64,000 nucleotides of DNA from the IMG/VR virus record IMGVR_UViG_3300042549_005813, one strand, 5' to 3'. Position 1 is the stretch's first letter. The number at the start of each line of letters is the position of its first letter. Made by a program: the position numbers and the translations under genes. Shown piece after piece: positions 1 through 64,000 of this stretch. The notes below the pieces were generated by a model. The model worked only from the letters and a program-made list of their open reading frames with translations. It was not told the DNA's origin and searched no databases. Origin of the DNA: a virus.

Positions 1-4
1 ACAC

Positions 5-769
5 ATGGTCCTGAATATACTCAGGACTCACCTAAAGAACTTCCGAGAAGAATATGGTGAAGTTGTACTGTGTGCTGACAACCGTAAATACTGGCGCAAG
101 GAATTCTTTCCTTTCTACAAAGCCGGCCGTAAAAAAACCAGAGAGAAGTCTGAACTCGACTGGCATTTAATCTTTGATATGCTTTCCAAGTTTAAGCAAG
201 AGCTCAGAGATAATTTCCCTTACAAAGTCATTGATGTTGAGGGTGCAGAGGCTGATGATATCATCGGTACACTTGTACCACGACATATCATGCATGAAAA
301 CATCCTAATCATTTCAAGTGATGGTGATTTCTTGCAATTACAGATGTATAACGGCCGAAGTGAGTATACCGTTAAACAATATAATCCTGCACAGAAGAAA
401 TTTCTCATTTCTAAGAATCCACTTGATGAATTGAAAGAAAAAATCATTCATGGTGATAAAGGTGATGGCATTCCAAATATTATTTCACCGAGTGACACAT
501 TTGTGCGTGAGATTCGTCAGAAGGTTATGACAGAATCCAAACTTACAAAATTCATGGGTCAAGACTATAGTGAATATGATGATGAAAATGCACGTATCGG
601 TTTTTCACGTAACCAGACGTTGATTGACCTAAGAAATATACCAGGTGATATACAGACTAAAATTATAAATACTTATGAAGAAACCAAACCAGCACCTAAA
701 GGTAAGATACTGGATTATTTAATTACAAACAAACTGAAAAGTTTAATAGATGTTATTGGGGAATTTTAA
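5..769 (+). CDS. rnh: T4-type RNase H / 5'-3' exonuclease (5' end probably truncated by the window)
   Basis: WRK..FP.YKA.RK, EADDIIG, SSDGDF.QL and GDKGDGIPNI motifs of FEN/T4 RNase H. Confidence 0.93.
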   Translation: MVLNILRTHLKNFREEYGEVVLCADNRKYWRKEFFPFYKAGRKKTREKSELDWHLIFDMLSKFKQELRDNFPYKVIDVEGAEADDIIGTLVPRHIMHENILIISSDGDFLQLQMYNGRSEYTVKQYNPAQKKFLISKNPLDELKEKIIHGDKGDGIPNIISPSDTFVREIRQKVMTESKLTKFMGQDYSEYDDENARIGFSRNQTLIDLRNIPGDIQTKIINTYEETKPAPKGKILDYLITNKLKSLIDVIGEF

Positions 770-1194
770 TGAAATCGCTATATGAAGTTTTTGATGAATT
801 TGAACTGGCTAAGAATAAAAAAGAAAGAATGGATGTAATTTCTAAAAATCTTTCACAGTCATTGGTTGATGTATTGAAATTGGCTTATCATCCAGACATT
901 CAATGGAAAATTAAAGAACTGCCAGAAAATTATCGTATACCAACAGATATGTTACCTGGTATTACACATGATAATATTAATGGACAAATACGTAGAATGT
1001 ATATGTTCAGAGTTGGTGATCCAACCGCAGAAAAATTAAATGAACACCGTAGAAATGAATTACTAATTCAAATGTTAGAATCAATTGAACCACGGGAAGC
1101 AGAAGTTATATTGGGTATCTTCCAAAAAGATTTGGGAGTAAAAGGGTTAGACTATAAATTTGTAAAAGAGGCATTTCCAGACATGTTGCCATGA
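769..1194 (+). CDS. conserved T4-like phage hypothetical protein
   Basis: TAATG coupling to rnh; C-terminal RRNELLIQMLE...EAE...VKEAFP pattern typical of the rnh-adjacent gene. Confidence 0.75.
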   Translation: MKSLYEVFDEFELAKNKKERMDVISKNLSQSLVDVLKLAYHPDIQWKIKELPENYRIPTDMLPGITHDNINGQIRRMYMFRVGDPTAEKLNEHRRNELLIQMLESIEPREAEVILGIFQKDLGVKGLDYKFVKEAFPDMLP

Positions 1195-1580
1195 CGAAAA
1201 AAGAAAACATCATTGTCTTATCAGGTGAATTCGATTACATAACTTATAATGATTTTAAATTATTAAAAACATGCAAATCTAAATGTGATTGGCTTGTTGT
1301 AGGAGTTCATTCTGACTCCTATATGGAGTTATGTCGAAATAGGACCAAAAGTACATTCGAACAAAGAAAAGAATTTGTAGAAAGTATTTCTTATGTTGAT
1401 GAGGTGTTTGCTTTTAATGATTTTGATGGAACCTGCTGTAATTTACTAAAACTTATAAAACTATGTTATCCCGCATCCAATATAATCTATGTTTCAGAAA
1501 CAAACGTAGAGGATATGCCAGAAGCTCGTATTCGTGGCATCACATTCACAACATTTGAAATTATTAATCAAGGAGTTTAA
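1191..1580 (+). CDS. cytidylyltransferase-like fold protein with degenerate HxGH motif
   Basis: SGEFD...CDWLVVGVHSD...R.E.V.SI.YVDEV signature; HxGH replaced by TYND. Confidence 0.75.
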   Translation: MTKKENIIVLSGEFDYITYNDFKLLKTCKSKCDWLVVGVHSDSYMELCRNRTKSTFEQRKEFVESISYVDEVFAFNDFDGTCCNLLKLIKLCYPASNIIYVSETNVEDMPEARIRGITFTTFEIINQGV

Positions 1581-1585
1581 TTAAA

Positions 1586-1765
1586 GTGTCTAAATTTTCT
1601 GGAAAGTTTCGCAACCAGCGAGACTATGATGATGAGAAGTATTTCCAAGAGGAAAACAGAAACAAAAAACGTCAGAAGCAACAACGAAAACAAAAGTACT
1701 ACGATGAGTATGAGTCTTTTGAATCCAATCAAAGATATAACAAATCCCAAAAAATTAATTACTGA
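1586..1765 (+). CDS. small charged hypothetical protein (59 aa, GTG start)
   Basis: AGGAG upstream; open frame MSKFSGKFRNQRDYDDEK... Confidence 0.55.
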   Translation: MSKFSGKFRNQRDYDDEKYFQEENRNKKRQKQQRKQKYYDEYESFESNQRYNKSQKINY

Positions 1766-1818
1766 TGTTGTAAATTAACAACACCACTATTGACACTCTT
1801 TGATGGATGGTGTATAAT
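1766..1818 (+). promoter_or_regulatory. sigma70 promoter TTGACA-17-TATAAT with upstream TGTTGT-N6-ACAACA palindrome
   Basis: -35 at 1790-1795, -10 at 1813-1818, palindrome at 1766-1783. Confidence 0.85.
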
Positions 1819-1842
1819 ACAACCATTGTTTAGGAGATTTTT

Positions 1843-2172
1843 ATGATGATATATGTTCGAATCGCAAAGTCCAAGAAAAAACTAGGACCAAAAGCTGTGC
1901 GTGAACAATATGATGCGTGGTTGAAATCACACCAAACATCGAAACCCATCAAATCCACAAGCAATCAACTAACATATAAACTGTCGGCACCTGCCGGTCG
2001 TGAAACTGTGCATTATCCGTCATTAAATACAGGTAACGGTGTCGCTACTAAAGCAACACCGAAGGTTTACACTGGCACAAAAGTGATGGGAATAGCAACA
2101 ATGCACAAATCAAACGCTGTTCCTGTGTTTAACAGTCAGGAAGCTGTAGAAATTTCAAAAATGAGGCGCTAA
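1843..2172 (+). CDS. conserved phage hypothetical protein
   Basis: AGGAG RBS; C-terminal YTGT...GIATMHKSNAVPVF motif. Confidence 0.75.
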   Translation: MMIYVRIAKSKKKLGPKAVREQYDAWLKSHQTSKPIKSTSNQLTYKLSAPAGRETVHYPSLNTGNGVATKATPKVYTGTKVMGIATMHKSNAVPVFNSQEAVEISKMRR

Positions 2173-2173
2173 A

Positions 2174-2326
2174 ATGAGTAAGAAAATGAGTTTTGTTGTA
2201 AAATTACAACGTCCTGTGTGTCGTACACCAATCAAGCCTGTACAAGCACATAAGAATGTCGTAAAATACAGTCGTAAAGATGAGAAAAAGACAATTTTGT
2301 CGCAAATTGCTGTTGTAGGAGACTAA
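2174..2326 (+). CDS. small basic hypothetical protein (50 aa)
   Basis: open frame between neighbours, MSKKMSFVV...HKNVVKYSRK. Confidence 0.5.
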   Translation: MSKKMSFVVKLQRPVCRTPIKPVQAHKNVVKYSRKDEKKTILSQIAVVGD

Positions 2327-2327
2327 A

Positions 2328-2474
2328 ATGTCGCAAAACACTGAGCTAAAACAAGAACCGCAAGATCCTATTGACTGGAAATTGCTAGATGAAGTTGTCC
2401 GTAAGTGGGCAGTACTATCAGGACATGAAGATGACCAAGATTGGTACAGGAAAATGAAGGAATATTATGAGTAA
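2328..2474 (+). CDS. small hypothetical protein (48 aa)
   Basis: AGGAG RBS, open frame MSQNTELKQE... Confidence 0.5.
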   Translation: MSQNTELKQEPQDPIDWKLLDEVVRKWAVLSGHEDDQDWYRKMKEYYE

Positions 2475-2643
2475 GAGATATATTATTGATTTGCAAGAAG
2501 CGAATGACGGCACCGGCGATGCAATCTTACAATTTCCTGATGAATTGCTTGCTGAAACAGGCTGGAAAGAAGGCACTGTGTTAAATATGAGAGTTGAAGA
2601 AACTCCAACAGGCAATGTTATTATTATGACTGAGAAAAAATAA
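2467..2643 (+). CDS. AbrB/MazE/SpoVT-like small DNA-binding protein (58 aa)
   Basis: GDAILQFPDELL..TGWKEGTVL pattern; stop overlaps the next ATG. Confidence 0.6.
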   Translation: MSKRYIIDLQEANDGTGDAILQFPDELLAETGWKEGTVLNMRVEETPTGNVIIMTEKK

Positions 2644-4733
2644 TGGAATTACTTGAATCAAAATCACTTTTAGCCAAATTGATGGCAACCGAGAACCTTG
2701 TTGTTGAACAACGTCCGGTACCAACAGCATCTTTTGACGTTAAGAATCGGATTTTGACACTTCCGGTACTGGATAAAAATATCTCTAGTGCTCTTTATGA
2801 CCTTTTTACAGGACATGAAGTTGGCCATGCTCTCTATACGCCTATGGATGGTATGTTGAAAGCAAGAGATGAAAAGGTTATCAGAGATGTATCTAATGTG
2901 GTTGAAGATTCCCGTATTGAACGCAAAATCAAATACAAATATCCAGGCCTTAAAAATTCATTCGTCAAAGCTTATGGTGAGCTTATGAGTAGAGATTTCT
3001 TTGGTATCAAAGGAACAGATATCAACAAGATGAATTTTCTTGACCGCATTAACCTGCACTGCAAAGGCGGCGCAGCATTACGTATTGAATTCAATGATGA
3101 AGAACGTGGTTTGCTTAATGAAGTTGAAACCACCGAAACCTATGATGATGTTATTGATGTATCGAAGAAAATTATCAAATACATGAAACGCAGATTAGAA
3201 GAAGAAGAACAAAAGCGTGCTAAAGCTAAAGCTGAAAACAATGATGATGGTGAAGATGAAGACGAATCAGAATATGAAGAAGTTGATTTTGATGACCAAG
3301 GCAATTCAAAAGAACAAACTTTTGAAGATGGTGAAGATGTAGAAGAACAAGAGGTTGAATCTAACAAACAATCTGATGGTGATGAATTTGATTCTGTAGA
3401 AGAAGATAAGAAAGTAAGCCTGGAAGACCAGATTCGTTCTTTTACTGATGCTGCCTATAAAGAAAACGAAAAGCAACTTTTTGACAATAGTTTGAGTAAT
3501 ATTATATACGCAAATATTCCATATTTTAATCCAAAAGATGTTGTTGACCACAAATATATTTGGAAAAGATACAAAGAAGAAAACTTCAGTTCTTCAACAG
3601 AAACATTCCTTAAAATTCGAAATGAAAGTAACAAAGTAGTTTCCTACCTTGTTAAAGAATTTGAAATGCGTAAGAATGCTGACCAGTTGAAACGCACAAC
3701 AACTGCCAAAACTGGTGAGTTGAATATGAATAAGATTTACTCTTATGGTTTCAGTGAAGATATCTTTAAGAAAATCTCGGTTGTTCCTGGTGGTAAATCA
3801 CACGGACTTGTTATGTTCCTCGATTGGTCTGGTTCTATGATTGACCACATCGGTAACACAATGAAACAATTAATCAATTTGGTATTGTTCTGCAAGAAAA
3901 TGAACATACCCTATGAAGTGTTTGCTTTTGTTGAAGACACCGAAACGGAAAAACTAACCAAACAAACACCAAAAGAAAATGACATATATTTCAAACCTTA
4001 TGGTTTGATGAACCTATTATCATCTAGGATGTCTAGTTCCGAGTTCACTTATGCAGGTTCATCATTAGTTTGTATGGCTGGTCTAGGCAAAGTCCGTGGT
4101 TATTTCCCCCATTGGATGCATATGCAAGGCACACCCCTGAACCAAGCAATCGTTCATGCAATGACTATCGTTCCTGAATTTCAAAAGAAAAACAAATTAC
4201 AGATTGTCAATACAATTTTTCTAACAGACGGTGAAAGTAATAATGCTAACCGTTATTTACAAAAAGATTCTTATTACGGACTAACAGATGTACACATGAA
4301 GTGTGAAAGATTAGTTATTCGTGATCCTGTTACCAAACATGAAGAAAAGATTGATGGTAAAAATGGTTACGAAGCACAGACAAATGCTTTCATTCGTTTG
4401 TTGAAAGCAAGAACTGGTTCTAATGTTATTGGTTTTTATGTTATCAATGGTAGAGATTTTAACCGTAAAGTGCATCAGTGGTTTCCGAAACAAATGAACC
4501 ACGAAGAAATGAAGGACAATTTTAGAAAATCTAAGTTTGCCATTCTGGAGAATACTGGATATGATGAGTACTATATCTTGCGGTCAAATGGCCTAGATAC
4601 CGATGAGGATTCTACTTTCGAAGTTAAAGAAAACTCAACCTTCAGAGGTATTGCCTCTGCATTTACAAAGTACAATAATGGCAAACATAACAGTCGTGTT
4701 GTACTGAATCGTTTTATCGGACTTATTACATAG
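2643..4733 (+). CDS. CobT-like protein: N-terminal HExxH metallopeptidase-like domain, acidic linker, C-terminal VWA domain
   Basis: HEVGH, NVVED.RIE, DWSGSM (MIDAS), GTPL and LTDGE motifs. Confidence 0.85.
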   Translation: MELLESKSLLAKLMATENLVVEQRPVPTASFDVKNRILTLPVLDKNISSALYDLFTGHEVGHALYTPMDGMLKARDEKVIRDVSNVVEDSRIERKIKYKYPGLKNSFVKAYGELMSRDFFGIKGTDINKMNFLDRINLHCKGGAALRIEFNDEERGLLNEVETTETYDDVIDVSKKIIKYMKRRLEEEEQKRAKAKAENNDDGEDEDESEYEEVDFDDQGNSKEQTFEDGEDVEEQEVESNKQSDGDEFDSVEEDKKVSLEDQIRSFTDAAYKENEKQLFDNSLSNIIYANIPYFNPKDVVDHKYIWKRYKEENFSSSTETFLKIRNESNKVVSYLVKEFEMRKNADQLKRTTTAKTGELNMNKIYSYGFSEDIFKKISVVPGGKSHGLVMFLDWSGSMIDHIGNTMKQLINLVLFCKKMNIPYEVFAFVEDTETEKLTKQTPKENDIYFKPYGLMNLLSSRMSSSEFTYAGSSLVCMAGLGKVRGYFPHWMHMQGTPLNQAIVHAMTIVPEFQKKNKLQIVNTIFLTDGESNNANRYLQKDSYYGLTDVHMKCERLVIRDPVTKHEEKIDGKNGYEAQTNAFIRLLKARTGSNVIGFYVINGRDFNRKVHQWFPKQMNHEEMKDNFRKSKFAILENTGYDEYYILRSNGLDTDEDSTFEVKENSTFRGIASAFTKYNNGKHNSRVVLNRFIGLIT

Positions 4734-4741
4734 GAGTTATT

Positions 4742-4975
4742 ATGGAAATTTATTCAGAATATTATGGTGCAGGTAGAAAGGCTACCGTGACTAGACTTGC
4801 TAGAGGTGTTCTCGACAGACAGTTTGATGTTTGGGAAGTTGCCTTGTACATTGAGAACAAAGTGGTACAACGAACCACGATTCGTACCGAGAGTGAAGCA
4901 GAAGATTTTGCCGAATCTTGGTGTCAAGGTGCCGATGGCAACCAAGTTTTGTTGAATGAGGTTATTAATGGATAA
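4742..4975 (+). CDS. hypothetical protein
   Basis: AGGAG RBS, ORF track. Confidence 0.65.
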   Translation: MEIYSEYYGAGRKATVTRLARGVLDRQFDVWEVALYIENKVVQRTTIRTESEAEDFAESWCQGADGNQVLLNEVING

Positions 4976-5246
4976 AAAGACCAAAGAGATTTTCTGTATC
5001 ACACAGGAAGAATGTGCTGAAGTGACGCAGGCAATCTCAAAGATTTTCCGTTTCGGTTTTGACTCCGTGCATCCTGTTACAAACAAAAGTAACATGCAGA
5101 GTTTGGAAGAAGAAGTTGGAGACCTTTTGGCTATGATAGATATTATGGTAGAGAAGTGTATTGTTTCTGACAGTAATATTAACGCAGCCAGACAGGCCAA
5201 AAAAGAGAAACTGAAAATCTGGTCTAACATTTATAAAGAGGTATAA
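4968..5246 (+). CDS. MazG-like NTP pyrophosphohydrolase
   Basis: EECAE...K..RFG and LEEEVGDL acidic motifs. Confidence 0.8.
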   Translation: MDKKTKEIFCITQEECAEVTQAISKIFRFGFDSVHPVTNKSNMQSLEEEVGDLLAMIDIMVEKCIVSDSNINAARQAKKEKLKIWSNIYKEV

Positions 5247-5247
5247 A

Positions 5248-5724
5248 ATGGACGAATACGGTTATAATAAATTCGAAGAATATTTAATTAAAATATTAAA
5301 AAATAGGACTGAGGTTCTAGAACCAGAAATTGGTGATAACATTTCTCCTATTTCTGAAATCAAAGTTGCATTTGATGGTTATGGTGATTTAGAAACTGAA
5401 GATGCCAATGGTGACTACGAATACGTAGAACACGGTAATACAAACCTAGAATCATATGCAATCTATATTCATAAAGATTCTGCAAAACGTGGTTTTGTTT
5501 TTCCTGAACACGATACACATTCTTTCACATTTGGTAATATGGTGCAACACCGTCCAGATGAAGAAGTTTGTTTGTTTGCATGGCATGAGTTTCTTGAAGA
5601 AGAAGATGCTTGGCGTTGGTATGTCATTCCTTTGGAAGACAGGCTGGCAGAAGACAATTCATTGACAGCAGAACAAGTTATGGAAATCTTAGAAGTAGTT
5701 GTTAACAGATATTTTATTGAATAA
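5248..5724 (+). CDS. acidic hypothetical protein
   Basis: GAGG RBS, ORF track, coupled to the next gene. Confidence 0.65.
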   Translation: MDEYGYNKFEEYLIKILKNRTEVLEPEIGDNISPISEIKVAFDGYGDLETEDANGDYEYVEHGNTNLESYAIYIHKDSAKRGFVFPEHDTHSFTFGNMVQHRPDEEVCLFAWHEFLEEEDAWRWYVIPLEDRLAEDNSLTAEQVMEILEVVVNRYFIE

Positions 5725-6935
5725 TGTTTTTCATACATAAAACAGTTAGTCTTTGTAATCATTGTTATAAACATATACCAGGAATTGTATATGAAAATGA
5801 TAAAGAAATTTTAATGGCCAAAAAATGTCCGCAACATGGTATTATGCATAGTGTTGTAGAAACAGATGTTGAATTTTATTACGGTATTGAACATTTTCAA
5901 GAAATGTATGAGGACCTAAAAGAAAAATTACCAATATCAAATTCATCTGTCAATCAAATTTTATTTGAAGCTAGTGATAGGTGTCAATTAGAATGTCCAC
6001 ATTGTTATCATTTACCTGATAATAAAATCACAGATAGAAAAATAGAAGATATCATAAAACAAATTGATGGTTTTCCAAAAACTGGTATTCCTATGTTGGC
6101 TGGAGCTGAGGCTACATTGAGGCCGGATTTTTTTGATTTGTGTAAACAAATAGACTCTTTGGGTTTTGAACAATTTGAATTATTATCAAACGGATTGAAA
6201 TTTAGTAGTGCTGATTGGACGAAAAAGATATTTCAATCTGGACTTAAAAGCGTATGCGTAGGATTAAATCACAGTAGTTATCAAGGATTAAAAGTACATA
6301 ATAAACAACTTCGTGGTTTAAACAACATATTAGAATATGGTGTTGGTTGTGGTTATGTCGGTTATACTATAGAGAGTTACGAACATTTACCTGAAATATT
6401 AAATGAAATAAGATTATTGGCTAATCCAAAAATAGACCATTTCAGAATTCGTTGTGGTAGTTTTATTGGAAGAAGTTCGGATAAGGAACGTTCTTATTTG
6501 AGTAAAATGATTAAGTACATCAAAAACATTCTTGGAGATGAAATCTCAATATCTAAATCAGATAATAATCCTTATCATATCATGATGAATTGGAAGGGAA
6601 TTGATTTACGTTTAATACAATGGCCGGATGTTACTAATATAGATATGGAAGAACTTGATGTTGGACCTTGGTGTCAGTTCTATCGTGGACCAATTACAAA
6701 TTTTGTACACCAAGTTATCACAAGAGATGCTTACAAAAATATGGGACTACCTCAATTGGATGTCGTACCTGAAAAATATACATACAAATATAAACCAATG
6801 CAATATTGGAAAGACGAATGGTTTAAGCCAATAAAAATTAAAGAAAGTGATTTGATTAATGATGTTCAAATGTGGGATTTGAAAAATATTGGTGTTGATT
6901 TAAAACCTTCAATAATACCAATAAAGAAAAACTAA
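5724..6935 (+). CDS. radical SAM protein with N-terminal CxxC...CxxHG metal-binding domain (MJ0619/Tes-like architecture)
   Basis: CQLECPHC (CX3CX2C), GAEATL, LSNG; N-terminal SLCNHC...KKCPQHG. Confidence 0.85.
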   Translation: MFFIHKTVSLCNHCYKHIPGIVYENDKEILMAKKCPQHGIMHSVVETDVEFYYGIEHFQEMYEDLKEKLPISNSSVNQILFEASDRCQLECPHCYHLPDNKITDRKIEDIIKQIDGFPKTGIPMLAGAEATLRPDFFDLCKQIDSLGFEQFELLSNGLKFSSADWTKKIFQSGLKSVCVGLNHSSYQGLKVHNKQLRGLNNILEYGVGCGYVGYTIESYEHLPEILNEIRLLANPKIDHFRIRCGSFIGRSSDKERSYLSKMIKYIKNILGDEISISKSDNNPYHIMMNWKGIDLRLIQWPDVTNIDMEELDVGPWCQFYRGPITNFVHQVITRDAYKNMGLPQLDVVPEKYTYKYKPMQYWKDEWFKPIKIKESDLINDVQMWDLKNIGVDLKPSIIPIKKN

Positions 6936-6944
6936 AGATATATA

Positions 6945-7094
6945 ATGACCGATGAACAGGCCTTAGCCATTTATGAGAAACTGAAACAGAAACACGGTGA
7001 TAACTTACCGGATCCTGACCACGAACCTATACAATTTGCCCATTGCATAAAGATGATGAAACATTATGAACCAGAAATATTCAGAACAGTATGA
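6945..7094 (+). CDS. small hypothetical protein (49 aa)
   Basis: open frame MTDEQALAIYEKL...LPDPDHEPIQF. Confidence 0.55.
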   Translation: MTDEQALAIYEKLKQKHGDNLPDPDHEPIQFAHCIKMMKHYEPEIFRTV

Positions 7095-7551
7095 TGCATA
7101 TTATGACGAACAGACCAACGAATGGTTGGAAGATACCTGTGATGAACCGGATTGTGAACTCTGTATTGGCCGAACACCGACACCTCTAAGAGAAATCTTT
7201 GTCTTTGGTTCGAACCTGGCCGGCCGACACGGTGCTGGTGCCGCAAAGTTTGCTGCTGACAACCACGGTGCCATCTATGGTGTTGGTGTCGGACTACAAG
7301 GCGACTCTTATGGTATTCCAACAAAAGACCAGAATATCGAAACCTTGCCATTAACTTACATTAGAGTATACGTCAATCAATTCATAGAGTTTGCTAAGTA
7401 TATGCCTAATCTGGTATTTAATGTTACTGCTATTGGATGTGGCCTTGCTGGTTATACTCCTTCTCAGATAGCACCGATGTTTTCAAGCGCCTCCGGACTT
7501 TCCAACGTCCGCCTTCCGGAAGAATTCCTGAAGGTCCTAGAAAATGACTGA
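7066..7551 (+). CDS. A1S_2505-family macro-like phage protein with N-terminal Cys motif
   Basis: IFVFGSNLAGRHGAGAA, SYGIPT, F.VT.IGCGLAG. Confidence 0.75.
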   Translation: MNQKYSEQYDAYYDEQTNEWLEDTCDEPDCELCIGRTPTPLREIFVFGSNLAGRHGAGAAKFAADNHGAIYGVGVGLQGDSYGIPTKDQNIETLPLTYIRVYVNQFIEFAKYMPNLVFNVTAIGCGLAGYTPSQIAPMFSSASGLSNVRLPEEFLKVLEND

Positions 7552-7675
7552 CTTACTGGTAATTCTGATTTTATTCTTCCTTTTCTGGGGAGAACCAGAC
7601 GTATGGGATAAACTTCACGAACGAGCCATGCAACACATAGAGGAACCACAATGCGTAAAACAATCATCACCTTAG
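7544..7675 (+). CDS. small membrane peptide (43 aa)
   Basis: hydrophobic N-terminus MTDLLVILILFFLFWG. Confidence 0.45.
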   Translation: MTDLLVILILFFLFWGEPDVWDKLHERAMQHIEEPQCVKQSSP

Positions 7676-7944
7676 CACTCCTGTTCAGCACTACAACATT
7701 CGCACAAGAAGTCATTACTCTGTCGAAATCAATAAGATGTTCAAATGCCGAATCCGTAATGCGATACTTTACAGAAGAATACAAAGAGATGCCAGTTTGG
7801 GTCGGCAAAACAACTAATGGTACGCATGTGACACTATTGGTTAACAAAGAGAAACGAAGCTGGACACTCATCGAATACGATAGTAAACTGGCTTGCATAT
7901 TGGGTGCAGGTGATTCTACTAGCAATCCGGAGATATCACTATGA
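7651..7944 (+). CDS. secreted hypothetical protein
   Basis: signal peptide MRKTIITLALLFSTTTFA; GAGG RBS. Confidence 0.7.
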   Translation: MRKTIITLALLFSTTTFAQEVITLSKSIRCSNAESVMRYFTEEYKEMPVWVGKTTNGTHVTLLVNKEKRSWTLIEYDSKLACILGAGDSTSNPEISL

Positions 7945-8141
7945 GTAAACTACACCTACACCAAGAAGACCTGATAGCTATCAAAACATTCTGTGATAAG
8001 TATCCGGATTCTGACTACGTAACCGTGACCGTTGATTCGTCATCTGGTATCGGTTCAATCGTCAAAGTGTCGTTGCCAACTGTCATCAACGGCGATATGG
8101 TAATAATAGAGAAAACAATCGTAGATGAAAGTAGTTGGTGA
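7941..8141 (+). CDS. hypothetical protein
   Basis: ATGA overlap; DSSSGIG motif. Confidence 0.65.
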   Translation: MSKLHLHQEDLIAIKTFCDKYPDSDYVTVTVDSSSGIGSIVKVSLPTVINGDMVIIEKTIVDESSW

Positions 8142-8144
8142 AAA

Positions 8145-8480
8145 ATGAACGAACGAATTCGAGAAATAGCACTTCAAGCAGGTGGCAGTCATTACCCCGA
8201 AGTAAACTCAATGCAGCTACAAAAGTTCGCCGAGTTGATTATAGCAGAATGTGCTCAAGCCTGTATGAACGAAGGGGCATCATACGAAGAAAAAGCAGCC
8301 GGAGCGTATCAAAGCAATTTATATGTCACTGCTATCAAACAACATTTCGGACTTGAAGAACAATCCACAGAGCCTAATGTATTACATACTTGCCCCTATG
8401 CAGAAGAAATTCACGGAGATTATGAGACATTGTGTGATTGTGATGCGGAGCGGCAATATCAATGTGCAATGGATGTTTAA
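8145..8480 (+). CDS. MNERI-family small phage protein with C-terminal Cys-rich extension
   Basis: MNERIRE...KFAELII.EC...HFG, then HTCPY...CDC...C. Confidence 0.7.
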   Translation: MNERIREIALQAGGSHYPEVNSMQLQKFAELIIAECAQACMNEGASYEEKAAGAYQSNLYVTAIKQHFGLEEQSTEPNVLHTCPYAEEIHGDYETLCDCDAERQYQCAMDV

Positions 8481-8495
8481 TTAAGGAGTGAAATA

Positions 8496-8717
8496 ATGAG
8501 TGAATCGACTGGCATAACTGGCTTTATTGAAATCTTTGAGGGTCGATTGACTAAGATGAAACTACACCTTAAAGAAGAATTGAACAAAGCTAAACACGAG
8601 CGTGACCGTAAAGCCATAAAGCGTATTACTGCCGATGCACGTAAACTAAACAAGACACTGAAAGAGATGCGTAATGTGTCAACTAAAAATTGTCCTCACT
8701 GTGGAGAGAAACTATGA
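8496..8717 (+). CDS. hypothetical protein with C-terminal CPHCG
   Basis: AAGGAG RBS. Confidence 0.65.
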   Translation: MSESTGITGFIEIFEGRLTKMKLHLKEELNKAKHERDRKAIKRITADARKLNKTLKEMRNVSTKNCPHCGEKL

Positions 8718-8890
8718 AAGCAAGTGGTATTAATGCCGCAATGGCACACAAAATTGAACTACAGAAACTTGTACACCAAGAAACAATCAAACAACAACAG
8801 ATTAAAGTAATCAAAGACCGTCAGGAAGAATTGCAGATAATGAAAACACAGTACTTCAGTAAAGGTAATAACGTTGATGAGATGGTGTAG
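8714..8890 (+). CDS. hypothetical protein
   Basis: ATGA overlap with the previous stop. Confidence 0.55.
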   Translation: MKASGINAAMAHKIELQKLVHQETIKQQQIKVIKDRQEELQIMKTQYFSKGNNVDEMV

Positions 8891-8903
8891 GAGTTAAAGA
8901 GTA

Positions 8904-9182
8904 ATGACACAGAGATATTTTGTTGTTGCAGGTAACTATGACCAATATTGCCAATGGATAAAAGAGAGAGGCCTTTCACGTAAAGAGTGGGTCCATGTAT
9001 ACGATTGCAATACTATCAGAGGTATCAGAAACCCTACAGGCAGACTCGTTGGTACTTGGTATGAAAGAGAGGATGCTATGGATATTCTGGTGGCTCTGAG
9101 AGTGGCATCAGATAAGGTCAATGAGAACCTTGAGAATGCCTTAGTAATGTGGATACAATTGAAAACTGAAAATGAAACATAG
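8904..9182 (+). CDS. hypothetical protein
   Basis: AGGAG RBS, ORF track. Confidence 0.65.
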   Translation: MTQRYFVVAGNYDQYCQWIKERGLSRKEWVHVYDCNTIRGIRNPTGRLVGTWYEREDAMDILVALRVASDKVNENLENALVMWIQLKTENET

Positions 9183-9357
9183 TGACGTACAGAGAATTAT
9201 AGAGAACCTTGAGAATGCTTTGAGAGTGCATCCAGATAAAGGCTATGAGATTGGTTCATTAGAAGAATCACAGAAATTTGCAGAGGAGCGAAAGCTGGAC
9301 CTGGAAAAATTCCCGGTATCAAGAGGATCCTCCGAGAAAAAATTTCGAAACCCTTAA
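9172..9357 (+). CDS. hypothetical protein
   Basis: ORF track; last gene of the + block. Confidence 0.5.
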   Translation: MKHSDVQRIIENLENALRVHPDKGYEIGSLEESQKFAEERKLDLEKFPVSRGSSEKKFRNP

Positions 9358-9483
9358 CGGGGCCCCAGAAAATAAAAAATGAGAAAAAAGAGTTTGACCA
9401 GGTGGCACTTTTTTAGCTAATCACTTACCTACCGCACCCCCATCCCTCACCGCTACTGCTCGGACAGCAGCTCCAGCAGAGCC

Positions 9484-9518
9484 AAAAAAAGAGGCAGCAC
9501 CATTACAGCACTGCCTCT
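9484..9518 (-). terminator. intrinsic terminator for the minus-strand block
   Basis: AGAGGCAG...CTGCCTCT stem preceded on + by an A run (U tract on -). Confidence 0.65.
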
Positions 9519-9563
9519 AAACCCCACCATCCAGCCTAGCCTCAAGTGGGGAGAGCGAAAACC

Positions 9564-10211
9564 TTAAGCAGCCACTGCCAACCGAATAACTTTTGCCATT
9601 TTGCGGCCGTGGGCAATATATGCAACCACTGGGACCTCTTTAGAATAGCAAGCACGGCAACCAGAGCACTTGCCATTTGTAGTTGGTGCCGTGCAAACCT
9701 TAACACCAGCAGGCACCGGCATACCTTCTGGCAATATAGTGCTACCATGTACACCAGCAGTATATGTGCCATTTATAGCATCACTGCTAGGGCGCACCAT
9801 CACATTAGGCAGAGCAGCCATTTTGGTGAGCACCTGCTGATACTTAGCGAATTTGTGCATCCGTGTGGGCAACCAGTGCTTCACGTGGGGGGTCTTAACC
9901 ATCACAGCATACATTTTGAGCGCTAACTGTATGGAGTACATATCGCCAGAATCAAACCAGCGGAAGTAGCTTTGCTTTTTGAGAGCAGCAACCATTGTAT
10001 CCACCCAAGCATCATCCTGCCATGCTTGCTTATTATCGAAGCGCACTTTTTTGGTGCCAGGGAAATTATATGTGCCTTGCGTGGCGTAGCAACCAGCACA
10101 AGCGGGAACGAGCTCACCATCCGCACCAATAGAACCTTGGCAGGTTTCGAGAGCCTGAAGGGACCAGCTGAGGATATTGTCGAGCTTTGAGGTTTTGGAT
10201 AATTTGTTCAT
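9564..10211 (-). CDS. Gp88-like Cys-rich (Fe-S / radical-SAM-like) phage protein
   Basis: SWSL.A..TC.G...CAGCYA..G.Y, YFRWFDSGD, HWLPT, C...CSGCRAC. Confidence 0.75.
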   Translation of the reverse strand: MNKLSKTSKLDNILSWSLQALETCQGSIGADGELVPACAGCYATQGTYNFPGTKKVRFDNKQAWQDDAWVDTMVAALKKQSYFRWFDSGDMYSIQLALKMYAVMVKTPHVKHWLPTRMHKFAKYQQVLTKMAALPNVMVRPSSDAINGTYTAGVHGSTILPEGMPVPAGVKVCTAPTTNGKCSGCRACYSKEVPVVAYIAHGRKMAKVIRLAVAA

Positions 10212-10241
10212 TTCGCTTTGCTTTCTTGATTTGATGGAAGG

Positions 10242-10307
10242 AGTATAACACGGCCACCGAAAATGGCAACCTAATACTTTTTAACTCAAGCCACCAGCTG
10301 GAGTATT
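10242..10307 (-). promoter_or_regulatory. early sigma70 promoter (TTGCCA-16-TATACT) with upstream AATACT/AGTATT element
   Basis: -35 at 10264-10269, -10 at 10242-10247 on the minus strand. Confidence 0.75.
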
Positions 10308-10417
10308 AACTCGGCACCTCTAGTGCAAGCACCAGCACAAGCGCTTGCCACCGACAGCACGGCGGTGTTATAATATGCGCCGACCAAAGAACCAGTCACA
10401 AAAATGAATACATTCAT
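10286..10417 (-). CDS. small hydrophobic peptide (43 aa, MNVFIFVTGSLVGAYYNTAVLSVASACAGACTRGAELILQLVA)
   Basis: AGGAG 5 nt upstream of ATG; below the ORF-track size cutoff. Confidence 0.55.
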   Translation of the reverse strand: MNVFIFVTGSLVGAYYNTAVLSVASACAGACTRGAELILQLVA

Positions 10418-10571
10418 ACTAACTCCTAAATTGTTAACTTTTGTTTTCAAATACTGTGCCAGTAATTTTCCAACTGGCGGCCTCTGGGATCCGATCCCTT
10501 TGCCTTACACTCGAGCGCCGGTGTTGGCACCGGCTTTTGGTGTTGCTGCGTTCCTCGCAGCACCCGAATGG

Positions 10572-10907
10572 TTACGCTGTTGCTTTGCGAGCCATGATGG
10601 CAGCAGCAATAGCATTGTCCTCAGCACCGAACACCACGCCTTTGCTTGGGCGCTTGTTGGCTTTCACTGCCTTAGCGCCTACAGCACCAACTTGCTTAGC
10701 AAGCAGCTTCTCAAGGCGAGCTTGTGCCTTAGCGATAGCGGCTTCACGCTTTTCAGCAGCAGCCTTCAGTTTAGCGTCAGCAGCAAGACCACGCAAAGCC
10801 TTTTTGGTTTCAACCTCGAGCTTAATTGACGCCTTGAGCGCCTTCAGGGTCTCACGCTTTTGAGTGAGAGTTAAACCTTCAACCGAACCACATGCGAATG
10901 TAAACAT
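10572..10907 (-). CDS. Ala/Lys-rich basic (histone-like) protein
   Basis: AAAGGA RBS, own promoter, strongly K/A-biased composition. Confidence 0.7.
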   Translation of the reverse strand: MFTFACGSVEGLTLTQKRETLKALKASIKLEVETKKALRGLAADAKLKAAAEKREAAIAKAQARLEKLLAKQVGAVGAKAVKANKRPSKGVVFGAEDNAIAAAIMARKATA

Positions 10908-10940
10908 TTTTTTCCTTTGTTTGTTTGTTTGTAAGAGTCA

Positions 10941-10968
10941 ATTATACCAGATTTGGTGAAAATGGCAA
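10941..10968 (-). promoter_or_regulatory. early sigma70 promoter TTGCCA-16-TATAAT
   Basis: direct match on the minus strand. Confidence 0.8.
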
Positions 10969-11001
10969 CTGTAAACTTTTTTCTTCCAGTTGCCTGTAGT
11001 G

Positions 11002-11259
11002 TTATTCTGTGGTCAATTCATCCAACAGGCGGCCGGCCGCTTCACGCTGGTCCTGTATTTCGCAAAGGATGAATTTAGCACGGTTCATATATTGGCGGGA
11101 ATCATTGGTTGCACCCATCGCCAGCAATTCCTGAGCGTCCGACAATATGCTCATGCACACCATTTCCAGACCAACGTGCTTGGCAGTAAAGCTTTTCATA
11201 TACTGCTCACGGATCGCTGCTGTTGACATACCGTAGCACTGCTTTTCGAATTCGGTCAT
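11002..11259 (-). CDS. hypothetical protein (MTEFEKQCYGMS...)
   Basis: downstream of a promoter; leader similar to that of 9564-10211. Confidence 0.65.
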   Translation of the reverse strand: MTEFEKQCYGMSTAAIREQYMKSFTAKHVGLEMVCMSILSDAQELLAMGATNDSRQYMNRAKFILCEIQDQREAAGRLLDELTTE

Positions 11260-11289
11260 ATTTTCTCGCTTTCTTGATTTGATGGACAA

Positions 11290-11395
11290 AGTATAACCGA
11301 TCCTGCAGGAAATGGCAAGCGTTATCTGGAATACTTGACCGGATTGCTTGAGTACTATTGCGCTATATTGCCAACCTGTCTGGTTCCTGTATAAT
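11290..11395. promoter_or_regulatory. divergent early promoter pair flanking an AATACT-N15-AGTACT element
   Basis: minus: -35 at 11313-11318, -10 at 11290-11295; plus: -35 at 11368-11373, -10 at 11390-11395. Confidence 0.8.
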
Positions 11396-11451
11396 AGCAC
11401 CTATTCGAAAGCAGACTGGGGTGGACGCTGGGGCTGGGCGTTGAAAACGGA

Positions 11452-11518
11452 AGTACTCTAGCTCGGCAATGGAGTACTTTTTCAGTATATTGCCAAACTC
11501 TCGGTTTTATTGTATAAT
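11452..11518 (+). promoter_or_regulatory. early promoter TTGCCA-17-TATAAT with upstream AGTACT-N15-AGTACT palindrome
   Basis: AGTACT at 11452 and 11473; -35 at 11490; -10 at 11513. Confidence 0.85.
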
Positions 11519-11545
11519 ACCCACATATTAACACAGGAGCATTAC

Positions 11546-11737
11546 ATGGGCAAAATGTCAGAAATTAGTATTCAATTACAAGAGTTGGAAGAAATGCTGT
11601 ATACTTTTGGTTTAGGCCATGAAGCATTCATACAGGAGTGTAAACTTTTGTGTGAGTTGGGCTTTGCTGATGAAGTACAATGTATTATCTATGATTTTGA
11701 AACAAAAGTATTCAATGGCGAACTAGAGCGCTTCTGA
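11546..11737 (+). CDS. small acidic hypothetical protein
   Basis: AGGAG RBS behind a promoter. Confidence 0.65.
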   Translation: MGKMSEISIQLQELEEMLYTFGLGHEAFIQECKLLCELGFADEVQCIIYDFETKVFNGELERF

Positions 11738-11970
11738 GAACCTTTGTAGTACCGAGAAACGCTTTGTAATGCTTTGAGGTGCCATCGCAGACAGAGACTA
11801 AGACTTGTTTCTTACAGGTAACTTGCGAAGCCAGGTGCGCTGGTAACACTAAAGCACACAAAATTGCACTTTATGACACTTTTGCAGTATTTTATGCGGA
11901 TTACTAATACTTTCTCAGTACACCTGGATGCAGGTTACAACGGAAGTACTCATTAACTAGTCAGGTAAAG

Positions 11971-12033
11971 TTATCCACAGCATATCCACAGCATCTGCGA
12001 CTTATGCACATTTTATACACAGACTTATCCACA
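11971..12033 (+). promoter_or_regulatory. array of five co-oriented DnaA boxes
   Basis: TTATCCACA 11971, ATATCCACA 11982, TTATGCACA 12002, TTATACACA 12013, TTATCCACA 12025. Confidence 0.85.
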
Positions 12034-12079
12034 GCAACTTTAGTACTCCATGGCCATAATGTAAGACTTTTCTCTTATA

Positions 12080-12107
12080 TTGCCATTTCATAAAAAACCT
12101 GTATAAT
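12080..12107 (+). promoter_or_regulatory. early promoter TTGCCA-16-TATAAT
   Basis: direct match. Confidence 0.8.
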
Positions 12108-12144
12108 GTAACACATGACAACAAACAATGATGAAAGAGCGAAA

Positions 12145-12510
12145 ATGAATACTATTGACTTAGGTATCTTTGGTGATACAATCTACAATGCAACGGAAAG
12201 TATTATTGCTGAAACTGAAAATGTAGAAGAAGGTTTTACTGGTGATATGTTAGATGTAATACATTTTTCTGACATACGTGATTCTGCTGAGGAATTACAA
12301 CTTTTGATTGAACGTTACGAGTCAATCGAAAGTATTAAGAACGAAAGTATTAATCTGTACCAGAATGTTAAGTATATCTTAGAACATTGTGAAAATGAAA
12401 TCTTTAGTACTACTGATACTGAGATAATGAATTCTTTTGATAACATTAGAACTTATGTTGACGTTATACGTGAATCAGTTAATACTTTATTATCACAGCA
12501 GTCGGCTTGA
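12145..12510 (+). CDS. acidic hypothetical protein
   Basis: ORF track; downstream of a promoter (start could be 12115). Confidence 0.65.
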   Translation: MNTIDLGIFGDTIYNATESIIAETENVEEGFTGDMLDVIHFSDIRDSAEELQLLIERYESIESIKNESINLYQNVKYILEHCENEIFSTTDTEIMNSFDNIRTYVDVIRESVNTLLSQQSA

Positions 12511-12556
12511 GAACTATAGTACTCAGGTTGCCAGTTGTCGGATTCTATGATAGAAT
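12481..12556 (+). promoter_or_regulatory. early promoter TTGCCA-17-TAGAAT with upstream AGTACT-type element
   Basis: -35 at 12528, -10 at 12551; AATACT 12481, AGAACT 12510, AGTACT 12518. Confidence 0.75.
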
Positions 12557-12583
12557 GGTATTTTTAAACGGTTGAGAGAGAAA

Positions 12584-12745
12584 ATGACAAAAAACGAAAC
12601 TTTAGCACTCATTATTGAGCATATTGTAATGCAAGGGTATTCAGACCCCGATAAATTTGTGACCTATGCTACTACAATTCTGCCAATGATGAGTACGGAA
12701 GAGTTACTAGCCGAGTTGGCGTGTCTTGAAGAAGCAGGAATGTGA
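12584..12745 (+). CDS. small hypothetical protein (53 aa)
   Basis: GAGAG RBS, open frame MTKNETLAL... Confidence 0.55.
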   Translation: MTKNETLALIIEHIVMQGYSDPDKFVTYATTILPMMSTEELLAELACLEEAGM

Positions 12746-12754
12746 GTAAAAAGT

Positions 12755-13009
12755 ATGACATTTGAAGATAAAGTTAGAACTTTTCATGTACTGTATGAGT
12801 TGTATCGCAGTCCAAGTAATACTTCCTTATTCAAAGGCGTGCCTGTTGAAATGCGGGAACGTGTACTGAAGTATTACAAAGCTGTTGGTCAAAAAGTAAA
12901 ACTAAGGTATCGTGGTCCTCGGGTTCATAGAACCTTTCGTTCACAAAATACTCGCCAAAGCAGTTGTTTGCAGTCGGATGCTACTACTTTTGCAGTATAC
13001 CCACGATAG
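12755..13009 (+). CDS. basic hypothetical protein
   Basis: ORF track; RYRGPR motif. Confidence 0.65.
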   Translation: MTFEDKVRTFHVLYELYRSPSNTSLFKGVPVEMRERVLKYYKAVGQKVKLRYRGPRVHRTFRSQNTRQSSCLQSDATTFAVYPR

Positions 13010-13015
13010 TCAGGT

Positions 13016-13090
13016 AATACTGTAGTACTCCAGCAAACAAATGGAGTACTATGGTATTAGGTTGCCAAGTCAGGTAAAATCTGGTATAAT
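13016..13090 (+). promoter_or_regulatory. early promoter with a near-perfect 43 bp upstream inverted repeat
   Basis: AATACTGTAGTACTCCA-N9-TGGAGTACTATGGTATT; -35 at 13062; -10 at 13085. Confidence 0.85.
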
Positions 13091-13119
13091 TGTGTTTTAA
13101 ATCAGTGAGGTAAAATAAA

Positions 13120-13383
13120 ATGCGAAACGAAGCGATTATCGAAATGATAGATGAAATGTTGGATTGTGACGGTGACGTTATTATCGGTAATTTGACGTTT
13201 TCACGTTCCGAGATTGTGAAGCGTCTTGATCCAATTGCATATCGTATGATGGTGAATGAAATCATTGATTCACAAATTGAAGATTTGCAATATGACCTCG
13301 ACCGCATGGATCCAGAATTGGATGCAGATGATATTGCTGAAATTCATGTGCAAATTGTTGAGTTAGAAGAATCCTATCTTTAA
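13120..13383 (+). CDS. acidic hypothetical protein
   Basis: GAGG RBS; DPIAYR motif. Confidence 0.7.
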   Translation: MRNEAIIEMIDEMLDCDGDVIIGNLTFSRSEIVKRLDPIAYRMMVNEIIDSQIEDLQYDLDRMDPELDADDIAEIHVQIVELEESYL

Positions 13384-13395
13384 TCAGGTAAAATT

Positions 13396-13518
13396 ATGAA
13401 TGAATATTTTGTTGAACATGAGTCCGGCTGTGACTTAATCGAAGCACCTAATCTGGAAACAGCATATGAGGTAGCGAATGAGTTAGGTTTTGTTGTTTAT
13501 TCAATTAATGAAGCGTGA
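13396..13518 (+). CDS. small hypothetical protein (40 aa)
   Basis: AGGT RBS, open frame MNEYFVEHESG... Confidence 0.5.
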   Translation: MNEYFVEHESGCDLIEAPNLETAYEVANELGFVVYSINEA

Positions 13519-13526
13519 GGTAAAAA

Positions 13527-13730
13527 ATGGATGAATTGGTTGATAAAGTTATTACACAAATTCAATTAGATATTGAATCTGGTGATGTGACAGCATTGGA
13601 AGAATTGCTGAAGCGAGTGCCTGCAAAGGTATTAGAATCATATCTGCCTGAAGTGGATATGGAATGTGATGAATATGACGGCCAACCTGACGAAGCGCAG
13701 GAATGGCACGATTTTGATCCAGATTGTTAA
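13527..13730 (+). CDS. acidic hypothetical protein
   Basis: GAGG RBS; GQPDEAQEWHDFDPDC tail. Confidence 0.7.
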   Translation: MDELVDKVITQIQLDIESGDVTALEELLKRVPAKVLESYLPEVDMECDEYDGQPDEAQEWHDFDPDC

Positions 13731-13742
13731 TAGGAGATTGTA

Positions 13743-13964
13743 ATGAAGGTAAAATTGCCGTTTGATTGTATGGTGCTCGATAAGGAATCTGTCGAGGTAA
13801 AGAATCCGTTTTCTGGTGAAGGTGTAATGCTGACGCCTGAAGCGGTTGCAGTATATGACACCATAATGGGTTGTGAGATGACAGGCGACTACAAAATGGT
13901 TCGCAAAGGACTGGATTGGTTTCGCAAACATTATCCAGCAGAATATATGGTTCTTTTAGATTAA
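13743..13964 (+). CDS. conserved phage hypothetical protein
   Basis: AGGAG RBS; NPFSGE...AVYD.IMG...GLDWF...YMVLLD. Confidence 0.75.
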   Translation: MKVKLPFDCMVLDKESVEVKNPFSGEGVMLTPEAVAVYDTIMGCEMTGDYKMVRKGLDWFRKHYPAEYMVLLD

Positions 13965-13974
13965 GGTAAAAGTA

Positions 13975-14181
13975 ATGACTAACTCAGAATTGGTTGCAAA
14001 ACTAGAACAGGCGCAGGCATTGCTTGCGGATGTATATCATTGGGCGGAAACACCAATGTCCAATGGGCTGCAGGTGTCGCCATTAAAGACAAACGCCGAA
14101 GTTGCATCACAAATGAGTGTTGCTGATTCATGTATTATTGACGCTTTAGAAGCATTAGAATGGGATAGGGATATCGAATGA
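13975..14181 (+). CDS. hypothetical protein
   Basis: ORF track. Confidence 0.65.
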   Translation: MTNSELVAKLEQAQALLADVYHWAETPMSNGLQVSPLKTNAEVASQMSVADSCIIDALEALEWDRDIE

Positions 14182-14357
14182 AAGATTTACATTGGATTTA
14201 TATGTTGGATGTGTTGTCAGGCGCTAAATTTAGTAATTTTGGTTTGCAGTGTTTGGCAGAATTGAATATTGGCGAGATTAAATCACGGAAAGAATATCCG
14301 TTATTGACCCAGCGCCTGTATACACCAACAAAAATGGAAAAATTCGCAATGCAATAA
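14178..14357 (+). CDS. hypothetical protein (59 aa)
   Basis: ATGA overlap, open frame MKDLHWIYML... Confidence 0.5.
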   Translation: MKDLHWIYMLDVLSGAKFSNFGLQCLAELNIGEIKSRKEYPLLTQRLYTPTKMEKFAMQ

Positions 14358-14422
14358 TACTTGACCTAGGAGATGGAGTACTTTAGTATTAAGGTTGCCA
14401 TTACCTAGGATTCATGTATAAT
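14356..14422 (+). promoter_or_regulatory. early promoter with AATACT-N15-AGTACT-N2-AGTATT element
   Basis: sites at 14356, 14377, 14385; -35 at 14395; -10 at 14417. Confidence 0.85.
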
Positions 14423-14444
14423 GACACATTCAATAGGAGATATT

Positions 14445-14972
14445 ATGGAATTTCAAACTGGTAAACCCCCACAAACTGCCATGTATTTGGTCGACCGTGG
14501 GATGCAAGGTAAGTATTATCGCTGGTATGATGCAGAAACCGATTCTTGGTCAATGTGTGGGTCTGATATGACTGAAGCATTGTCATTTGTTGGTCGTCCA
14601 TCGCCTGTTGGTTTCTTCCCATGGGTAGGTCCTATGACCGGCCCACGATTCAACCCTAGTACAGGTGTTGCTGATCCTGAAGTTAAGACACCAAAAGTCG
14701 CCAAAGCAAAACCTGCATCACGTAAGATGGCACGCCAACGTACAGTGACACCAACCAAACTGGTTATTTCAAAAGTTGGCAATACCACTGTTGGTTCTAT
14801 TGTAAAAGGCACCAAAACAACGTATCCTGATGGTACTGTATTCTTCCGTGCGGATCGTCAAAAGTGGGTTGCTATGATGAATGGCAAACAAGAAGCAGCA
14901 CGACCAACACCTGAAGCGTGTTTGTCATTTTTGAAGAAAAAGTATAATGTGGAAGGCATTGTGTTAAAATGA
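14445..14972 (+). CDS. hypothetical protein, possible C-terminal AP2-like DNA-binding domain
   Basis: AGGAG RBS; G.V.FRADRQKWVA. Confidence 0.6.
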   Translation: MEFQTGKPPQTAMYLVDRGMQGKYYRWYDAETDSWSMCGSDMTEALSFVGRPSPVGFFPWVGPMTGPRFNPSTGVADPEVKTPKVAKAKPASRKMARQRTVTPTKLVISKVGNTTVGSIVKGTKTTYPDGTVFFRADRQKWVAMMNGKQEAARPTPEACLSFLKKKYNVEGIVLK

Positions 14973-15430
14973 TTAAGACTAAAAAAATTGCAGGTTGGGA
15001 AGATTATTCGGTCAGCACCGATGGTCGTGTGTTTTCAAAAAAACGTGGTGAATTGGTTGAATTGACTCAAACCAAAGGCACAACTGGTTATTATAATGTT
15101 GGATTTTCTAATGGAAAGGAAAAGAAAACATTTCAAGTCCACCGATTGATTGCAATATCATTTATAACCAATCGTAAAAATTTAGAAATTGTTAATCATT
15201 TAGATGGCAACAAATTGAATAATGATGTATCAAATTTAGAATGGACAACCCGTGGTGGCAATGGTGACCACGCCGGCAAGGTTTTAGGACCAAAGCAACG
15301 TGCTGAACGTAAAGCCAAAAAAGATAATGAAATGAAATCAAAACTTTCTATTATAGATTTTTCACACTCTGCTTGCACTGCCAATCCTGAGTTGTTTCAT
15401 TCAATTTATAAAACTGTTATGGGAGTTTAA
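14969..15430 (+). CDS. NUMOD4-HNH homing endonuclease
   Basis: Y.VSTDGRV.S, VHRLIA..FI.N...VNHLDGNKLNN..SNLEW. Confidence 0.88.
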   Translation: MIKTKKIAGWEDYSVSTDGRVFSKKRGELVELTQTKGTTGYYNVGFSNGKEKKTFQVHRLIAISFITNRKNLEIVNHLDGNKLNNDVSNLEWTTRGGNGDHAGKVLGPKQRAERKAKKDNEMKSKLSIIDFSHSACTANPELFHSIYKTVMGV

Positions 15431-15431
15431 A

Positions 15432-15824
15432 ATGGGTTTAGATATGTACGCATTCCGTGTAAAAGCGGAAGATGTGATTGATGATTTTAATGTGCGTGGT
15501 CAGGACGCTGGTCGTGAAGATGATTTAGAAGAATTGGCATATTGGCGTAAGCACCACGACCTCCATGGTTGGATGGAACGCCTATATCGTTCAAAAGGCG
15601 GCGATAAAGAATCGTTTAATTGTGTGCCTGTACGATTGACAATGGAAGACCTGCAATCATTGGCAATGGATGTGACAAAAGGCCGATTGCCTGAAACAGT
15701 TGGTTTCTTCTTTGGTAATAATCCACCTGATCCTGATTCTGTTGCACAGGATATGGAATTCATTGGCAAGGCAATGGCAGCTATTGCTGTAGGCGATGCC
15801 GTTTACTATGATTCATGGTGGTAA
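15432..15824 (+). CDS. conserved phage hypothetical protein
   Basis: MGLDMY...YWRKH..LHGW...GFFFG...YDSWW family pattern. Confidence 0.75.
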   Translation: MGLDMYAFRVKAEDVIDDFNVRGQDAGREDDLEELAYWRKHHDLHGWMERLYRSKGGDKESFNCVPVRLTMEDLQSLAMDVTKGRLPETVGFFFGNNPPDPDSVAQDMEFIGKAMAAIAVGDAVYYDSWW

Positions 15825-15825
15825 T

Positions 15826-16005
15826 GTGAATATAATAATTGGCATTATAATTGGCATCATGATTACCATTTCATGGATTGTATTGTCACCCACTGGGTAT
15901 TTTGCTAATGGCAAAATTATGGACACAGAATTAATGGAATGTGAAAAAGATTTGCCAAGAAATCAACGTTGTTATATAATTGCGGTGCCCCCCAGTAAGG
16001 ATTAA
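15826..16005 (+). CDS. small membrane protein
   Basis: N-terminal TM helix; ECEKDLPRNQRC. Confidence 0.6.
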   Translation: MNIIIGIIIGIMITISWIVLSPTGYFANGKIMDTELMECEKDLPRNQRCYIIAVPPSKD

Positions 16006-16014
16006 GGATTAATT

Positions 16015-16236
16015 ATGAAAAAAGTAACTGTTGAATTGGATTGGGATACCGTTGATGGTATCATACAAACGGAATTGCAAAGTACATATGAATCACTAAA
16101 ACAGGATTTGGTGAATCGTGCTGAAGGTCGTGGTTTTGCAATATTTGATATTGATGAAGCCAAGGACATTGGTGAAATCACAGACCATTTATATTGTTTG
16201 GAACGTGTTATGAAATATTGGGGTGTGACAGTATGA
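16015..16236 (+). CDS. hypothetical protein
   Basis: AAGGA RBS. Confidence 0.65.
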   Translation: MKKVTVELDWDTVDGIIQTELQSTYESLKQDLVNRAEGRGFAIFDIDEAKDIGEITDHLYCLERVMKYWGVTV

Positions 16237-16439
16237 ATTATGAATTAGAAATTTCATATGCACAAGATTTTGCATTAGATTCAGCTCTCCGTTTTCTTGA
16301 CCGCCGTCCATGGGTCATGACCAAGACTATAGAACGCCTTGCAAGTAATGACAAACTGGATCCAGACCTCTTGGAATTGGCGGTGGCAGTCTTATTCCCA
16401 GCTGCCGTAGTACACTTAGCGACAGGAAAGTCCGTATAA
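16233..16439 (+). CDS. hypothetical protein
   Basis: ATGA overlap. Confidence 0.55.
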   Translation: MNYELEISYAQDFALDSALRFLDRRPWVMTKTIERLASNDKLDPDLLELAVAVLFPAAVVHLATGKSV

Positions 16440-16442
16440 TAT

Positions 16443-16607
16443 ATGGATCCAGAAACGTTTACCTATCGTTGGAATGATGCCGTTGTCACATATGATGAGT
16501 ACAAAAAACTGGTTGCAGACCACCAGGAGTGGGTGGACGCAACGGAAAAGCGGGCAGCAATGGTTGCTGAAGCAGAGAAACCGAAGCGTTCCAAGAAGAA
16601 TACTTGA
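16443..16607 (+). CDS. small hypothetical protein (54 aa)
   Basis: open frame MDPETFTYRWND... Confidence 0.5.
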   Translation: MDPETFTYRWNDAVVTYDEYKKLVADHQEWVDATEKRAAMVAEAEKPKRSKKNT

Positions 16608-16665
16608 CCAGACTGCTTGAGTACTAAAGTATTAGGCTTGCCTTTTCTACCAGAACCTGTAGAAT
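16599..16665 (+). promoter_or_regulatory. early promoter with AATACT-N15-AGTACT-N2-AGTATT element
   Basis: sites at 16599, 16620, 16628; TTGCCT 16638; TAGAAT 16660. Confidence 0.8.
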
Positions 16666-16693
16666 ACGTAGTATTGATTGATTAGGAGTAACG

Positions 16694-17572
16694 ATGATTG
16701 ATGTGAAATTTGTTGGTGGTAAGTATGTTGCTGTTATCAACGGCAAGACTGTAAAGCGTTCAAACAAGGCGCATATGGATTATGTCATCCGTAAGGCACA
16801 ATCAGAATCCAATTCTGTTGCACCTGTGCTTGAGTCCCGTTTTAGTATTAACCAACGCTTCGGTTTTGTGTCTGATATGGTTACTATGCTTGCTAACGGC
16901 GCACAAGCATCCGTTGTTGTGACTGGTCCTGGTGGTCTTGGTAAGTCTTTTACCGTGTCACAAACGTTGACAGCACTTGGTTTCAAAGATGTATCCGTGC
17001 TTGATGATATCGCTGTTGGTACCGTCCTTAAGACTGCCAAGACATTCCGTGTCATCAAAGGTTATTCAACACCTAAAGGCCTGTACCGCACACTTTATGA
17101 AAATAAAGATGGTGTTATTGTGTTTGATGATTGTGATTCCGTACTCAAGGATCCTACATCATTGAACCTGCTCAAAGGTGCGCTTGATTCATATTCACGC
17201 CGTATCATTTCATGGAGAGCGGATATCAAAGATGAAGATTTGCCTACATCCTTCGAATTCAAAGGTCGTGTTGTGTTTATCTCCAACTTGTCCGCATCCA
17301 ATATTGACCAGGCTATCCTGACCCGTTCATTGGCTGTTGACTTGTCAATGACCACAAAGCAAAAGGTCGAACGTATGCGCCACCTGTTGTCTACAGGTGA
17401 GTTTATGCCTGAGTTTGATAAGGTCGTTAAGACTGATGCTATGAATTTGATTGAGAAACACCAAGATTCAGTTAAAGAGTTATCGCTCCGTACACTGATT
17501 CAGGTAACAAAGATTCGCCAAGGCGCAGGTAAAAACTGGTCTGATTTGGCTGAGTATGCAATTTGTGGTTAA
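16694..17572 (+). CDS. P-loop / AAA-type ATPase
   Basis: Walker A GPGGLGKS, Walker B VIVFDDCD, LLKGALDS, FISN. Confidence 0.85.
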   Translation: MIDVKFVGGKYVAVINGKTVKRSNKAHMDYVIRKAQSESNSVAPVLESRFSINQRFGFVSDMVTMLANGAQASVVVTGPGGLGKSFTVSQTLTALGFKDVSVLDDIAVGTVLKTAKTFRVIKGYSTPKGLYRTLYENKDGVIVFDDCDSVLKDPTSLNLLKGALDSYSRRIISWRADIKDEDLPTSFEFKGRVVFISNLSASNIDQAILTRSLAVDLSMTTKQKVERMRHLLSTGEFMPEFDKVVKTDAMNLIEKHQDSVKELSLRTLIQVTKIRQGAGKNWSDLAEYAICG

Positions 17573-17584
17573 TCAGGTAAAATT

Positions 17585-17779
17585 ATGAATGAAAGAATCA
17601 AACAACTTTCCATCGAGGCAGGTTTCCCCGAGTGGTCTAACCATGCGATTGAATTTGAATTGGAACAATTCGCCGAGTTGATTGTATGGGAATGTATGAA
17701 AATCTGTGAAGATGTTATGAAAAAAGATAACTCTGCGCTTGCCTGTTGGAGTGGAATCAAAGGAACATTTCGGAGTTGA
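17585..17779 (+). CDS. MNERI-family small phage protein
   Basis: MNERIKQL...FAELIV.EC. Confidence 0.7.
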   Translation: MNERIKQLSIEAGFPEWSNHAIEFELEQFAELIVWECMKICEDVMKKDNSALACWSGIKGTFRS

Positions 17780-17782
17780 AGA

Positions 17783-17995
17783 ATGAACGAAAGAATTAAA
17801 GAACTTTGGTCACAGGCCGGCGGTCACTATAATAGCGGCAATCAGCATACTTGGCCCGAGTATACCATTGATGATCCTGAAAAGTTCGCCGAGTTGATTG
17901 TTATGGAATGCCTAACCATATGTGAGGAACTAGGTGACAAAGGAATGGATGGCCATTATTGTGCGGATAAGATTAATAAAACATTTCGGAGTTGA
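17783..17995 (+). CDS. MNERI-family small phage protein (tandem paralogue)
   Basis: MNERIKEL...EKFAELIV.EC. Confidence 0.7.
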   Translation: MNERIKELWSQAGGHYNSGNQHTWPEYTIDDPEKFAELIVMECLTICEELGDKGMDGHYCADKINKTFRS

Positions 17996-17998
17996 AGA

Positions 17999-18280
17999 AT
18001 GAAAGTTGTTATAAATGCGTGTCATGGTGGTTTTGGTTTATCTGAGGCTGCATTAGATGAATATAAAAACCGTGCTGGTATTACTGATGAAAGATTTTGG
18101 TATTATGATATTCCCCGTGATTGTCCAGACCTTGTGGCAATGATTGAAGAATATGGTACCGATGCTGGTGGTGATTTCTCAGATTTAAAAATCGTAGAAG
18201 TTCCTGATGATGTAGACTGGTACATTGAGGAATATGATGGTAGAGAATGGGTGGCTGAACGTCACAGGACTTGGAGTTAA
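17999..18280 (+). CDS. conserved phage hypothetical protein
   Basis: KVVINACHGGFGLS...W.IEEYDG.EWVAE. Confidence 0.75.
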   Translation: MKVVINACHGGFGLSEAALDEYKNRAGITDERFWYYDIPRDCPDLVAMIEEYGTDAGGDFSDLKIVEVPDDVDWYIEEYDGREWVAERHRTWS

Positions 18281-18282
18281 TT

Positions 18283-18516
18283 ATGTGGCGCAAAAGAGAA
18301 GTTCAAAATAAAATACAACACGCTTTGCAAAAGGCTGATTGTGATAATATGCTGATGGCATTGCTTGGTCGCCAAGAATTGGTAGATAGATGGTGGGATA
18401 GTCCAAATATGCATTTTAATTTTAAACATCCAATTGATGTATTCAATTTGAATGATGATGGTCGCCAAGCAGTTGTCAGTTATGTTACGGAACATTGTTA
18501 TGGTGGATATCATTGA
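18283..18516 (+). CDS. Xre/MbcA/ParS antitoxin C-terminal-like domain protein
   Basis: LLG....VDRWW.SPN..F....P.D pattern. Confidence 0.55.
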   Translation: MWRKREVQNKIQHALQKADCDNMLMALLGRQELVDRWWDSPNMHFNFKHPIDVFNLNDDGRQAVVSYVTEHCYGGYH

Positions 18517-18518
18517 TT

Positions 18519-18587
18519 AGTACTAAAGTACTACTGTTGTAGGTTAACAACAACATGGTTGCCAGTTGGTATTATTTCTGATATAAT
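18519..18587 (+). promoter_or_regulatory. rIIA promoter carrying both an AGTACT pair and the TGTTGT-N6-ACAACA palindrome
   Basis: AGTACT at 18519 and 18527; palindrome 18535-18552; TTGCCA 18559; TATAAT 18582. Confidence 0.85.
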
Positions 18588-18619
18588 ACTTGTATTGATT
18601 GATTGAAAAAGGTTTTGTA

Positions 18620-20782
18620 ATGATTCTCAATAGCGCACCTCAAGCAGAGGCCATTCTTTCCAATGTTGGTGAAATCGGTGAGTTCCGTATCCGTAATTCA
18701 GCAAAAGCATTTAACATTCTTTCCAGCGGTTTGTACGCCAATAAGATTAAGGCGATAATTCGTGAGCTGTCATGTAATGCCATTGATAGTCACACCGCAG
18801 CAGGCACCACACAACCTTTCGAGGTGCACCTGCCAACCACACTAGAACCGTGGTTTTCTATTCGTGATTTTGGCACTGGTTTGTCACATGACCAAGTAAC
18901 CAAAATTTACACCACATATTTTGAATCAACCAAAACCGAATCTAATGAGTTTATCGGTGCTCTTGGTCTTGGTTCAAAATCTCCGTTCTCTTATACTGAT
19001 AACTTCACTGTCACTGCCATTCAAAATGGCCGCAAAGGCATTTACTCTGCCTTTATCAATGACGTTGGTGTGCCATCTATTGCTCTGATGGGTGAAGAAG
19101 CGGTATCAGAATCTAATGGTGTTGAGGTAAAATTCTCCGTCAATGACAGGTATGACTTTAGTAAATTTACTGATGAAGCAGTTAAAGTGTATCGTTGGTT
19201 CCCTGTATTGCCTACAATCACAGGTAACACAATCAATATTGAACGTGTTGAATATGAAACACAGAATATTATTCCCGGTGTTCATTCAGTTAAATCTGAT
19301 AGGTACAATCGTACCTCATCCATTGCTGTGATGGGTAACATTGCATATCCTATTGAAGTACCACAAGCCGAACAATCACTTGAAGGTGTACACCAATTGT
19401 TGAAATGTGGCCTTGTGCTTGAATTTGGCATTGGTGAGTTGGACTTTCAAGCATCACGTGAAGGTTTGTCCTACATTCCATTGACCATTGATTCTATTCG
19501 TAAAAAATTGGTTGCAGTTAATGCTGCATTGACCAAGGTTCTTACTGCTGAAGCTGATGTGATTGAAGGTGAATGGGAACGTTCCAAGTTTTTGTATAAC
19601 AAGAAACACCAAGAATTATGGCAAGGTGCAGTGCTTGAATATGTGACCAACACTGGTTTTGCTTTGTTTGATGTACGTGGTGCTGGGTATCATTCGTTTG
19701 ATATCAAGGCAGATTTGCTTGATTTGAAGGCTATGAACATTCATATCAAACAATTTGAGTCTGAACGTGGTAATAACCGTTGCAAGAATCGTAGTCATTC
19801 TGTATCTTATGATAAAGACCAAAAGCGTATTGAATATTTCAATATCGAGGTTGACAACATCTCAATGTTTGTTGAGAATGATTGTAAGACCGGTTCATTT
19901 GAACGTGCTAAACACCATTTCCGCAATAAAGAGAAAAACACTTATCGTGAAAATGTGTTTGTGTTGGACAAACTGGATAAAACCAAACCAATGAATTTGG
20001 TTGCTTTCTATACAATGTTGCACAATCCACCTGCTGCACAGCGTATGGCTGCATCAAGTTTGACTGAGAAACCACGTAAGGCTGGTGGCGGTAATGGTTT
20101 TGGTAAGAATGTGACTATTGTTCACCTTGAACGCCGTGGTGGTGCATCCAATCGCTCAGCATCACAAGATTTTGTTTGGCGTGCCGCTGATACATTGGAT
20201 AAGTTTGATAAGACTGAAAAGTTTTATTATGTTCCATTGCTAGGCTTTGTTCCTCAATTTACCAAATTGCGTCACAATGTTGACCAGTTGAAACAGTTGT
20301 TGAATAGAACCGAGATTGATGAGTTGAAAGTTAATGTGTATGGTGTCCGTAAAGGTGATATTGAAACCATCAAAAAGATGCCAAACTGGATTAACCTTGA
20401 AGAACACATTTCTACCACTGTTAATAACTTAAATACCAAAATTGGTATGGCTACCGTGATGGAACGGCTTGACAAGCACGACATTTTCAACTATAATTAC
20501 CAGACGGTGATTGATGGTGTTGATGTAAAGAGTCCTGCAAAAGCATTCTTAGATGGTTTTGTTGGTCTACCAAAGTTGAAAGGCATCCATTGGTTACAAC
20601 AATTGATGCGAGCAATGCAAGTTGAGAACAACGTAGATGTTGAAGATTTGCTTGTACAATACAAACAAAAATTGGCTGATTTTTCTAAGCGATACCCTCT
20701 GCTTGATAAATTGAGTTCGTATGCAAATGAGGGTGATGTGTGTGAGTATATTAATTTGGTTGACACAGTGAAAGGTGTTTAA
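18620..20782 (+). CDS. rIIA: RIIA protein (GHKL ATPase N-terminus)
   Basis: ILSSGLY.NK..AIIRELSCNA.DSH, IRDFGTG, G.LGLGSKSPFSY. Confidence 0.92.
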   Translation: MILNSAPQAEAILSNVGEIGEFRIRNSAKAFNILSSGLYANKIKAIIRELSCNAIDSHTAAGTTQPFEVHLPTTLEPWFSIRDFGTGLSHDQVTKIYTTYFESTKTESNEFIGALGLGSKSPFSYTDNFTVTAIQNGRKGIYSAFINDVGVPSIALMGEEAVSESNGVEVKFSVNDRYDFSKFTDEAVKVYRWFPVLPTITGNTINIERVEYETQNIIPGVHSVKSDRYNRTSSIAVMGNIAYPIEVPQAEQSLEGVHQLLKCGLVLEFGIGELDFQASREGLSYIPLTIDSIRKKLVAVNAALTKVLTAEADVIEGEWERSKFLYNKKHQELWQGAVLEYVTNTGFALFDVRGAGYHSFDIKADLLDLKAMNIHIKQFESERGNNRCKNRSHSVSYDKDQKRIEYFNIEVDNISMFVENDCKTGSFERAKHHFRNKEKNTYRENVFVLDKLDKTKPMNLVAFYTMLHNPPAAQRMAASSLTEKPRKAGGGNGFGKNVTIVHLERRGGASNRSASQDFVWRAADTLDKFDKTEKFYYVPLLGFVPQFTKLRHNVDQLKQLLNRTEIDELKVNVYGVRKGDIETIKKMPNWINLEEHISTTVNNLNTKIGMATVMERLDKHDIFNYNYQTVIDGVDVKSPAKAFLDGFVGLPKLKGIHWLQQLMRAMQVENNVDVEDLLVQYKQKLADFSKRYPLLDKLSSYANEGDVCEYINLVDTVKGV

Positions 20783-20783
20783 G

Positions 20784-21542
20784 ATGTTTCCGTATTTGAT
20801 TCAAGGTTCTAATGTTGTGGTTGTTATTGATAATACACCACACACAATTTCTAAAACCCATATCACCTATCAAAAGGTAGTTGATGCCATCAAGGCAAGT
20901 GATTGGGAAACTGTACGTGATACAATCAATCCTAAAAAGGTTGTGTTGAATTACGGCGCAGGCAATATTGAAGTACAAGGCGAGAAATTGTTTTGGAAAG
21001 GCACAGAGATGCATGGTGCTATTGTTAACCGTATGGTTGAGATGTTGCAATCAGGTTTTCCAATTGAACCATTGGCCAACTTCATGCAGAACATGATGGA
21101 AAACCCTTCGTTCCGTGCTGTGAATGAGTTGTATGGTTTCTTGGAAAAGAATCGTTTGCCAATTACAGGCGATGGTCATTTCTTGGCATACAAAAAAGTC
21201 CGTGACGATTATAAAGATTGTCATACAGGCACAATGGACAATTCTGTTGGTATGTTTGTGGAGATGGAACGTAACCAAGTTAATGATGACAAGAATCAAA
21301 CTTGCTCTGCTGGTTTGCATTTCTGCTCTGAGTCCTATTTGGCTCACTTTGGCGGCGAACGCACTGTGATTGTTAAAATCAATCCCCGTGATGTTGTATC
21401 CATTCCAACAGATTATGACAATGCGAAAGGCCGTGCCTGCCGTTATGAAGTGATTGGTGAAGTTGGTGTGATGCCATCTGATGAAGAAGAATTCACTGCA
21501 CCTGTGCAAGAAAACGCAAATAGCTGGCCCGCAAGGTGGTAA
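20784..21542 (+). CDS. rIIB: RIIB protein
   Basis: NPS..AV.ELY.FL, GHFLAYK.V, CSAGLHFC, VKINP.DVVSIP.DY...K.R.C.YEV. Confidence 0.92.
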   Translation: MFPYLIQGSNVVVVIDNTPHTISKTHITYQKVVDAIKASDWETVRDTINPKKVVLNYGAGNIEVQGEKLFWKGTEMHGAIVNRMVEMLQSGFPIEPLANFMQNMMENPSFRAVNELYGFLEKNRLPITGDGHFLAYKKVRDDYKDCHTGTMDNSVGMFVEMERNQVNDDKNQTCSAGLHFCSESYLAHFGGERTVIVKINPRDVVSIPTDYDNAKGRACRYEVIGEVGVMPSDEEEFTAPVQENANSWPARW

Positions 21543-21572
21543 CCACCTGTGCAAGAAAACGCAAATAACTGG
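21499..21572 (+). repeat. 29 bp direct repeat (1 mismatch, 45 bp period) spanning the rIIB stop
   Basis: CACCTGTGCAAGAAAACGCAAATA(G/A)CTGG at 21499 and 21544. Confidence 0.9.
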
Positions 21573-21583
21573 ATTGAACCTTA

Positions 21584-22705
21584 ATGAGTTACTACATGAA
21601 GTCAGGCAATACATTTCGTATTGCCACTAGAGAATCAATGGACCTACATGAGGTTCTACCTGCTGGCAACTATGTTGTCAAGCAGGATCCATTCGAAAAT
21701 TTCTATATCGAACAGATTGAGAATTTTGATGTGCCTACAAAACTGTATGGTGATACGATTCGTAACACTGAACGTATCATCAACAGTTTTTGGAATCGTG
21801 AGAAATCCACAGGTGTAATGCTCGTGGGTGAAAAAGGTTCAGGTAAAACCTTGCTGAGTAAAAACATTTGTATTGAAATGGCCAAACAAAATGTGCCAAC
21901 TATTGTTATCAATGCTGCATGGCATGGTGATAAATTCAATACACTGATTCAATCTATTCAGCAACCATGTATTGTGATGTTTGATGAATTTGAGAAGGTG
22001 TATAACAGTGAAGAACAAGAAGCATTGCTGACATTATTGGATGGAATTTATTCAACCAAGAAATTGTTTATGTTGACCAGTAATGATAAATGGCGTGTTG
22101 ATTCGCATATGCGTAACCGACCAGGTCGTATCTTCTACATGGTTAACTTTAAAGGTTTGGATGAGGCATTCATTCGTGAGTACTGTGCCGATAACTTGAA
22201 TGATAAATCACATACAGAACGAATTGTAAACATTGCTTCTGTATTTTCAGCATTTAACTTTGATATGTTGAAGGCAATGATTGAAGAAATGAATCGTTAC
22301 AATGAATCGCCACAAGATGCAATGCGTATCCTTAACGTGAAGGCAGAGTTTGATTCTGGTGCTACATATGCTATTGAAGTCTATCGTGGTGACCGTAAGG
22401 CTGACCGTGTGAGTCCAACAAAATGGACAGGTACACCATTGTCATCAAAAGATATCAGTGTCAGTTATTGGTTCAAATCTTTAAATAAAGTAGAACCACA
22501 AGAAACTAAGGGTTTGCAACTCTTGGCCACAGCGGTTGTTGATGATGAACAAGGTGAAGATTCAGGTTGGAACGAAAGAGATTTTGGCAACGATGACTTG
22601 GTGAAATTCAACAACAAAACTGGCCAGTTCATCTTTGAGAAAAACGGCACCACTATTATTTTAATGAAAGAATCACCTAAGTATTTCAACTTCGATGCAT
22701 TTTAA
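21584..22705 (+). CDS. AAA+ ATPase
   Basis: GEKGSGKT, MFDEFEK, LLTLLDG, NRPGRI. Confidence 0.88.
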   Translation: MSYYMKSGNTFRIATRESMDLHEVLPAGNYVVKQDPFENFYIEQIENFDVPTKLYGDTIRNTERIINSFWNREKSTGVMLVGEKGSGKTLLSKNICIEMAKQNVPTIVINAAWHGDKFNTLIQSIQQPCIVMFDEFEKVYNSEEQEALLTLLDGIYSTKKLFMLTSNDKWRVDSHMRNRPGRIFYMVNFKGLDEAFIREYCADNLNDKSHTERIVNIASVFSAFNFDMLKAMIEEMNRYNESPQDAMRILNVKAEFDSGATYAIEVYRGDRKADRVSPTKWTGTPLSSKDISVSYWFKSLNKVEPQETKGLQLLATAVVDDEQGEDSGWNERDFGNDDLVKFNNKTGQFIFEKNGTTIILMKESPKYFNFDAF

Positions 22706-22714
22706 GGATTAAAT

Positions 22715-22969
22715 ATGAGTACAGAAGAAGATAAAATCAAACACTCAAAACGTTTGCAGAATGATGAGATTGCCATCAAAAAACAAATGAAAATTGCCAA
22801 ACGCCACGGCATGGATGTTAAAGAACCTCACAAGTTTGCCAAACACCATGCCATGGATTGTGGAAACCCTGAATGTGGATTATGTGGTAATCCTAGGCAT
22901 ATATCTAAAGATAGCCTCACAATCCAAGAGAAATCCTTTAAACAAACCGAAAAGTGGGAGACAGAATGA
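22715..22969 (+). CDS. hypothetical protein with CxxxxCxxC motif
   Basis: DCGNPECGLCGNPR. Confidence 0.7.
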   Translation: MSTEEDKIKHSKRLQNDEIAIKKQMKIAKRHGMDVKEPHKFAKHHAMDCGNPECGLCGNPRHISKDSLTIQEKSFKQTEKWETE

Positions 22970-22984
22970 TTGTTTTAGTAGTAC

Positions 22985-23013
22985 TTGCCATTGAGTTGAT
23001 TTTCATGTATAAT
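22985..23013 (+). promoter_or_regulatory. sigma70 promoter TTGCCA-17-TATAAT
   Basis: direct match, preceded by AGTACT. Confidence 0.8.
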
Positions 23014-23046
23014 ACCAATATGTGGATGTCATAACTGGAGAAAAAT

Positions 23047-24189
23047 ATGAGTTTAAACCGCAATCAAACCGCTTTTGTTAAAGCAGCCGAAGAATTGTAT
23101 GGCACAGGTTCTATTTTGACCCGTGACGGCATTCAACAAGTTATTGAAGAAAATGACCTTTCTTTTCCACACTGGTTTGTAACCAAGTCTGATTATAGAG
23201 TTGGTCGAGGAGAATATAAATTGCCTAACATCGGCACCAAGAAAACAATTGTTAAAGAACCTGAACTTGAAATTGCATTGGCTGCACAAGTTTTAGAATT
23301 CAAACAACCTAAACTAGTTGATGACTCTGACGTATCAATTCCTACAAAGTATAAAGATTATGTGCCATTTGGATTTTTTAAAGATTTGCGTAATATCATT
23401 AAGTCTGATTTGTTTTATCCTGTGTTCATTACAGGCCTTTCAGGTAATGGTAAAACCCTCATGGTGGAACAATCTTGCTCGGAGCTCGGGCGGGAGTGCA
23501 TTAGAGTTAACATTAGTATTGAAACTGATGAATCGGATTTGCTCGGTGGTCCTACTCTTGTTAATGGGAACGTTGTTAATCGTGACGGTCCTGTTATTAC
23601 AGCAATGAAGCGTGGCGCCATTCTGTTGATTGATGAAGTTGACCGTGGTTCTAATAAGTTGATGTGTTTGCAAGGTATCTTAGAAGGCAAACCATACTAC
23701 AACAAGAAAAACGGTGAGATGGTATATCCAAAAGATGGGTTCAACGTCATTGCTACTGCAAACACTAAAGGTCGTGGTAGTGAAGAAGGTCGTTACCTTT
23801 CACAGATTCTAGATGATGCATTCCTAGAACGTTTCCCTATTACAGTTGAACAGGAATATCCTGATGTTAAGACTGAAAAGAAAATACTTTCACCATTGAT
23901 TGCTGACCAGGATTTTGTTGAGAAGTTGACACAATGGGCTGATATTGTTCGACAATCATTTGACCAAGGTGCTGTTGATGAAGTTATCTCCACACGCCGT
24001 TTGGTCCACATTGCTAAAGCATTTAAAATCTTTGGCGACCGAATGAAAGCTATTGAACTATGCGTGGCACGGTTCGACACAGACACCAAAATGGCGTTCC
24101 TCGACTTGTATTCCAAGGTTGATGCGAAAGTTGATGCTCCCGTAGGAAAAGCCCCTACGGTGGTAAATACGGATGAAATTCCATTCTGA
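23047..24189 (+). CDS. CobS-like MoxR-type AAA+ ATPase
   Basis: GLSGNGKT, RVNI..ETDE.DL.GG, LLIDEVD, ATANTKGRG, AFLERF, ISTRRL. Confidence 0.9.
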   Translation: MSLNRNQTAFVKAAEELYGTGSILTRDGIQQVIEENDLSFPHWFVTKSDYRVGRGEYKLPNIGTKKTIVKEPELEIALAAQVLEFKQPKLVDDSDVSIPTKYKDYVPFGFFKDLRNIIKSDLFYPVFITGLSGNGKTLMVEQSCSELGRECIRVNISIETDESDLLGGPTLVNGNVVNRDGPVITAMKRGAILLIDEVDRGSNKLMCLQGILEGKPYYNKKNGEMVYPKDGFNVIATANTKGRGSEEGRYLSQILDDAFLERFPITVEQEYPDVKTEKKILSPLIADQDFVEKLTQWADIVRQSFDQGAVDEVISTRRLVHIAKAFKIFGDRMKAIELCVARFDTDTKMAFLDLYSKVDAKVDAPVGKAPTVVNTDEIPF

Positions 24190-24241
24190 TGTAAAAAAAC
24201 AACACTGGATGGTTGCCAACATGCCATCTTTGTGTTATAAT
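24187..24241 (+). promoter_or_regulatory. sigma70 promoter with TGATGT-N6-ACAACA palindrome
   Basis: palindrome 24187-24204; TTGCCA 24213; TATAAT 24236. Confidence 0.8.
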
Positions 24242-24285
24242 TCATATGTTGGTACTCTTATCATGTAATTTTGAAAGGACTTAAA

Positions 24286-24609
24286 ATGTCAAACACCGTT
24301 CGCTCAGGCAAACAAAATCGCCACGAAAAAATCACCGTAACCCTTTTGTCAGGTAAACCTGTATCTCCAGATGAGATTAAGTCCTGTTTCAAAGGCACGG
24401 ATCAAGAAGCGGTTCTCTATCGCTTATCTACAAACATCTATAACATCCGCAAAGACGGCGGTATCATCAAGGTGCATAAAACCGGCCGTGCTGTAACAGC
24501 ATATCAGTTGGTTAATTATACCGAGTTTGATAAGAATGGTCGTTATGTTGGTGCACCTAAAACAACACCTGTTGCACAACCAACAACTACAGAAACTGCT
24601 GAAGCCTAA
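24286..24609 (+). CDS. winged helix-turn-helix protein (candidate regulator)
   Basis: LLSGK.V...EI...YRLSTNIYNIRKDGG.I...AYQL. Confidence 0.6.
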   Translation: MSNTVRSGKQNRHEKITVTLLSGKPVSPDEIKSCFKGTDQEAVLYRLSTNIYNIRKDGGIIKVHKTGRAVTAYQLVNYTEFDKNGRYVGAPKTTPVAQPTTTETAEA

Positions 24610-24848
24610 TGCTTCGTCCCACTATAAACGGAGAAGTTATGAACTGGTCTAAATTTTTGATGCGAGCAGCAATAGTTGCATTCCTACTTTCTTTGAATTC
24701 ATTATTTGTTATGTTGCTTTGGAATATGTTTCTTATTCCCGCAATTAATGGTGTGAATGAAATAGGTTTTATCACAGCAATGGGTTTAACTGCTCTTTTT
24801 GGCATTCTATTTAAAGACAATGGCATCAAGGCGAACTTCAATGAATAA
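24609..24848 (+). CDS. membrane protein (2 TM)
   Basis: hydrophobic helices. Confidence 0.65.
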   Translation: MLRPTINGEVMNWSKFLMRAAIVAFLLSLNSLFVMLLWNMFLIPAINGVNEIGFITAMGLTALFGILFKDNGIKANFNE

Positions 24849-25062
24849 GTGGGACCGAGATAACCTGGATTTTATTATGAATACGACCAATGAAGGTTTT
24901 GATGAATGGCTGGATCAAGCCGATAACGATGATGTTGCCTATGCATTAGAATTAATTCGTATGGCAAAAGCTGAATTGATGATTCAGGAAATGGAATTCA
25001 CTGATGATGTGTCCAATTTTACTGAAGCATCACAGTTAATTGAAAGGATTAAAAATGTTTAA
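24841..25062 (+). CDS. hypothetical protein
   Basis: MNKWDRDNLDFI...W..QA..DD..YALEL. Confidence 0.65.
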   Translation: MNKWDRDNLDFIMNTTNEGFDEWLDQADNDDVAYALELIRMAKAELMIQEMEFTDDVSNFTEASQLIERIKNV

Positions 25063-25303
25063 CAAAACTTTGAGATATGGTATGTTTACTATTCTTTTTT
25101 TAGTGATAGCTGCGTGTTCAACTCCCAAATTGGATGGTTTCGAAAAAGCAAAGGTCATTGAACGTGCTGAAGTAATTCGGTCGTCTAAAGATTGTATAGA
25201 CGCAAAAATGCGTCCAGTGATTCAAACACTGCCGCAGAAAACGGATCATGGCACAATCATGTATCCAGTTTCTGTTCAATGTGAAGTGGCTTATCGTCAA
25301 TAA
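25055..25303 (+). CDS. putative lipoprotein
   Basis: lipobox-like ILFLVIAA-C. Confidence 0.6.
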   Translation: MFNKTLRYGMFTILFLVIAACSTPKLDGFEKAKVIERAEVIRSSKDCIDAKMRPVIQTLPQKTDHGTIMYPVSVQCEVAYRQ

Positions 25304-25313
25304 GGTGATTTAA

Positions 25314-25841
25314 ATGTATTCCGAAATCGTCAATGATTCTGGTATTTCCCAACACACAATGGAAATCATTGTATTTGGTGCTATTGGTGTATTTGTTCTT
25401 GGTCTTGTTTTCTTTCTTTGGTGGAAACAAATCATCATTGGTGTTATGGCTTTAGCTGCGGTTGTTGTCTTGGCCAATCACAGACCAAAAACACCAGTGG
25501 TGCCTAAAGTTGAGCAAGAGCAAATCATCATTGAAAAGGTAATTATTCCTGAAAATCCTGTCCATATTGAATTAGATGAAAAGAAGATTCAAGAAGGTGT
25601 GGATCCACAACCGACCAACAAAGAAGAATTGATGACAAAACCAGAAGATGATAGAAAATATTTCATCGAGGATTGCCTACAATTTACAGACTATAATAAA
25701 TCTCAGTGTGAGGCAATTTGGGATAAGAAAGACACCTCTGAAACCAAGTTGTTAGATGTTGAGAATGTAAAATATAAACAACGGCGTGCTGAAGCATTAA
25801 AGAAACCTAATGCTGTTGTTGCACACTACACATTAAGATAA
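25314..25841 (+). CDS. membrane protein
   Basis: two N-terminal TM helices. Confidence 0.7.
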   Translation: MYSEIVNDSGISQHTMEIIVFGAIGVFVLGLVFFLWWKQIIIGVMALAAVVVLANHRPKTPVVPKVEQEQIIIEKVIIPENPVHIELDEKKIQEGVDPQPTNKEELMTKPEDDRKYFIEDCLQFTDYNKSQCEAIWDKKDTSETKLLDVENVKYKQRRAEALKKPNAVVAHYTLR

Positions 25842-25850
25842 GGAGTTAGT

Positions 25851-26198
25851 ATGATGATTAGTTTGTACCGTGGTATTGTTGATATTCTTACCAATCAAAC
25901 AGAAATTTTGAATAAACAGTTTATCAAACACATTCGCACCTTTAATGATGGTGACCCTACAGAAAACTTTGGCACAGCAGGATTCTGGAATCTGATGCTT
26001 GAAGTGACCTATATTTTTTATGTAAAATGTTTTGTTGCAGTTGGCATTGGCATTACACTTGCATTGGCTGTTGTTTTCTTTCCATTGTATGCTTTACGTA
26101 AAGCAACCAGTGGTGCATTTATTGGTGCTATGCCAAGATATGAACAACCAATGACATACGAAGAACCAAAGATTGAACCTATTCAGGAGAAAAAATAA
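25851..26198 (+). CDS. membrane protein
   Basis: AGGAG RBS; TM segment. Confidence 0.65.
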   Translation: MMISLYRGIVDILTNQTEILNKQFIKHIRTFNDGDPTENFGTAGFWNLMLEVTYIFYVKCFVAVGIGITLALAVVFFPLYALRKATSGAFIGAMPRYEQPMTYEEPKIEPIQEKK

Positions 26199-26587
26199 TG
26201 GCTACATGGAGTATTAAACCGGAATGGAAAAAATCCATTATTGAACGTAATCATCTATCATTAGGTGATAATAAAATTGTGATTGAAACTGGTTGGCGAT
26301 GGGGTGAATTTCACATTCAAACGCCGCCGTCTGATGGTGATACACCGCCAGTATTGGAAGAAGGTGTAGATTTATATAGTTGTGGTTATGATTGTGAGAT
26401 GATTGAATTGGATGATGGTTGTTGGGAAGAACACGATTTCGATGACTGTGATGATGAAACCCGTGAATGGTTAGAAAACTTCTTTGAAGAAGGTAATTCA
26501 TGGTTAGACCTTGAAGATAATGGTTGGTCTAATGATGATTGTGAGATGATTATCAACTGTGAAATGGCCATTGAAAGAGTGGACTAA
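26198..26587 (+). CDS. acidic hypothetical protein
   Basis: TAATG coupling; GWRWG, DDGCW. Confidence 0.7.
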   Translation: MATWSIKPEWKKSIIERNHLSLGDNKIVIETGWRWGEFHIQTPPSDGDTPPVLEEGVDLYSCGYDCEMIELDDGCWEEHDFDDCDDETREWLENFFEEGNSWLDLEDNGWSNDDCEMIINCEMAIERVD

Positions 26588-26907
26588 TGGCTATTATTGA
26601 TCCATGGAATTTGCCTATTGATATTAAAGAAATGGAATATGCCATCAAAGGCAATATGATTAAAGCGCAACTTATTGTTAGTGACTTGGAACAGTTGCGG
26701 ATGAATGTTGCAACATTTCAGGATGATATCAAACAAAGGTTGTTAATAGTCCTGCTGGATGAATTGATGAAAACTAAAAGTGTTGAATTTACAAAGATGC
26801 CTCACCACAGCCATGGCCTTACATATTTCCGAGCAAGGATGTTTGCCGTGCCTGATGACCAGGTAAGGATCCTACGTGTGTCGCAATTAAACAACAGTGT
26901 GGCTTGA
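26587..26907 (+). CDS. hypothetical protein
   Basis: TAATG coupling. Confidence 0.65.
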   Translation: MAIIDPWNLPIDIKEMEYAIKGNMIKAQLIVSDLEQLRMNVATFQDDIKQRLLIVLLDELMKTKSVEFTKMPHHSHGLTYFRARMFAVPDDQVRILRVSQLNNSVA

Positions 26908-26932
26908 CATATATAACTACCCATGTTATAAT
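26879..26932 (+). promoter_or_regulatory. sigma70 promoter TTGACA-17-TATAAT with TGTCGC-N6-ACAACA element
   Basis: element 26879-26896; -35 at 26904; -10 at 26927. Confidence 0.8.
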
Positions 26933-26954
26933 ATCACCATAAGGAAATAATACT

Positions 26955-27881
26955 ATGAAGATTGCAGTTTGTTCAGATATTCACCTAGAATTTGGTACTA
27001 TCAGCCTCGACAATACCGAAGGTGCTGATGTACTCATTCTTGGCGGTGATATTTGTGTTGCTAAAGATTTAAATACAAGGGACGAATATGCGCTTGCTGA
27101 CCGCTTTGGCCGCTCTGAGGCGTGGCATACATTCTTTCAAGAATGCTCTGCTAGATTCCCTCATGTTATCTACATCGCTGGAAATCACGAACATTATCAC
27201 GGTGATTTTAGGGATACTATTACAAGGCTTCGTGATAAGCTTGGTTATCTACGCAATTTACATATCTTAGATAAACAAATTCTAACTGTTGATGATGTAA
27301 CATTCATTGGCGGTACTTTGTGGACTGATATGAACAAGGAAGATCCAATTACATTGTTGCACATGAAAGGCATGATGAATGACTTCCGTTGTGTAGATAA
27401 TAGTGACCGTGTGGTCAACTACAAAGCACCAATCTACAAAAAAGATGGGAATGGTGAATACATCACACAAAAAATTGGTGAAGTAAATTCATTGATTGAA
27501 GATGGTTTTGAATTCAAGCAACGTGTTTCTCGGTTCTCACCAGAAGATTCGGTTGAAGACCATCGTAAAATGTTGGGTTACATTCAGTCTGTGATTGAAG
27601 GTAAGTTTGATGAAAAGTTTGTTGTTGTGGGTCACCATGCACCAAGCAAATCATCAACCCATCCTCGTTATGCTGATGAACAGATTATGAATGGTGGTTA
27701 TAGTAGCGCATTGGACGAATACATCATGGATCATCCACAAATCAAATTGTGGACTCATGGTCATACACATGAAGATTTCGACTACATGGTTGGTTCTACT
27801 CGTATTGTTTGTAACCCCCGTGGTTATGATGCATATGAAGACCGTGCTGATAGATTTCAATTGAAATTTGTGGAGGTTTGA
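26955..27881 (+). CDS. calcineurin-like metallophosphoesterase
   Basis: SDIHLE, GDI, GNHE, HHAP, HGHTH. Confidence 0.9.
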   Translation: MKIAVCSDIHLEFGTISLDNTEGADVLILGGDICVAKDLNTRDEYALADRFGRSEAWHTFFQECSARFPHVIYIAGNHEHYHGDFRDTITRLRDKLGYLRNLHILDKQILTVDDVTFIGGTLWTDMNKEDPITLLHMKGMMNDFRCVDNSDRVVNYKAPIYKKDGNGEYITQKIGEVNSLIEDGFEFKQRVSRFSPEDSVEDHRKMLGYIQSVIEGKFDEKFVVVGHHAPSKSSTHPRYADEQIMNGGYSSALDEYIMDHPQIKLWTHGHTHEDFDYMVGSTRIVCNPRGYDAYEDRADRFQLKFVEV

Positions 27882-28138
27882 TGAACGAACAACTTAGAGA
27901 ACTTGTCCGAGAATCTTACCTAGATGTATATGGTCTAGGCAAAGAACGGTATAAGTGGGAATATACAATTGAGAAATTCACCGAGATGATTGTGTTAAGG
28001 TGTACCGATATCATAAAAGAAAATAAACAATTTGCCAAGGATCATAGGTGGTCTTCCCGTGAATTGGCTGATGTATGTGTGTTTGAAATTGAAAAAACTT
28101 TTGGAGTTGAAAATGGAAAAGAAACTGTATCTAGTTGA
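27881..28138 (+). CDS. MNERI-family small phage protein (divergent)
   Basis: MNEQLREL...EKFTEMIV..C...FGVE. Confidence 0.65.
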   Translation: MNEQLRELVRESYLDVYGLGKERYKWEYTIEKFTEMIVLRCTDIIKENKQFAKDHRWSSRELADVCVFEIEKTFGVENGKETVSS

Positions 28139-28397
28139 AACTGTATCAATGTTTCGTATGCGTTATGTGGTTGAGGCTCATGAAGAATCTCATGCACATG
28201 ATGAATTCATTATGGAAATTGGCAAAGATTCTTTCAAAGAATTTTCACAACATCATATTGATGAGGTGATTGTTTCTAGTCGTGAATTATCTGCAAAAGA
28301 TTATTTAAAATTGTTTGACGCAGATAACGATTACTGTAAGAATTGGGACATTGCCGACAAAATGAAATCAATCAACTCCATTGATTACAAAGAATGA
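28113..28397 (+). CDS. hypothetical protein
   Basis: YLVETVSMFRMRYVVEA...EFSQ.H. Confidence 0.7.
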   Translation: MEKKLYLVETVSMFRMRYVVEAHEESHAHDEFIMEIGKDSFKEFSQHHIDEVIVSSRELSAKDYLKLFDADNDYCKNWDIADKMKSINSIDYKE

Positions 28398-29215
28398 AGA
28401 AGATTCTAATCACCGGTAGTTCTGGTTACATTGGCCAACACCTTTGTCAGGTGTTGAGTAATGAATATGTTGTTGGTTTGGATCGTGTGTTCAAACCACA
28501 ACTTGCAGAAAAATTTATACAAGAAGATATTGACAACATGAATTGTTTGAATGACCATTATGATGTTGTGGTTCATTTGGCTGGATTAGTGAATGTCGGT
28601 GATTCTGTAAAATGGCCGATGCGTTACTACCAAACAAATGTTGGTGGTACAATGAATCTTTTGGAACGTGTGAGTTTTGACCATTTCATCTTTGCATCAA
28701 CTGGCGCAGCCTCTGGTGCAGAAAGTCCATATGCAATATCAAAAAAGATTACTGAAACAATTGTTCGTAATTATTGCACATTAACTAACAAAGACCAAAC
28801 AATTTTCAGGTTCTACAACGTTATTGGTTCTGCATACAGAATTGATCCAACGAACCATGATGGTTTGATGTACAATTTAATGAAAGCGAGAGAAACAGGT
28901 GAGTTCAATTTATATGGTAATGATTATGATACACTTGATGGTACCGCAGTTCGTGATTATATACACGTACTTGAAATATGCGAGGCCATTAAACTTGCTA
29001 TTAGACGACCTTCAAATATCCTCTTGGAAAACCTAGGCAGCGGGCAAGGTTACACAGTACAACAAACTATAGATACATTCAAAAAGGTGAATGGTTGTGA
29101 TTTTAAAGTAAATGTGATGCCACGTAGAGCAGGTGACTTAGCACATTCTGTTTTGCATGATGTGTCGCCGTATATGAAAAAAGTTTTTACACTGGAACAA
29201 ATGTTAAAATTATGA
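28394..29215 (+). CDS. NAD-dependent epimerase/dehydratase (GalE-like)
   Basis: ITGSSGYIG, VVHLAG, YAISK (YxxxK), RFYNV.G, DGT.VRDYIHV, RRAGD. Confidence 0.9.
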   Translation: MKKILITGSSGYIGQHLCQVLSNEYVVGLDRVFKPQLAEKFIQEDIDNMNCLNDHYDVVVHLAGLVNVGDSVKWPMRYYQTNVGGTMNLLERVSFDHFIFASTGAASGAESPYAISKKITETIVRNYCTLTNKDQTIFRFYNVIGSAYRIDPTNHDGLMYNLMKARETGEFNLYGNDYDTLDGTAVRDYIHVLEICEAIKLAIRRPSNILLENLGSGQGYTVQQTIDTFKKVNGCDFKVNVMPRRAGDLAHSVLHDVSPYMKKVFTLEQMLKL

Positions 29216-29874
29216 AAATCTATTTCTCAAATTATCGTAACCACTGGATTTCTCCATATACAATTTTGGAGAAGATTTTCTTTTGGCGTGAGATTGACTA
29301 TGATGAACCAATCATCGAAAAGTGGTCCAATCGTCTAATGCCATTGTCAACCGCATACATGAAATTCATGGACTTTATTCATCCACAAATTCGTTATGTA
29401 AAAATCGACAGATGGGATACATGGAATATGGATGGCACATTGTCACCAATTATTCTTCCAATGTTGAAACAGTTGCACACCACGAAACATGGTTCGCCTA
29501 ATGTTGATGATAATGATGTGCCAGAAGAATTGAAGTCTACCTCAGCACCACCAAAAGAAAATGTATATGATGTGGATGCCAATCATTTCAAACGTTTCGA
29601 TTGGGTCATGGATGAAATGATTTGGGCTTTTGAACAACTACAACCAGATAATGATTGGGAACAACTGTACACTTCTGGTGTTGCTGATTGGAATTTTGTG
29701 CCTGTTGATGTAGAAGGCAATGAAGTGCCTAAAAGTGAACAGAGATATACTGAAATGCGCCATGGACCAAATCATACATATGAGATAGATTGGGAAGCTC
29801 GCAACAAACACCAAGAACGCATCACTAATGGTTTGCGTTTGTTCGGCAAATATTATCAAGCACTATGGGACTAA
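29212..29874 (+). CDS. conserved phage hypothetical protein
   Basis: IDRWDTW.MD.TL..II.PMLKQL...KHG.P; GLRLFGKYY..LWD. Confidence 0.8.
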   Translation: MKIYFSNYRNHWISPYTILEKIFFWREIDYDEPIIEKWSNRLMPLSTAYMKFMDFIHPQIRYVKIDRWDTWNMDGTLSPIILPMLKQLHTTKHGSPNVDDNDVPEELKSTSAPPKENVYDVDANHFKRFDWVMDEMIWAFEQLQPDNDWEQLYTSGVADWNFVPVDVEGNEVPKSEQRYTEMRHGPNHTYEIDWEARNKHQERITNGLRLFGKYYQALWD

Positions 29875-29875
29875 T

Positions 29876-30055
29876 ATGGTTAATGTACTACAAAAACTTG
29901 AAGAAGAAATGTCTGAGATAAAACTCCGTATAAAAGAGTTGGAACTCATTGAAAAAGAAAATGTGGCATTGCGTGAATTGGTGCATCACCTTGCAGCACG
30001 ACCTGCACCATATCAACCAGACCCTTATGCACCACCATATAAGGTGACTTGTTAA
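29876..30055 (+). CDS. hypothetical coiled-coil protein
   Basis: ORF track. Confidence 0.55.
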   Translation: MVNVLQKLEEEMSEIKLRIKELELIEKENVALRELVHHLAARPAPYQPDPYAPPYKVTC

Positions 30056-30294
30056 TGTTATCATTCATTCATTATGTGTCGGCCTTACGTAGGTTGAAAG
30101 AATCCGAAAAGACTGTCTATATGTTAGGTGGTGAACAAGAAGCACCACCAATGATCCTGGCGCAACGGGATATGATTAAACATGAAGTTGAATATTATCA
30201 AGAAGAATCCATCAAACTAGCAATCTTTATAGGTGCAGTTGCCTTAATTGGCACCGCAGTGTATAATCTACTTTTACAATTAGGAAAAATATGA
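30055..30294 (+). CDS. membrane-anchored hypothetical protein
   Basis: C-terminal TM helix. Confidence 0.6.
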   Translation: MLSFIHYVSALRRLKESEKTVYMLGGEQEAPPMILAQRDMIKHEVEYYQEESIKLAIFIGAVALIGTAVYNLLLQLGKI

Positions 30295-30545
30295 AAACTT
30301 GGTTACTTTGGTTAAAAGAAAATTATGTGAAACTCGTTGGTTACATACTAATGGTTGTTGCCATTTTATTGTTTATGTTGGCAATTGTCACCAGACCTAC
30401 ACCAACAGTAGATGTATTAAAAGACTTTAAAGATGGTATTCAAAACCACCTTGTATGGTCGATTAAGGGTGAATGTTTCTTTGTACGTCCACACACAGAG
30501 CAAACAGTATATTTAATTCGTGTGGCTGATTGTGATAAGAAATAA
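30291..30545 (+). CDS. membrane-anchored hypothetical protein
   Basis: N-terminal TM helix. Confidence 0.65.
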   Translation: MKTWLLWLKENYVKLVGYILMVVAILLFMLAIVTRPTPTVDVLKDFKDGIQNHLVWSIKGECFFVRPHTEQTVYLIRVADCDKK

Positions 30546-30554
30546 GGAGTCACT

Positions 30555-30863
30555 ATGAGTTTATTTGTTGAAGTCAATTCCCTTGAAAAGGGTTGTCCTG
30601 TTATTATTAATTTGGACCACATTATTGAAATTGCACCATTGGCTAATGGTGGATGTGCATTGTTTACACTCGATGGTGCAGGTATGAATTCTAAAAATGC
30701 CATGAAAGTTTCCGACAGTTATGATTTGTTCAGACAATTCGCTATGCAGACTGTAACAGTAGAAGATATTGAACGCCGTTTTCCTAAAGTTTCTACATCA
30801 TCTGAAACTACAAAGAAAACTAAAAAATCAGAAGAAATTGAAATTCCTAAATTTGGTGGTTAA
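30555..30863 (+). CDS. hypothetical protein
   Basis: AAGGAG RBS. Confidence 0.7.
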   Translation: MSLFVEVNSLEKGCPVIINLDHIIEIAPLANGGCALFTLDGAGMNSKNAMKVSDSYDLFRQFAMQTVTVEDIERRFPKVSTSSETTKKTKKSEEIEIPKFGG

Positions 30864-30866
30864 ACA

Positions 30867-31097
30867 ATGAAGTTTGAAATGGCAGGTCAACACTACAACT
30901 ACTTGGGGGGTTTTAATGACAAACAACCAGGAACAAAAATTACTATAGAATTTGAAGCAGAACAACTGCAAGACATTCTAGAAGAATTTACCATGTTTCT
31001 ACGTGGATGTGGTTTTACAATTAACGGCACATTAGATGTAATACCAGATGAGGAATATTATGCAGCAACTATTCGCACCGACAATTCAATGGATTAA
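30867..31097 (+). CDS. hypothetical protein
   Basis: F..FLRGCGF motif. Confidence 0.65.
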   Translation: MKFEMAGQHYNYLGGFNDKQPGTKITIEFEAEQLQDILEEFTMFLRGCGFTINGTLDVIPDEEYYAATIRTDNSMD

Positions 31098-31347
31098 AAA
31101 TGATTGGCGCAGTAATCACATTCGTTTTGTTATTGAGTTGCTCGCTTGGGCTATTTCTATTGGTTGCAGCATCACTATGGCAGTCACGGTACCAAACCCT
31201 CCACTCTTGGTTCTTTATCCTGTGTGGATTACTGGTTGTGCTCTCTATGCTTGGGCTGCTTATACTCGGAAATCATTTGGGATGCTGGCTAACTACATCT
31301 TGTTGACAGCTATCGACACATTTGGTTTGATTAGGATGTTAACATGA
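31060..31347 (+). CDS. small 3-TM membrane protein
   Basis: hydrophobic helices. Confidence 0.65.
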   Translation: MQQLFAPTIQWIKNDWRSNHIRFVIELLAWAISIGCSITMAVTVPNPPLLVLYPVWITGCALYAWAAYTRKSFGMLANYILLTAIDTFGLIRMLT

Positions 31348-31628
31348 GTACAACTTTAACAACCAATACATTTTACGGCATTTTGCCGAGTGTTAGTGCC
31401 GGAGGCACAGGTATGGCAATGCAGACAACACAAGCAACATCATTCGTAATGGTTGAACCTATCGGTTATGAATTTCAGGTAGTTGAATATATGGAAGGCG
31501 ATAGAATTGCAAAGGTTGCTTTACAGGTTAAACGAAACATACATGACCAATATGGCAACATAAAGACACATGGTATGTGGATGGATGTTCCTAGGATTAA
31601 AATTCCTTATGTGGCGCCTGTGGTGTAA
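31344..31628 (+). CDS. hypothetical protein
   Basis: ATGA overlap; W.DVPRI tail. Confidence 0.6.
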   Translation: MSTTLTTNTFYGILPSVSAGGTGMAMQTTQATSFVMVEPIGYEFQVVEYMEGDRIAKVALQVKRNIHDQYGNIKTHGMWMDVPRIKIPYVAPVV

Positions 31629-31758
31629 AGCTTTAGGTGAAAAGAGTGGTAACAATAACAGCGAGGCCAATAAAATTGCTTGCATCCGGACTGTTATTGT
31701 GTTATCATACATCATAGCCAACCTTTTTATTATTGCCGGAGTAATCCATCACTGGTGA
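31609..31758 (+). CDS. small membrane protein
   Basis: MWRLWCKALGEKSG...EA..IA.IRT...I.AGVI.HW. Confidence 0.65.
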   Translation: MWRLWCKALGEKSGNNNSEANKIACIRTVIVLSYIIANLFIIAGVIHHW

Positions 31759-31762
31759 CAAC

Positions 31763-32317
31763 ATGAACATTTTTTACCTTCACAATGACCCAAAAGTGTG
31801 TGCAGAAATGCATAACGACAAACATTGTATCAAAATGATCCTCGAATATGCTCAATTACTTTCTACTGCTCATCGTGTTCTTGATGGCGTGGAACTTGAA
31901 GGTATTTCTGCTTCAGGAAGAAAAAGGAAATTCTGGACACTAGGTGATAGTCGTGATTATACATTGTATAAGGCTACTCATATCAATCATCCTTCAGCAA
32001 TATGGGTGAGAAAGTCTTATGAAAACTATGAGTGGTTGTATACTATGTTCATTGAATTGATGAAAGAATATACATATCGTTATGGTAAAAACCATGCCTG
32101 CGAAAAATTGATTGAATCACTATACACACCACCAACACATATTCCCAAAGGCGTTGGCTTCACAGAACCAACACCTGCAATGCCTGATGATGTAAAAGTG
32201 GCAGGCGATTCAATCAAGTCATACCGCAATTACTATATAAATAATAAGACGCACCTCGCTTCATGGCGAGGAAAATTTAACTCACGACCAGTGCCAAGCT
32301 GGTTTCAAACCGCATGA
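31763..32317 (+). CDS. pyrimidine-dimer DNA glycosylase (DenV)-like protein
   Basis: MNIFYL..DP..CA..H.DKH..KM.LE.AQLLST.H, YK.TH.NHPS..W.R. Confidence 0.75.
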   Translation: MNIFYLHNDPKVCAEMHNDKHCIKMILEYAQLLSTAHRVLDGVELEGISASGRKRKFWTLGDSRDYTLYKATHINHPSAIWVRKSYENYEWLYTMFIELMKEYTYRYGKNHACEKLIESLYTPPTHIPKGVGFTEPTPAMPDDVKVAGDSIKSYRNYYINNKTHLASWRGKFNSRPVPSWFQTA

Positions 32318-32589
32318 TTTATACATTTTTGAATAAAAATACAAGTGAAATTGAAGAACATACGATGCGCCTTGCAGAGTATGATGAGTTTAAGTTAAAT
32401 AACCCCCATCTAGAACGTTACTTCACAGTCGATGGCATTCCAGGCCTAGGCGATGGTATGCGTATGGACACACCAGGAACTGGTAAGGCCGACTCCACAT
32501 TTGAAAAGTATGTCATCAATCGTATGAAGGAAACTATTCCTGGAAATACAATGAGTGGTCATAAAACTAAAATGCCAAGGGAATGGTAA
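32314..32589 (+). CDS. conserved T4-like hypothetical protein
   Basis: Y.F.N..T.E..E...EYDEF...NPHL. Confidence 0.7.
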   Translation: MIYTFLNKNTSEIEEHTMRLAEYDEFKLNNPHLERYFTVDGIPGLGDGMRMDTPGTGKADSTFEKYVINRMKETIPGNTMSGHKTKMPREW

Positions 32590-32727
32590 TGGCGCAGATA
32601 CCAGCCCTATTTCTACCAAAAAAGAAAATTGAGGAGATACCTGAGGTAAAGAATTCCAGCAAGAATCGGAAGAAAAAGAAACCCGATACTACTAAAAAAG
32701 TTTCAGCAATATTTCAAAGGGGAATTG

Positions 32728-33492
32728 ATGGTTACCAAAAAAACAACAGCCAGATACGCAGCGGAACAGTTACAAGATGATGAGAATAAGACAAGGCATC
32801 AACCAGCAGTAAACAATTCATTGAGAATTAAACCAGACCATCTAAAGACGTTTGATCCACTAACAGAAAATCAAAGATTATTCTTTGAGATGTATAAAGG
32901 CGGTGCCTACTTTATGGGACTATTTGGTAGTCCTGGGGTAGGCAAAACTTTTTTGGCACTATATAAATCATTAGAAGAAGTATTAGACAAGTCCAATTCA
33001 TTCAAACAAGTAGTAGTTGTAAGGTCACTTGTGCAATTACGTGACGTTGGTTATTTACCAGGCAATCTTGAAGAAAAACAAGAAATCTATGAATTACCTT
33101 ACAAAGAGATTGCGGCCACATTATTTGGTCGTTCCGATGCATGGGATAGATTAAAGGAACAAAATCATGTACGATTTATTTCTACTACTGCCATTCGTGG
33201 TATTTCTATTGATGATGCTATTATTATAGTTGATGAAAATCAGAATTTGAATTGGTCAGAAGTAAATACAATTATCACCCGTGTTGGACATAGGTCCAAA
33301 ATCATATTTTCAGGTGATTTTAAACAAACTGATTTGATTAAGAGTAACAAAGACCAAACAGCATTCCATAGTTTCTTGGAAGTGGCACGTAAGATGCCGT
33401 CCTTTCAAGAAATATACTTTACACCAGACGATATTGTTCGTTCCAGTTTAGTTAAACAATGGATTGTGGCCTGTGAAGACCTAGGTTACTAA
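32728..33492 (+). CDS. phoH: PhoH-like ATPase
   Basis: PLT.NQ, GSPGVGKT, G.LPG...EK, IRG, IVDENQN, ITRVG, GD..Q.D, DIVRS. Confidence 0.92.
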   Translation: MVTKKTTARYAAEQLQDDENKTRHQPAVNNSLRIKPDHLKTFDPLTENQRLFFEMYKGGAYFMGLFGSPGVGKTFLALYKSLEEVLDKSNSFKQVVVVRSLVQLRDVGYLPGNLEEKQEIYELPYKEIAATLFGRSDAWDRLKEQNHVRFISTTAIRGISIDDAIIIVDENQNLNWSEVNTIITRVGHRSKIIFSGDFKQTDLIKSNKDQTAFHSFLEVARKMPSFQEIYFTPDDIVRSSLVKQWIVACEDLGY

Positions 33493-33531
33493 GATAAATA
33501 CTATTCCAAACTAAGATAAATACTATTCCAA
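33488..33531 (+). repeat. 22 bp perfect tandem duplication containing a late-promoter-like ATAAATA
   Basis: ACTAAGATAAATACTATTCCAA x2. Confidence 0.92.
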
Positions 33532-33548
33532 TAATAAGAGGAAATAAA

Positions 33549-35000
33549 ATGATTTTTGAAATTGAAGCCACACGATTTGAAGATGGTGATAAAAGAGTTT
33601 TTCACTATGACAATATGGCTAATGTGTTGAAAGATTCTGATGGTAATGTGTTTGAATATCCGGCAGACCAAATGCCACAACATTCTTTGAAACCTTACAA
33701 ACCATTTGACAAGAATCGTCCACTAAAAAAATCAAAATTAATCAGCCATTTGAAGATTCAGATGGGGTTGAGTTGTAACTATTCTTGTGATTATTGTTCA
33801 CAGAAGTTTGTTGAACGCCAACCAGAAACCTCTAAAAAAGATATTGATGTTTTTATGGAGAAATTAGATAATCTTCATTTTGATGAAGATGTTGGTTTAA
33901 GAGTTGAATTTTGGGGTGGTGAACCACTTGTTTATTGGAAAACAATGAAGCCATTGGCTGAGGCCATTGCAGAAAAATTTGACAGTTGGAAAACTAAACC
34001 TATTTTTAGTATCATTACAAATGGTTCTATTTTAACTGATGAAATTATTGATTGGTTAATGATGATGGATTTTGCTGTGTCAATTTCACATGATGGACCG
34101 GGTCAATTTGTACGTGGTCCTGATCCTTTTGATGATCCAGAACAAAAAGAACGTATACTTGGATTCTATCGCATGATGACAAAACTAGGTAAAAGTTTCA
34201 GTTTCAATGCAATGTTGAATGCTAAGAACCAAAGTAGAAAAGAAATCTATGATTGGTTTGTAAATCTCACAGGAGATGAAAATGTTATTATTGGTGAAGG
34301 TTCAATGGTTGATGCCTATGATGAAGAAGGTATTTCGTATTCACTAATCACAAAACAAGAACATTTTGATTTTAGACAGAAGGCTTTTGGTGAGTTATAT
34401 GCTTCTGATGGTAAAATTGGTTTCTTGCCTCAGCTGGGTAAAATTGATGATTTAATGGCCTCAATTTTGAGTCATAGAGAATCTAAATATTTAGGTCAAA
34501 AATGTGGTATGGACGATGAACATACAATTTCAGTTGACCTACGTGGTAATGTGATGACCTGTCAGAACGTAAGTTCTTTGGAAATCTCAAAGAATGGTGA
34601 ATCGCACCATGGTGGTACATTGGATAATTATTCAAATGTTGAATTAAAATCTGTCACACATTGGTCAAATCGTAAAGAGTGTCCAGAATGTCCAGTGTTA
34701 CATATATGTAAAGGTGCATGTATGTTCTTGGATGAAAAATATTGGGATATCTCATGTGCAAATGCATATTCAGATAATGTGGCCTTGTTCGCAGCTGCTT
34801 TCACTGTGATGACAAATGGTTATATACCAACTTTGATTAAGAGTGATACTTTACCATTAGATAGACAAGACATTTTTGGTACGATTTTTGAACATAATGA
34901 AGAAAATAAGAAAAAAATCATACCAATCAAGGTAGTTAAAGAGATTATTGGAACTGTTGATGATGTTGCGGTATATGGCAAATCTCGTTTGGAAACCTAA
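33549..35000 (+). CDS. radical SAM / SPASM-domain maturase
   Basis: CNYSCDYC; FWGGEPL; TNG; ISHDG; SPASM C-X13-G-X4-C...CPECPVLHICKGAC...C. Confidence 0.92.
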   Translation: MIFEIEATRFEDGDKRVFHYDNMANVLKDSDGNVFEYPADQMPQHSLKPYKPFDKNRPLKKSKLISHLKIQMGLSCNYSCDYCSQKFVERQPETSKKDIDVFMEKLDNLHFDEDVGLRVEFWGGEPLVYWKTMKPLAEAIAEKFDSWKTKPIFSIITNGSILTDEIIDWLMMMDFAVSISHDGPGQFVRGPDPFDDPEQKERILGFYRMMTKLGKSFSFNAMLNAKNQSRKEIYDWFVNLTGDENVIIGEGSMVDAYDEEGISYSLITKQEHFDFRQKAFGELYASDGKIGFLPQLGKIDDLMASILSHRESKYLGQKCGMDDEHTISVDLRGNVMTCQNVSSLEISKNGESHHGGTLDNYSNVELKSVTHWSNRKECPECPVLHICKGACMFLDEKYWDISCANAYSDNVALFAAAFTVMTNGYIPTLIKSDTLPLDRQDIFGTIFEHNEENKKKIIPIKVVKEIIGTVDDVAVYGKSRLET

Positions 35001-35034
35001 ATAATAATAACAACATTTTAAAGATAGAGAAAAA

Positions 35035-35991
35035 ATGGCAACACCAGATATAAACAGTTCAATTGCAATTTCTCAAATTAATACTGAGGTTGGTAGAGCT
35101 GCAACCACAGCAAGTACGAGCTTAAACTTTTTAAATGGATTTTTGAAACCTGCTGGCACATTGGTGTTGAATCCCGGTGGTACAGTATCAACACCTAGTC
35201 CACAAAGGCAGTCAAATCCACAGAATATGAACGTATATCGTGGTGGTTTAACTCATTACCAAAAAAATAATGGTGGCAATTGTAATAATGTAAACAATAA
35301 AGAACAGAATTGTAGTGTTTCTGGTTCTTCAAGTATTCAATGTAATGCAACAAATAACTGCACTGCAATTAACTGTGCTAATTGTGATACACAAAAATGG
35401 TTACAAAGCGGAAATTGCCAATTGGCAACCACACCAGTATACAACTGCACGAACAACCAAAATTGTTTCACCTATAATTGTAATTGTTCTAAAATTATTT
35501 GTACCAAGTTGTTTGATTTGGGATTGATGAAGAAAAACATTTTTGTGGCTGACCAAGCATTTGGTGAACAATTAAAGAAAACACATCCGGATATATACAA
35601 TGGTTATCGTGCATGGGCTGAGATTGTTGTTGATTGGATGGACGGTAAAGGACCTAAGATGATGCCTTGGATGTCCGATGAAGATTTTAGTGTTGCTGCA
35701 AAAAAGTGGTCTATCACATGGGCACATGATATTGCAACACCTTGGGCTGAAGAAATGGCCTATATGATGGGTGAAAAAGAAACTGGTAGTTTGACTGGTA
35801 AAATGATGTTTGCATTTGGTACACCAATCTGTAAAGTTATTGGTGTGTGGCAACGCTGGTTTGGACCAAGTAAGAAAGAACCCGGTTTTATTAAAGGTGC
35901 GGGCCTTGTTGTAATTTTTGTTATGTTCAAATTGGTTGCTGAACTTGGACGTTTTATTGAAAAATTTATTCCAAAGAAGAAGGTTGCATAA
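35035..35991 (+). CDS. Asn-Cys repeat protein: virion-like N-terminus, Cys-rich core, KIICT C-terminal domain with TM anchor; putative modification substrate
   Basis: 11 Cys in ~70 aa, 10 preceded by Asn; preceded by CTAAATA at 34997. Confidence 0.8.
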   Translation: MATPDINSSIAISQINTEVGRAATTASTSLNFLNGFLKPAGTLVLNPGGTVSTPSPQRQSNPQNMNVYRGGLTHYQKNNGGNCNNVNNKEQNCSVSGSSSIQCNATNNCTAINCANCDTQKWLQSGNCQLATTPVYNCTNNQNCFTYNCNCSKIICTKLFDLGLMKKNIFVADQAFGEQLKKTHPDIYNGYRAWAEIVVDWMDGKGPKMMPWMSDEDFSVAAKKWSITWAHDIATPWAEEMAYMMGEKETGSLTGKMMFAFGTPICKVIGVWQRWFGPSKKEPGFIKGAGLVVIFVMFKLVAELGRFIEKFIPKKKVA

Positions 35992-36284
35992 TGCCAACAT
36001 ATTCCATTAAAAGACCGGTTAAAATTTTAACGGATGATAGTGCAAAATATGTTGATGAACATATGACTTTTTTCTTTAATACATTCAGTTCAAATGCGTT
36101 TAATGCTTTAAACAAAGAAAAAAAGGAACGTGTTTATAAAGCACTAACTTACCATGAAAACATATTAATTAAGTTGTTTGGAAATTCGTTGTTAAAGAGT
36201 GATGTTTTTCTCCCAGAATTATTAAGAAATTCAGTAGATGTAATACAAGTTCATGAATATAAAGAATGGTTGGATAAACAATGA
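35991..36284 (+). CDS. hypothetical protein (paralogue of the next gene)
   Basis: TAATG coupling; L..E.K......E..L..LF...E.KEW..KQ shared. Confidence 0.7.
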   Translation: MPTYSIKRPVKILTDDSAKYVDEHMTFFFNTFSSNAFNALNKEKKERVYKALTYHENILIKLFGNSLLKSDVFLPELLRNSVDVIQVHEYKEWLDKQ

Positions 36285-36661
36285 AAAAATATTCTTACAC
36301 ATATTTTCCGACCATAAAAACTTATGAAGGTGATAATATATTATTGGATACTAAAGTTATTTCAGATTTTTTAAAAAAAACTTTTATGGAAAGAATTTTA
36401 AATTTAACTGAAGAAGAAAAAAATGAATATTTTACTGTAGCTTATGAGTATGAAGATGTATTGACGGAACTTTTTGATTCTCAAGTAGAAAAAGTGGTAC
36501 AAGCTAATTGGACAATGGATCCATTATACAGAAATCCAATAGAAGAATATGAAAATTATGTATCATTACCAAAAGATGAGGATTTAACAGATGAGGAACA
36601 TGAGTTGAAATTACAAGTATTAAAAGAATTTAAAGAATGGTTTGAAAAACAAAACTATTGA
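36281..36661 (+). CDS. hypothetical protein (paralogue of the previous gene)
   Basis: ATGA overlap. Confidence 0.7.
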   Translation: MKKYSYTYFPTIKTYEGDNILLDTKVISDFLKKTFMERILNLTEEEKNEYFTVAYEYEDVLTELFDSQVEKVVQANWTMDPLYRNPIEEYENYVSLPKDEDLTDEEHELKLQVLKEFKEWFEKQNY

Positions 36662-36670
36662 TTTTTTATT

Positions 36671-37378
36671 ATGACACAAAATATTATGACAAGAGAAGAC
36701 AGAGAAAAATACCATTGGTATCAAAATGCACAGAACATGTTTTGGCAAAGTCCAATTTGGGAAGTACAAACACGTTTTGATGAAGAATTTAATGAAACTC
36801 TGTTAGATGAAATTTATGGTATCGGCAAAGATATCGTATTGGGTAAAGACAAAGACCCAAACAACAGTATATGGGACTACAGTAGACCCAACTTAGATAT
36901 ACTTAAACAAGAAATTATAGACATTGTAACCAAGAAAATTGTGCAAAATATTCCACAACTCAGAATGTTAAATATTCGTGGTTGTGAACACTTCATGGGT
37001 TGGGTCAATGTGCGTGAACCAGGAGAACGCTTAGAGGTGCATGGACACACCGAATCTGCTATCGCAGCAACGTATTACATAAAGGCTAAAGAAGGTTGTG
37101 GTGACCTTGTGGCGTTTGATTCTGCACAAGCAATTGATTGGTTAAATAATACTCTAAGTAACACACCAAAATTGCGAGAACGTAGGTTTAAACCAGTTGA
37201 AGGTAGATTGATATTTTTTCCATCATATGTTTTGCATGGCGTTGATGAAAATAAATCTGATGATTTACGCATTTCATTGTCAACCGACCTAAGAAAAGTT
37301 GTAGACAAAAATGCACAGAATACGGTAATTTTAAAATCGTGGGCTGGCCGCATGGCAAAAATTAGAGAATGGAAATAA
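36671..37378 (+). CDS. putative 2OG-Fe(II) oxygenase (TIGR02466-like)
   Basis: WVN..PG....HGH...A.YY, P.EG.LIFFPSY..H.V..N.S...RIS.S. Confidence 0.85.
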   Translation: MTQNIMTREDREKYHWYQNAQNMFWQSPIWEVQTRFDEEFNETLLDEIYGIGKDIVLGKDKDPNNSIWDYSRPNLDILKQEIIDIVTKKIVQNIPQLRMLNIRGCEHFMGWVNVREPGERLEVHGHTESAIAATYYIKAKEGCGDLVAFDSAQAIDWLNNTLSNTPKLRERRFKPVEGRLIFFPSYVLHGVDENKSDDLRISLSTDLRKVVDKNAQNTVILKSWAGRMAKIREWK

Positions 37379-37908
37379 TGTTTACAAAACTGGAAACAAA
37401 TTTTGAAAAACCATTATATGCAGTTACCGACCCACTAAAAAATTTCAAACATGAAGGTAAAGGTATCGACTATAAAAAGATATGGTCACCTGAGGCTGAC
37501 AAAATATATGGTGTGATACCAAAAAGGTACTGGCAGGATTTTCACTTGACAGTAATGACGATTGACTGTATAATCCCACCACATACGGATACGGAAATTA
37601 TTACTTCAATCAACTTTTACCTACAAACAGAAAGTTGTACAACTACATTCTATAGACCAAAAGTTGGTAATCCACGAACATTGCAGGTGGATAATCAAAC
37701 CGATGGGTATATATATTTTGAAGAAGATTTGATTGAAGTTGGTAGTTTTGTTGCTAAAGATTATGAGATTTGGTTACTTGATGTAAGTCAAATACATGGC
37801 GTTAAAGGTGAATTCAATTTACGTAAAGCCATTACCTTAGGAACTTTTGTTCATAAGTATGAGGATGTACTAGAGATGCTAAAGGAAACCAATAATGTCG
37901 TTTGTTAA
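37378..37908 (+). CDS. cupin / Fe(II)-2OG oxygenase-like protein
   Basis: IPPHTD...SINFY...LLDV.QIHGV...R. Confidence 0.75.
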   Translation: MFTKLETNFEKPLYAVTDPLKNFKHEGKGIDYKKIWSPEADKIYGVIPKRYWQDFHLTVMTIDCIIPPHTDTEIITSINFYLQTESCTTTFYRPKVGNPRTLQVDNQTDGYIYFEEDLIEVGSFVAKDYEIWLLDVSQIHGVKGEFNLRKAITLGTFVHKYEDVLEMLKETNNVVC

Positions 37909-38563
37909 ATTGAAACACACATATGAATATATGCCACACACAATCATACCACAAGGTCGAGCAGATTCATTTGCCGGCAAATATGGATTAGGTGTAAGAC
38001 ATAATACAATTTGGACACCAGAACCAGAAAAAGAAGTATTGTATAAGGTTGTACCGGAAAGATATTGGAAAGATTTTCAAGTAACCAGAATGTCAATTAA
38101 TAGTTTATTGTTACCACACGTTGATAATGACTTCATAACAACAATCAATTTTTATTATGACCCACAAAATTATAGAACGGTCTTTTTCAGAGCAAAACTA
38201 GGAGCAAATTCTTGGAAAACAGAAGAAGATAGACACTATGATGTGTCTGTAAATATGAAAGATGAAAAAGTTAATGTTGAAGAATTAAAAACTAGAGTTA
38301 AAGAGTTTGTGTCTGAAAAACAAAATATGCCAACATGTGAAGAAATAACATATGTTGATGCTGTATATACTTTTGATGATGTATATGAAATTGGATCTTT
38401 TATTGCTCAACCTAGTGAAGCATATTTGTTAGATGTGAGAATACCACATAATGTTGAACCATTAGGCGGCGAAGCAAAACTTAGAAAGGCATTTGCACTT
38501 AGAACTAAATTGTATGATTATGGCCAAGTGTATGAAATGTTACAAGAAACTGGAAACTTATAA
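37895..38563 (+). CDS. cupin / Fe(II)-2OG oxygenase-like protein (paralogue)
   Basis: LLPHVD...TINFY...LLDV.IPHNV...R. Confidence 0.75.
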   Translation: MSFVKLKHTYEYMPHTIIPQGRADSFAGKYGLGVRHNTIWTPEPEKEVLYKVVPERYWKDFQVTRMSINSLLLPHVDNDFITTINFYYDPQNYRTVFFRAKLGANSWKTEEDRHYDVSVNMKDEKVNVEELKTRVKEFVSEKQNMPTCEEITYVDAVYTFDDVYEIGSFIAQPSEAYLLDVRIPHNVEPLGGEAKLRKAFALRTKLYDYGQVYEMLQETGNL

Positions 38564-38573
38564 AGGATAATAA

Positions 38574-39368
38574 ATGTTTTTCGAAAAATTAGACTATACA
38601 GTAGATATTGAAAAATTAAAACAAGAAGTGAGAGAAAGTGTTTTCACTTTAGGTGACCAAGTTATACAAGGTGAAGAATATGAAACTCCAAAATACAATG
38701 GTTTTGGTGGTTGGAGTTTAATGTGTAAAGAAGCTACATGGACTGGCGGTTGGGAAGCTGTTCAACTGGAAAAAGGACAAACACTAGAATCCTTTTTACC
38801 AACAAATGAACTGGTACTAAAAGCTTACAAATACTTTAATATTTCTCATGGATTAGAACATGATAAACCAACTGAAGCTTATGTTGGTGAAATTAAAAAA
38901 GTAATGGACGACATTCGTGAAATGGGTTTTTATCCAACCAGAGTTAGGGTTACTTGTTTAAAAGCACACTCAAAAAGTTTGGTGCATAGAGATGCTGAAG
39001 AAACAGAATATATGGCACGTATTCATATTCCATTATTTACGAATAAAAAGTGTGTGCATATTTGTCAAGGTAAAAACTTACATATGCCAGCAGATGGTGG
39101 TGTTTGGATGCTTTGGGTGAATCAATGGCACCAAATTAGAAATGATTCGGATGAGGATAGATATCATATCATCATGGATGCTTATGATACAAAAAAAGTA
39201 ACAAAATTCTTTAATTATGCCGGTGATTTTGAACAATTACAGGATTACGTCAGAGGATTCCGAGAAAAAATTGATGAGGTTGAATTAACCGATGAAGATA
39301 TTGATTTTTTTGAGGCAATTAGAGAACGATATGTTACCAAAAAAGTTAGAGATAATGAATTTATTTAA
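38574..39368 (+). CDS. aspartyl/asparaginyl beta-hydroxylase-like oxygenase
   Basis: R.R...L......HRD...RIHIPL.TN...H.PADG...N..H...N.S..DRYH. Confidence 0.8.
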   Translation: MFFEKLDYTVDIEKLKQEVRESVFTLGDQVIQGEEYETPKYNGFGGWSLMCKEATWTGGWEAVQLEKGQTLESFLPTNELVLKAYKYFNISHGLEHDKPTEAYVGEIKKVMDDIREMGFYPTRVRVTCLKAHSKSLVHRDAEETEYMARIHIPLFTNKKCVHICQGKNLHMPADGGVWMLWVNQWHQIRNDSDEDRYHIIMDAYDTKKVTKFFNYAGDFEQLQDYVRGFREKIDEVELTDEDIDFFEAIRERYVTKKVRDNEFI

Positions 39369-39371
39369 ATT

Positions 39372-40886
39372 ATGACAGATACACATGGAATTATTTTCAC
39401 CGGCATGGAGAGGACTAGAACAATTAGTCGACCAGCTGGTGCAGCAAGATTAAGAACAGTTTTAGACCAACATGGTTACAACGTTGAAGTTGTTGACTAT
39501 TTTGGTAATTTCACAGATGAAGAACTTGAAACAATCTGCGCTAGATTTATTGGACCAAAAACTTTGTTTGTTGGTATTAGTATTACATTCATCTATGCAT
39601 TTGATAAATTAAATAAAATATTCAAACACGTTAAAGAAAAATATCCACACGTAAAAACGCTGATTGGTGGCAATGAAACACCAATTGATGGTGTAGATTT
39701 GACTCAAGTTGATAGGGTGTTTTGGGGTTATGCTGAAGAAGCGGTATTACACTATCTAAAATTTTTAACCAAGAAACGTTTAGATGATTTAAAATGGGTG
39801 CCATACAGAGATACACTTTCTATCAATGCAGAAATGGCATATAAGAATGATGATACGGATTTATCTATTAAGTGGTTAGAGAGTGATTTAATCAAAAATA
39901 ATTTTTTGCCTATTGAAATTAGTAGAGGATGTATTTTTAGGTGTAGATTCTGTGCATTCCCTTTGTTAGGTAAAAAGAAGAATGATTACATTCGTCATGT
40001 GGATAATTTGGCAGATGAATTTCGTAGAAATTATGAATTGTTTGGTGTTAACAACTATTGGTTCAATGATGATACATTTAACGACAACGTGGTCAAATTG
40101 GATTATGTTGCTGAGGCAATCGCCAAGAGTGGTGTTAAGATAACTTACACAGCATTTTTACGTGCAGATTTGATTGAGAGATTTCCTGAAACTATTTCTA
40201 TGTTGGCTGATACTGGTTTGGTTGCTGCAACATTTGGTTTGGAAACTTTTCATCCAGAAGCGAAGAAAGCAATTGGAAAAGGCCTAGATAATGAGAGACA
40301 GTTTGAAGCAATTCGACAATTAAAAAAATATAAACCAATCTACACATATACGGGTATGATATGTGGTTTGCCTGGTGAACCTATATCGAGTGTTTACAAA
40401 AGTCAAAAGATATTGTTGGAACAAAATTTTGAAGTGTTTGATAATTGGGATTGGTGGCCTTTGTTAATTAGAAAAGGTTCTGTAAGTCGCCTAAGTGAAT
40501 TTGAAAAGGAATGTGGAAAGTGGGGTTACACTGAAATGTCACCCGATGAATATACAATTTCAAAAGAGGATGATGATATGAGATATGGTGGAGATAGTGG
40601 TATAATGGCTTGGAAAAGTAAATACTCTAATTACTTTACGGCAAGAATCATTACAGCATTGTTGAATAATGAAACAGAGGAGCATCGTATTGCTGCTGGT
40701 AAATCCATTTATGGAAATGCCAACAAAGGTGTTAGTATTAACCATGATGTATTTGAATTGGTTGGTATGGGTATTGATATAAAAGATATTATTGACGGAA
40801 CATTTGATAAAACTTTTTTGAATAAAAAAATTGAAGAAGCGGATCAAACTATCCTTGAATACAAAAAATTAAAGTTAGGATTATAA
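39372..40886 (+). CDS. B12-binding-type (class B) radical SAM protein
   Basis: N-terminal RPAGA..L...L...GY.V.V.D...GIS..F...IGG; EISRGCIFRCRFC; DDTFND; FGLET; I.GLPGE. Confidence 0.85.
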   Translation: MTDTHGIIFTGMERTRTISRPAGAARLRTVLDQHGYNVEVVDYFGNFTDEELETICARFIGPKTLFVGISITFIYAFDKLNKIFKHVKEKYPHVKTLIGGNETPIDGVDLTQVDRVFWGYAEEAVLHYLKFLTKKRLDDLKWVPYRDTLSINAEMAYKNDDTDLSIKWLESDLIKNNFLPIEISRGCIFRCRFCAFPLLGKKKNDYIRHVDNLADEFRRNYELFGVNNYWFNDDTFNDNVVKLDYVAEAIAKSGVKITYTAFLRADLIERFPETISMLADTGLVAATFGLETFHPEAKKAIGKGLDNERQFEAIRQLKKYKPIYTYTGMICGLPGEPISSVYKSQKILLEQNFEVFDNWDWWPLLIRKGSVSRLSEFEKECGKWGYTEMSPDEYTISKEDDDMRYGGDSGIMAWKSKYSNYFTARIITALLNNETEEHRIAAGKSIYGNANKGVSINHDVFELVGMGIDIKDIIDGTFDKTFLNKKIEEADQTILEYKKLKLGL

Positions 40887-41545
40887 TGTTCATTTATTGC
40901 CCACCAAAAGAGATTCCAAAAATTGAATCTCAAACTTTTCCTGACGGGAAAAGATATTATGTCACGCCTGATGGTAAAAAGTTACCATCGGTGACCACAG
41001 TGGTGGGTGCTCAGAAAAAAGAGGCCATCATGGCATGGCGCCGTAGAGTTGGTGAAGAAGTTGCAAACAAAATCTCCAAACATGCTACATCCCGTGGTAC
41101 CAATATGCATACCATGTGTGAATATTATTTGAACAATGAAACAAAACCACCAGGCACTGTTATGCCTGATGCCAAAGAGATGTTCATATCAATCAAACCA
41201 CATCTAAACAAAATCAATAACATACACTACCAAGAGGTCGGACTGTGGTCTGCACAACTAGGATTAGCAGGTCGTGTAGATTGCATTGGTGAGTATGAAG
41301 GTAAGTTATCAGTCATTGATTTTAAAACATCAAAGAAGATTAAAAAGCGTGAAGATATTTTAGATTATTTTTGGCAATGTACTGCATATGCATTGATGTA
41401 TGAAGAATTAGTTGGTACACCTATTGATGATTTGATAATCATTATGGCCGTGGATAACGAACAACCAATGATTTTCAAAGAAAAAACACAAGACCATATT
41501 GAAGGCCTGGTTAAAGCAATTGATTATTACCATAAAAACAGTTGA
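40886..41545 (+). CDS. PD-(D/E)XK exonuclease of T4-like phages
   Basis: R.Y.TPDG..LPSVTTV, RGT.MH, AGRVDCI, IDFKTS, Q..AY. Confidence 0.88.
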   Translation: MFIYCPPKEIPKIESQTFPDGKRYYVTPDGKKLPSVTTVVGAQKKEAIMAWRRRVGEEVANKISKHATSRGTNMHTMCEYYLNNETKPPGTVMPDAKEMFISIKPHLNKINNIHYQEVGLWSAQLGLAGRVDCIGEYEGKLSVIDFKTSKKIKKREDILDYFWQCTAYALMYEELVGTPIDDLIIIMAVDNEQPMIFKEKTQDHIEGLVKAIDYYHKNS

Positions 41546-41578
41546 CATGATATTGCGGTTGTGTTACAATAATAAATA
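41542..41578 (+). promoter_or_regulatory. tandem sigma70 (TTGACA-17-TACAAT) and late-type (ATAAATA) promoters for the tmRNA
   Basis: -35 at 41542, -10 at 41565, ATAAATA at 41572. Confidence 0.7.
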
Positions 41579-41581
41579 ATG

Positions 41582-41878
41582 TTATGGTTGTATGAAGCAA
41601 CTAGAAATGTGTTCTGGACGGGGGTGCGAATCCCCCCAGGTCCACCATAAGCATATTAGTGGTCTTGAAACCCACAATTCATAGTTAAGTCTATGTGCTA
41701 GTATGCTTCTGATGGGCCTGCATAGTTTCGACAGGGCAAATAGTACAGAAGTGGACAGCTCATCAGAGAAGATGTTAAAACTAAATCAAAGTAAACGCAA
41801 ACGACTCACAGTTCGCATTGGCAGCCTAAACGCTGACTAGGGTTTCGGTTGGTTTCCTCGTAACAGAATAACCAACCA
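41582..41878 (+). ncRNA. ssrA: circularly permuted two-piece tmRNA, tag (A)ANDSQFALAA
   Basis: T arm GGGGG-TGCGAAT-CCCCC plus CAGGTCC-A-CCA (ends 41647) precedes the 5' acceptor GGGCCTG (41714) with G3:U70; tag frame 41797-41829; outer ends approximate. Confidence 0.9.
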
Positions 41879-41890
41879 CTTAATGGAGGT

Positions 41891-42472
41891 ATGATGCAGT
41901 CAATTTGGTGTAGGAATGAAATTAAAATCGCTGATGAATTGATGGAATTGGCACCAAAATTACGTGATGAATTTTTAGAATATCATAAAGACTTTCACAC
42001 CACATTTAAAGGCGGTGTATCATATGCTGCATCAAACCCACATGCTGTTTTGGATGAAAAAGAAAAGAATGATTGGAAGGTTGAAGGACTACGTTATGCA
42101 TTACCTGAACAAAAGGTTGAACATAATTTCTTTTTACAACCAAGAATACGCAACATATTTCCAACCGCATCAACGCTAACACAACAGTATATTGCTCACA
42201 TTGGTTGTAGTGGTTACAGTGTACTAGAATCAGGTGGTGTTATTAAAAGTCATGTAGACATTGAGAATCGTTCACGCAACACAGTAAGAATTCATATACC
42301 ATTAATCATACCAGAAGGTGATGTTGCACTGGAAGTTAATGGTATAAAGCAGGATTGGTCCGACTTATTTGCATTTGATAATGCTGAATTGCATAGTGCA
42401 TATAATAAGACTGATAAAAGGAGACTAATTTATATCATAGATATATCTAAGTCGATTTTGTTTAACAACTAG
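41891..42472 (+). CDS. aspartyl/asparaginyl beta-hydroxylase-like oxygenase
   Basis: YSVL..G..I..HVD...RIHIPL.IP, FAFD....HSAYN....R. Confidence 0.85.
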   Translation: MMQSIWCRNEIKIADELMELAPKLRDEFLEYHKDFHTTFKGGVSYAASNPHAVLDEKEKNDWKVEGLRYALPEQKVEHNFFLQPRIRNIFPTASTLTQQYIAHIGCSGYSVLESGGVIKSHVDIENRSRNTVRIHIPLIIPEGDVALEVNGIKQDWSDLFAFDNAELHSAYNKTDKRRLIYIIDISKSILFNN

Positions 42473-42481
42473 GAGTTAATT

Positions 42482-43024
42482 TTGAAGAAAATCAGTTTAG
42501 TTTTGGCCTCTTTGGTCATGAGTGCCGCAGCGATGGCACAAGGTTATGGTTCATTGGAGTATTCTGATGAAACAAATCGTGCAACAAATGTCTCTAATAT
42601 TAAAGAAGCAATTGTTATTGGTAATAAAGTTGGTTCTACCGACTATAGCCTTAAAATGGAAAACAGCCAAACTGCACTTGGTAGTGGTTCAATTTCACAA
42701 GGACTAGAAGTTCGTGTGAAACAATCTATCGGTGCTTTCTACGTTGGTGGACGTTTGGGTGAAAGAGTAACCAGTTCAACACATTTTAGTCATTATGCAG
42801 TTGATGCTGGTGTTAAGTTCCCATTGGTTGCTGGTTTGTCTGGTGATGTTGGTGCTCGTTATCGTAATGCATTTGATACTACAAACGCATATCAAACGAC
42901 CCGTGTTCACACAGCAGTCGGTTACGATTTGACCAAACAAGACAAAGTTGCAGTTCGTTGGAGCCGTTCATATGGTGACGAAGAAAAAGATGCATGGCGT
43001 CTACAGTACACACGTAGTTTTTAA
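42482..43024 (+). CDS. small outer-membrane beta-barrel protein
   Basis: signal peptide ending AAAMA; alternating beta strands; C-terminal LQYTRSF BAM signal. Confidence 0.75.
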   Translation: MKKISLVLASLVMSAAAMAQGYGSLEYSDETNRATNVSNIKEAIVIGNKVGSTDYSLKMENSQTALGSGSISQGLEVRVKQSIGAFYVGGRLGERVTSSTHFSHYAVDAGVKFPLVAGLSGDVGARYRNAFDTTNAYQTTRVHTAVGYDLTKQDKVAVRWSRSYGDEEKDAWRLQYTRSF

Positions 43025-43028
43025 TACG

Positions 43029-43036
43029 TATAAATA
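43029..43036 (+). promoter_or_regulatory. T4-type late promoter TATAAATA
   Basis: perfect match. Confidence 0.75.
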
Positions 43037-43105
43037 AGTATATGGGTTCGGTGGGACCCATTTAAATAATCCACCAACACACTTACACAACACAAGGAGA
43101 AAACT

Positions 43106-43384
43106 ATGTCAAACATGACACCCTTTGAAATCCGTCTTGAACTATTAAAAATGGCAAGAGACATGTTATATGATTCATACAACGCAGAACGAGACCGTCT
43201 ACAACAAGACTGGCACATCAAATGCGAAACGGCAAGGTCTAAAGGTGAAATACCACCTGAACATCCAGGATTGCCGACCATCCCCTCAGAAACAGACATT
43301 ATTAGCAAAGCTACATCTTTAAATAGTTTTGTATCTAATACACCGGTAACACCTGAAATCAAGGTTACCAGAAAAACATCCTGA
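43106..43384 (+). CDS. conserved T4-like hypothetical protein
   Basis: PFEIRLELLKMA.DML...P...DII.KA..L..FV; AAGGAG RBS. Confidence 0.8.
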   Translation: MSNMTPFEIRLELLKMARDMLYDSYNAERDRLQQDWHIKCETARSKGEIPPEHPGLPTIPSETDIISKATSLNSFVSNTPVTPEIKVTRKTS

Positions 43385-43389
43385 GGGTT

Positions 43390-43409
43390 AAGGGGGTTTT
43401 TCCCCCTTT
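43390..43409 (+). terminator. probable terminator hairpin
   Basis: AAGGGGG-TTTTT-CCCCCTT followed by T. Confidence 0.45.
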
Positions 43410-43428
43410 AAACAAACGAGGAGTAGCA

Positions 43429-43941
43429 ATGAAGTTTTTATCAACTTTATTATTTTCTTTATCATTATTGATTTTACCTTTAACATCCCAAGAACAAACA
43501 ATTCCAATAGAAAGAGTGGTTTCACAGGATTTAAATAAACAATTACTTTGCATGGCCAAAAACATCTACTATGAAGCCGCAAACGAATCTTTTGAAGGTA
43601 AATTAGCAGTAGCACAAGTTACAATGAATCGTGTGAATAGTCCATTTTATCCCAAAACAGTTTGTGAAGTGGTATATCAAAAAACGGGCCGCACATACCA
43701 ATTCAGTTGGGTTGGTGAGAATGTTGGACCGGTTAGGAGCAAATATGCATGGGAAGAATGCCTAATTGTCGCAAGGAAAGCCTTGACACAAACAAAATTA
43801 CATGATAAAATATATGAAACCAATTCAATGTTCTATCATGCCACCTACGTTAATCCAGAATGGAAATTAAGGTACGTTGCAAAAATTGGAAATCATCTGT
43901 TCTATACGAAAGCTCAAAGTGCCAACAAAAACCGAAATTAA
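43429..43941 (+). CDS. SleB-like cell wall hydrolase (Hydrolase_2)
   Basis: C.A.NIYYEA..E...GK.AVAQV..NRV...P.TVCEVVYQ...QFSW; FYHA.YV.P.W...IG.H.FY. Confidence 0.9.
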   Translation: MKFLSTLLFSLSLLILPLTSQEQTIPIERVVSQDLNKQLLCMAKNIYYEAANESFEGKLAVAQVTMNRVNSPFYPKTVCEVVYQKTGRTYQFSWVGENVGPVRSKYAWEECLIVARKALTQTKLHDKIYETNSMFYHATYVNPEWKLRYVAKIGNHLFYTKAQSANKNRN

Positions 43942-44140
43942 TGAATTTAGTGAAATGATTAGTAAAAGCGTCAGTGAATTGGGTGGTACCCATATGGATG
44001 CAATCATACATCATTGTGAACAAACAGGTATGGAAGTCGATGTGGCTTCTTCTTTAGTCTCTAGTGCATTGAAAGCAAAGATTAGAGAAGAAGCACAAGA
44101 CCTAAACCTATTGAAGAAAAGTTCTAAATTGCCCCTATGA
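43919..44140 (+). CDS. gp33: late transcription coactivator gp33
   Basis: MDAI.H.C....E......S..LK.KI..EA..LN.L...KLP; upstream of gp59. Confidence 0.85.
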   Translation: MPTKTEINEFSEMISKSVSELGGTHMDAIIHHCEQTGMEVDVASSLVSSALKAKIREEAQDLNLLKKSSKLPL

Positions 44141-44745
44141 CCGAAACGACAGGATTTGAAGCGTATGCCCTATATCAAAGCATTAAACTTCATTTTACTT
44201 CTGATTCTTACGATTTTTTTCGTTACAACGGAAAGACCAACGTATCAAAGGACAACTTTGCAAACAATAAAGCCAAGTATTCTTTTTACAAGTTATCACG
44301 GAAGTACAACATAGATGAATTACGTACTTTTTATATTGCTAATTTCCTAGAAACCAATGTGAATTGGGTAGGAGATATATGTGGTATTGAAGGTGAAGAA
44401 AACTACAAGAAATGGCAAAAAAGAAACCAGAGCTTGACATACCGATTCGAACAAGATATAATAGGTCTATTCACAGCAACACAATCACCTAATGAAATGT
44501 TGGTAGTTGTAGATGGACAATATCCATTGCTGTTGAGAGAGATGACTTATGGCAACATTAACATTGAGACGGTGTGTATACTTAATGACATTATGAATTT
44601 CTTACCAATGTGGAACAAAAAAATAACAGATGATGTTATTTGGCCTACATTAAAAAGAAAAATTGAAAAGTACACACCGTTTCTTGTTTATGATAAAGAT
44701 AAGTTTAAGACAATTTTAAAAGAAAGTTTGAGAGAACATGCCTAA
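44137..44745 (+). CDS. gp59: helicase loader gp59
   Basis: Y..Y..IKLHF....YDFF.Y.GK...F.KLSRKY. Confidence 0.9.
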   Translation: MTETTGFEAYALYQSIKLHFTSDSYDFFRYNGKTNVSKDNFANNKAKYSFYKLSRKYNIDELRTFYIANFLETNVNWVGDICGIEGEENYKKWQKRNQSLTYRFEQDIIGLFTATQSPNEMLVVVDGQYPLLLREMTYGNINIETVCILNDIMNFLPMWNKKITDDVIWPTLKRKIEKYTPFLVYDKDKFKTILKESLREHA

Positions 44746-45232
44746 AATTAATTGCATCTACTTGGATATGGATGGCGTTATTGCCGACTTTGAAAAGAGA
44801 TACGTTGAGTTATTTAAAGTTCAACCTAGTTCAACCAGAGAATATAAAGAATTCAATAAATTTTTTGATAAGTTTATTGCTGATGGTCACTTTGAAACAC
44901 TTGAACTAATGCCAGATGCAATGGATTTGGTACGTGCATTACGTAATGCATTACCACCTACTCAAATTCTGTCCTCCACAGCAAGTGAGAAAAGACACAA
45001 AGCAATCTCTGAACAAAAGATTAAATGGTTGGAAACGCAGGGTATTGACTTCCAACGTAACTTGGTTCCAGGTAAAGAACTAAAGAAAATATACGCAAGA
45101 ACAGATACGTTAATCATTGATGATACAGAGAGTGTTATTAATGATTGGCGTGCTGCAGGTGGTGTGGCAATCTTACATAAAAATGTTGCCGATACCTTGG
45201 TACAGTTGAAGTTTATACTTGACGATGCCTAA
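44738..45232 (+). CDS. HAD-family 5'(3')-deoxyribonucleotidase-like protein
   Basis: YLDMDGVIADF, K..W, LIIDD....I..W...GG..ILH. Confidence 0.85.
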   Translation: MPKINCIYLDMDGVIADFEKRYVELFKVQPSSTREYKEFNKFFDKFIADGHFETLELMPDAMDLVRALRNALPPTQILSSTASEKRHKAISEQKIKWLETQGIDFQRNLVPGKELKKIYARTDTLIIDDTESVINDWRAAGGVAILHKNVADTLVQLKFILDDA

Positions 45233-45295
45233 ATAATATGATATAATGAACTATGTGGACAATCCGTTTATACTCCGTTAATATTCCGTTTATAC
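45219..45295 (+). promoter_or_regulatory. gp32 promoters and 3 x 11 nt leader repeat
   Basis: TTGACG-17-TATAAT (45219/45242), CTAAATA 45229; TCCGTTWATAY x3 at 45263-45295. Confidence 0.7.
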
Positions 45296-45309
45296 TAGAA
45301 AGGTAAATC

Positions 45310-46191
45310 ATGGTAGATTTTTCAAATCTTAAAAAAAGTTCAGGCAATCTGGACACATTGAAAGCAAAAGTGGCAGAGCTCAACGCCTCCACTGAAGGTA
45401 AATCCGATAAAGAAAACTTTTGGCGACCAGAAGTAGACAAAGCTGGCAACGGCATGGCTACGATTCGTTTTCTACCCGCAGCAGCAGTTGATGGTGAAGA
45501 TGGTCTTCCTTGGGCTAAGATTTTCGAACATGGATTTCAAGGTCCTGGTGGTTGGTTAATCGACAAGTGTTTAACAACCAAGAACCAACAATGTCCTGTA
45601 TGTGAACACAACAACAAATTGTGGAACTCAGGCATTGAAGCGAACAAAGACATTGTTCGTAAACAAAAACGCAAACTAAGTTACATTGCTAACGTTTATA
45701 TCATCTCTGATCCTAAGCATCCAGAGAACGAAGGACAAGTTAAATTGTTCAAGTTCGGTGCCAAGATTTTTGAGAAGGTTACAGGTGCAATGAATCCTGC
45801 ATTTGAAGATGAAACACCAATCAATCCGTTTGATTTGTGGAAGGGTGCTAACTTTAAGTTACGTATCACTAAAGTTGCGGGTTATCAAAACTATGATAAG
45901 TCCGAATTCACATCACCATCTGCATTGTTGGATGACGATGAGAAGTTGGAGAAAATTTGGAAGTCACAATTCTCATTGACTGAGTTGACGGCTGACAAAG
46001 AATTCAAGTCTTATGATATGTTGAAAACACGTTTGGATAAAGTACTTGGTTTGAATGATGAAGGTGATGCTCCACGAGCACGTACCACAGTTGAACAAGC
46101 TAAGGCTGCACCAAAGAAGCCAGTTGAAGTTGATATCGCAGCTACTGATGATGACGATATGGAATACTTTGCCAAGTTGGCTGAAGATTAA
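45310..46191 (+). CDS. gp32: single-stranded DNA-binding protein gp32
   Basis: W.P..DK.GNG.A.IRFLP, HGFQGPGGW, CPVC, GANFKL...V.GY.NYD.S.F, acidic tail. Confidence 0.95.
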   Translation: MVDFSNLKKSSGNLDTLKAKVAELNASTEGKSDKENFWRPEVDKAGNGMATIRFLPAAAVDGEDGLPWAKIFEHGFQGPGGWLIDKCLTTKNQQCPVCEHNNKLWNSGIEANKDIVRKQKRKLSYIANVYIISDPKHPENEGQVKLFKFGAKIFEKVTGAMNPAFEDETPINPFDLWKGANFKLRITKVAGYQNYDKSEFTSPSALLDDDEKLEKIWKSQFSLTELTADKEFKSYDMLKTRLDKVLGLNDEGDAPRARTTVEQAKAAPKKPVEVDIAATDDDDMEYFAKLAED

Positions 46192-46211
46192 ACGATTCTC
46201 TGACCGTTTAG

Positions 46212-46234
46212 ACCCCGCTTCGGCGGGGTTTTTT
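46212..46234 (+). terminator. intrinsic terminator
   Basis: ACCCCGC-TTCG-GCGGGGT-TTTTT at a convergent junction. Confidence 0.92.
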
Positions 46235-46236
46235 GT

Positions 46237-47676
46237 TTATACAACCCTTGTGGAAGCAATAATCAATTGCATGAACGTTGGTTCATCATTACGCACAGAT
46301 ATTTGACTAGGTCTTAATCCAGTTCTTTCCTGCTTCTGTGAGAGATTGTTTACTGTCTTGTTAATGATAGGTTTCATATCATTTGATGCGGCAGGTTTAG
46401 GTAAATTCAAATCAGAATTGGTATTTGATAGTGGTGAAACAGGTGCAGACTTTGGTATCGCAGGTACAGGTACTGGTTTAGTTTGTACAGGCGAGGGTAT
46501 TAATCTACCTTCAGCATCAAATTCCATATTTGCTGGTGCTTGTGGTACGACAGCAGGTTTTACTGGCATTGTAACAGGTGAAGATTGATACTTATTTGGT
46601 GGCAAAGGTATCAAATTACCTTCAGGATCAAACATCATATCTTCTGGTGCTTCTGGTTCCACTCTTGTTGCAGTTCCTTGTTCTTTCTTTTTTAGATACT
46701 CGGTTTCGTTTTTTATTCTCGCAGCTCTCGCTTCAAGTACTGCACTTGGTGAAAGTATATCACCGGCTTGTTCTATAGCTCTTGCAATACTGGATTCAAA
46801 CTTTTCAGCTGCATCCATTTTATTCCAGTTTTCTTCATCTTGTTTCTCATCAATTACAATATCAGTTCCGTCTGCATTTTTTCCAACACCAAGATACTCA
46901 CGAGCAAGATAATCAGCGCCAAGAATAGCTGTTCCAACCACGGCGGCCGCCGCAACAATTGGTAACATACGTAAACCAAATTTACCAGCCGACAAAAGGC
47001 CTTTAGAAATTGGCATGCCTATTCTTTTTGCCATATCAAACATGAATTTTCGCATTTCACCCATCATCTCAGCCAAACCCTTGATATTATCCCATATGTT
47101 GCCAAACATTGAAGTTTTTTCCATTGGTTCAGCAGTCATCTTACCACCAGAATTAATATGTTTCATTAACTTCTGTAGTGTATCAATCAATTCTTTATGG
47201 CGTTTACCTTTTTCCAAGGCAATTTCTTCCTCAGAATTTTTTGCTAATTGTTTTAACTTAATATCTTCTTCACGATTATTTTGTAGGAAAGAAAATATTT
47301 TTGCTAATTGTTGATTGATGCCTTCTGAATCACCGTCACCACCAACTTTCTTTAATCTATCTGCGGTGTTTCTGGTGCCAACAACACTTTTAGTACGGCC
47401 AGTAAAATAGTCAATATCTTTTTGATTACGACCAGTCATTTTACCAAACAAAGCGGGACCAAATCTGGATCCCATAGTCATAAATCTTACGATATTCAAA
47501 GGATCAAATTTCTCTTTGATGCCTTTAATTCTAGCCTGAGCTTTCATTGAAATGGTTTTACCAACAGCACCAAGTACACTTCTATCACTTTGTGCTAGTT
47601 GGTCAAGCAATATGTCGGAAAATTTTGCTTTTCTGACACTTCTAGCCTGTTGATAATTTAGTTTATTATCTGCCAT
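46237..47676 (-). CDS. tail/baseplate hub protein, tape-measure (gp29)-like
   Basis: position after gp26/gp51; helical and hydrophobic middle, Pro-rich C-terminus ending RN.EPT. Confidence 0.55.
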   Translation of the reverse strand: MADNKLNYQQARSVRKAKFSDILLDQLAQSDRSVLGAVGKTISMKAQARIKGIKEKFDPLNIVRFMTMGSRFGPALFGKMTGRNQKDIDYFTGRTKSVVGTRNTADRLKKVGGDGDSEGINQQLAKIFSFLQNNREEDIKLKQLAKNSEEEIALEKGKRHKELIDTLQKLMKHINSGGKMTAEPMEKTSMFGNIWDNIKGLAEMMGEMRKFMFDMAKRIGMPISKGLLSAGKFGLRMLPIVAAAAVVGTAILGADYLAREYLGVGKNADGTDIVIDEKQDEENWNKMDAAEKFESSIARAIEQAGDILSPSAVLEARAARIKNETEYLKKKEQGTATRVEPEAPEDMMFDPEGNLIPLPPNKYQSSPVTMPVKPAVVPQAPANMEFDAEGRLIPSPVQTKPVPVPAIPKSAPVSPLSNTNSDLNLPKPAASNDMKPIINKTVNNLSQKQERTGLRPSQISVRNDEPTFMQLIIASTRVV

Positions 47677-47679
47677 TTT

Positions 47680-49416
47680 TTACTTTCTTTGGTGTGCTGG
47701 TCTATCATCAACCTTTGGTGTATTTGATGATTCGGTTGTGTTGTTTACGTTAGTTGTATTTTGTTGTATGTTTATCGGTGCAGGAGTATCCTGTTTCTTC
47801 ATATCTATATTTTGTCTAGAGGACTGATCCACATATGTGCCTGAATTTGCGTTTGAATTAACCTGTTTAGGTTTTTCTTCAGTTTTAGTAACTTCTTGAG
47901 TTTTAGAAAGACTTAATGCCAGTTGTTTTCTTTTTTCAATTCTACCAACCAAACCTGGTTTATTTTTAGGATTAGTTTGTAAATAAGTTTTAAAATCTTT
48001 TTCTATATTATTCAAATCAATTTCTGTCATCTTATCTATAAATTCTTCGGCTGTTGAAACCGATTTCACTTTTTGAAGAGCAGATTTTAAGCCTTGGCCT
48101 CCATATTGATTTCTTCTATCTGTCATATAGAGTATAACTCTAGGATCAGAAACTATTGCTATTGGAAATCCAGATAGGTCTTTCAGAGCAGGTTTAGCAA
48201 CATGTCGGTCATACCAAGCCAATTGAGCATCCAAGAGTTCTTTAGGTCTTGTGTTGGCAATATTTGTCCATTCATTATCAAATTGTTTAGATGCTATAGT
48301 TGATTTAAAACCGAATTGACGATTTTCTTTAACGAAACTACCTATGGAAGATTCGTTAACATTTTTTCCTCCTGAATTTAAACCAAAAACTCCATAAGAT
48401 TTAATTCCAGCTTTAGGGTCATTATCTACTATTTGACCTACTTTTTTAATAGCTTGTGAAGCATCAGAACCTGTTTCAAGCTTGATAGAAGCCGCTGCGG
48501 CCGCAGACATACCAGCAACACTTGCGGTACCAGTAGCAACCTTTACAGCAGTTTCGGTTGCTGAAGGTTTTGCAGCTGCAGGAGGTTTCTGAGTTGCAGT
48601 AGAAGGTTTAACCGGTTCTGCATCTTTCTTTAATTTTTCAGATTTAGCTTTCTCCGCAGCCTCACGTTTTAATTTTTCTTGTTCCTCTTTCTTTAATTTT
48701 TCTGCTGTTTCTTTCTTAGCCTTTTCTTCAGCAGCTTTCTTAGCCTTTTCTTCAGCAGCTTTCTTAACCTTTTCCTCAGCTTCTTTTTTGGCTTTGGTTT
48801 CAGCAGCTTTTTTGGCTGCCTCTTGAGCATCTTTTTTAGCCTTTTCTTCAGCAGCTTTTTTAACTCCGTCATCAACTTCTCTTTTGGCTTTTTCAACTGG
48901 TTTTTCAGCTGGTTTAGCTGGCTCTGCTGGTTTCTTTGCAGGTTCAGCTGGTTTAGATGGCTCTGCTGGTTTCTTAGGTGTTTCACCAGTTTTCTTAGGC
49001 GGTTCACCAGTTTTCTTAGGCGGTTCTTTGGCCTTTTCTTCTGCCTTCTTCTCACGGCGTATAACTGCTTTAGGTTTCGGTCTTCTACGTATAGTCAAGG
49101 CCTTGACTATTTCAGAGTGTCTTTTTTGTTCCTCAGAATCTTCTTCCTCTCTAAAGTTAACCTGTTGTTCACGTTCTAATTTTATATCAACACTGTTTTG
49201 CACCATCAATTTATAAATTTCACCGAGATATTCGGCGTTAGACATTGAATCGGTGTCAGTTATCTTTTCTGTTGAACCAAATTTTTTGTGCAGAATATCA
49301 CCAATTTTATTGACAGACCTTTTTAAAAATCCAGCCGATTGTTTAGTTTTTTCAGACGCAACAGGACTTGACGATTTATCGCCTGTACCTTCTTTTTTAT
49401 TTCCGAATAACTTCAT
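47680..49416 (-). CDS. tail-associated protein with K/A/E/P repeats and lysozyme-like (VgrG3-C-like) domain
   Basis: ETG...D...G..SYG.FGL...F...W...AQ..W...NQYG pattern. Confidence 0.6.
   Translation of the reverse strand: MKLFGNKKEGTGDKSSSPVASEKTKQSAGFLKRSVNKIGDILHKKFGSTEKITDTDSMSNAEYLGEIYKLMVQNSVDIKLEREQQVNFREEEDSEEQKRHSEIVKALTIRRRPKPKAVIRREKKAEEKAKEPPKKTGEPPKKTGETPKKPAEPSKPAEPAKKPAEPAKPAEKPVEKAKREVDDGVKKAAEEKAKKDAQEAAKKAAETKAKKEAEEKVKKAAEEKAKKAAEEKAKKETAEKLKKEEQEKLKREAAEKAKSEKLKKDAEPVKPSTATQKPPAAAKPSATETAVKVATGTASVAGMSAAAAASIKLETGSDASQAIKKVGQIVDNDPKAGIKSYGVFGLNSGGKNVNESSIGSFVKENRQFGFKSTIASKQFDNEWTNIANTRPKELLDAQLAWYDRHVAKPALKDLSGFPIAIVSDPRVILYMTDRRNQYGGQGLKSALQKVKSVSTAEEFIDKMTEIDLNNIEKDFKTYLQTNPKNKPGLVGRIEKRKQLALSLSKTQEVTKTEEKPKQVNSNANSGTYVDQSSRQNIDMKKQDTPAPINIQQNTTNVNNTTESSNTPKVDDRPAHQRK
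48640..49040 (-). repeat. low-complexity coding repeats (PPKKTGE, KPAEPA, KKAAEEKA)
   Basis: visible 18-24 nt tandem units; boundaries approximate. Confidence 0.8.
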
Positions 49417-49610
49417 TTATTTCTTTGTCGTTCTTTTAGTTTTTGGTTTTCTTCTTCCAAATATTGAATCAACATGGCGACATAGATATCTCGTTCCCAA
49501 GGTATCATATTTTCAAGTTCGGTAAGACTATACTTATGGTGTTGCATCAAAGAAAAGTTAGTCTTGTAGTAATTTTTTAAATCATCATAACAAAGTATTA
49601 GCCGAAAAAA
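49413..49610 (-). CDS. gp51: gp51-like baseplate hub assembly segment, probably reached by -1 frameshift from gp26
   Basis: L.NYYKTNF.LMQHHKYSLTELENMIPWER.IY; no start codon before the NYYKTNF part. Confidence 0.8.
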   Translation of the reverse strand, partial: FFRLILCYDDLKNYYKTNFSLMQHHKYSLTELENMIPWERDIYVAMLIQYLEEENQKLKERQRNK

Positions 49611-50323
49611 CTTTCGAGCCCTTCCACATCCAAGTGGTGTTCGAAACCACATTTGGAACAAGTCATATCAATTTTCTTAGATAGTTTAGGAATACTATTA
49701 AAAAACTTTTCCAGTTTTTCAAACTGTTCTTGGTTGAGTTGTTCAATAAAATCAACCAATTCTTCTACCGAAGATTCTTTCGCATAATGAAATTGTTCAC
49801 CATCATAAACATATTCAATTGACTGTGCCAACATATTGAAGGTAACTTCTGTGATGTTATCCATATCAATAGAATCTTTGACCAGTTTGAATGGTGGATA
49901 TTTCATCTTGATGGTGATTGTGTCCGTCAATTTAATTTCTGGATCCACATATTCTTCTTGTACTGGTTGTATCTCAGTCAAATCAATCTTGGCTTCCATG
50001 ATGTTGCCACAGACTTTATCATCGACTTCATTGTTACAACGGTATTTTGATTCGGAGATTTCACTGACTGATTTTGCTCTCAACTGTAGAAAATAATATT
50101 CAATATCTACAATCGGCAATTCATCAATGTCCACATCTTTAGACAAAGTACATACAGTCAAAATTTCTCTGACATTATGTTGAATTGTTTTTGCATCAGA
50201 AGATTCCAGGGCCATCATCAAGGCCTTTTGTTCTTTGACTAGATACGGTCTATATTTAATTTTCTTTTTAGAAAGTGGTAATTCCAGTTCATATGTTGGC
50301 ACTTCAAGTTTTGGTAAAGCCAT
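49598..50323 (-). CDS. gp26: baseplate hub assembly protein gp26
   Basis: MALPK...P.YEL.LP....IKYRP.LVKE.K.L..A; D.EY.FL.LRAKSV; CSKCG...EGL.SFF. Confidence 0.9.
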   Translation of the reverse strand: MALPKLEVPTYELELPLSKKKIKYRPYLVKEQKALMMALESSDAKTIQHNVREILTVCTLSKDVDIDELPIVDIEYYFLQLRAKSVSEISESKYRCNNEVDDKVCGNIMEAKIDLTEIQPVQEEYVDPEIKLTDTITIKMKYPPFKLVKDSIDMDNITEVTFNMLAQSIEYVYDGEQFHYAKESSVEELVDFIEQLNQEQFEKLEKFFNSIPKLSKKIDMTCSKCGFEHHLDVEGLESFFG

Positions 50324-50337
50324 AATAACTCCTTAGT

Positions 50338-51009
50338 TCATTCATTAAAATTTATTGGTGATGATATTGAATCTGCTATGCCACTAAATCCACTTGAAAC
50401 AGCATTTCCAATAGAACCACCTAATCCACCCATTCCACTTGCAATAGAATCCAAACCTGCATCCAAAAGGTCCATACCCAAAGCTTGTAGAGACAAATTT
50501 TTCCAGTATGTGTATGCAAATGTTACTGTCAGTTTATGATACCCATCTCCGTTCCAATCTAAATCCAATTGATTCATAGAAATTGGATATGCATCCATCA
50601 AACTGACGGCATATGTTTTTTCATTTGAAACGTTGTATTGATTGATTGTCAAAGTTGTTGCATAATTTTCTTTGTAACGCATATTGTAATTGTATGTTGG
50701 ATTGATGTAATTCAACCAACCATCAAAAAGCAATCTCTGTTGCATATCATCATCAACAATGAATGTCAAATCAATATCATTGTATGTTGTGAGATATGGA
50801 TGTTTTTCTATTGGACCATAAGTCTTTTGATCCGTTGTTGCAAATGTTCTTCCTGGCAATGTGGCCACTTCACATCTGTAATTTAGTCTACGTGCAGACT
50901 TTATATATGGTACCAAAGTTAATGGTAGAGGTATTTCAACATCGAACCTACTGGTTCTAGCCAAATCACCAGAAAAACTTGATTTAAAATCGTTGAGTGT
51001 GCGTGCCAT
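50338..51009 (-). CDS. tail tube-like baseplate protein (gp54/gp19-like)
   Basis: AR..RF.V, C....LPGR, AYP......L.W......KL.VTF.Y.YW. Confidence 0.75.
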   Translation of the reverse strand: MARTLNDFKSSFSGDLARTSRFDVEIPLPLTLVPYIKSARRLNYRCEVATLPGRTFATTDQKTYGPIEKHPYLTTYNDIDLTFIVDDDMQQRLLFDGWLNYINPTYNYNMRYKENYATTLTINQYNVSNEKTYAVSLMDAYPISMNQLDLDWNGDGYHKLTVTFAYTYWKNLSLQALGMDLLDAGLDSIASGMGGLGGSIGNAVSSGFSGIADSISSPINFNE

Positions 51010-51627
51010 TTAAGAATTCCTTATTTCTTGGACCGAATCTTTCCAGACTTCTTGTGGTTTTGCCTTTTTGAACTGTTGAATTGGTAAATATGTTGCAATA
51101 TCCCATTCATTAGGTTCTACAGCCAGAATTCTGGATTTTATATGACTGTATAGGTAGTGTTTGATGCAAGGCCTGAATTCTTTTAACCTAGAAGAAGCTT
51201 CCAGGATTTGATAGGTGATACGGATTCGCTTTATTTCATCATTCTCATCATAGATTGCGAAATTCAATAACTTACGCAGGAAAAGAACCCTATACTTTAA
51301 CGGCAAATAATGTAGATTTAACCCAATAAACCCATCTGATTGTCTTTTAAGTGGTAATACCAGTGGAAATCTGTCATAATATGGTAAATTTGCCTTACCT
51401 TTTGGATCATACACAAAGTAATACATGCCACCCATTAAAAATTTCTGTCTGTCTCCTGGTCTTGTCCATCTACTTTGTTCTTTTGTAATTGGAACAGATA
51501 AACGTGTTGGATTTCTAAGCGCTGCAACTTTTTGCAACAACCAACGCAAAGATTCACGGCTCATTGTTGGATATTGAGCCGCTGCCTTTTCTTCGGATAA
51601 TGTGGTGAGTATGGATTTTGTCGTCAT
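51010..51627 (-). CDS. gp2: DNA end protector gp2
   Basis: Y.F.YDPK.K..LPYYD.FPL, GF.GLNLHYLP, PC.K.YL. Confidence 0.92.
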   Translation of the reverse strand: MTTKSILTTLSEEKAAAQYPTMSRESLRWLLQKVAALRNPTRLSVPITKEQSRWTRPGDRQKFLMGGMYYFVYDPKGKANLPYYDRFPLVLPLKRQSDGFIGLNLHYLPLKYRVLFLRKLLNFAIYDENDEIKRIRITYQILEASSRLKEFRPCIKHYLYSHIKSRILAVEPNEWDIATYLPIQQFKKAKPQEVWKDSVQEIRNS

Positions 51628-51638
51628 TGGATATTTAG

Positions 51639-52073
51639 TTACAGTCCAAGATGGTCTTCCGTTATTAACTTGAACTCCCAACCTCTATCCAAACAATATT
51701 CTGTTGCAGCCTTCCATTTGGCTTGATTGACACCCCATGTGACAACCTCTTGTATGTATTGTTTCGTAACACGTTTCTTCTTTTCAGGTTCCATTGTTTG
51801 ATATTTTGGTTTTACTTCAAGCATCATCGTTCTTGTTTGCCCATTTTTGTCCTTAACTTTAACAACAAAGTCTGGAAAGTATCGGTGCATACGATTATCA
51901 ACTGGTGATTTGTATGGAATTATCAATTCTTCTGAGGCCCAAGACACAATACTTGGATTTTTGTCGAGCCAATTCATCACTCGACATTCCCATGATGAGC
52001 GATATATAATGTTTTTGTGGTCTCCCATGTATTTTTGGGGATTTGAGGGTCGAAACGTTCCTGAATATGCCAT
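51639..52073 (-). CDS. gp4: head completion nuclease gp4
   Basis: P.NP.KY.GD...I.YRSSWE, W.SEE..IPY.SP.D...HRYFPDF, EVKP..QT, NQAKW.AA. Confidence 0.93.
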   Translation of the reverse strand: MAYSGTFRPSNPQKYMGDHKNIIYRSSWECRVMNWLDKNPSIVSWASEELIIPYKSPVDNRMHRYFPDFVVKVKDKNGQTRTMMLEVKPKYQTMEPEKKKRVTKQYIQEVVTWGVNQAKWKAATEYCLDRGWEFKLITEDHLGL

Positions 52074-52108
52074 AAATACTATATATCACTCTTTCAGAAA
52101 ACAAAACG

Positions 52109-53149
52109 ATGGCACTTATTTCAATACCAACATCAATTGGCGGCATTAATATACCAGGTGGATTACTAGGCGGTCCACTTGGATCATTGTATGATAGTGG
52201 CGGACTGGACTTTGTACAATATCCAAGAGACTTAGGTAGTTCCACCAAATCACATTCAGTATTCTTTACAATCGAAGAAGTGAAAGAAATTGGTTTGGAC
52301 GGCATTAAGAAAGCAAATAGAGAGTTGGTTGATAAATCTATTGATGCTGTTGGTGATGCGGCAAGTGCATTTTCTGAAACTTCTGGAGAATCCGTTACGA
52401 CAGGCGGAGTTGCTTTTGTAAAAGAAACATCAGATACTATAAAAAAAGTTGCTGATGACCCTAGATCCGGTTTCACTTCAGGCCTCAATGCTGGAGTGGA
52501 TCTTCTTGATAGTGGAGCGAAAGGTATTGCTGCATTTGCAAATTACTTTAGTGAGAGAAAAGGAACACCAGTAGGTTACATATCTCTATACATGCCAGAA
52601 AACTTTTCTTTAAGTTCTACTGCATCTTATGATGATACCACAACATTAGCATCAGCTGCTGGTGCAGTAAAGCTTTTAGGTAGTGTTGTTAGTAAAGTTA
52701 CAGATGTGTTAAATAATGAAGCTACAAGAGTTATATTGAACAAAGCTGGTTATGTTTTCAATCCACAGAAACAAATGTTGTTTCAAGGTATTGACTTCAG
52801 AACATTCGATATGTCATTCACATTTACACCATACTCAGCAAAAGAAGCTGAAGACGTTAAAAAAATCATCAAAATGTTTAGAAAGTGGGCTGCGCCAGCT
52901 GCATCAACCGCTTTTGCAGGTATGTTTTGGGTGCCACCCGCTTATTTTAACATTGATTTCCGTTTCCAAGGCAAAACAAATCCAAATCTACCAAGATTAC
53001 AAAGATGTGTGGTCGAATCAATTGATGTAAACTATGCACCAAATGGATGGACAACACACACAGATGGTGCACCGGTACAAAGTATTGTGAACATCACATT
53101 TAAAGAAATTATCTTGGTTGACAGAGCATCAATTGAGGCAGGATACTAA
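52109..53149 (+). CDS. gp48: baseplate tail-tube cap gp48-like
   Basis: YP.DL, I.LYMP, NP..Q.LF.G..FR.F...F.F.P.S..EA..V..II..F. Confidence 0.85.
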   Translation: MALISIPTSIGGINIPGGLLGGPLGSLYDSGGLDFVQYPRDLGSSTKSHSVFFTIEEVKEIGLDGIKKANRELVDKSIDAVGDAASAFSETSGESVTTGGVAFVKETSDTIKKVADDPRSGFTSGLNAGVDLLDSGAKGIAAFANYFSERKGTPVGYISLYMPENFSLSSTASYDDTTTLASAAGAVKLLGSVVSKVTDVLNNEATRVILNKAGYVFNPQKQMLFQGIDFRTFDMSFTFTPYSAKEAEDVKKIIKMFRKWAAPAASTAFAGMFWVPPAYFNIDFRFQGKTNPNLPRLQRCVVESIDVNYAPNGWTTHTDGAPVQSIVNITFKEIILVDRASIEAGY

Positions 53150-53745
53150 TGCAATACTTTAATTCTTTACCAAAAATAAGATATGTGGACCAAAATAACG
53201 TTACCACAGTCTATACAAATTTGATGGCAAGAGCAAGTGTAATACCAAGTATATTAAATAATACTCTGGTTTATTATAGTTATGACGTACAAGACGGTGA
53301 TACTCCTGAAATTATTGCTTACAAATATTATGGAGATGTTAATCGTTTCTGGATTGTTTTATATTGTAACCAATTAAATGATCCACAATGGGACTGGCCA
53401 TTAAGTTCAAATAAATTTGAAAAATATATTCTAAACAAATATAATACTGGTAATTTAAATTCTATTCACCATTATGAAAAAATTACCACACAAACAAATA
53501 TAAACACAAACACAACAACTGTTGATACTGAAACAATTTCACAAGAAGTTTATAACAGTTTGCAATCTAATACAACAACAACATATACATTGGGTTCAGA
53601 AACAATTCAGGTAAATGTTACGAGAAGAACAGTTACAAATTATGAATATGAAATTTCTTTAAACGAGTCAAAAAGAAATATAAAAATATTAAATAAAGCA
53701 TATGCGGATAAACTAGAGTCGCAATTTTTGGAATTGATGAAGTAA
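53149..53745 (+). CDS. gp53: baseplate wedge gp53
   Basis: YF..LP.I.Y, Y.V.DG.TPE.IA..YYG....WIVL..N...DP..DWP, YE...NE.KR.IK. Confidence 0.9.
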   Translation: MQYFNSLPKIRYVDQNNVTTVYTNLMARASVIPSILNNTLVYYSYDVQDGDTPEIIAYKYYGDVNRFWIVLYCNQLNDPQWDWPLSSNKFEKYILNKYNTGNLNSIHHYEKITTQTNINTNTTTVDTETISQEVYNSLQSNTTTTYTLGSETIQVNVTRRTVTNYEYEISLNESKRNIKILNKAYADKLESQFLELMK

Positions 53746-53746
53746 T

Positions 53747-55096
53747 ATGGCTGAAGATAATAGCGCACCAGCTGGCGGACCAAGATATGCACAAGACTTC
53801 AACTTGGAAGCAGTGGATATTATTACCGATTATGGCGACACCTTTAAATTAAAACATTTGGTTATTGAGTTGTCCTTTTTTGAAGACATATATTCATTTG
53901 CATGTTCTGGTAATGTTGTTTTACGTGATGCTGTTGGTATTATTGAAAAACTCAAATTAGATGGTTCAGAATTTATTGAGATTATCTACGGAAAATCAAA
54001 AAATCAACCATTAGAATATAAAAATTCAAGAAAATATAGATTATATAAGGTCGGTAACAGAAAACCAGCTGGCAATAAAAACTCTGAATTTTTTACAATG
54101 TATTTTTCATCGGAAGAATTGTTTTTGTCCGAACAACTGAAGGTTTCAAAATCCTTCAAAGGAACAGTAATATCCGACATTGTAAGTAGTTTACTTTTGG
54201 ATGAATTCAATGGATTAAAAGTTAATCCTAAAAAAGTTAAATACATACAACAAACGTATGGTGTCTATGATTTTGTTATACCTAGATTAAAACCATTTGA
54301 AGCAATAAGTTGGTTATCAACATACGCAAGGCCAGATATTAATGGCGGCGCAGATATGTTATTCTATGAAACAAACGATGGATTTTATTTTCAATCAATA
54401 CAATCAATGTTTGCGGATACTCCTTATGCAACATACAAATATCAACCATCAGATTTGAATTTTAAAAACAAAGCTGAGAATATGTTTAATATTTTGGATT
54501 ATGAATTCATAAAAACATATGACACCTTAGAAGCAACAAATTCTGGTATGTATGCCAACAGATTGATTTCAATTGATCCAATTAAAAGAACAAAGACCGT
54601 TACAAATTTTAGTAAAGATGAATTGGGATATACATCATCCGGTTCAGCAATCAATAGATTCGGTAAACATCAAACACAGATGTATGAAAGTTCTTTGAAA
54701 CTGGCATTCAGCAACTCTAATCAAATTGACCAAGAATACATAAGTCAAAAACCAGACGGTGTGGCCAAAGATATATACATAGAAACTTATGTGCCTAATA
54801 GGACTGCACAAATTGCTTTGTCAAACTACACTTTAATGAAAGCAATTATACCTGGAGACAGCGGCATAACAGCAGGAAGAACAGTTAATATTTTGTTATA
54901 TTCTTTAGGTATGGAAGGCACACCAACTGCGGCCACAAGAGAAAAAGATGAATATTTTTCTGGCATATACTTAGTCACCGCTGTTAGACACATCATACAA
55001 ACACAAGGTGTATATCAAACTATTTTGGAATTAGCAAAAGAAAATACTAAATTGAAATATCCAGACCAATCATATTTGAGAGCAGTAAATGAATAA
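53747..55096 (+). CDS. baseplate hub protein (gp27-like)
   Basis: FEDI.S....G...L.D, IP...PF.AI.WL, FYE...GF.F.S, PGD....AG..V, SG.YL.TAVRH. Confidence 0.75.
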   Translation: MAEDNSAPAGGPRYAQDFNLEAVDIITDYGDTFKLKHLVIELSFFEDIYSFACSGNVVLRDAVGIIEKLKLDGSEFIEIIYGKSKNQPLEYKNSRKYRLYKVGNRKPAGNKNSEFFTMYFSSEELFLSEQLKVSKSFKGTVISDIVSSLLLDEFNGLKVNPKKVKYIQQTYGVYDFVIPRLKPFEAISWLSTYARPDINGGADMLFYETNDGFYFQSIQSMFADTPYATYKYQPSDLNFKNKAENMFNILDYEFIKTYDTLEATNSGMYANRLISIDPIKRTKTVTNFSKDELGYTSSGSAINRFGKHQTQMYESSLKLAFSNSNQIDQEYISQKPDGVAKDIYIETYVPNRTAQIALSNYTLMKAIIPGDSGITAGRTVNILLYSLGMEGTPTAATREKDEYFSGIYLVTAVRHIIQTQGVYQTILELAKENTKLKYPDQSYLRAVNE

Positions 55097-55415
55097 TAAT
55101 TTTATAGGTAAAGATGGATTCATATGGTGGGTCGGTATCAATGAATTCAGAGGTGATCCATTGGGTCTAGGCCGATGCAAAGTTAGAATTTTTGGTTGGC
55201 ACACAGATAACAAAATAGATTTACCAACGGAAGATTTACCTTGGGCTCTACCCATGTATCCTATTAATCATTCAAAATCATTTTCAGCACCTATGTTGGG
55301 TGAATGGATTGTAGGGTTTTTTATGGATGGTGAATCGGGTCAGGCACCGGTGATGATGGGTGTTTTACCTGGACTAGAAAAAGAACCAGACCAAACAACA
55401 CAAGAGTATATTTAA
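55089..55415 (+). CDS. gp5: gp5 N-terminal OB-fold segment
   Basis: F.WWVG..E...DPL.LGR.KVRI.G.H, LP.EDLPWA, GFF.DG...Q.PV.MG. Confidence 0.88.
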   Translation: MNNNFIGKDGFIWWVGINEFRGDPLGLGRCKVRIFGWHTDNKIDLPTEDLPWALPMYPINHSKSFSAPMLGEWIVGFFMDGESGQAPVMMGVLPGLEKEPDQTTQEYI

Positions 55416-55416
55416 A

Positions 55417-56247
55417 ATGGCAGATACAGTAGAACCAACAGGACCAGAAGCAAAAGATTTACCAATAGTTGGTAATGAAAATCTGAAACCACCTCCTGGT
55501 GCAGAGAATGATGGCCGTGTTCCAGGAACACCAACAATACCGATGTGTGCAAGAAGTGTTGTTACTGGAACAAGTAGAGGTAACAACAATAAAAAATTGG
55601 CTCACGTTTGTAGTTTTATTGATGAAATGAGAAAAAACATATATCTGAAAAAATTCATCAAATCTACAGCACAAGCAATTAGAGAACAAATCCGTAATAT
55701 TTTGAAGATACTTGGTTTGAGTGATAAGTCAGGTGCATTTGCAGCAATTTCAGCTAAACTCAAAGAAGCGGCTCGTTGGTTAAAAACGGTTCAGAAATTT
55801 TTAAAAGACGTTATTGATTTTGAAAGATATGTACTAGCATACGTTACAAAAATCAGAGCCATTATTGCTTGGATACGTTCTTTGCCCGCTAGATTCTTAG
55901 CATTATTAGCACAATGTTTGGCCAAATTCTTAAAACTGGTTGGTAGTGTTTTGACGGATTTCTGGCAAGAATTGACAGCCGGATCAGACAGTGGTTTGGG
56001 AGAATTAGTTAGTTCAGCAAAAACACTCGCAAACGAAACAATTAAAACTGTTCAATTAGCAGGCACAGCAGCTGCGGGAGTAATTGTTATTGCTGGAGCA
56101 GCGACAACAGGATTATTGGTGCCAACTTCTGCAGCAGAAGTTTCGGCAGCAAATAGAACGATTGCAAATTACAATGCAACTTTACCAACAGCAGAAAATG
56201 TATCCGCTCAGGCAGTTGTACCGAACCAAAACAAATCTACACCTTAA
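55417..56247 (+). CDS. helical baseplate-associated hypothetical protein
   Basis: lies between the gp5 segments; amphipathic helices. Confidence 0.65.
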   Translation: MADTVEPTGPEAKDLPIVGNENLKPPPGAENDGRVPGTPTIPMCARSVVTGTSRGNNNKKLAHVCSFIDEMRKNIYLKKFIKSTAQAIREQIRNILKILGLSDKSGAFAAISAKLKEAARWLKTVQKFLKDVIDFERYVLAYVTKIRAIIAWIRSLPARFLALLAQCLAKFLKLVGSVLTDFWQELTAGSDSGLGELVSSAKTLANETIKTVQLAGTAAAGVIVIAGAATTGLLVPTSAAEVSAANRTIANYNATLPTAENVSAQAVVPNQNKSTP

Positions 56248-56250
56248 ATT

Positions 56251-57114
56251 ATGTCTGAAATTAATTCACCTCCAATAGAAAATACGTGGACAGAACCAGA
56301 GTCTGCTGCAAACACATATTACCAACCAATATATCCATATAATAATGTGCAGCAAACTGAAGCTGGACATAAATTTGAAATGGATGACACACCAACCAGA
56401 GAACGTGTGTGCTTATCGCATAGGTCAGGAACATTTATTGAAATGCATCCGAATGGTGATGAAGTACACAAAGTTTATGGCAATGGATTCACAATCATCG
56501 TTTCAAATAAAAACATATTAATTGGTGGTGATTGTAATATTGAGATTCAAGGTAACTGCAACCTGAACGTTCTAAAAGACATGAATGTACAGGTAGGTGG
56601 AAATTATAACTTACAAGTCAGAGGTGAGACAAACATTAGGTCTGTTGGTGATGTAGATATTTTAGGTGATGCTGATGTAAGAATTACGGCTGATGAAAAT
56701 TTTGGTGGCACAATGTATCTTGGTGCTGCTGACCATATATCCATAGCATCCGATTTGAACGTTGGTGGTTCGATACATGCAGACATGATTAATGCTGAAT
56801 CTAGGGTTACCGCAGGCACAGGTGTTTTTGCAGGATTTGATGGATTCACAACATCTGGTGGTGTATCTGCTGGATTTCCAACACCAGCGACACCTATTGC
56901 AGTTCCTGGCCAAATTAACGCACTAGGTAGTGTGTATGCGGCAGTTTCAGTAAATGCACCTTTGGCCAATTTCTCGTTAGCTAGAATTGGTGTTATGGAT
57001 GCAGTATTAATGTCAGATAAAATCAATACAGCTATATTTGATACACATATTCATGGAAATGGTAATAACGGATTTCCAACAACAAACCCATTCACGCCCT
57101 TTGTAGGAGTATAA
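56251..57114 (+). CDS. gp5: gp5 C-terminal beta-helix spike segment
   Basis: YPYN.V..TE.GH..E.DDTP..ER....H.SG.F.E..P.G, V.G repeats, terminal HIH. Confidence 0.85.
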   Translation: MSEINSPPIENTWTEPESAANTYYQPIYPYNNVQQTEAGHKFEMDDTPTRERVCLSHRSGTFIEMHPNGDEVHKVYGNGFTIIVSNKNILIGGDCNIEIQGNCNLNVLKDMNVQVGGNYNLQVRGETNIRSVGDVDILGDADVRITADENFGGTMYLGAADHISIASDLNVGGSIHADMINAESRVTAGTGVFAGFDGFTTSGGVSAGFPTPATPIAVPGQINALGSVYAAVSVNAPLANFSLARIGVMDAVLMSDKINTAIFDTHIHGNGNNGFPTTNPFTPFVGV

Positions 57115-57116
57115 TT

Positions 57117-57959
57117 ATGACAGCAGTGGCAAATGCAGCGGGAGTTTTTCACTCTTTTGGATATAGTTTTGATGATCCAAATGGACACATACAAGAACTA
57201 TCACAAGACACAATAGAACATTTGGATGCTATGCCTCCTTTTATTACAGATTGGCAAGCACAAGATATTGCAAATAAAGATTTCGATGGTTATTATCAAA
57301 ATCCTATGCAAAGCATCATTATGTTAATATATCAAAATGCCAATGCAATTAGTGAACTTGCAAATACCGGAAACGGAGTATTAAACTCAGTAACTGTTCG
57401 CAATTCAGCAACACAATTAAGAAGTAATGCACAAGAGTTTTTATCACACACAAGTAGACTGTCTGGTTTAACTCCATATGTTGGAACAGATAATATTAAT
57501 CCCTACCTTGATATGGCCATGAGTTTTGGTAGAACAGCGATGTATATTACTCAACAAACCGATGGTATTACAAATAATGCACCTATTATGGGTAGTTTTA
57601 CTAGTTTGATGATTGAACCACAATTAATTGCAAATAACGATATTCTGTTAACATATAAACAACAATTTGCAAATAGTATTGTTACCACAACGACATTTGA
57701 CATAGTTTTGCAAGAAAATGTGACAACAGTATCATCAAATTTGACAAGTCAACAAATTACAAATATAAACACACATATTACTAATTTGAATAACTACATG
57801 CAAACCAGAAGAATAGCTGATATTGATTTTTACAATAATGTAAAATATTTCATTGAAGGATACAATAAAACCAAAAAACTCAATAATATGGGCGAAACCG
57901 AGAAATACTTGATTATGAATTTAATTGGTACAGAGAAGGCCAAGACCAGAATTTCATAA
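57117..57959 (+). CDS. hypothetical virion protein
   Basis: AGGAG RBS; in the baseplate operon. Confidence 0.7.
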   Translation: MTAVANAAGVFHSFGYSFDDPNGHIQELSQDTIEHLDAMPPFITDWQAQDIANKDFDGYYQNPMQSIIMLIYQNANAISELANTGNGVLNSVTVRNSATQLRSNAQEFLSHTSRLSGLTPYVGTDNINPYLDMAMSFGRTAMYITQQTDGITNNAPIMGSFTSLMIEPQLIANNDILLTYKQQFANSIVTTTTFDIVLQENVTTVSSNLTSQQITNINTHITNLNNYMQTRRIADIDFYNNVKYFIEGYNKTKKLNNMGETEKYLIMNLIGTEKAKTRIS

Positions 57960-58056
57960 TTGCCAAAATTTCGAATTTTTGCGTTCCGGCTCAAGAATTT
58001 TTTCCCACAGCTTCAAAAGTCCAAAAAATCGTTTTACTCCTAGACATAAATAAAAG

Positions 58057-58458
58057 ATGGCAACCTCACAAACTATACAAAAACTCTACTCCGATATAGA
58101 CTTCACACTCTCCAAGAGACCTGTGTTGAATGATATTGCTTTAAGTTATGACAATCAGGCCATTATCCGTTCTTTGAGAAACATATTATTAACAAAAAAG
58201 TTTGAAAAACTATGGAATCCAGAGTTTGGATCCAATATAGACACCCTTTTATTTGAAAATATCTCCAGTGTTACAGCTGCGGCTTTAGAAAAAGAGATTT
58301 CAGTTGCAATAGAAAATTATGAACCTAGGGTAAATATGAAAAATGTAGTAGTGACACCATACATTGACAGAAATGCTTATGATGTTACACTAACTTTTTA
58401 TATATCAAATGCAACACAACCAACTACTGTAACAGTTTTTTTAGAGAGAAACAGATAA
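58057..58458 (+). CDS. gp25: baseplate wedge gp25
   Basis: YSDID..., AI..SL.NI.LT...E....P.FGS....LFE, YEPRV; CATAAATA upstream. Confidence 0.92.
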   Translation: MATSQTIQKLYSDIDFTLSKRPVLNDIALSYDNQAIIRSLRNILLTKKFEKLWNPEFGSNIDTLLFENISSVTAAALEKEISVAIENYEPRVNMKNVVVTPYIDRNAYDVTLTFYISNATQPTTVTVFLERNR

Positions 58459-58459
58459 A

Positions 58460-60538
58460 ATGGCAGGTGCTAATTCAAATTTCAACATAACCGAACTAGA
58501 TTTCGGTTCAATCAAAGACAGTTTAAAGAACTATATGAAGGACAATGGTGTCCTTAATGATTATAATTACGAAGGTTCTGCAATTTCCACACTGTTGGAT
58601 GTATTAGCATACAACACGCAATATAATGCATATTACTTGAACATGGTTGCAAATGAAATGTTTTTAGATACTGCTTTACAAAGAAATTCAGTGGTTTCTC
58701 AAGCAAAACTTTTAAACTACACACCAAAATCTGCGATTGCACCTTCAGCCACAATCAATTTGAGAATAAATGGTGTAACAGATTCGACTATAACTTTACC
58801 AAAATATACAAACTTTCTTTCAGAAGCAATTGATGGCATCAATTATAATTTTGTGAATACGGATGCACATACTGTGGATGTTGTTAATGGTGTCGCACAA
58901 TTTAATAATCTAACACTGAAACAAGGTAGACCGCAAATAAATTCATTTCTGGTAGACACTGGAACAAATCCAAAAAGTCTATTCAAGTTACCAGATACAG
59001 ACATAGACACAACAACACTTTTGGTGGCAGTACAACAATCCACATCAAACAATTCGTTAACAACATATAGTCCATCAACAGACTATCTATCTTTAGGCAA
59101 CGATTCTAAGGTATATTTCCTACAAGAAGGCCTAAATGGTTACTACGAAATTTATTTTGGCAATAATATTTTAGGTAAAAGTTTAAATAACGGTAATATT
59201 GTTCGTGTTTCATATGTTACAACTCAAGGATTAAACTCCGCTGGCGCAAATAATTTTGTCATAATGAATACTGTTGCGGGTTACAGTAACACGGTTATTA
59301 CACCGATAACTTCTGCAACACAAGGTTCTTCAAAAGAAACCATTGACTCTATTCGTTTTCAAGCACCAAAATCTTATGCTGCACAAGGTCGTGCAGTAAC
59401 CAAAGATGATTACATAACAGCGATTCAACAAAATAAATTGGGTTATTCTTTTGATGCAGTGAATGTTTGGGGTGGCCAACAAAATGATCCTCCTGTTTAT
59501 GGTCGTGTATTTGTTTGTATGAAACCGACTGGTGCATATACGATTACAGAAAATCAAAAATCAAAACTGATTAAAGATGTTTTAAAACCAATTTCTTTAA
59601 TGACAATTGAACCAACGATTGTTGATCCAGATTATACTTACGTACAAATTACAGCAAATGTGTTGTATGATCCAAAGAAAACAACTGCTACATCGGCACA
59701 AATTAAGGCTGCCGTTAGAAATGTTATCAATCAATACGCTAGGTCAACTTTAAATACTTTTAATTCAACATTCAAAGCGTCCGATTTCAATAATAGAATC
59801 AACGCAACCGATTCTTCTATCATTACAAATGAAATTTCTATCAAGTTACAAAAGAAATTCTTTCCAAATTTAAGTACACCAACAACATACAAACTATATT
59901 ACGGAACAGAACTGAAAAAAGGTATGTTCTTGACTGGTATATTGAGTTCACCGACAGTGGTCTATAGAAATCCATTAAACTTGGCGCAAACTATTCAAGG
60001 CCTTTATATCGAGGAGGTACCTTCATCCTCAGGTGGTGTAGAATCTATTACAGTTACGAATCCTGGTTATGGTTATGAATATCCACCAAAGATTACTATA
60101 TTAGGTGATGGTTCCGGTGCAACAGCAGAAGCAGTAGTGGTGAATGGTGTTATTAAAAGAATTAATGTCTTAACAAAAGGCACAGGATATACATCAGCAA
60201 TATTGACAATAACAAATGCAGCCAATGATACAACAGGTACACTTGGTGCAGCAACAGTTATGCTTGAAGGTAAATATGGCACATTAAGAACTTATTTTAA
60301 TGATACATTTAATGTGAAAACAGTCTTCAATGGTAATATTGGTACAGTAGATTACAATAATGGTATCGTTACATTAAATGCGTTTTCGCCTATTACAGTT
60401 GACAATGAATTAGGTCAACTAACATTGACTACAACACCTACATCAACTATTATATCATCTTCTTACAACAGAATCATTACAGTGGATGAATTTGATCCAC
60501 AATCAATCATTGTCAATGTAACAGCTAAAACAACATGA
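58460..60538 (+). CDS. gp6: baseplate wedge gp6
   Basis: ELDF..IK..L, DY..EGS....LLD.LAYNT.YN, NE.FLD.A..R.SVVS.AK, AP..Y..Q.RAVT..DY. Confidence 0.93.
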   Translation: MAGANSNFNITELDFGSIKDSLKNYMKDNGVLNDYNYEGSAISTLLDVLAYNTQYNAYYLNMVANEMFLDTALQRNSVVSQAKLLNYTPKSAIAPSATINLRINGVTDSTITLPKYTNFLSEAIDGINYNFVNTDAHTVDVVNGVAQFNNLTLKQGRPQINSFLVDTGTNPKSLFKLPDTDIDTTTLLVAVQQSTSNNSLTTYSPSTDYLSLGNDSKVYFLQEGLNGYYEIYFGNNILGKSLNNGNIVRVSYVTTQGLNSAGANNFVIMNTVAGYSNTVITPITSATQGSSKETIDSIRFQAPKSYAAQGRAVTKDDYITAIQQNKLGYSFDAVNVWGGQQNDPPVYGRVFVCMKPTGAYTITENQKSKLIKDVLKPISLMTIEPTIVDPDYTYVQITANVLYDPKKTTATSAQIKAAVRNVINQYARSTLNTFNSTFKASDFNNRINATDSSIITNEISIKLQKKFFPNLSTPTTYKLYYGTELKKGMFLTGILSSPTVVYRNPLNLAQTIQGLYIEEVPSSSGGVESITVTNPGYGYEYPPKITILGDGSGATAEAVVVNGVIKRINVLTKGTGYTSAILTITNAANDTTGTLGAATVMLEGKYGTLRTYFNDTFNVKTVFNGNIGTVDYNNGIVTLNAFSPITVDNELGQLTLTTTPTSTIISSSYNRIITVDEFDPQSIIVNVTAKTT

Positions 60539-63500
60539 TAGAAAACGGCCAACTAACCTCTTTATTGGTCAAGGACCAATTACCTGAGCACATTCGTGAC
60601 AATGACCAGTATATAAACTTTCACACGTTTATTAAGGCATACTATGAATGGATGGAAGAAACGGGTAAAGTTACCGAACGTACCAAGAATCTGTTATCAT
60701 ACAAAGATATTGATACCACAACAGAAGAATTTTTAGATTACTTTACTAATGATTTTTTACCATTCTTTCCAAAAGATACTCTGTTAAGTAAAGAAGAAGC
60801 AGTTAAAGTTGCAAGACAATTATACCAAACAAAAGGTACACCAGCATCATACGAATTCCTTTTTCGTATACTTTTCAACTCAGACTTTGAAGTTTTTAAT
60901 ACAAAAGAAGCGGTGTTTAAGGCCTCTGCTGGTACATGGTATGTTTCAAAGAGTTTAAAACTTGCATCAAGTAATCGTAATTTTCTAAACACCAAAAATC
61001 TGAGAGTGTTTGGTTTAGAATCAAAGTCTATTGCCACGATTGAAGCAGCGGTATTAGTTGGAGAAAAAACAGAAATCTTTATTTCAGATATTCAAAGACT
61101 GTTTGAATCTGGAGAATTTGTTAAGATAGTTGACTCAAATAACCAAGATGTGTTATTTAATGGTGAAATACTTACAGCAAAAATTGTAGGTCAAATCAGT
61201 CAAATTAAAATAAACTCCGTTAAACGTGGTTCTTTATACCAACCAGGTGATCCTGTTGTTGTCTATGATGGTATGGATGATGACACTACTGGTGTTGGTG
61301 CATCGGCTATTGTTTCAGAAACAACAAGAGGTTCTCTACAACGTATCAATGTTGTGAATGGTGGTTTCGGTTATACTTTAAAACCAAACACAGTTGTTAC
61401 AGTGGTTGGTGGCGGAGGTGCCAAAGCAAACGTATATGCTTTGTCTAATTTCTTACCACCATCTTACACGATTGTTAATGGCGGTTCAGGTTATAGAATA
61501 AATGATAGAGTGAATTATGCTAATGCGGCCTTTGCTTACGTTACTAGTGTTAGTGGAACAGGTTCGATTACAGGCATTAGATATGTACCTTCTGTAAATG
61601 CACAGGCTGTTGTTAGTCTTACCGCAACAGTTCAATCATCTAATGTTTTGGCCAGTGGTGCAGTTATAACAACCGCATCAGCACCTGGTAATGCAAGAGC
61701 AAATGTTGGTTACATTACAACTGATGTTATTGGTTACAAAGATGATGTTGTAATAGGTAACAGTAATTTCTTTTTTGCAAATATGGCCAGTGCAAATGCA
61801 AATACCAAATTAATTAATGCATTATCTTTCAGTACACTAGAAACAAGTTCAATTTTTAGTATGATTGTTGACAATGGTGGTGGTGGTATTGCATCTATAC
61901 CAACCATCGAGGTCACTTCTACAGTACCCACAGAAGATGAGTTTGATGTTTACTCAGCCAAACGTTCTGATATTGCACCACTTGGTATACTTGCACCAAT
62001 TCAAATCATTAGTGGTGGAGGTTGGTATCAAGCAAACGACAGAATAGTTTTCACCGGAGGTTCTGGCCAAGGTGCATATGCAAATGTCACCAGCGTTGGT
62101 GCAAACGGTACCATAACAGGAATATCCTATTTTTATAATCCAGCCGATCCATTTCCACTTTATCCATTAGGTGGAAATGGTTATAAAAATGAATTTTTAC
62201 CTTCAGTCAGTGTTCAATCAGCAAACGCAAAAGCATCTGGTGCAATCATAACAGTACCTGGAATACTAGGTACTGGTGCTGACTTCTCATTAGTTGTTGA
62301 CCGTGTTGGTTCAATTACTACAATTGGCCTACAAAATTATGGTGAAGATTACTCATCACAACCAGGTGTATCATTAAAGATACAAGATATTGTTGTGTCA
62401 AATGTTGCGATTGAAAATTTACCACGTAAAGGTGAGGTCATCTATCAAGGTCCGACAATCAACCTATCAACATATACCGCCAGAGTTAATTCAGTATCGT
62501 TATTGGCTCCAGATGCAAACACACAATTGTCACTGTACAATCTACAGGTGTTTAACTACAATGCAAATCCAAATCCAAATTTAACATTAAAGATATTAGG
62601 TGAAGATAGAAACATCAACTTGAGAATGGCCAACTCGGCATTTCCACAATTTGAAAAGTCATATAGTTACTTTGATGCATCAGGTAATAGAACAGTATAC
62701 ACCAGAAACTATAACAAACAAGGTTACATTTCATATGGTGACGGTTCAGCAAAAGCAAACGCAACATTCTTAAATGGATTGGTCATTGGTGATGGTCAGT
62801 ATTTGACCTCACAAGGACAACCAAGTTCATTCGACATTATGCAAGATGATAGGTACAATAACTTTACCTATTTGATTACAGTTGACAAAGAGATTTCAAA
62901 ATACAGAGAAGTTCTTTTAGGTTTATTGCATCCAGTTGGAACAAATGTATTAGGTCGATATGGTTTAAAATCAAATAACAATATAAATTCACATGTTTTT
63001 GAAGCAATGTATTTGGGTAAACCATGGTCTTATTATATTGATATGAATGTGGAAAATGTGGTAACAATTGTAACAGATTTTACCAATAAAAGTAACAACA
63101 TAATTAAAATCAATCAAACAAATGGTGCAAACTTAGAACAAATATTTACTCCAAATACACACATTCTTATTGAGACCAAAAATGGACCAAATGTATATTC
63201 AGAAATTGTTTCGGTTAACAATGCAACAAGCACAGTTACACTTGCAAGTAATGTTTGGTTGACCTATGCAAACGTTGCCTTGGTAACAGGTAACTCTGGT
63301 TCAAACGTACTAAATATTACATCTCTAACAGGTCTATATGATTTGATGAACAATGGAAACTATAGTGATCCAGTGTATCCAATAAGAGATATTGTTTATC
63401 GTGGTGACGTTGTTCTTGTTGATAATAATTCAAGTAAGATAGTTAATACAGTTGATTATGTAAACAAAAAAATATATTTGTCAACTAATTTAACCTCAAC

Positions 63501-63669
63501 AACAAATTCTTATATGGCTGTGAAAAGAACCTTCATTGCAAACAGTACTATATCATCAAGTCAAATTGAATTATACGGTTCAGCTGGAGTACCATATATG
63601 CCAGAACTCGCCACAGAAGATGGTGATACATTAATAACAGAAGATGGAAAAACAATCCTATTGGGGTAA
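60535..63669 (+). CDS. gp7: baseplate wedge initiator gp7-like
   Basis: QLP..IR....F..FI.AYYEW.E, LY..KGT..S..FLFR.LF, QD...Y..F.Y, HP.G. Confidence 0.8.
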   Translation: MIENGQLTSLLVKDQLPEHIRDNDQYINFHTFIKAYYEWMEETGKVTERTKNLLSYKDIDTTTEEFLDYFTNDFLPFFPKDTLLSKEEAVKVARQLYQTKGTPASYEFLFRILFNSDFEVFNTKEAVFKASAGTWYVSKSLKLASSNRNFLNTKNLRVFGLESKSIATIEAAVLVGEKTEIFISDIQRLFESGEFVKIVDSNNQDVLFNGEILTAKIVGQISQIKINSVKRGSLYQPGDPVVVYDGMDDDTTGVGASAIVSETTRGSLQRINVVNGGFGYTLKPNTVVTVVGGGGAKANVYALSNFLPPSYTIVNGGSGYRINDRVNYANAAFAYVTSVSGTGSITGIRYVPSVNAQAVVSLTATVQSSNVLASGAVITTASAPGNARANVGYITTDVIGYKDDVVIGNSNFFFANMASANANTKLINALSFSTLETSSIFSMIVDNGGGGIASIPTIEVTSTVPTEDEFDVYSAKRSDIAPLGILAPIQIISGGGWYQANDRIVFTGGSGQGAYANVTSVGANGTITGISYFYNPADPFPLYPLGGNGYKNEFLPSVSVQSANAKASGAIITVPGILGTGADFSLVVDRVGSITTIGLQNYGEDYSSQPGVSLKIQDIVVSNVAIENLPRKGEVIYQGPTINLSTYTARVNSVSLLAPDANTQLSLYNLQVFNYNANPNPNLTLKILGEDRNINLRMANSAFPQFEKSYSYFDASGNRTVYTRNYNKQGYISYGDGSAKANATFLNGLVIGDGQYLTSQGQPSSFDIMQDDRYNNFTYLITVDKEISKYREVLLGLLHPVGTNVLGRYGLKSNNNINSHVFEAMYLGKPWSYYIDMNVENVVTIVTDFTNKSNNIIKINQTNGANLEQIFTPNTHILIETKNGPNVYSEIVSVNNATSTVTLASNVWLTYANVALVTGNSGSNVLNITSLTGLYDLMNNGNYSDPVYPIRDIVYRGDVVLVDNNSSKIVNTVDYVNKKIYLSTNLTSTTNSYMAVKRTFIANSTISSSQIELYGSAGVPYMPELATEDGDTLITEDGKTILLG

Positions 63670-63672
63670 ACA

Positions 63673-64000
63673 ATGTCAACAGTAAAAATTTCGCAATTAA
63701 CACAGGGTAGTATAACAACCAACAAAGCCAATACAATTTTTGTTGGTGTGAACTTGGAAGCAGACAGCACCAATTCATATACATTAGAACAAATTTCTCA
63801 ATTGTCTGATGCATCAACACAGGCGGCTTTCTTACAGGCAAATACACCATCAAGCGTTGCAAATTCTGCTGGCAATTTTGCCAACGGTGCATTTCTTGCA
63901 GCCAATTCTGGTGCATTATTTGCCAATGCATCATTCATTACAGCCAATGCTTCTTATGTTGCACAGAATACTACCGCATCGTTCGCTAACGGTGCCTTTG
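63673..64000 (+). CDS. tail fibre-like protein (partial)
   Basis: MSTVKISQL start; repeated A(F/Y)xxAN units; open to the window end. Confidence 0.7.
   Translation, partial: MSTVKISQLTQGSITTNKANTIFVGVNLEADSTNSYTLEQISQLSDASTQAAFLQANTPSSVANSAGNFANGAFLAANSGALFANASFITANASYVAQNTTASFANGAF

Follow-up and report, generated by a model that had tools for sequence, protein, structure and literature searches.

A predicted protein-maturation cassette in an uncultured T4-like phage and its link to Asn-Cys-tipped tail fibres

An uncultured T4-like phage carries a block of nine genes that includes two radical SAM (rSAM) proteins, four oxygenase-like proteins and a protein rich in Asn-Cys dipeptides, which raises the question of what such an island makes and on which molecule its enzymes act. 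We analyzed this island within the 64,000-nucleotide stretch of DNA that contains it (the window) and compared it with related loci in phages and prophages. The reading that we favor, at a probability of roughly 60%, treats the island as a protein-maturation cassette that the phage carries and that acts on the Asn-Cys-rich protein, NCrich, toward a fibre tip or adhesin. Most likely, judging from the sequences, the cassette would place thioether cross-links and hydroxyls on a fibre-tip or adhesin-like protein.

Island layout, insertion site and upstream motifs

All nine open reading frames were found as the preliminary description had drawn them, on the plus strand (33549-40886) and close-packed, with a spacing of -14 to +34 nt between adjacent genes (Table 1). 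The genes on either side, phoH and an exonuclease gene, adjoin each other directly in two cyanomyoviruses and are split here by the island, in agreement with the insertion proposed at the outset. No isolate has a PhoH more than about 43% identical to that of this phage, which is therefore taken to be one without a cultured relative, and a search of 50,697 phage records returned no DNA match of at least 85% identity. Four oxygenases had been counted in the island and all four lie inside it, but the count stopped short of a possible fifth, oxy193, located just beyond its end.

A T4-type late promoter consists of TATAAATA about 10 nt ahead of the transcript start, and no exact copy of this strict consensus is present near the island. 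Late-type promoters had been assigned to the first two genes; two GATAAATAC motifs do precede rSAM1, whereas only CCTAAATA is present upstream of NCrich. Within the window, ATAAATA occurs in 8 copies on the plus strand versus 0 on the minus strand. The promoter-like motif, as the sole basis, suggests late expression.

Table 1. Features of the island and its surroundings, in window coordinates.
Feature	Position	Strand	Basis or remark
Two tandem 21-nt copies, period 22, each with GATAAATAC	33489..33531	+	putative late-promoter-like motif immediately 5' of rSAM1
rSAM1, radical SAM/SPASM, 483 aa, putative thioether-forming maturase	33549..35000	+	PF04055, phrog_1802
NCrich residues 1-79, conserved N-terminal segment and variable linker	35035..35271	+	alignment; AF2 pLDDT <50
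NCrich residues 80-152, Asn-Cys core, presumed substrate region	35272..35490	+	AF2 pLDDT ~27
NCrich residues 153-318, C-terminal domain (CTD), helical bundle	35491..35991	+	AF2 pLDDT 70-85
sm97, small helical protein	35991..36284	+	start overlaps NCrich stop
sm126, distant paralogue of sm97	36281..36661	+	transitive similarity via one small-protein family
oxy235, 2OG-Fe(II) oxygenase	36671..37378	+	PF13759 63.7 bits, phrog_81
p179, cupin/DSBH oxygenase, cassette core	37369..37908	+	invariant HxD...H...R; AF2 pLDDT 89.6
p222, p179 paralogue with insertion, lineage-specific	37895..38563	+	shared motif
AspH264, Asp/Asn beta-hydroxylase family, cassette core	38574..39368	+	PF05118 36.4 bits, cut-off 22.6
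B12rSAM, B12-binding radical SAM, lineage-specific accessory	39372..40886	+	PF02310 and PF04055
oxy193, second AspH-family protein, possible fifth oxygenase	41891..42472	+	PF05118 54.3 bits, cut-off 22.6

The SPASM enzyme and its Asn-Cys-rich neighbor

The radical SAM domain of rSAM1 scores 39.5 bits (cut-off 29.5), and its CX3CX2C motif is formed by the invariant residues C76, C80 and C83. The SPASM signature was defined as the seven-Cys C-terminal motif CX9-15GX4C ... CX2CX5CX3C ... C, for two auxiliary clusters. It is present in full (C319-X13-G-X4-C338; C378-X2-C381-X5-C387-X3-C391; C403), and all 10 Cys of the two motifs are invariant in 11 homologues with identity down to 45%, which upholds the complete Cys set reported before. 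The Pfam SPASM model gave no match to rSAM1 at E<=0.1, and NCBIfam alignments to CcpM, DynA, YhhB and anSME cover the region of the motif. The top NCBIfam matches, to PapB, geopeptide, CcpM and QhpD maturases, all score well under their cut-offs (79 of 340 bits for PapB, 70 of 500 for CcpM and 64 of 453 for QhpD, with 51 of 425 for the SCIFF maturase), and rSAM1 reaches none of the curated ranthipeptide or sactipeptide maturase cut-offs in NCBIfam. Profile searches of the PDB placed 8vpo, CteB (5wgg) and anSME (4k36) at the top, and by sequence the thioether-forming SPASM maturases are the closest kin of rSAM1. No RiPP recognition element (RRE) was detected in rSAM1, with no Pfam or NCBIfam match over residues 1-65; the enzyme extends N-terminally by just some 65 aa, and the CcpM alignment begins at model position 72. 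That no RRE was detected weighs against the cassette reading.

NCrich (35035-35991, 318 aa) contains 13 Cys, 12 of them within residues 80-156, and 10 Asn-Cys (NC) dipeptides. Eleven of its Cys columns are kept in 23 homologues, mostly with Asn before Cys, consistent with the Asn-Cys-repeat protein described earlier. AF2 yielded no fold for the NC core, and a fold search of the NCrich model against the PDB gave only generic helical-bundle matches to the CTD, the best at Z 6.1. The CTD opens with an invariant KIICTKL, closes with a hydrophobic helix and a basic tail, and recurs, joined to Gly-rich N-domains, in further phage proteins adjoining fibre genes. The N-terminal motif is common to the stand-alone NC proteins of two other loci, L060 and L070, and a search for longer proteins that combine the N-terminal part with the NC part was negative, a result of little weight. 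The small proteins sm97 and sm126, called paralogues in the preliminary description, do fall into one family, but their similarity is only transitive through other members. Members of this family lie directly 3' of NCrich in most of the T4-like clades examined (they are missing in one locus) and have no relatives in the PDB, Pfam or the Atlas; a predicted complex of NCrich with sm97, run without controls, scored 0.00. Since identity across relatives is 58-92% for NCrich and 27-66% for the small proteins versus 80-98% for the rSAM, NCrich and the small proteins evolve faster than the enzymes.

Co-occurrence of this rSAM family with NC-repeat proteins had been named as one check on the earlier interpretation, and the two genes prove to be adjacent in 123 of 144 loci. 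Using as the definition of an NC run at least four [N/D]C within 30 aa, on the same strand and within 5 kb of the rSAM gene, we found such an ORF in 62 of 62 viral loci, in 60 of 80 bacterial (prophage) loci and in phage JWF, and in none of 3665 six-frame ORFs farther off or 272 window controls. NCNC is present in 108 of the 109 distinct neighbors of the rSAM family, in which Asn precedes about 69% of the Cys. The conserved adjacency thus strongly supports the link between rSAM and NC protein at the level of sequence. Furthermore, the rSAM tree divides by substrate architecture, with one clade of 67 at SH-aLRT 100, indicating that enzyme and substrate vary together.

This near-universal same-strand adjacency, across very different phage types, argues against the NC repeats being uncross-linked metal or Fe-S ligands while the rSAM and oxygenases act on some other substrate such as a nucleotide, sugar, lipid or host protein, as does the finding that the nearest families of rSAM1 are peptide and protein maturases. 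We consider that alternative quite improbable, with several observations in its favor: Cys-rich runs are able to chelate metals, the family of oxy193 and AspH264 takes in lipid hydroxylases such as LpxO, B12rSAM relatives lie beside QueC-like and sugar genes, and Ralstonia phage RSP15 carries its rSAM inside the tail module with no NC-run protein within 8 kb, which also counts against the cassette reading.

In its T4-like form the cassette has a conserved core, made up of the rSAM, the NC protein, a small protein, p179 and AspH264, whose order persists in clades with rSAM identities as low as 61%. By sequence, B12rSAM and p222 are lineage-specific additions to this core, and tailoring genes of other lineages include a desaturase in one locus and PP-loop ATPases in another. 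BLASTP of the island proteins against the rSAM neighbors in JWF and RSP15 returned nothing significant, the match of p222 to RSP15_046 being weak (E 0.09). Such lineage-dependent accessory content, at a phoH/exonuclease site that is an insertion point, would suit a pile-up of unrelated auxiliary genes at a hypervariable position with no common pathway; the preserved order of the core, the recurrence of the rSAM/NC/oxygenase trio in prophages and the linkage statistics, which already disfavor this explanation, leave it barely credible.

Predicted oxygenase and B12-dependent steps

Pfam gave no match on p179 or p222, which share the invariant residues H72, D74, H143 and R152, corresponding to an HxD/E...H iron triad and a basic 2OG residue. 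The p179 model is a double-stranded beta-helix (DSBH), a beta-sandwich that most resembles 2OG protein hydroxylases; the top Foldseek hits, MINA53, NO66 and YcfD, are weak (E ~4e-4, TM 0.4-0.48). With a modelled DSBH fold, the iron triad and the basic residue, p179 and p222 are predicted to be 2OG-Fe(II) oxygenases. PF13759 enzymes like oxy235 also sit between fibre and rSAM in prophages. AspH264, which matches PDB entry 7v4f ('Beta-hydroxylase', E 9e-6), was found in nearly all T4-like loci of sufficient extent, and oxy193 lies between B12rSAM and the exonuclease in five loci. The substrates of AspH (PF05118) are Cys-rich EGF domains. AspH264 and oxy193 resemble AspH in scoring above the Pfam threshold and in having a presumed substrate rich in Asn and Cys; they differ in that they are much smaller and without TPR, in that inspection of NCrich by eye found no match to the EGF-type AspH consensus, which was rejected, and in that their activity is putative.

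Gene content, motifs, folds and conserved linkage are what the analysis shows; we infer each chemical step, as well as the timing and the virion location of the product. In the proposed mechanism, rSAM1, with three predicted [4Fe-4S] clusters, would act on the Asn-Cys core of NCrich and most likely form a bond between the sulfur of Cys and a carbon in the side chain of a neighboring Asn or Asp, giving ranthionine-type thioethers. The oxygenases p179, AspH264, oxy235, p222 and perhaps oxy193 would hydroxylate NCrich residues, with beta-hydroxylation of Asn/Asp the obvious candidate reaction. B12rSAM may contribute a lineage-specific step, possibly C-methylation, and this assignment is the least certain. 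The resulting compact, cross-linked knot would itself form a fibre tip or an adhesin, or sit on one as a cap. It counts against this mechanism that the rSAM is oxygen-sensitive while the oxygenases depend on oxygen, so that both would have to function in one cell.

The sequence of B12rSAM, which includes CX3CX2C, indicates a class B architecture with an N-terminal B12-binding domain (PF02310, 34.6 bits; cut-off 32.1) and a radical SAM core (PF04055, 69.7 bits), and its top NCBIfam match, to the PhpK subfamily, scores 101 bits where the cut-off is 600. The same architecture is also found in enzymes that are not methylases, such as BchE and HpnJ. Because B12rSAM is confined to the closest clade among the cassette loci, and its relatives at 34-50% identity occur in unrelated phage contexts, methylation is the weakest step of the earlier interpretation, which otherwise holds for the rSAM/NC link, the fibre context and the insertion.

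Known ranthipeptide chemistry forms thioethers from Cys to Asp or Asn side chains, and NxxcB makes a Cys-Asn link. The PapB/PapA, CteB/CteA and NxxcB/NxxcA pairs resemble the present one in that PapB and CteB are the top matches of rSAM1, and differ from it in that the substrate here would be a protein of 150-340 aa or an entire tail fibre rather than a leader-core peptide, that the island has no export or protease gene, and that rSAM1 scores below the membership cut-offs. Cys thioethers are installed on whole proteins by the rSAM/SPASM enzymes of the QhpD/QhpC and CrpC/CrpA systems (PMC13692751). As in those systems, a SPASM rSAM stands beside a Cys-rich protein with repeated Cys motifs, and the presumed substrate is of protein size, not a short peptide; unlike them, the cassette is phage-borne, includes several oxygenases, is linked to tail fibres, has no detected RRE and carries an Asn-Cys repeat rather than CxxQ/D.

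Tail-fibre tips and the fate of the product

A virion adhesin was one of the products first suggested for the island, and this option gains support from prophages and from JWF, where the NC run forms the C-terminal tip of the side tail fibre. The prophage order is a JWF gp27-like gene, a gp28-like tail fibre ending in the NC run, an RSP15_047-like gene, one to three 2OG oxygenases and the rSAM. In JWF gp28 the NC run is followed immediately by a Hint domain, an arrangement also present in loci L077 and L141, while L070 encodes a fibre with Gp34_trimer and Peptidase_S74, then a 151-aa NC protein, then an rSAM 55% identical to rSAM1. In all, the same rSAM adjoins Asn-Cys-tipped tail fibres in more than 100 other phages and prophages, and chemical modification of a fibre or adhesin is therefore probable. 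The CTD of NCrich takes the position of the Hint domain in JWF gp28, L077 and L141. Compared with Peptidase_S74 and Hint fibre domains it is all-helical with a terminal hydrophobic helix, shares no sequence or fold similarity with them, and its cleavage is putative; as its position equals that of the self-cleaving Hint domain in JWF, the CTD may anchor the precursor or be removed.

Alternatively, NCrich could be modified to give a membrane-anchored or released peptide or protein that is not part of the virion, for example a superinfection-exclusion or bacteriocin-like factor or a metal binder. The hydrophobic helix and basic tail at its end are also compatible with a membrane protein, and the island is distant from the structural genes, outside the baseplate module and with no adjoining fibre gene; these points count against a fibre tip, and the lineage-to-lineage variation of the tailoring enzymes (the desaturase and PP-loop ATPases) is like that of RiPP clusters. 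Even so, we regard a non-virion product as unlikely: in prophages and in JWF the rSAM family goes with tail-fibre tips, the CTD recurs in fibre-cluster proteins, and the island lacks a signal peptide as well as any transporter or protease gene.

Returning to the fibre-tip or adhesin reading, a wider version, which we advance only tentatively, is that several phage morphotypes use an rSAM/SPASM enzyme and oxygenases for the covalent stapling and hydroxylation of Asn-Cys fibre or adhesin tips, with lineage-specific enzymes (B12rSAM here, the desaturase or PP-loop ATPases elsewhere) diversifying the chemistry of the receptor-binding tip. To our knowledge, no virion protein is known to receive thioether cross-links from an enzyme. 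Our searches of the literature for radical SAM, ranthipeptide or thioether together with phages or tail fibres found no description of such a system, and one cyanophage paper does no more than place an rSAM maturase among 'antibiotic synthesis' genes. The cultured phage JWF, with its host Achromobacter, offers a direct test system. If the cassette acts as proposed, many freshwater phages and prophages would have receptor-binding tips with natural-product-like modifications invisible in the sequence, with consequences for host-range prediction, for fibre stability and for predicting structures, an approach that fails on the NC region. Such activity would also provide a function for some of the orphan 2OG oxygenases, many of which occur in T4-like phage genomes, extend rSAM/SPASM cross-linking of proteins, so far represented by QhpC and CrpA, to viruses, and bring RiPP-type chemistry to the virus particle.

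A nine-gene cassette between phoH and the exonuclease gene

Nine plus-strand open reading frames with a spacing of -14 to +34 nt occupy 33549-40886, in agreement with the nine tightly coupled genes of the preliminary description, which also took the cassette for an insertion. This second claim is upheld by gene order: the exonuclease gene directly follows phoH in Synechococcus phages S-SZBM1 and S-RSM4, while the two lie 7.4 kb apart in the window, and on this comparison the cassette is an insertion between them. The window is T4-like in its rIIA and baseplate genes, and no cultured relative was found by matching its DNA to phage records or its phoH to isolates. Two tandem GATAAATAC copies precede rSAM1, the first radical SAM gene of the cassette, and ATAAATA occurs eight times on the plus strand of the window and never on the minus strand, a pattern compatible with a late-type promoter but short of proof.

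Features of the window, of the Asn-Cys protein NCrich and of related contigs
Feature	Position	Strand	Remarks
NCrich N-terminal part	residues 1-79		conserved N-terminus, then variable linker
NCrich Asn-Cys core	residues 80-152		10 NC dipeptides; 11 conserved Cys columns
NCrich C-terminal domain (CTD)	residues 153-318		invariant KIICTKL at its start
Permuted (two-piece) tmRNA gene	41555-41920	+	ARAGORN; tag peptide ANDSQFALAA; between exonuclease and oxy193 genes
ATAAATA late-type motif	41572		within tmRNA gene span
oxy193, second PF05118 oxygenase	41891-42472
180-aa ORF	42482-43024	+	clear N-terminal signal peptide; composition resembles outer-membrane beta-barrel; no Pfam match; kept in closest related contigs
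170-aa protein	43429-43941	+	signal peptide; SleB-type cell wall hydrolase domain (PF07486, 83.5 bits)
Fatty-acid desaturase	L048:12616-13317		PF00487, 59.9 bits; between small protein and oxygenases of cassette
Variant cassette, T4-like contig	L060:2623-7698		NC protein upstream of rSAM, without CTD, with long (C-A/V-D-C-A-C-A)n run at end; then two PP-loop ATPase-like genes, the 290-aa one matching Asn_synthase/QueC
Gly-rich CTD protein, jumbo-phage contig (231 kb)	L147:1-10518		after 4001-aa FG-GAP-like protein, before Gly_rich_2 protein
Distant B12-rSAM relatives, phage contigs	L149:6945-10539; L150:7365-17352		among other radical SAM, QueC-like, acetyl-/methyltransferase and sugar epimerase genes
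RSP15 ORF046	L001:7162-7992		directly upstream of RSP15 rSAM; HxD...H pattern; weak p222 match (E 0.09)

A SPASM-type radical SAM enzyme and its Asn-Cys partner

The enzyme rSAM1 (483 aa) matches PF04055 and phrog_1802 in profile searches and combines a CX3CX2C motif with the complete SPASM pattern C319-X13-G-X4-C338, C378-X2-C-X5-C-X3-C391, C403, all ten Cys being invariant among homologues down to 45% identity; the complete Cys set reported earlier thus stands. Its best curated matches, all far below the family cut-offs, are the thioether-forming peptide or protein maturases PapB, geopeptide, CcpM and QhpD; among sequences with solved structures, 8vpo, CteB and anSME come nearest. NCrich (318 aa) has no match in Pfam, PHROG or NCBIfam. 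AlphaFold2 leaves its Asn-Cys core unfolded (pLDDT about 27) and gives the CTD a helical-bundle fold with a hydrophobic helix at its end (pLDDT 70-85); a structure search returned no informative match for either part.

Homologues of rSAM1 occur on 62 viral contigs at 61-98% identity, and an Asn-Cys (NC) protein adjoins the enzyme in every one (downstream in 60, upstream in 2), so that the co-occurrence proposed for viral metagenomes is found. Over 144 rSAM loci, 123 have a same-strand ORF within 5 kb carrying an NC run, defined as at least four [N/D]C in 30 aa, and most of the loci counted as misses have no upstream flank. No such run was present in 3665 ORFs further from the rSAM or in 272 from the rest of the window, and the motif NCNC is present in 108 of the 109 distinct partner proteins. 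In Ralstonia phage RSP15 the rSAM has no NC protein nearby. In the rSAM tree, 67 sequences whose partners carry an NC domain form a clade (SH-aLRT 100) apart from the clades in which the run lies at the end of a fibre.

Oxygenases and variable genes

Pfam identifies oxy235 as a 2-oxoglutarate (2OG) oxygenase (PF13759) and places AspH264 above the PF05118 threshold. The paralogues p179 and p222 have an invariant HxD...H...R, and the p179 model adopts a DSBH fold (pLDDT 89.6) whose best structural matches are 2OG protein hydroxylases. Downstream of rSAM, p179 and AspH264 recur in nearly all viral contigs long enough to show them, and oxy235 in many; the oxy193 gene lies inside the cassette in five related contigs. 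In most clades examined, the gene after NCrich encodes a small protein of the sm97/sm126 family; L067 is an exception, with an oxygenase gene directly after the NC protein. Other lineages have additional genes of their own, among them a fatty-acid desaturase gene in L048 and PP-loop ATPase genes in L060. Divergence is faster in NCrich (58-92% identity) and the small proteins (27-66%) than in the enzymes. RSP15 ORF046 may be a further cupin oxygenase that goes with an rSAM, though no NC run is present there.

The last gene, B12-rSAM, joins a B12-binding domain to a radical SAM core by Pfam and, like p222, is limited to the closest clade. Its putative role is read from operon position alone, because its 34-50% identical relatives sit in unrelated phage neighbourhoods. 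The gene groups around its distant relatives on L149 and L150 may serve to modify DNA or sugars.

Tail-fibre context and the proposed pathway

Homologues 44% identical to rSAM1 lie within the tail-fibre modules of RSP15 and Achromobacter phage JWF, and the JWF tail fibre gp28 contains the NC run NCNCDCNCNCSC, immediately followed by a Hint domain. A bacterial scan of one genome per species added 80 rSAM loci, mostly from freshwater Burkholderiales such as Limnohabitans and Polynucleobacter, in which the usual order is a gp27-like gene, a gp28-like fibre, a 270-aa RSP15_047-like protein, one to three 2OG oxygenases (PF13759 or PF13640) and the rSAM. The NC run forms the last residues of these fibres, as in ...NCNCNCNCDCYC-stop. 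At L070, a fibre that contains Gp34_trimer and Peptidase_S74 domains is followed by a 151-aa stand-alone NC protein, which shares its N-terminus and NC core with NCrich, and then by an rSAM 55% identical to rSAM1. Up to four separate fibre/rSAM loci occur in a single bacterial assembly (L075, L077, L080 and L133 in one MAG; L093, L139, L142 and L146 in another), which suggests that such a genome carries several prophages or tailocin-like elements.

Gly-rich proteins of fibre clusters, for example Synechococcus phage SynMITS9220M01 gp028, also terminate in the CTD. Because the L147 CTD protein has no rSAM within 8 kb, the CTD is a C-terminal module of fibre-cluster proteins in general, and since it occupies the position of the JWF Hint domain, it may serve as an anchor or be a part that is removed.

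The conservation of the rSAM/SPASM enzyme, NC-run protein and 2OG oxygenases across unrelated phage types speaks for a single pathway that targets the NC run, a system for which our literature search found no description. By analogy with QhpD/QhpC, CrpC/CrpA (PMC13692751) and ranthipeptide enzymes, the chemistry would most likely consist of thioethers that join Cys to the side chains of Asn/Asp, together with hydroxylation. Given the fibre context, the product would probably be a fibre tip or adhesin.

Follow-up and report, generated by a model that had tools for sequence, protein, structure and literature searches.

Results

Organization of the locus

The window, that is, the whole 64,000-nt stretch of marine T4-like phage DNA that we analysed, contains a cassette of plus-strand genes around an open ORF for a 318-aa protein, P0001. 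The features of the cassette, in window coordinates, are:

33490..33531, + strand: tandem 22-bp repeat with the T4-late-promoter-like motif ATAAATACTATT, upstream of the radical-SAM gene (motif-level lead only)
33549..35000, + strand: radical-SAM/SPASM enzyme, 483 aa, presumed maturase of the product of the next gene (PF04055 match above cut-off)
35035..35991 (including stop codon), + strand: P0001, open ORF, 318 aa
35035..35268, + strand: N-terminal domain of P0001, residues 1-78 (motif I-x-V-S-D-I-N-T-E-x-G ... L-N-F-L-N in alignments A1 and A3)
35275..35490, + strand: Asn-Cys core of P0001, residues 81-152 (11 Cys, 10 as NC; internally duplicated C-x5-C-x4-C-x1-2-C)
35491..35988, + strand: KIICT C-terminal helical domain of P0001, residues 153-318 (AlphaFold2 helical model; independent module)
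35884..35940, + strand: terminal hydrophobic helix of P0001, residues 284-302, then a basic tail (Kyte-Doolittle 19-residue mean 2.0)
35991..36284, + strand: small helical KIICT partner, 97 aa (start overlaps the stop of the 318-aa gene)
36281..36661, + strand: second small ORF, 126 aa, weak paralogue of the 97-aa ORF (BLASTP E 0.001; E(Y/F)KEW end in common)
36671..37378, + strand: 2OG-Fe(II) oxygenase (PF13759), a cassette member found in most NC-type cassettes
37369..38563, + strand: two paralogous ORFs, 179 and 222 aa (H-x-D motif and later His; 34% identical, E 1e-33)
38574..39368, + strand: AspH-like Fe(II)/2OG oxygenase, 264 aa, PF05118 (Pfam E 5.9e-9; 36.4 bits vs. cut-off 22.6)
39372..40886, + strand: B12-binding radical-SAM enzyme, 504 aa, optional (PF02310 and PF04055)

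P0001 contains a conserved run of Asn-Cys dipeptides

The initial annotation of this DNA described an 11-Cys core with ten Cys directly preceded by Asn, and the ORF translation confirms that description. In residues 81-152, Asn directly precedes 10 of 11 Cys, the sole exception being IQC103, and shuffling the 75-residue core 100,000 times never produced 10 or more NC dipeptides. The alignment of homologues that had been proposed as a check indicates that the dipeptide is conserved: Asn stands before 84.5% of the core Cys of 95 homologues, the others come mainly after Q, D or A, and N, D and Q together make up 95% of the residues preceding Cys. Four Cys columns (C83, C117, C138 and C149) show no variation, C93 and C114 are about 85% conserved, and most of the remaining core Cys columns reach 98-99%; the spacing of core Cys (...5,4,2,(9-10),9,5,4,1,4) is conserved as well, with the internal duplication visible. 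Homologues of P0001 number more than 500 and come from marine and freshwater metagenomes. N-x-S/T sequons (NCS, NCT) occur in the core, and for most NC pairs S/T is not the next residue. AlphaFold2 assigns the core a pLDDT below 45 and therefore gives a reading in which the core is modified no structural backing.

No part of the 318-aa protein matched a family in Pfam, PHROGs or NCBIfam, with 24 members searched and E values up to 1 admitted; in 50,697 phage records, tblastn of residues 1-80 gave chance matches only; and the Foldseek comparison suggested at the outset returned no PDB match to the AlphaFold2 model at E<=0.001. A resemblance of the N-terminus to known adhesins, proposed in the initial annotation, was not reproduced in these sequence searches. 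The sole match of whole P0001 in cultured phages is to the KIICT domain of SynMITS9220M01 gp028, and P0001 has no N-terminal signal peptide.

The abrupt switch from core to KIICT that had been noted is located at residue 153, where CSKIICTKL is invariant in a 24-sequence sample. An N-domain profile recovers only proteins with long NC cores, including prophage copies that lack KIICT (matches: L094, 5.5e-15; L093, 3e-7; L140, 5e-8, at an internal position). Because the N-domain and the core always travel together, the earlier division of P0001 into three parts does not hold; we conclude from these alignments and profiles that P0001 is composed of two evolutionary units, N-domain plus core (residues 1-152) and KIICT (residues 153-318). 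By eye, the Gly-type protein P0104 has a similar N-terminus, but we rejected it as a relative: the N-domain profile recovers no Gly-type proteins.

The Asn-Cys core co-occurs with a radical-SAM/SPASM enzyme

The enzyme encoded directly upstream of P0001 has the radical-SAM cluster motif CxxxCxxC, present as CNYSCDYC with C76, C80 and C83 invariant in alignment A4, and the complete 7-Cys SPASM set (C319, C338, C378, C381, C387, C391 and C403, including CxxCx5Cx3C), all seven of which are invariant down to 44% identity. Its best NCBIfam matches are the PapB, CcpM, QhpD, SCIFF and anSME maturases, all below cut-offs (bits vs. cut-off: PapB NF047865, 79/340; SCIFF TIGR03974, 51/425; CcpM TIGR04068, 70/500), and its PDB matches are 8vpo, CteB (5wgg) and anSME (4k36). 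The nearest named families are those of thioether/Cys-peptide maturases.

The enzyme gene lies directly upstream of the gene for an NC-type-core protein in 59 of 59 evaluable IMG/VR loci, and adjoins KIICT proteins without an NC-type core in 0 of 19. In only two cases does a KIICT protein without the N-domain have the enzyme in its vicinity, and both proteins bear a NCNCNCNC run. The cassette is retained despite different flanks at 51% and 44% identity, conservation is higher in the enzyme than in its substrate, and the identity of the enzyme follows the type of substrate: 55-98% with long cores and 35-48% with short terminal runs. The co-occurrence is perfect, both in these loci and among distant phages and prophages, and makes it very probable that the SPASM enzyme has the Asn-Cys core as its substrate. 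One observation counts against the explanation that we favour below: no NC-run gene is present within 6 kb of the homologous enzyme of Ralstonia phage RSP15.

Related enzymes lie near tail-fibre-type genes in prophages and a cultured phage

The connection to virion fibres drawn in the initial annotation exists via homologues. We assembled 80 bacterial-genome loci holding an enzyme 35-70% identical to that of the window. Upstream of the enzyme, 64 of these loci have an ORF on the same strand that contains an (N/D)C run (median distance 1.5 kb), and in 59 of the 64 the run is at the very C-terminus; among the 16 loci without a run, 12 have less than 1.8 kb of upstream DNA. Control DNA totalling 342 kb yielded 4 ORFs with such runs. 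The run-bearing proteins that were examined, 120-620 aa in length, resemble tail-fibre proteins; one contains collagen repeats, and many share an N-terminal motif with gp028 of Achromobacter phage JWF. JWF gp028 is a gp36-like tail-fibre protein that ends ...NCNCDCNCNCSC, followed by a Hint domain, and is encoded two genes ahead of a 44% identical enzyme, within the tail-fibre module. Hint domains also follow NC runs in Burkholderia paludis and L100.

A Paraburkholderia prophage encodes, within a tail-fibre operon, a 151-aa homologue of N-domain plus core, with a gene of the 'long tail fibre distal subunit' type on one side and the enzyme gene on the other. The Asn-Cys core of P0001 is 51% identical to this protein over 83 residues, and the N-domain profile does detect prophage copies sited in tail-fibre operons. 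N-domain plus core also occurs fused to the end of one 402-aa protein.

KIICT is a C-terminal module shared with adhesin-type proteins

AlphaFold2 models residues 153-311 as all helices with a pLDDT of about 90. The fold has no match beyond its own family in Foldseek PDB, VIA-align wide, BFVD or ESM Atlas searches, the last two yielding, besides the family itself, one weak GP38 row at TM 0.25-0.32; an ESM Atlas feature search returned unnamed viral clusters, under 0.9. NEL E3-ligase domains (VIA-align wide, best Z 5.9) were rejected as candidates, being below the noise level stated for helical bundles. At E<=1e-3 the family has at least 1,334 representative clusters (50% identity), in which KIICT is nearly always C-terminal. 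It closes 118 of 120 long proteins, after a poly-Gly linker and with 143-175 aa from IIC to the end, and its partner domains are Gly_rich_2, DUF4815, which is a virion-structural type (PMC8341000), Laminin_G, PA14 and LCCL. KIICT domains are found in fibre gene clusters and occur on hundreds of non-Cys proteins without maturases. The module stands on its own, is common at the C-termini of phage proteins of adhesin or fibre type, and occurs there without radical-SAM genes; most likely it serves in chaperone-assisted assembly or in anchoring.

The initial annotation proposed that KIICT may be a cleavable sorting or anchoring module with a membrane anchor. The module itself stands, as a separate C-terminal unit, but neither CFI-box-CTERM nor any other sorting-signal family, including PEP-CTERM-type signals, was matched by P0001 in NCBIfam or Pfam. 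For a putative cut ahead of KIICT there is a single hint: in other phages, self-cleaving Hint domains stand at this position behind NC runs. The terminal hydrophobic helix is as described, with KKK after it, and in 118 long relatives the last helix is likewise hydrophobic (median Kyte-Doolittle 1.87). The conserved KIICT unit, however, is a folded domain of 115-165 aa whose more distant members lack the hydrophobic helix, and membrane anchoring is therefore not the core function of KIICT.

The 97-aa ORF at 35991-36284 belongs with KIICT. A profile made from the small ORFs that follow Gly-type KIICT genes matches the ORFs after NC-type genes (6e-12 to 5e-7) and the 35991-36284 ORF (6e-4), which is its sole match among the 299 ORFs of the window. 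The 126-aa ORF at 36281..36661 is missed by this profile and is absent from several cassettes.

Oxygenases and the B12 enzyme have narrower distributions

The AspH-like enzyme has H138-x-D140, H186 and H198 invariant in 11 homologues. Its gene accompanies only the marine clade (long core plus KIICT), where it occurs in 52 of the 53 NC-type loci that extend far enough downstream, and is absent from 79 of the 80 bacterial (N/D)C-run loci. The NC dipeptide had been proposed as a recognition motif common to the SPASM and AspH-like enzymes; the SPASM half of that proposal is supported by the perfect co-occurrence, and the AspH half is not. Because AspH-like genes are missing from prophage NC-run loci, NC hydroxylation is not general. 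The B12-binding radical-SAM enzyme, which among NCBIfam families comes nearest to the PhpK-type and RiPP C-methyltransferases with scores below cut-off, is absent from more distant cassettes. The 179- and 222-aa ORFs have no Pfam, PHROG or NCBIfam match, and a gene like the 179-aa one is present in most cassettes. There is a tension within this cassette make-up: radical-SAM enzymes are oxygen-sensitive, and oxygenases need O2.

Here, the cassette lies between phoH and an exonuclease gene, outside the tail-fibre module, a position that counts against a virion role for P0001. With one mismatch, ATAAATACTATT also precedes the tail/baseplate gene block at 52072; the count of the motif is not above chance.

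Discussion

A modular protein with a proposed enzymatically modified unit

The explanation that we favour, and consider fairly probable, is that P0001 is a modular phage protein in which unit 1 (residues 1-152) is the dedicated substrate of the directly upstream radical-SAM/SPASM enzyme and likely a fibre-associated virion part, and unit 2 (residues 153-318) is an independent KIICT module. In the cytoplasm, the enzyme would turn Cys thiols into carbon-sulfur (thioether) cross-links, a step that we infer from enzyme class and motif. The acceptors would most plausibly be beta-carbons of the neighbouring Asn or Asp residues, which alternate 1:1 with Cys; Asn and Asp are known beta-carbon acceptors of Cys thioethers (PMC8326336). 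The Fe(II)/2OG oxygenases, including the AspH-like one, together with the B12 radical-SAM enzyme where present, would add hydroxyl and methyl groups, and the product would be a rigid, redox-insensitive knot. Unit 2, following a flexible linker and acting with the partner encoded at 35991-36284, would be unrelated to the radical-SAM step.

The virion location of P0001 is likewise a deduction from homologues. A fibre-associated virion part is most likely, rather than a secreted peptide, because homologues lie within tail-fibre operons and because fibre proteins that end in runs adjoin the same enzyme family. Since related phages bear the same pairing on tail fibres, P0001 is probably an enzymatically modified virion part.

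Three other explanations would assign the protein elsewhere or leave the core unmodified. It is unlikely that P0001 resides in the inner membrane of the infected cell as a tail-anchored protein (e.g. for superinfection exclusion, or otherwise envelope-directed), held by its last helix and with no part in the virion. Such a protein would be consistent with the hydrophobicity and basic flanks of the terminal helix, which is kept in the close family, with the early/auxiliary-type genes among which the cassette lies, and with the action of AspH/LpxO-type and B12-rSAM enzymes on lipids as well; however, it would not be expected from the more distant KIICT domains without that helix, from fusion partners of adhesin or virion-structural types (DUF4815, Laminin_G, PA14), from the occurrence of KIICT in fibre gene clusters, or from the late-promoter-like motifs ahead of the cassette.

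We regard as improbable a core that is an unmodified structural domain, disulfide-knotted or metal-binding (metallothionein-like, CxC), with the neighbouring enzymes acting elsewhere. The perfect co-occurrence with one enzyme clade and the tracking of substrate type by enzyme similarity argue against it, as do the odd Cys counts in about 40% of homologues and the site of synthesis, a reducing cytoplasm, for a protein without a signal peptide. These points outweigh, in our judgement, a Cys content of 18% with CxC and CxxxxC spacings, the disorder of the core in a ligand-free AlphaFold2 model, and a weak LRV_FeS Pfam match (E 0.14). Fibre tips of other phages do bind metal ions (T4 gp37, gp12), which also speaks for an unmodified domain.

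Quite improbable is a RiPP-type precursor, with the N-domain as leader, the core cut out at KIICT as a free bioactive peptide (antimicrobial or signal) and KIICT as follower or export module: the RiPP-like enzyme set (rSAM/SPASM, B12-rSAM, oxygenases), the invariant CSKIICTKL junction and the self-cleaving Hint domains at the same position in other phages would fit it, but the conserved cassette has no protease or exporter, a 402-aa protein can have N-domain plus core as its end, short NC runs end fibre-like proteins of 120-620 aa, prophage copies sit within tail-fibre operons, and KIICT is present on hundreds of maturase-free non-Cys proteins.

Extension of the modified-substrate explanation to other phages

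More tentatively, it is possible that in many phages, from marine T4-like phages to Burkholderiales prophages, a private radical-SAM/SPASM enzyme welds (N/D)C runs at fibre tips into thioether knots, and that the marine clade adds Asn/Asp hydroxylation and methylation together with the undescribed KIICT module, which with a chaperone-like partner would serve the assembly or attachment of hundreds of adhesins. In the published literature we found no description of a phage rSAM/SPASM plus tail-fibre or Cys-repeat system; one cyanophage paper goes no further than the label 'antibiotic synthesis' gene for a radical-SAM maturase. The known cases of radical-SAM cross-linking are small secreted peptides and a single bacterial enzyme subunit. 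If it acts on structural or host-recognition proteins of phages, an enzymatic maturation step would be added to virion assembly, the host-recognition apparatus would have a covalent, enzyme-made stabilization, and many radical-SAM and 2OG-oxygenase genes of unassigned role in oceanic T4-like phages would be accounted for. Adjacent (N/D)C would be a new substrate motif for enzymology and protein engineering, and KIICT with its partner gene would be a large undescribed family marking the ends of many phage adhesins.

Comparison with known systems

The closest parallels are the ranthipeptides (PapB/PapA freyrasin, NxxcB/NxxcA, CteB/SCIFF), in which an rSAM/SPASM enzyme adjoins a Cys-rich substrate with Cys paired 1:1 with Asp/Asn-type residues; PapB is the best NCBIfam match of the phage enzyme, and CteB (5wgg) is among its PDB matches. 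Unlike ranthipeptide precursors, which are leader-core peptides of 40-60 aa, the candidate phage substrate is a multidomain protein of 318 aa that includes a folded follower domain of 166 aa; its motif is adjacent (N/D)C in place of CxxxD or NxxC; all family scores fall far short of the cut-offs; and the system is phage-encoded, with additional oxygenases and a B12-rSAM enzyme. QhpD, also an rSAM/SPASM enzyme, installs several intraprotein Cys-to-Asp/Glu thioethers in QhpC, a protein subunit rather than a secreted peptide. The phage enzyme matches the QhpD model TIGR03906 (E 9e-18, radical-SAM core only, below cut-off), but the phage system has no quinone cofactor context and a different substrate sequence.

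As with AspH and EGF-like domains, a PF05118 oxygenase is paired with a Cys-rich, Asn-rich candidate substrate; in contrast to that system, the consensus C-x-[DN]-x4-[FY]-x-C-x-C is present in 0 of 95 homologues, the phage enzyme carries an H-x-D motif with invariant His further on, and the association of enzyme and core is limited to one clade. The arrangement also resembles that of T-even gp38-type adhesins and fibre assembly pairs, in that in the prophage homologue the gene for a small protein comes directly behind that for a distal tail fibre and a small coupled gene follows a fibre-type gene; P0001 has no HMM match to gp38 (PF05268), and the GP38 row in the Atlas is the weak one given above.

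Like Hint and Peptidase_S74 modules, KIICT directly follows the functional end of a fibre-type protein and has an invariant Cys at its start; unlike them, its model is all-helical and it matches no Hint or S74 model. We rejected the idea that KIICT is an intein, whole or split: the model is helical, Hint motifs are absent, and none of 24 members matched a Hint-family Pfam entry. P0356 carries both domains, an intein-like Hint domain that ends in ...VHN-C with KIICT immediately behind it, and Hint and KIICT are therefore distinct domains.

The NC core is conserved among relatives of the 318-aa protein

The 318-aa protein is encoded in a co-oriented block (cassette), with the following gene order:

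Gene 1, 33549-35000, +: radical-SAM enzyme with complete SPASM Cys set
Gene 2, 35035-35991, +: open reading frame, translated, for the 318-aa protein
Genes 3-4: two small ORFs
Gene 5: 2OG oxygenase, PF13759
Genes 6-7: two paralogous ORFs with H-x-D motif
Gene 8: AspH-like oxygenase; H-x-D and later His invariant
Gene 9: B12-binding radical-SAM enzyme

The Asn-Cys (NC) core of the protein, residues 81-152, contains 11 Cys, 10 of them immediately preceded by Asn; at least 10 NC dipeptides occurred in 0 of 100,000 shuffles of the 75-residue core stretch. A search of 5.8 billion proteins returned 519 relatives, with identities as low as 44% for full-length ones. Aligning 96 relatives shows little or no variation in the core Cys columns, and Asn precedes 84.5% of core Cys (nearly all the remainder follow Q, D or A), confirming that the NC pairing is conserved in homologues. 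The conserved Cys spacing (...5,4,2,9-10,9,5,4,1,4) shows the core to be an internal duplication. Relatives carry 10 to 17 Cys per protein, an odd number in ~40% of sequences. The junction between core and C-terminal KIICT domain, CSKIICTKL, shows no variation in a 24-sequence sample. AlphaFold2, supplied with the relatives' alignment, predicts a helical domain for residues 153-311 (pLDDT ~90; N-domain 65-80; core <45). A basic tail comes after the final helix (residues 284-302), whose Kyte-Doolittle mean is 2.0. The initial annotation thus described NC dipeptides, junction and tail correctly.

The NC core goes with the radical-SAM enzyme

We compared the cassette proteins against 80 loci from IMG/VR. 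The enzyme is present at every one of these that has an N-domain plus Cys-core (NC-type) protein and upstream DNA: 59/59 NC-type loci (a count reached after by-eye inspection of three regex misses) vs. 0/19 loci where the KIICT protein has another N-terminal part. Across NC-type loci the enzyme is 64-98% identical and the substrate, at 37-92%, is less conserved. Only two KIICT proteins without the N-domain are encoded within a few kb of a related enzyme, and both carry a NCNCNCNC run just before KIICT. An AspH-like gene is found in 52 of the 53 NC-type loci with sufficient downstream DNA, the smallest cassettes comprise enzyme, substrate, small ORF and AspH, and the block is preserved with different flanking genes on two metagenomic contigs (homologues 51% and 44% identical). 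We conclude that the NC core goes with the radical-SAM enzyme.

Pairing of the enzyme with (N/D)C runs points to tail fibres

Among cultured phages, enzyme homologues (44% identical) occur in two, Achromobacter JWF and Ralstonia RSP15, in each case inside the tail-fibre module. JWF gp028, a gp36-like fibre protein encoded two genes upstream of the homologue, ends ...RQNCNCDCNCNCSC, running straight into a Hint domain:

Locus L088, 3811-5262: JWF gp028; NCNC(D/N)C run then Hint domain (C-FPAGT...); homologous radical-SAM gene near

Tail-fibre proteins of Burkholderia paludis MSh1 (locus L109) and locus L100 likewise have an NCNC(D/N)C run, immediately followed by a Hint domain (C-FPAGT...), with a homologous radical-SAM gene near. 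If Hint self-cleaves in these three proteins, the fibre would end C-terminally in the Cys run.

Scanning one genome per prokaryotic species with the enzyme alignment gave 80 enzyme loci (35-70% identity), mainly Burkholderiales and prophage-like. In 64 of the 80, an (N/D)C run is encoded by an ORF on the same strand as the enzyme and a median of 1.5 kb upstream of it, and 12 of the 16 run-less loci have too little upstream DNA; control loci totalling 342 kb gave only 4 ORFs with the pattern. Of the 64 proteins, 59 carry the run at their extreme C-terminus. Among 16 run-bearing proteins examined, many share JWF gp028's N-terminal motif, and collagen repeats occur in one. A 151-aa protein of a Paraburkholderia prophage is 51% identical to the window protein's core (E 3e-13) and also matches the N-domain profile; its gene is flanked by a 'long tail fibre distal subunit'-type gene on one side and the enzyme gene on the other, and further fibre genes come downstream. 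A 402-aa protein from another genome has the N-domain plus core as its C-terminal part. Enzyme similarity tracks the substrate (55-98% with long cores, 35-48% with short terminal runs). The results indicate that the pairing extends far beyond the marine clade and point to tail fibres.

RSP15 is an exception, having no NC-run gene near its enzyme homologue. Just upstream of that homologue, ORF046 (locus L089, 5162-5992) resembles a 2OG/AspH-type oxygenase in its H-K-D motif and later His. Since no Cys-run protein is near, the two enzymes may target some other fibre substrate.

KIICT is a separate module with a small partner gene

The initial annotation's view of KIICT as a distinct C-terminal part holds: it is a separate module, present on proteins with unrelated N-terminal parts. 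A KIICT profile matched 1,334 clusters at E<=1e-3 (1.84 billion representatives searched), almost always C-terminally, in 150-1,860-aa proteins. KIICT is the protein end in 118 of 120 long relatives; the 16 residues preceding it are 42% Gly, and none of the long relatives has an NC run. Domains fused to KIICT are Gly_rich_2, DUF4815, Laminin_G, PA14 and LCCL; phage members of the DUF4815-like PHROG family carry annotations as virion structural, baseplate or tail proteins (PMC8341000). In SynMITS9220M01 gp028, whose gene comes after a 'fiber protein' gene, a poly-Pro/poly-Arg spacer separates a Gly-rich region from KIICT (GSIICKNL...). Distant members stop after ~115 residues, without the hydrophobic helix, and fold and family searches found no relative of KIICT beyond its own family.

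The gene after the KIICT gene encodes a small helical protein and usually overlaps the KIICT gene's stop codon. A profile built from small ORFs after Gly-type genes (KIICT after a Gly-rich part) matches their counterparts downstream of NC-type genes (6e-12 to 5e-7) and, at 6e-4, the window's 97-aa ORF, its sole match among 299 window ORFs. KIICT and its small partner therefore make up a unit of two genes, independent of the radical-SAM system. At loci L004 (10001-12518), L059 (~9001-11160) and L079, a separate ORF starting M-A-(D)-GGGGGG directly follows the KIICT-bearing gene, an arrangement that looks like a Gly-rich fibre gene split by insertion of KIICT. In the Gly_rich_2 protein P0356 (locus L170, 17-1105), a Hint (intein-like) domain ending ...IVHN-C immediately precedes GGGGS-IICTKL at the KIICT junction.

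Proposed modification of the core

According to the mechanism we propose, the enzyme would cross-link the 318-aa protein by joining Cys sulfur to carbon atoms in it. Cys alternates 1:1 with Asn/Asp, and in NxxcA and freyrasin both of these residues are known to act as acceptors at the beta-carbon (PMC8326336), which makes Cys-Asx thioethers the most economical guess for the product in the core; other chemistry, formylglycine or alpha-carbon links, may apply instead. In addition to the putative thioethers, the oxygenases and the B12 enzyme, being kept together as a block, probably decorate the same NC core in the marine clade.

The initial annotation proposed NC as a recognition motif common to the SPASM and AspH-like enzymes. 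The radical-SAM pairing and the AspH block in the marine clade agree with this, but the EGF-type AspH consensus is absent and AspH genes are not alongside (N/D)C runs elsewhere, so the idea is only partly supported. Cleavage at KIICT, also proposed there, is a candidate by analogy: most (N/D)C runs end the protein, and a self-cleaving Hint domain follows the run in JWF-type proteins.

The enzyme is a radical-SAM/SPASM protein that falls below every NCBIfam family cut-off, and its substrate, unlike those of ranthipeptide systems, is no short leader-core peptide and, unlike AspH substrates, has no EGF domain. The system would therefore resemble ranthipeptide or QhpC maturation in its working, as a non-member of those families. 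We found no description of a phage radical-SAM/SPASM system with a tail-fibre or Cys-repeat protein among 8.4 million papers and preprints; the window contributes a long form of the substrate (N-domain plus core) that comes with an oxygenase/B12 set, as well as the KIICT domain and its partner.

Genome setting

The window comes from a T4-like myovirus whose IMG/VR record is 87 kb long, and it has rIIA, baseplate wedge genes and phoH; gp59 and gp32 are near the locus in close relatives. Between phoH and the radical-SAM gene lies a repeat:

33490-33531: exact tandem duplication, 22-bp unit (CTAAGATAAATACTATTCCAA-like)

A tandem ATAAATACTATT motif precedes the enzyme gene, and a single copy with one mismatch precedes the tail/baseplate block, which hints at late transcription of the cassette, with a motif count not above chance. 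Further elements lie outside the cassette:

5724-6935, +: further radical-SAM-like gene, 403 aa, phrog_27238
41555-41920, +: permuted two-piece tmRNA (ARAGORN), tag peptide ANDSQFALAA, just past the cassette and an exonuclease gene
41891-42472, +: second AspH/LpxO-like oxygenase, 193 aa

Many related loci likewise retain this AspH-like gene close to the cassette.
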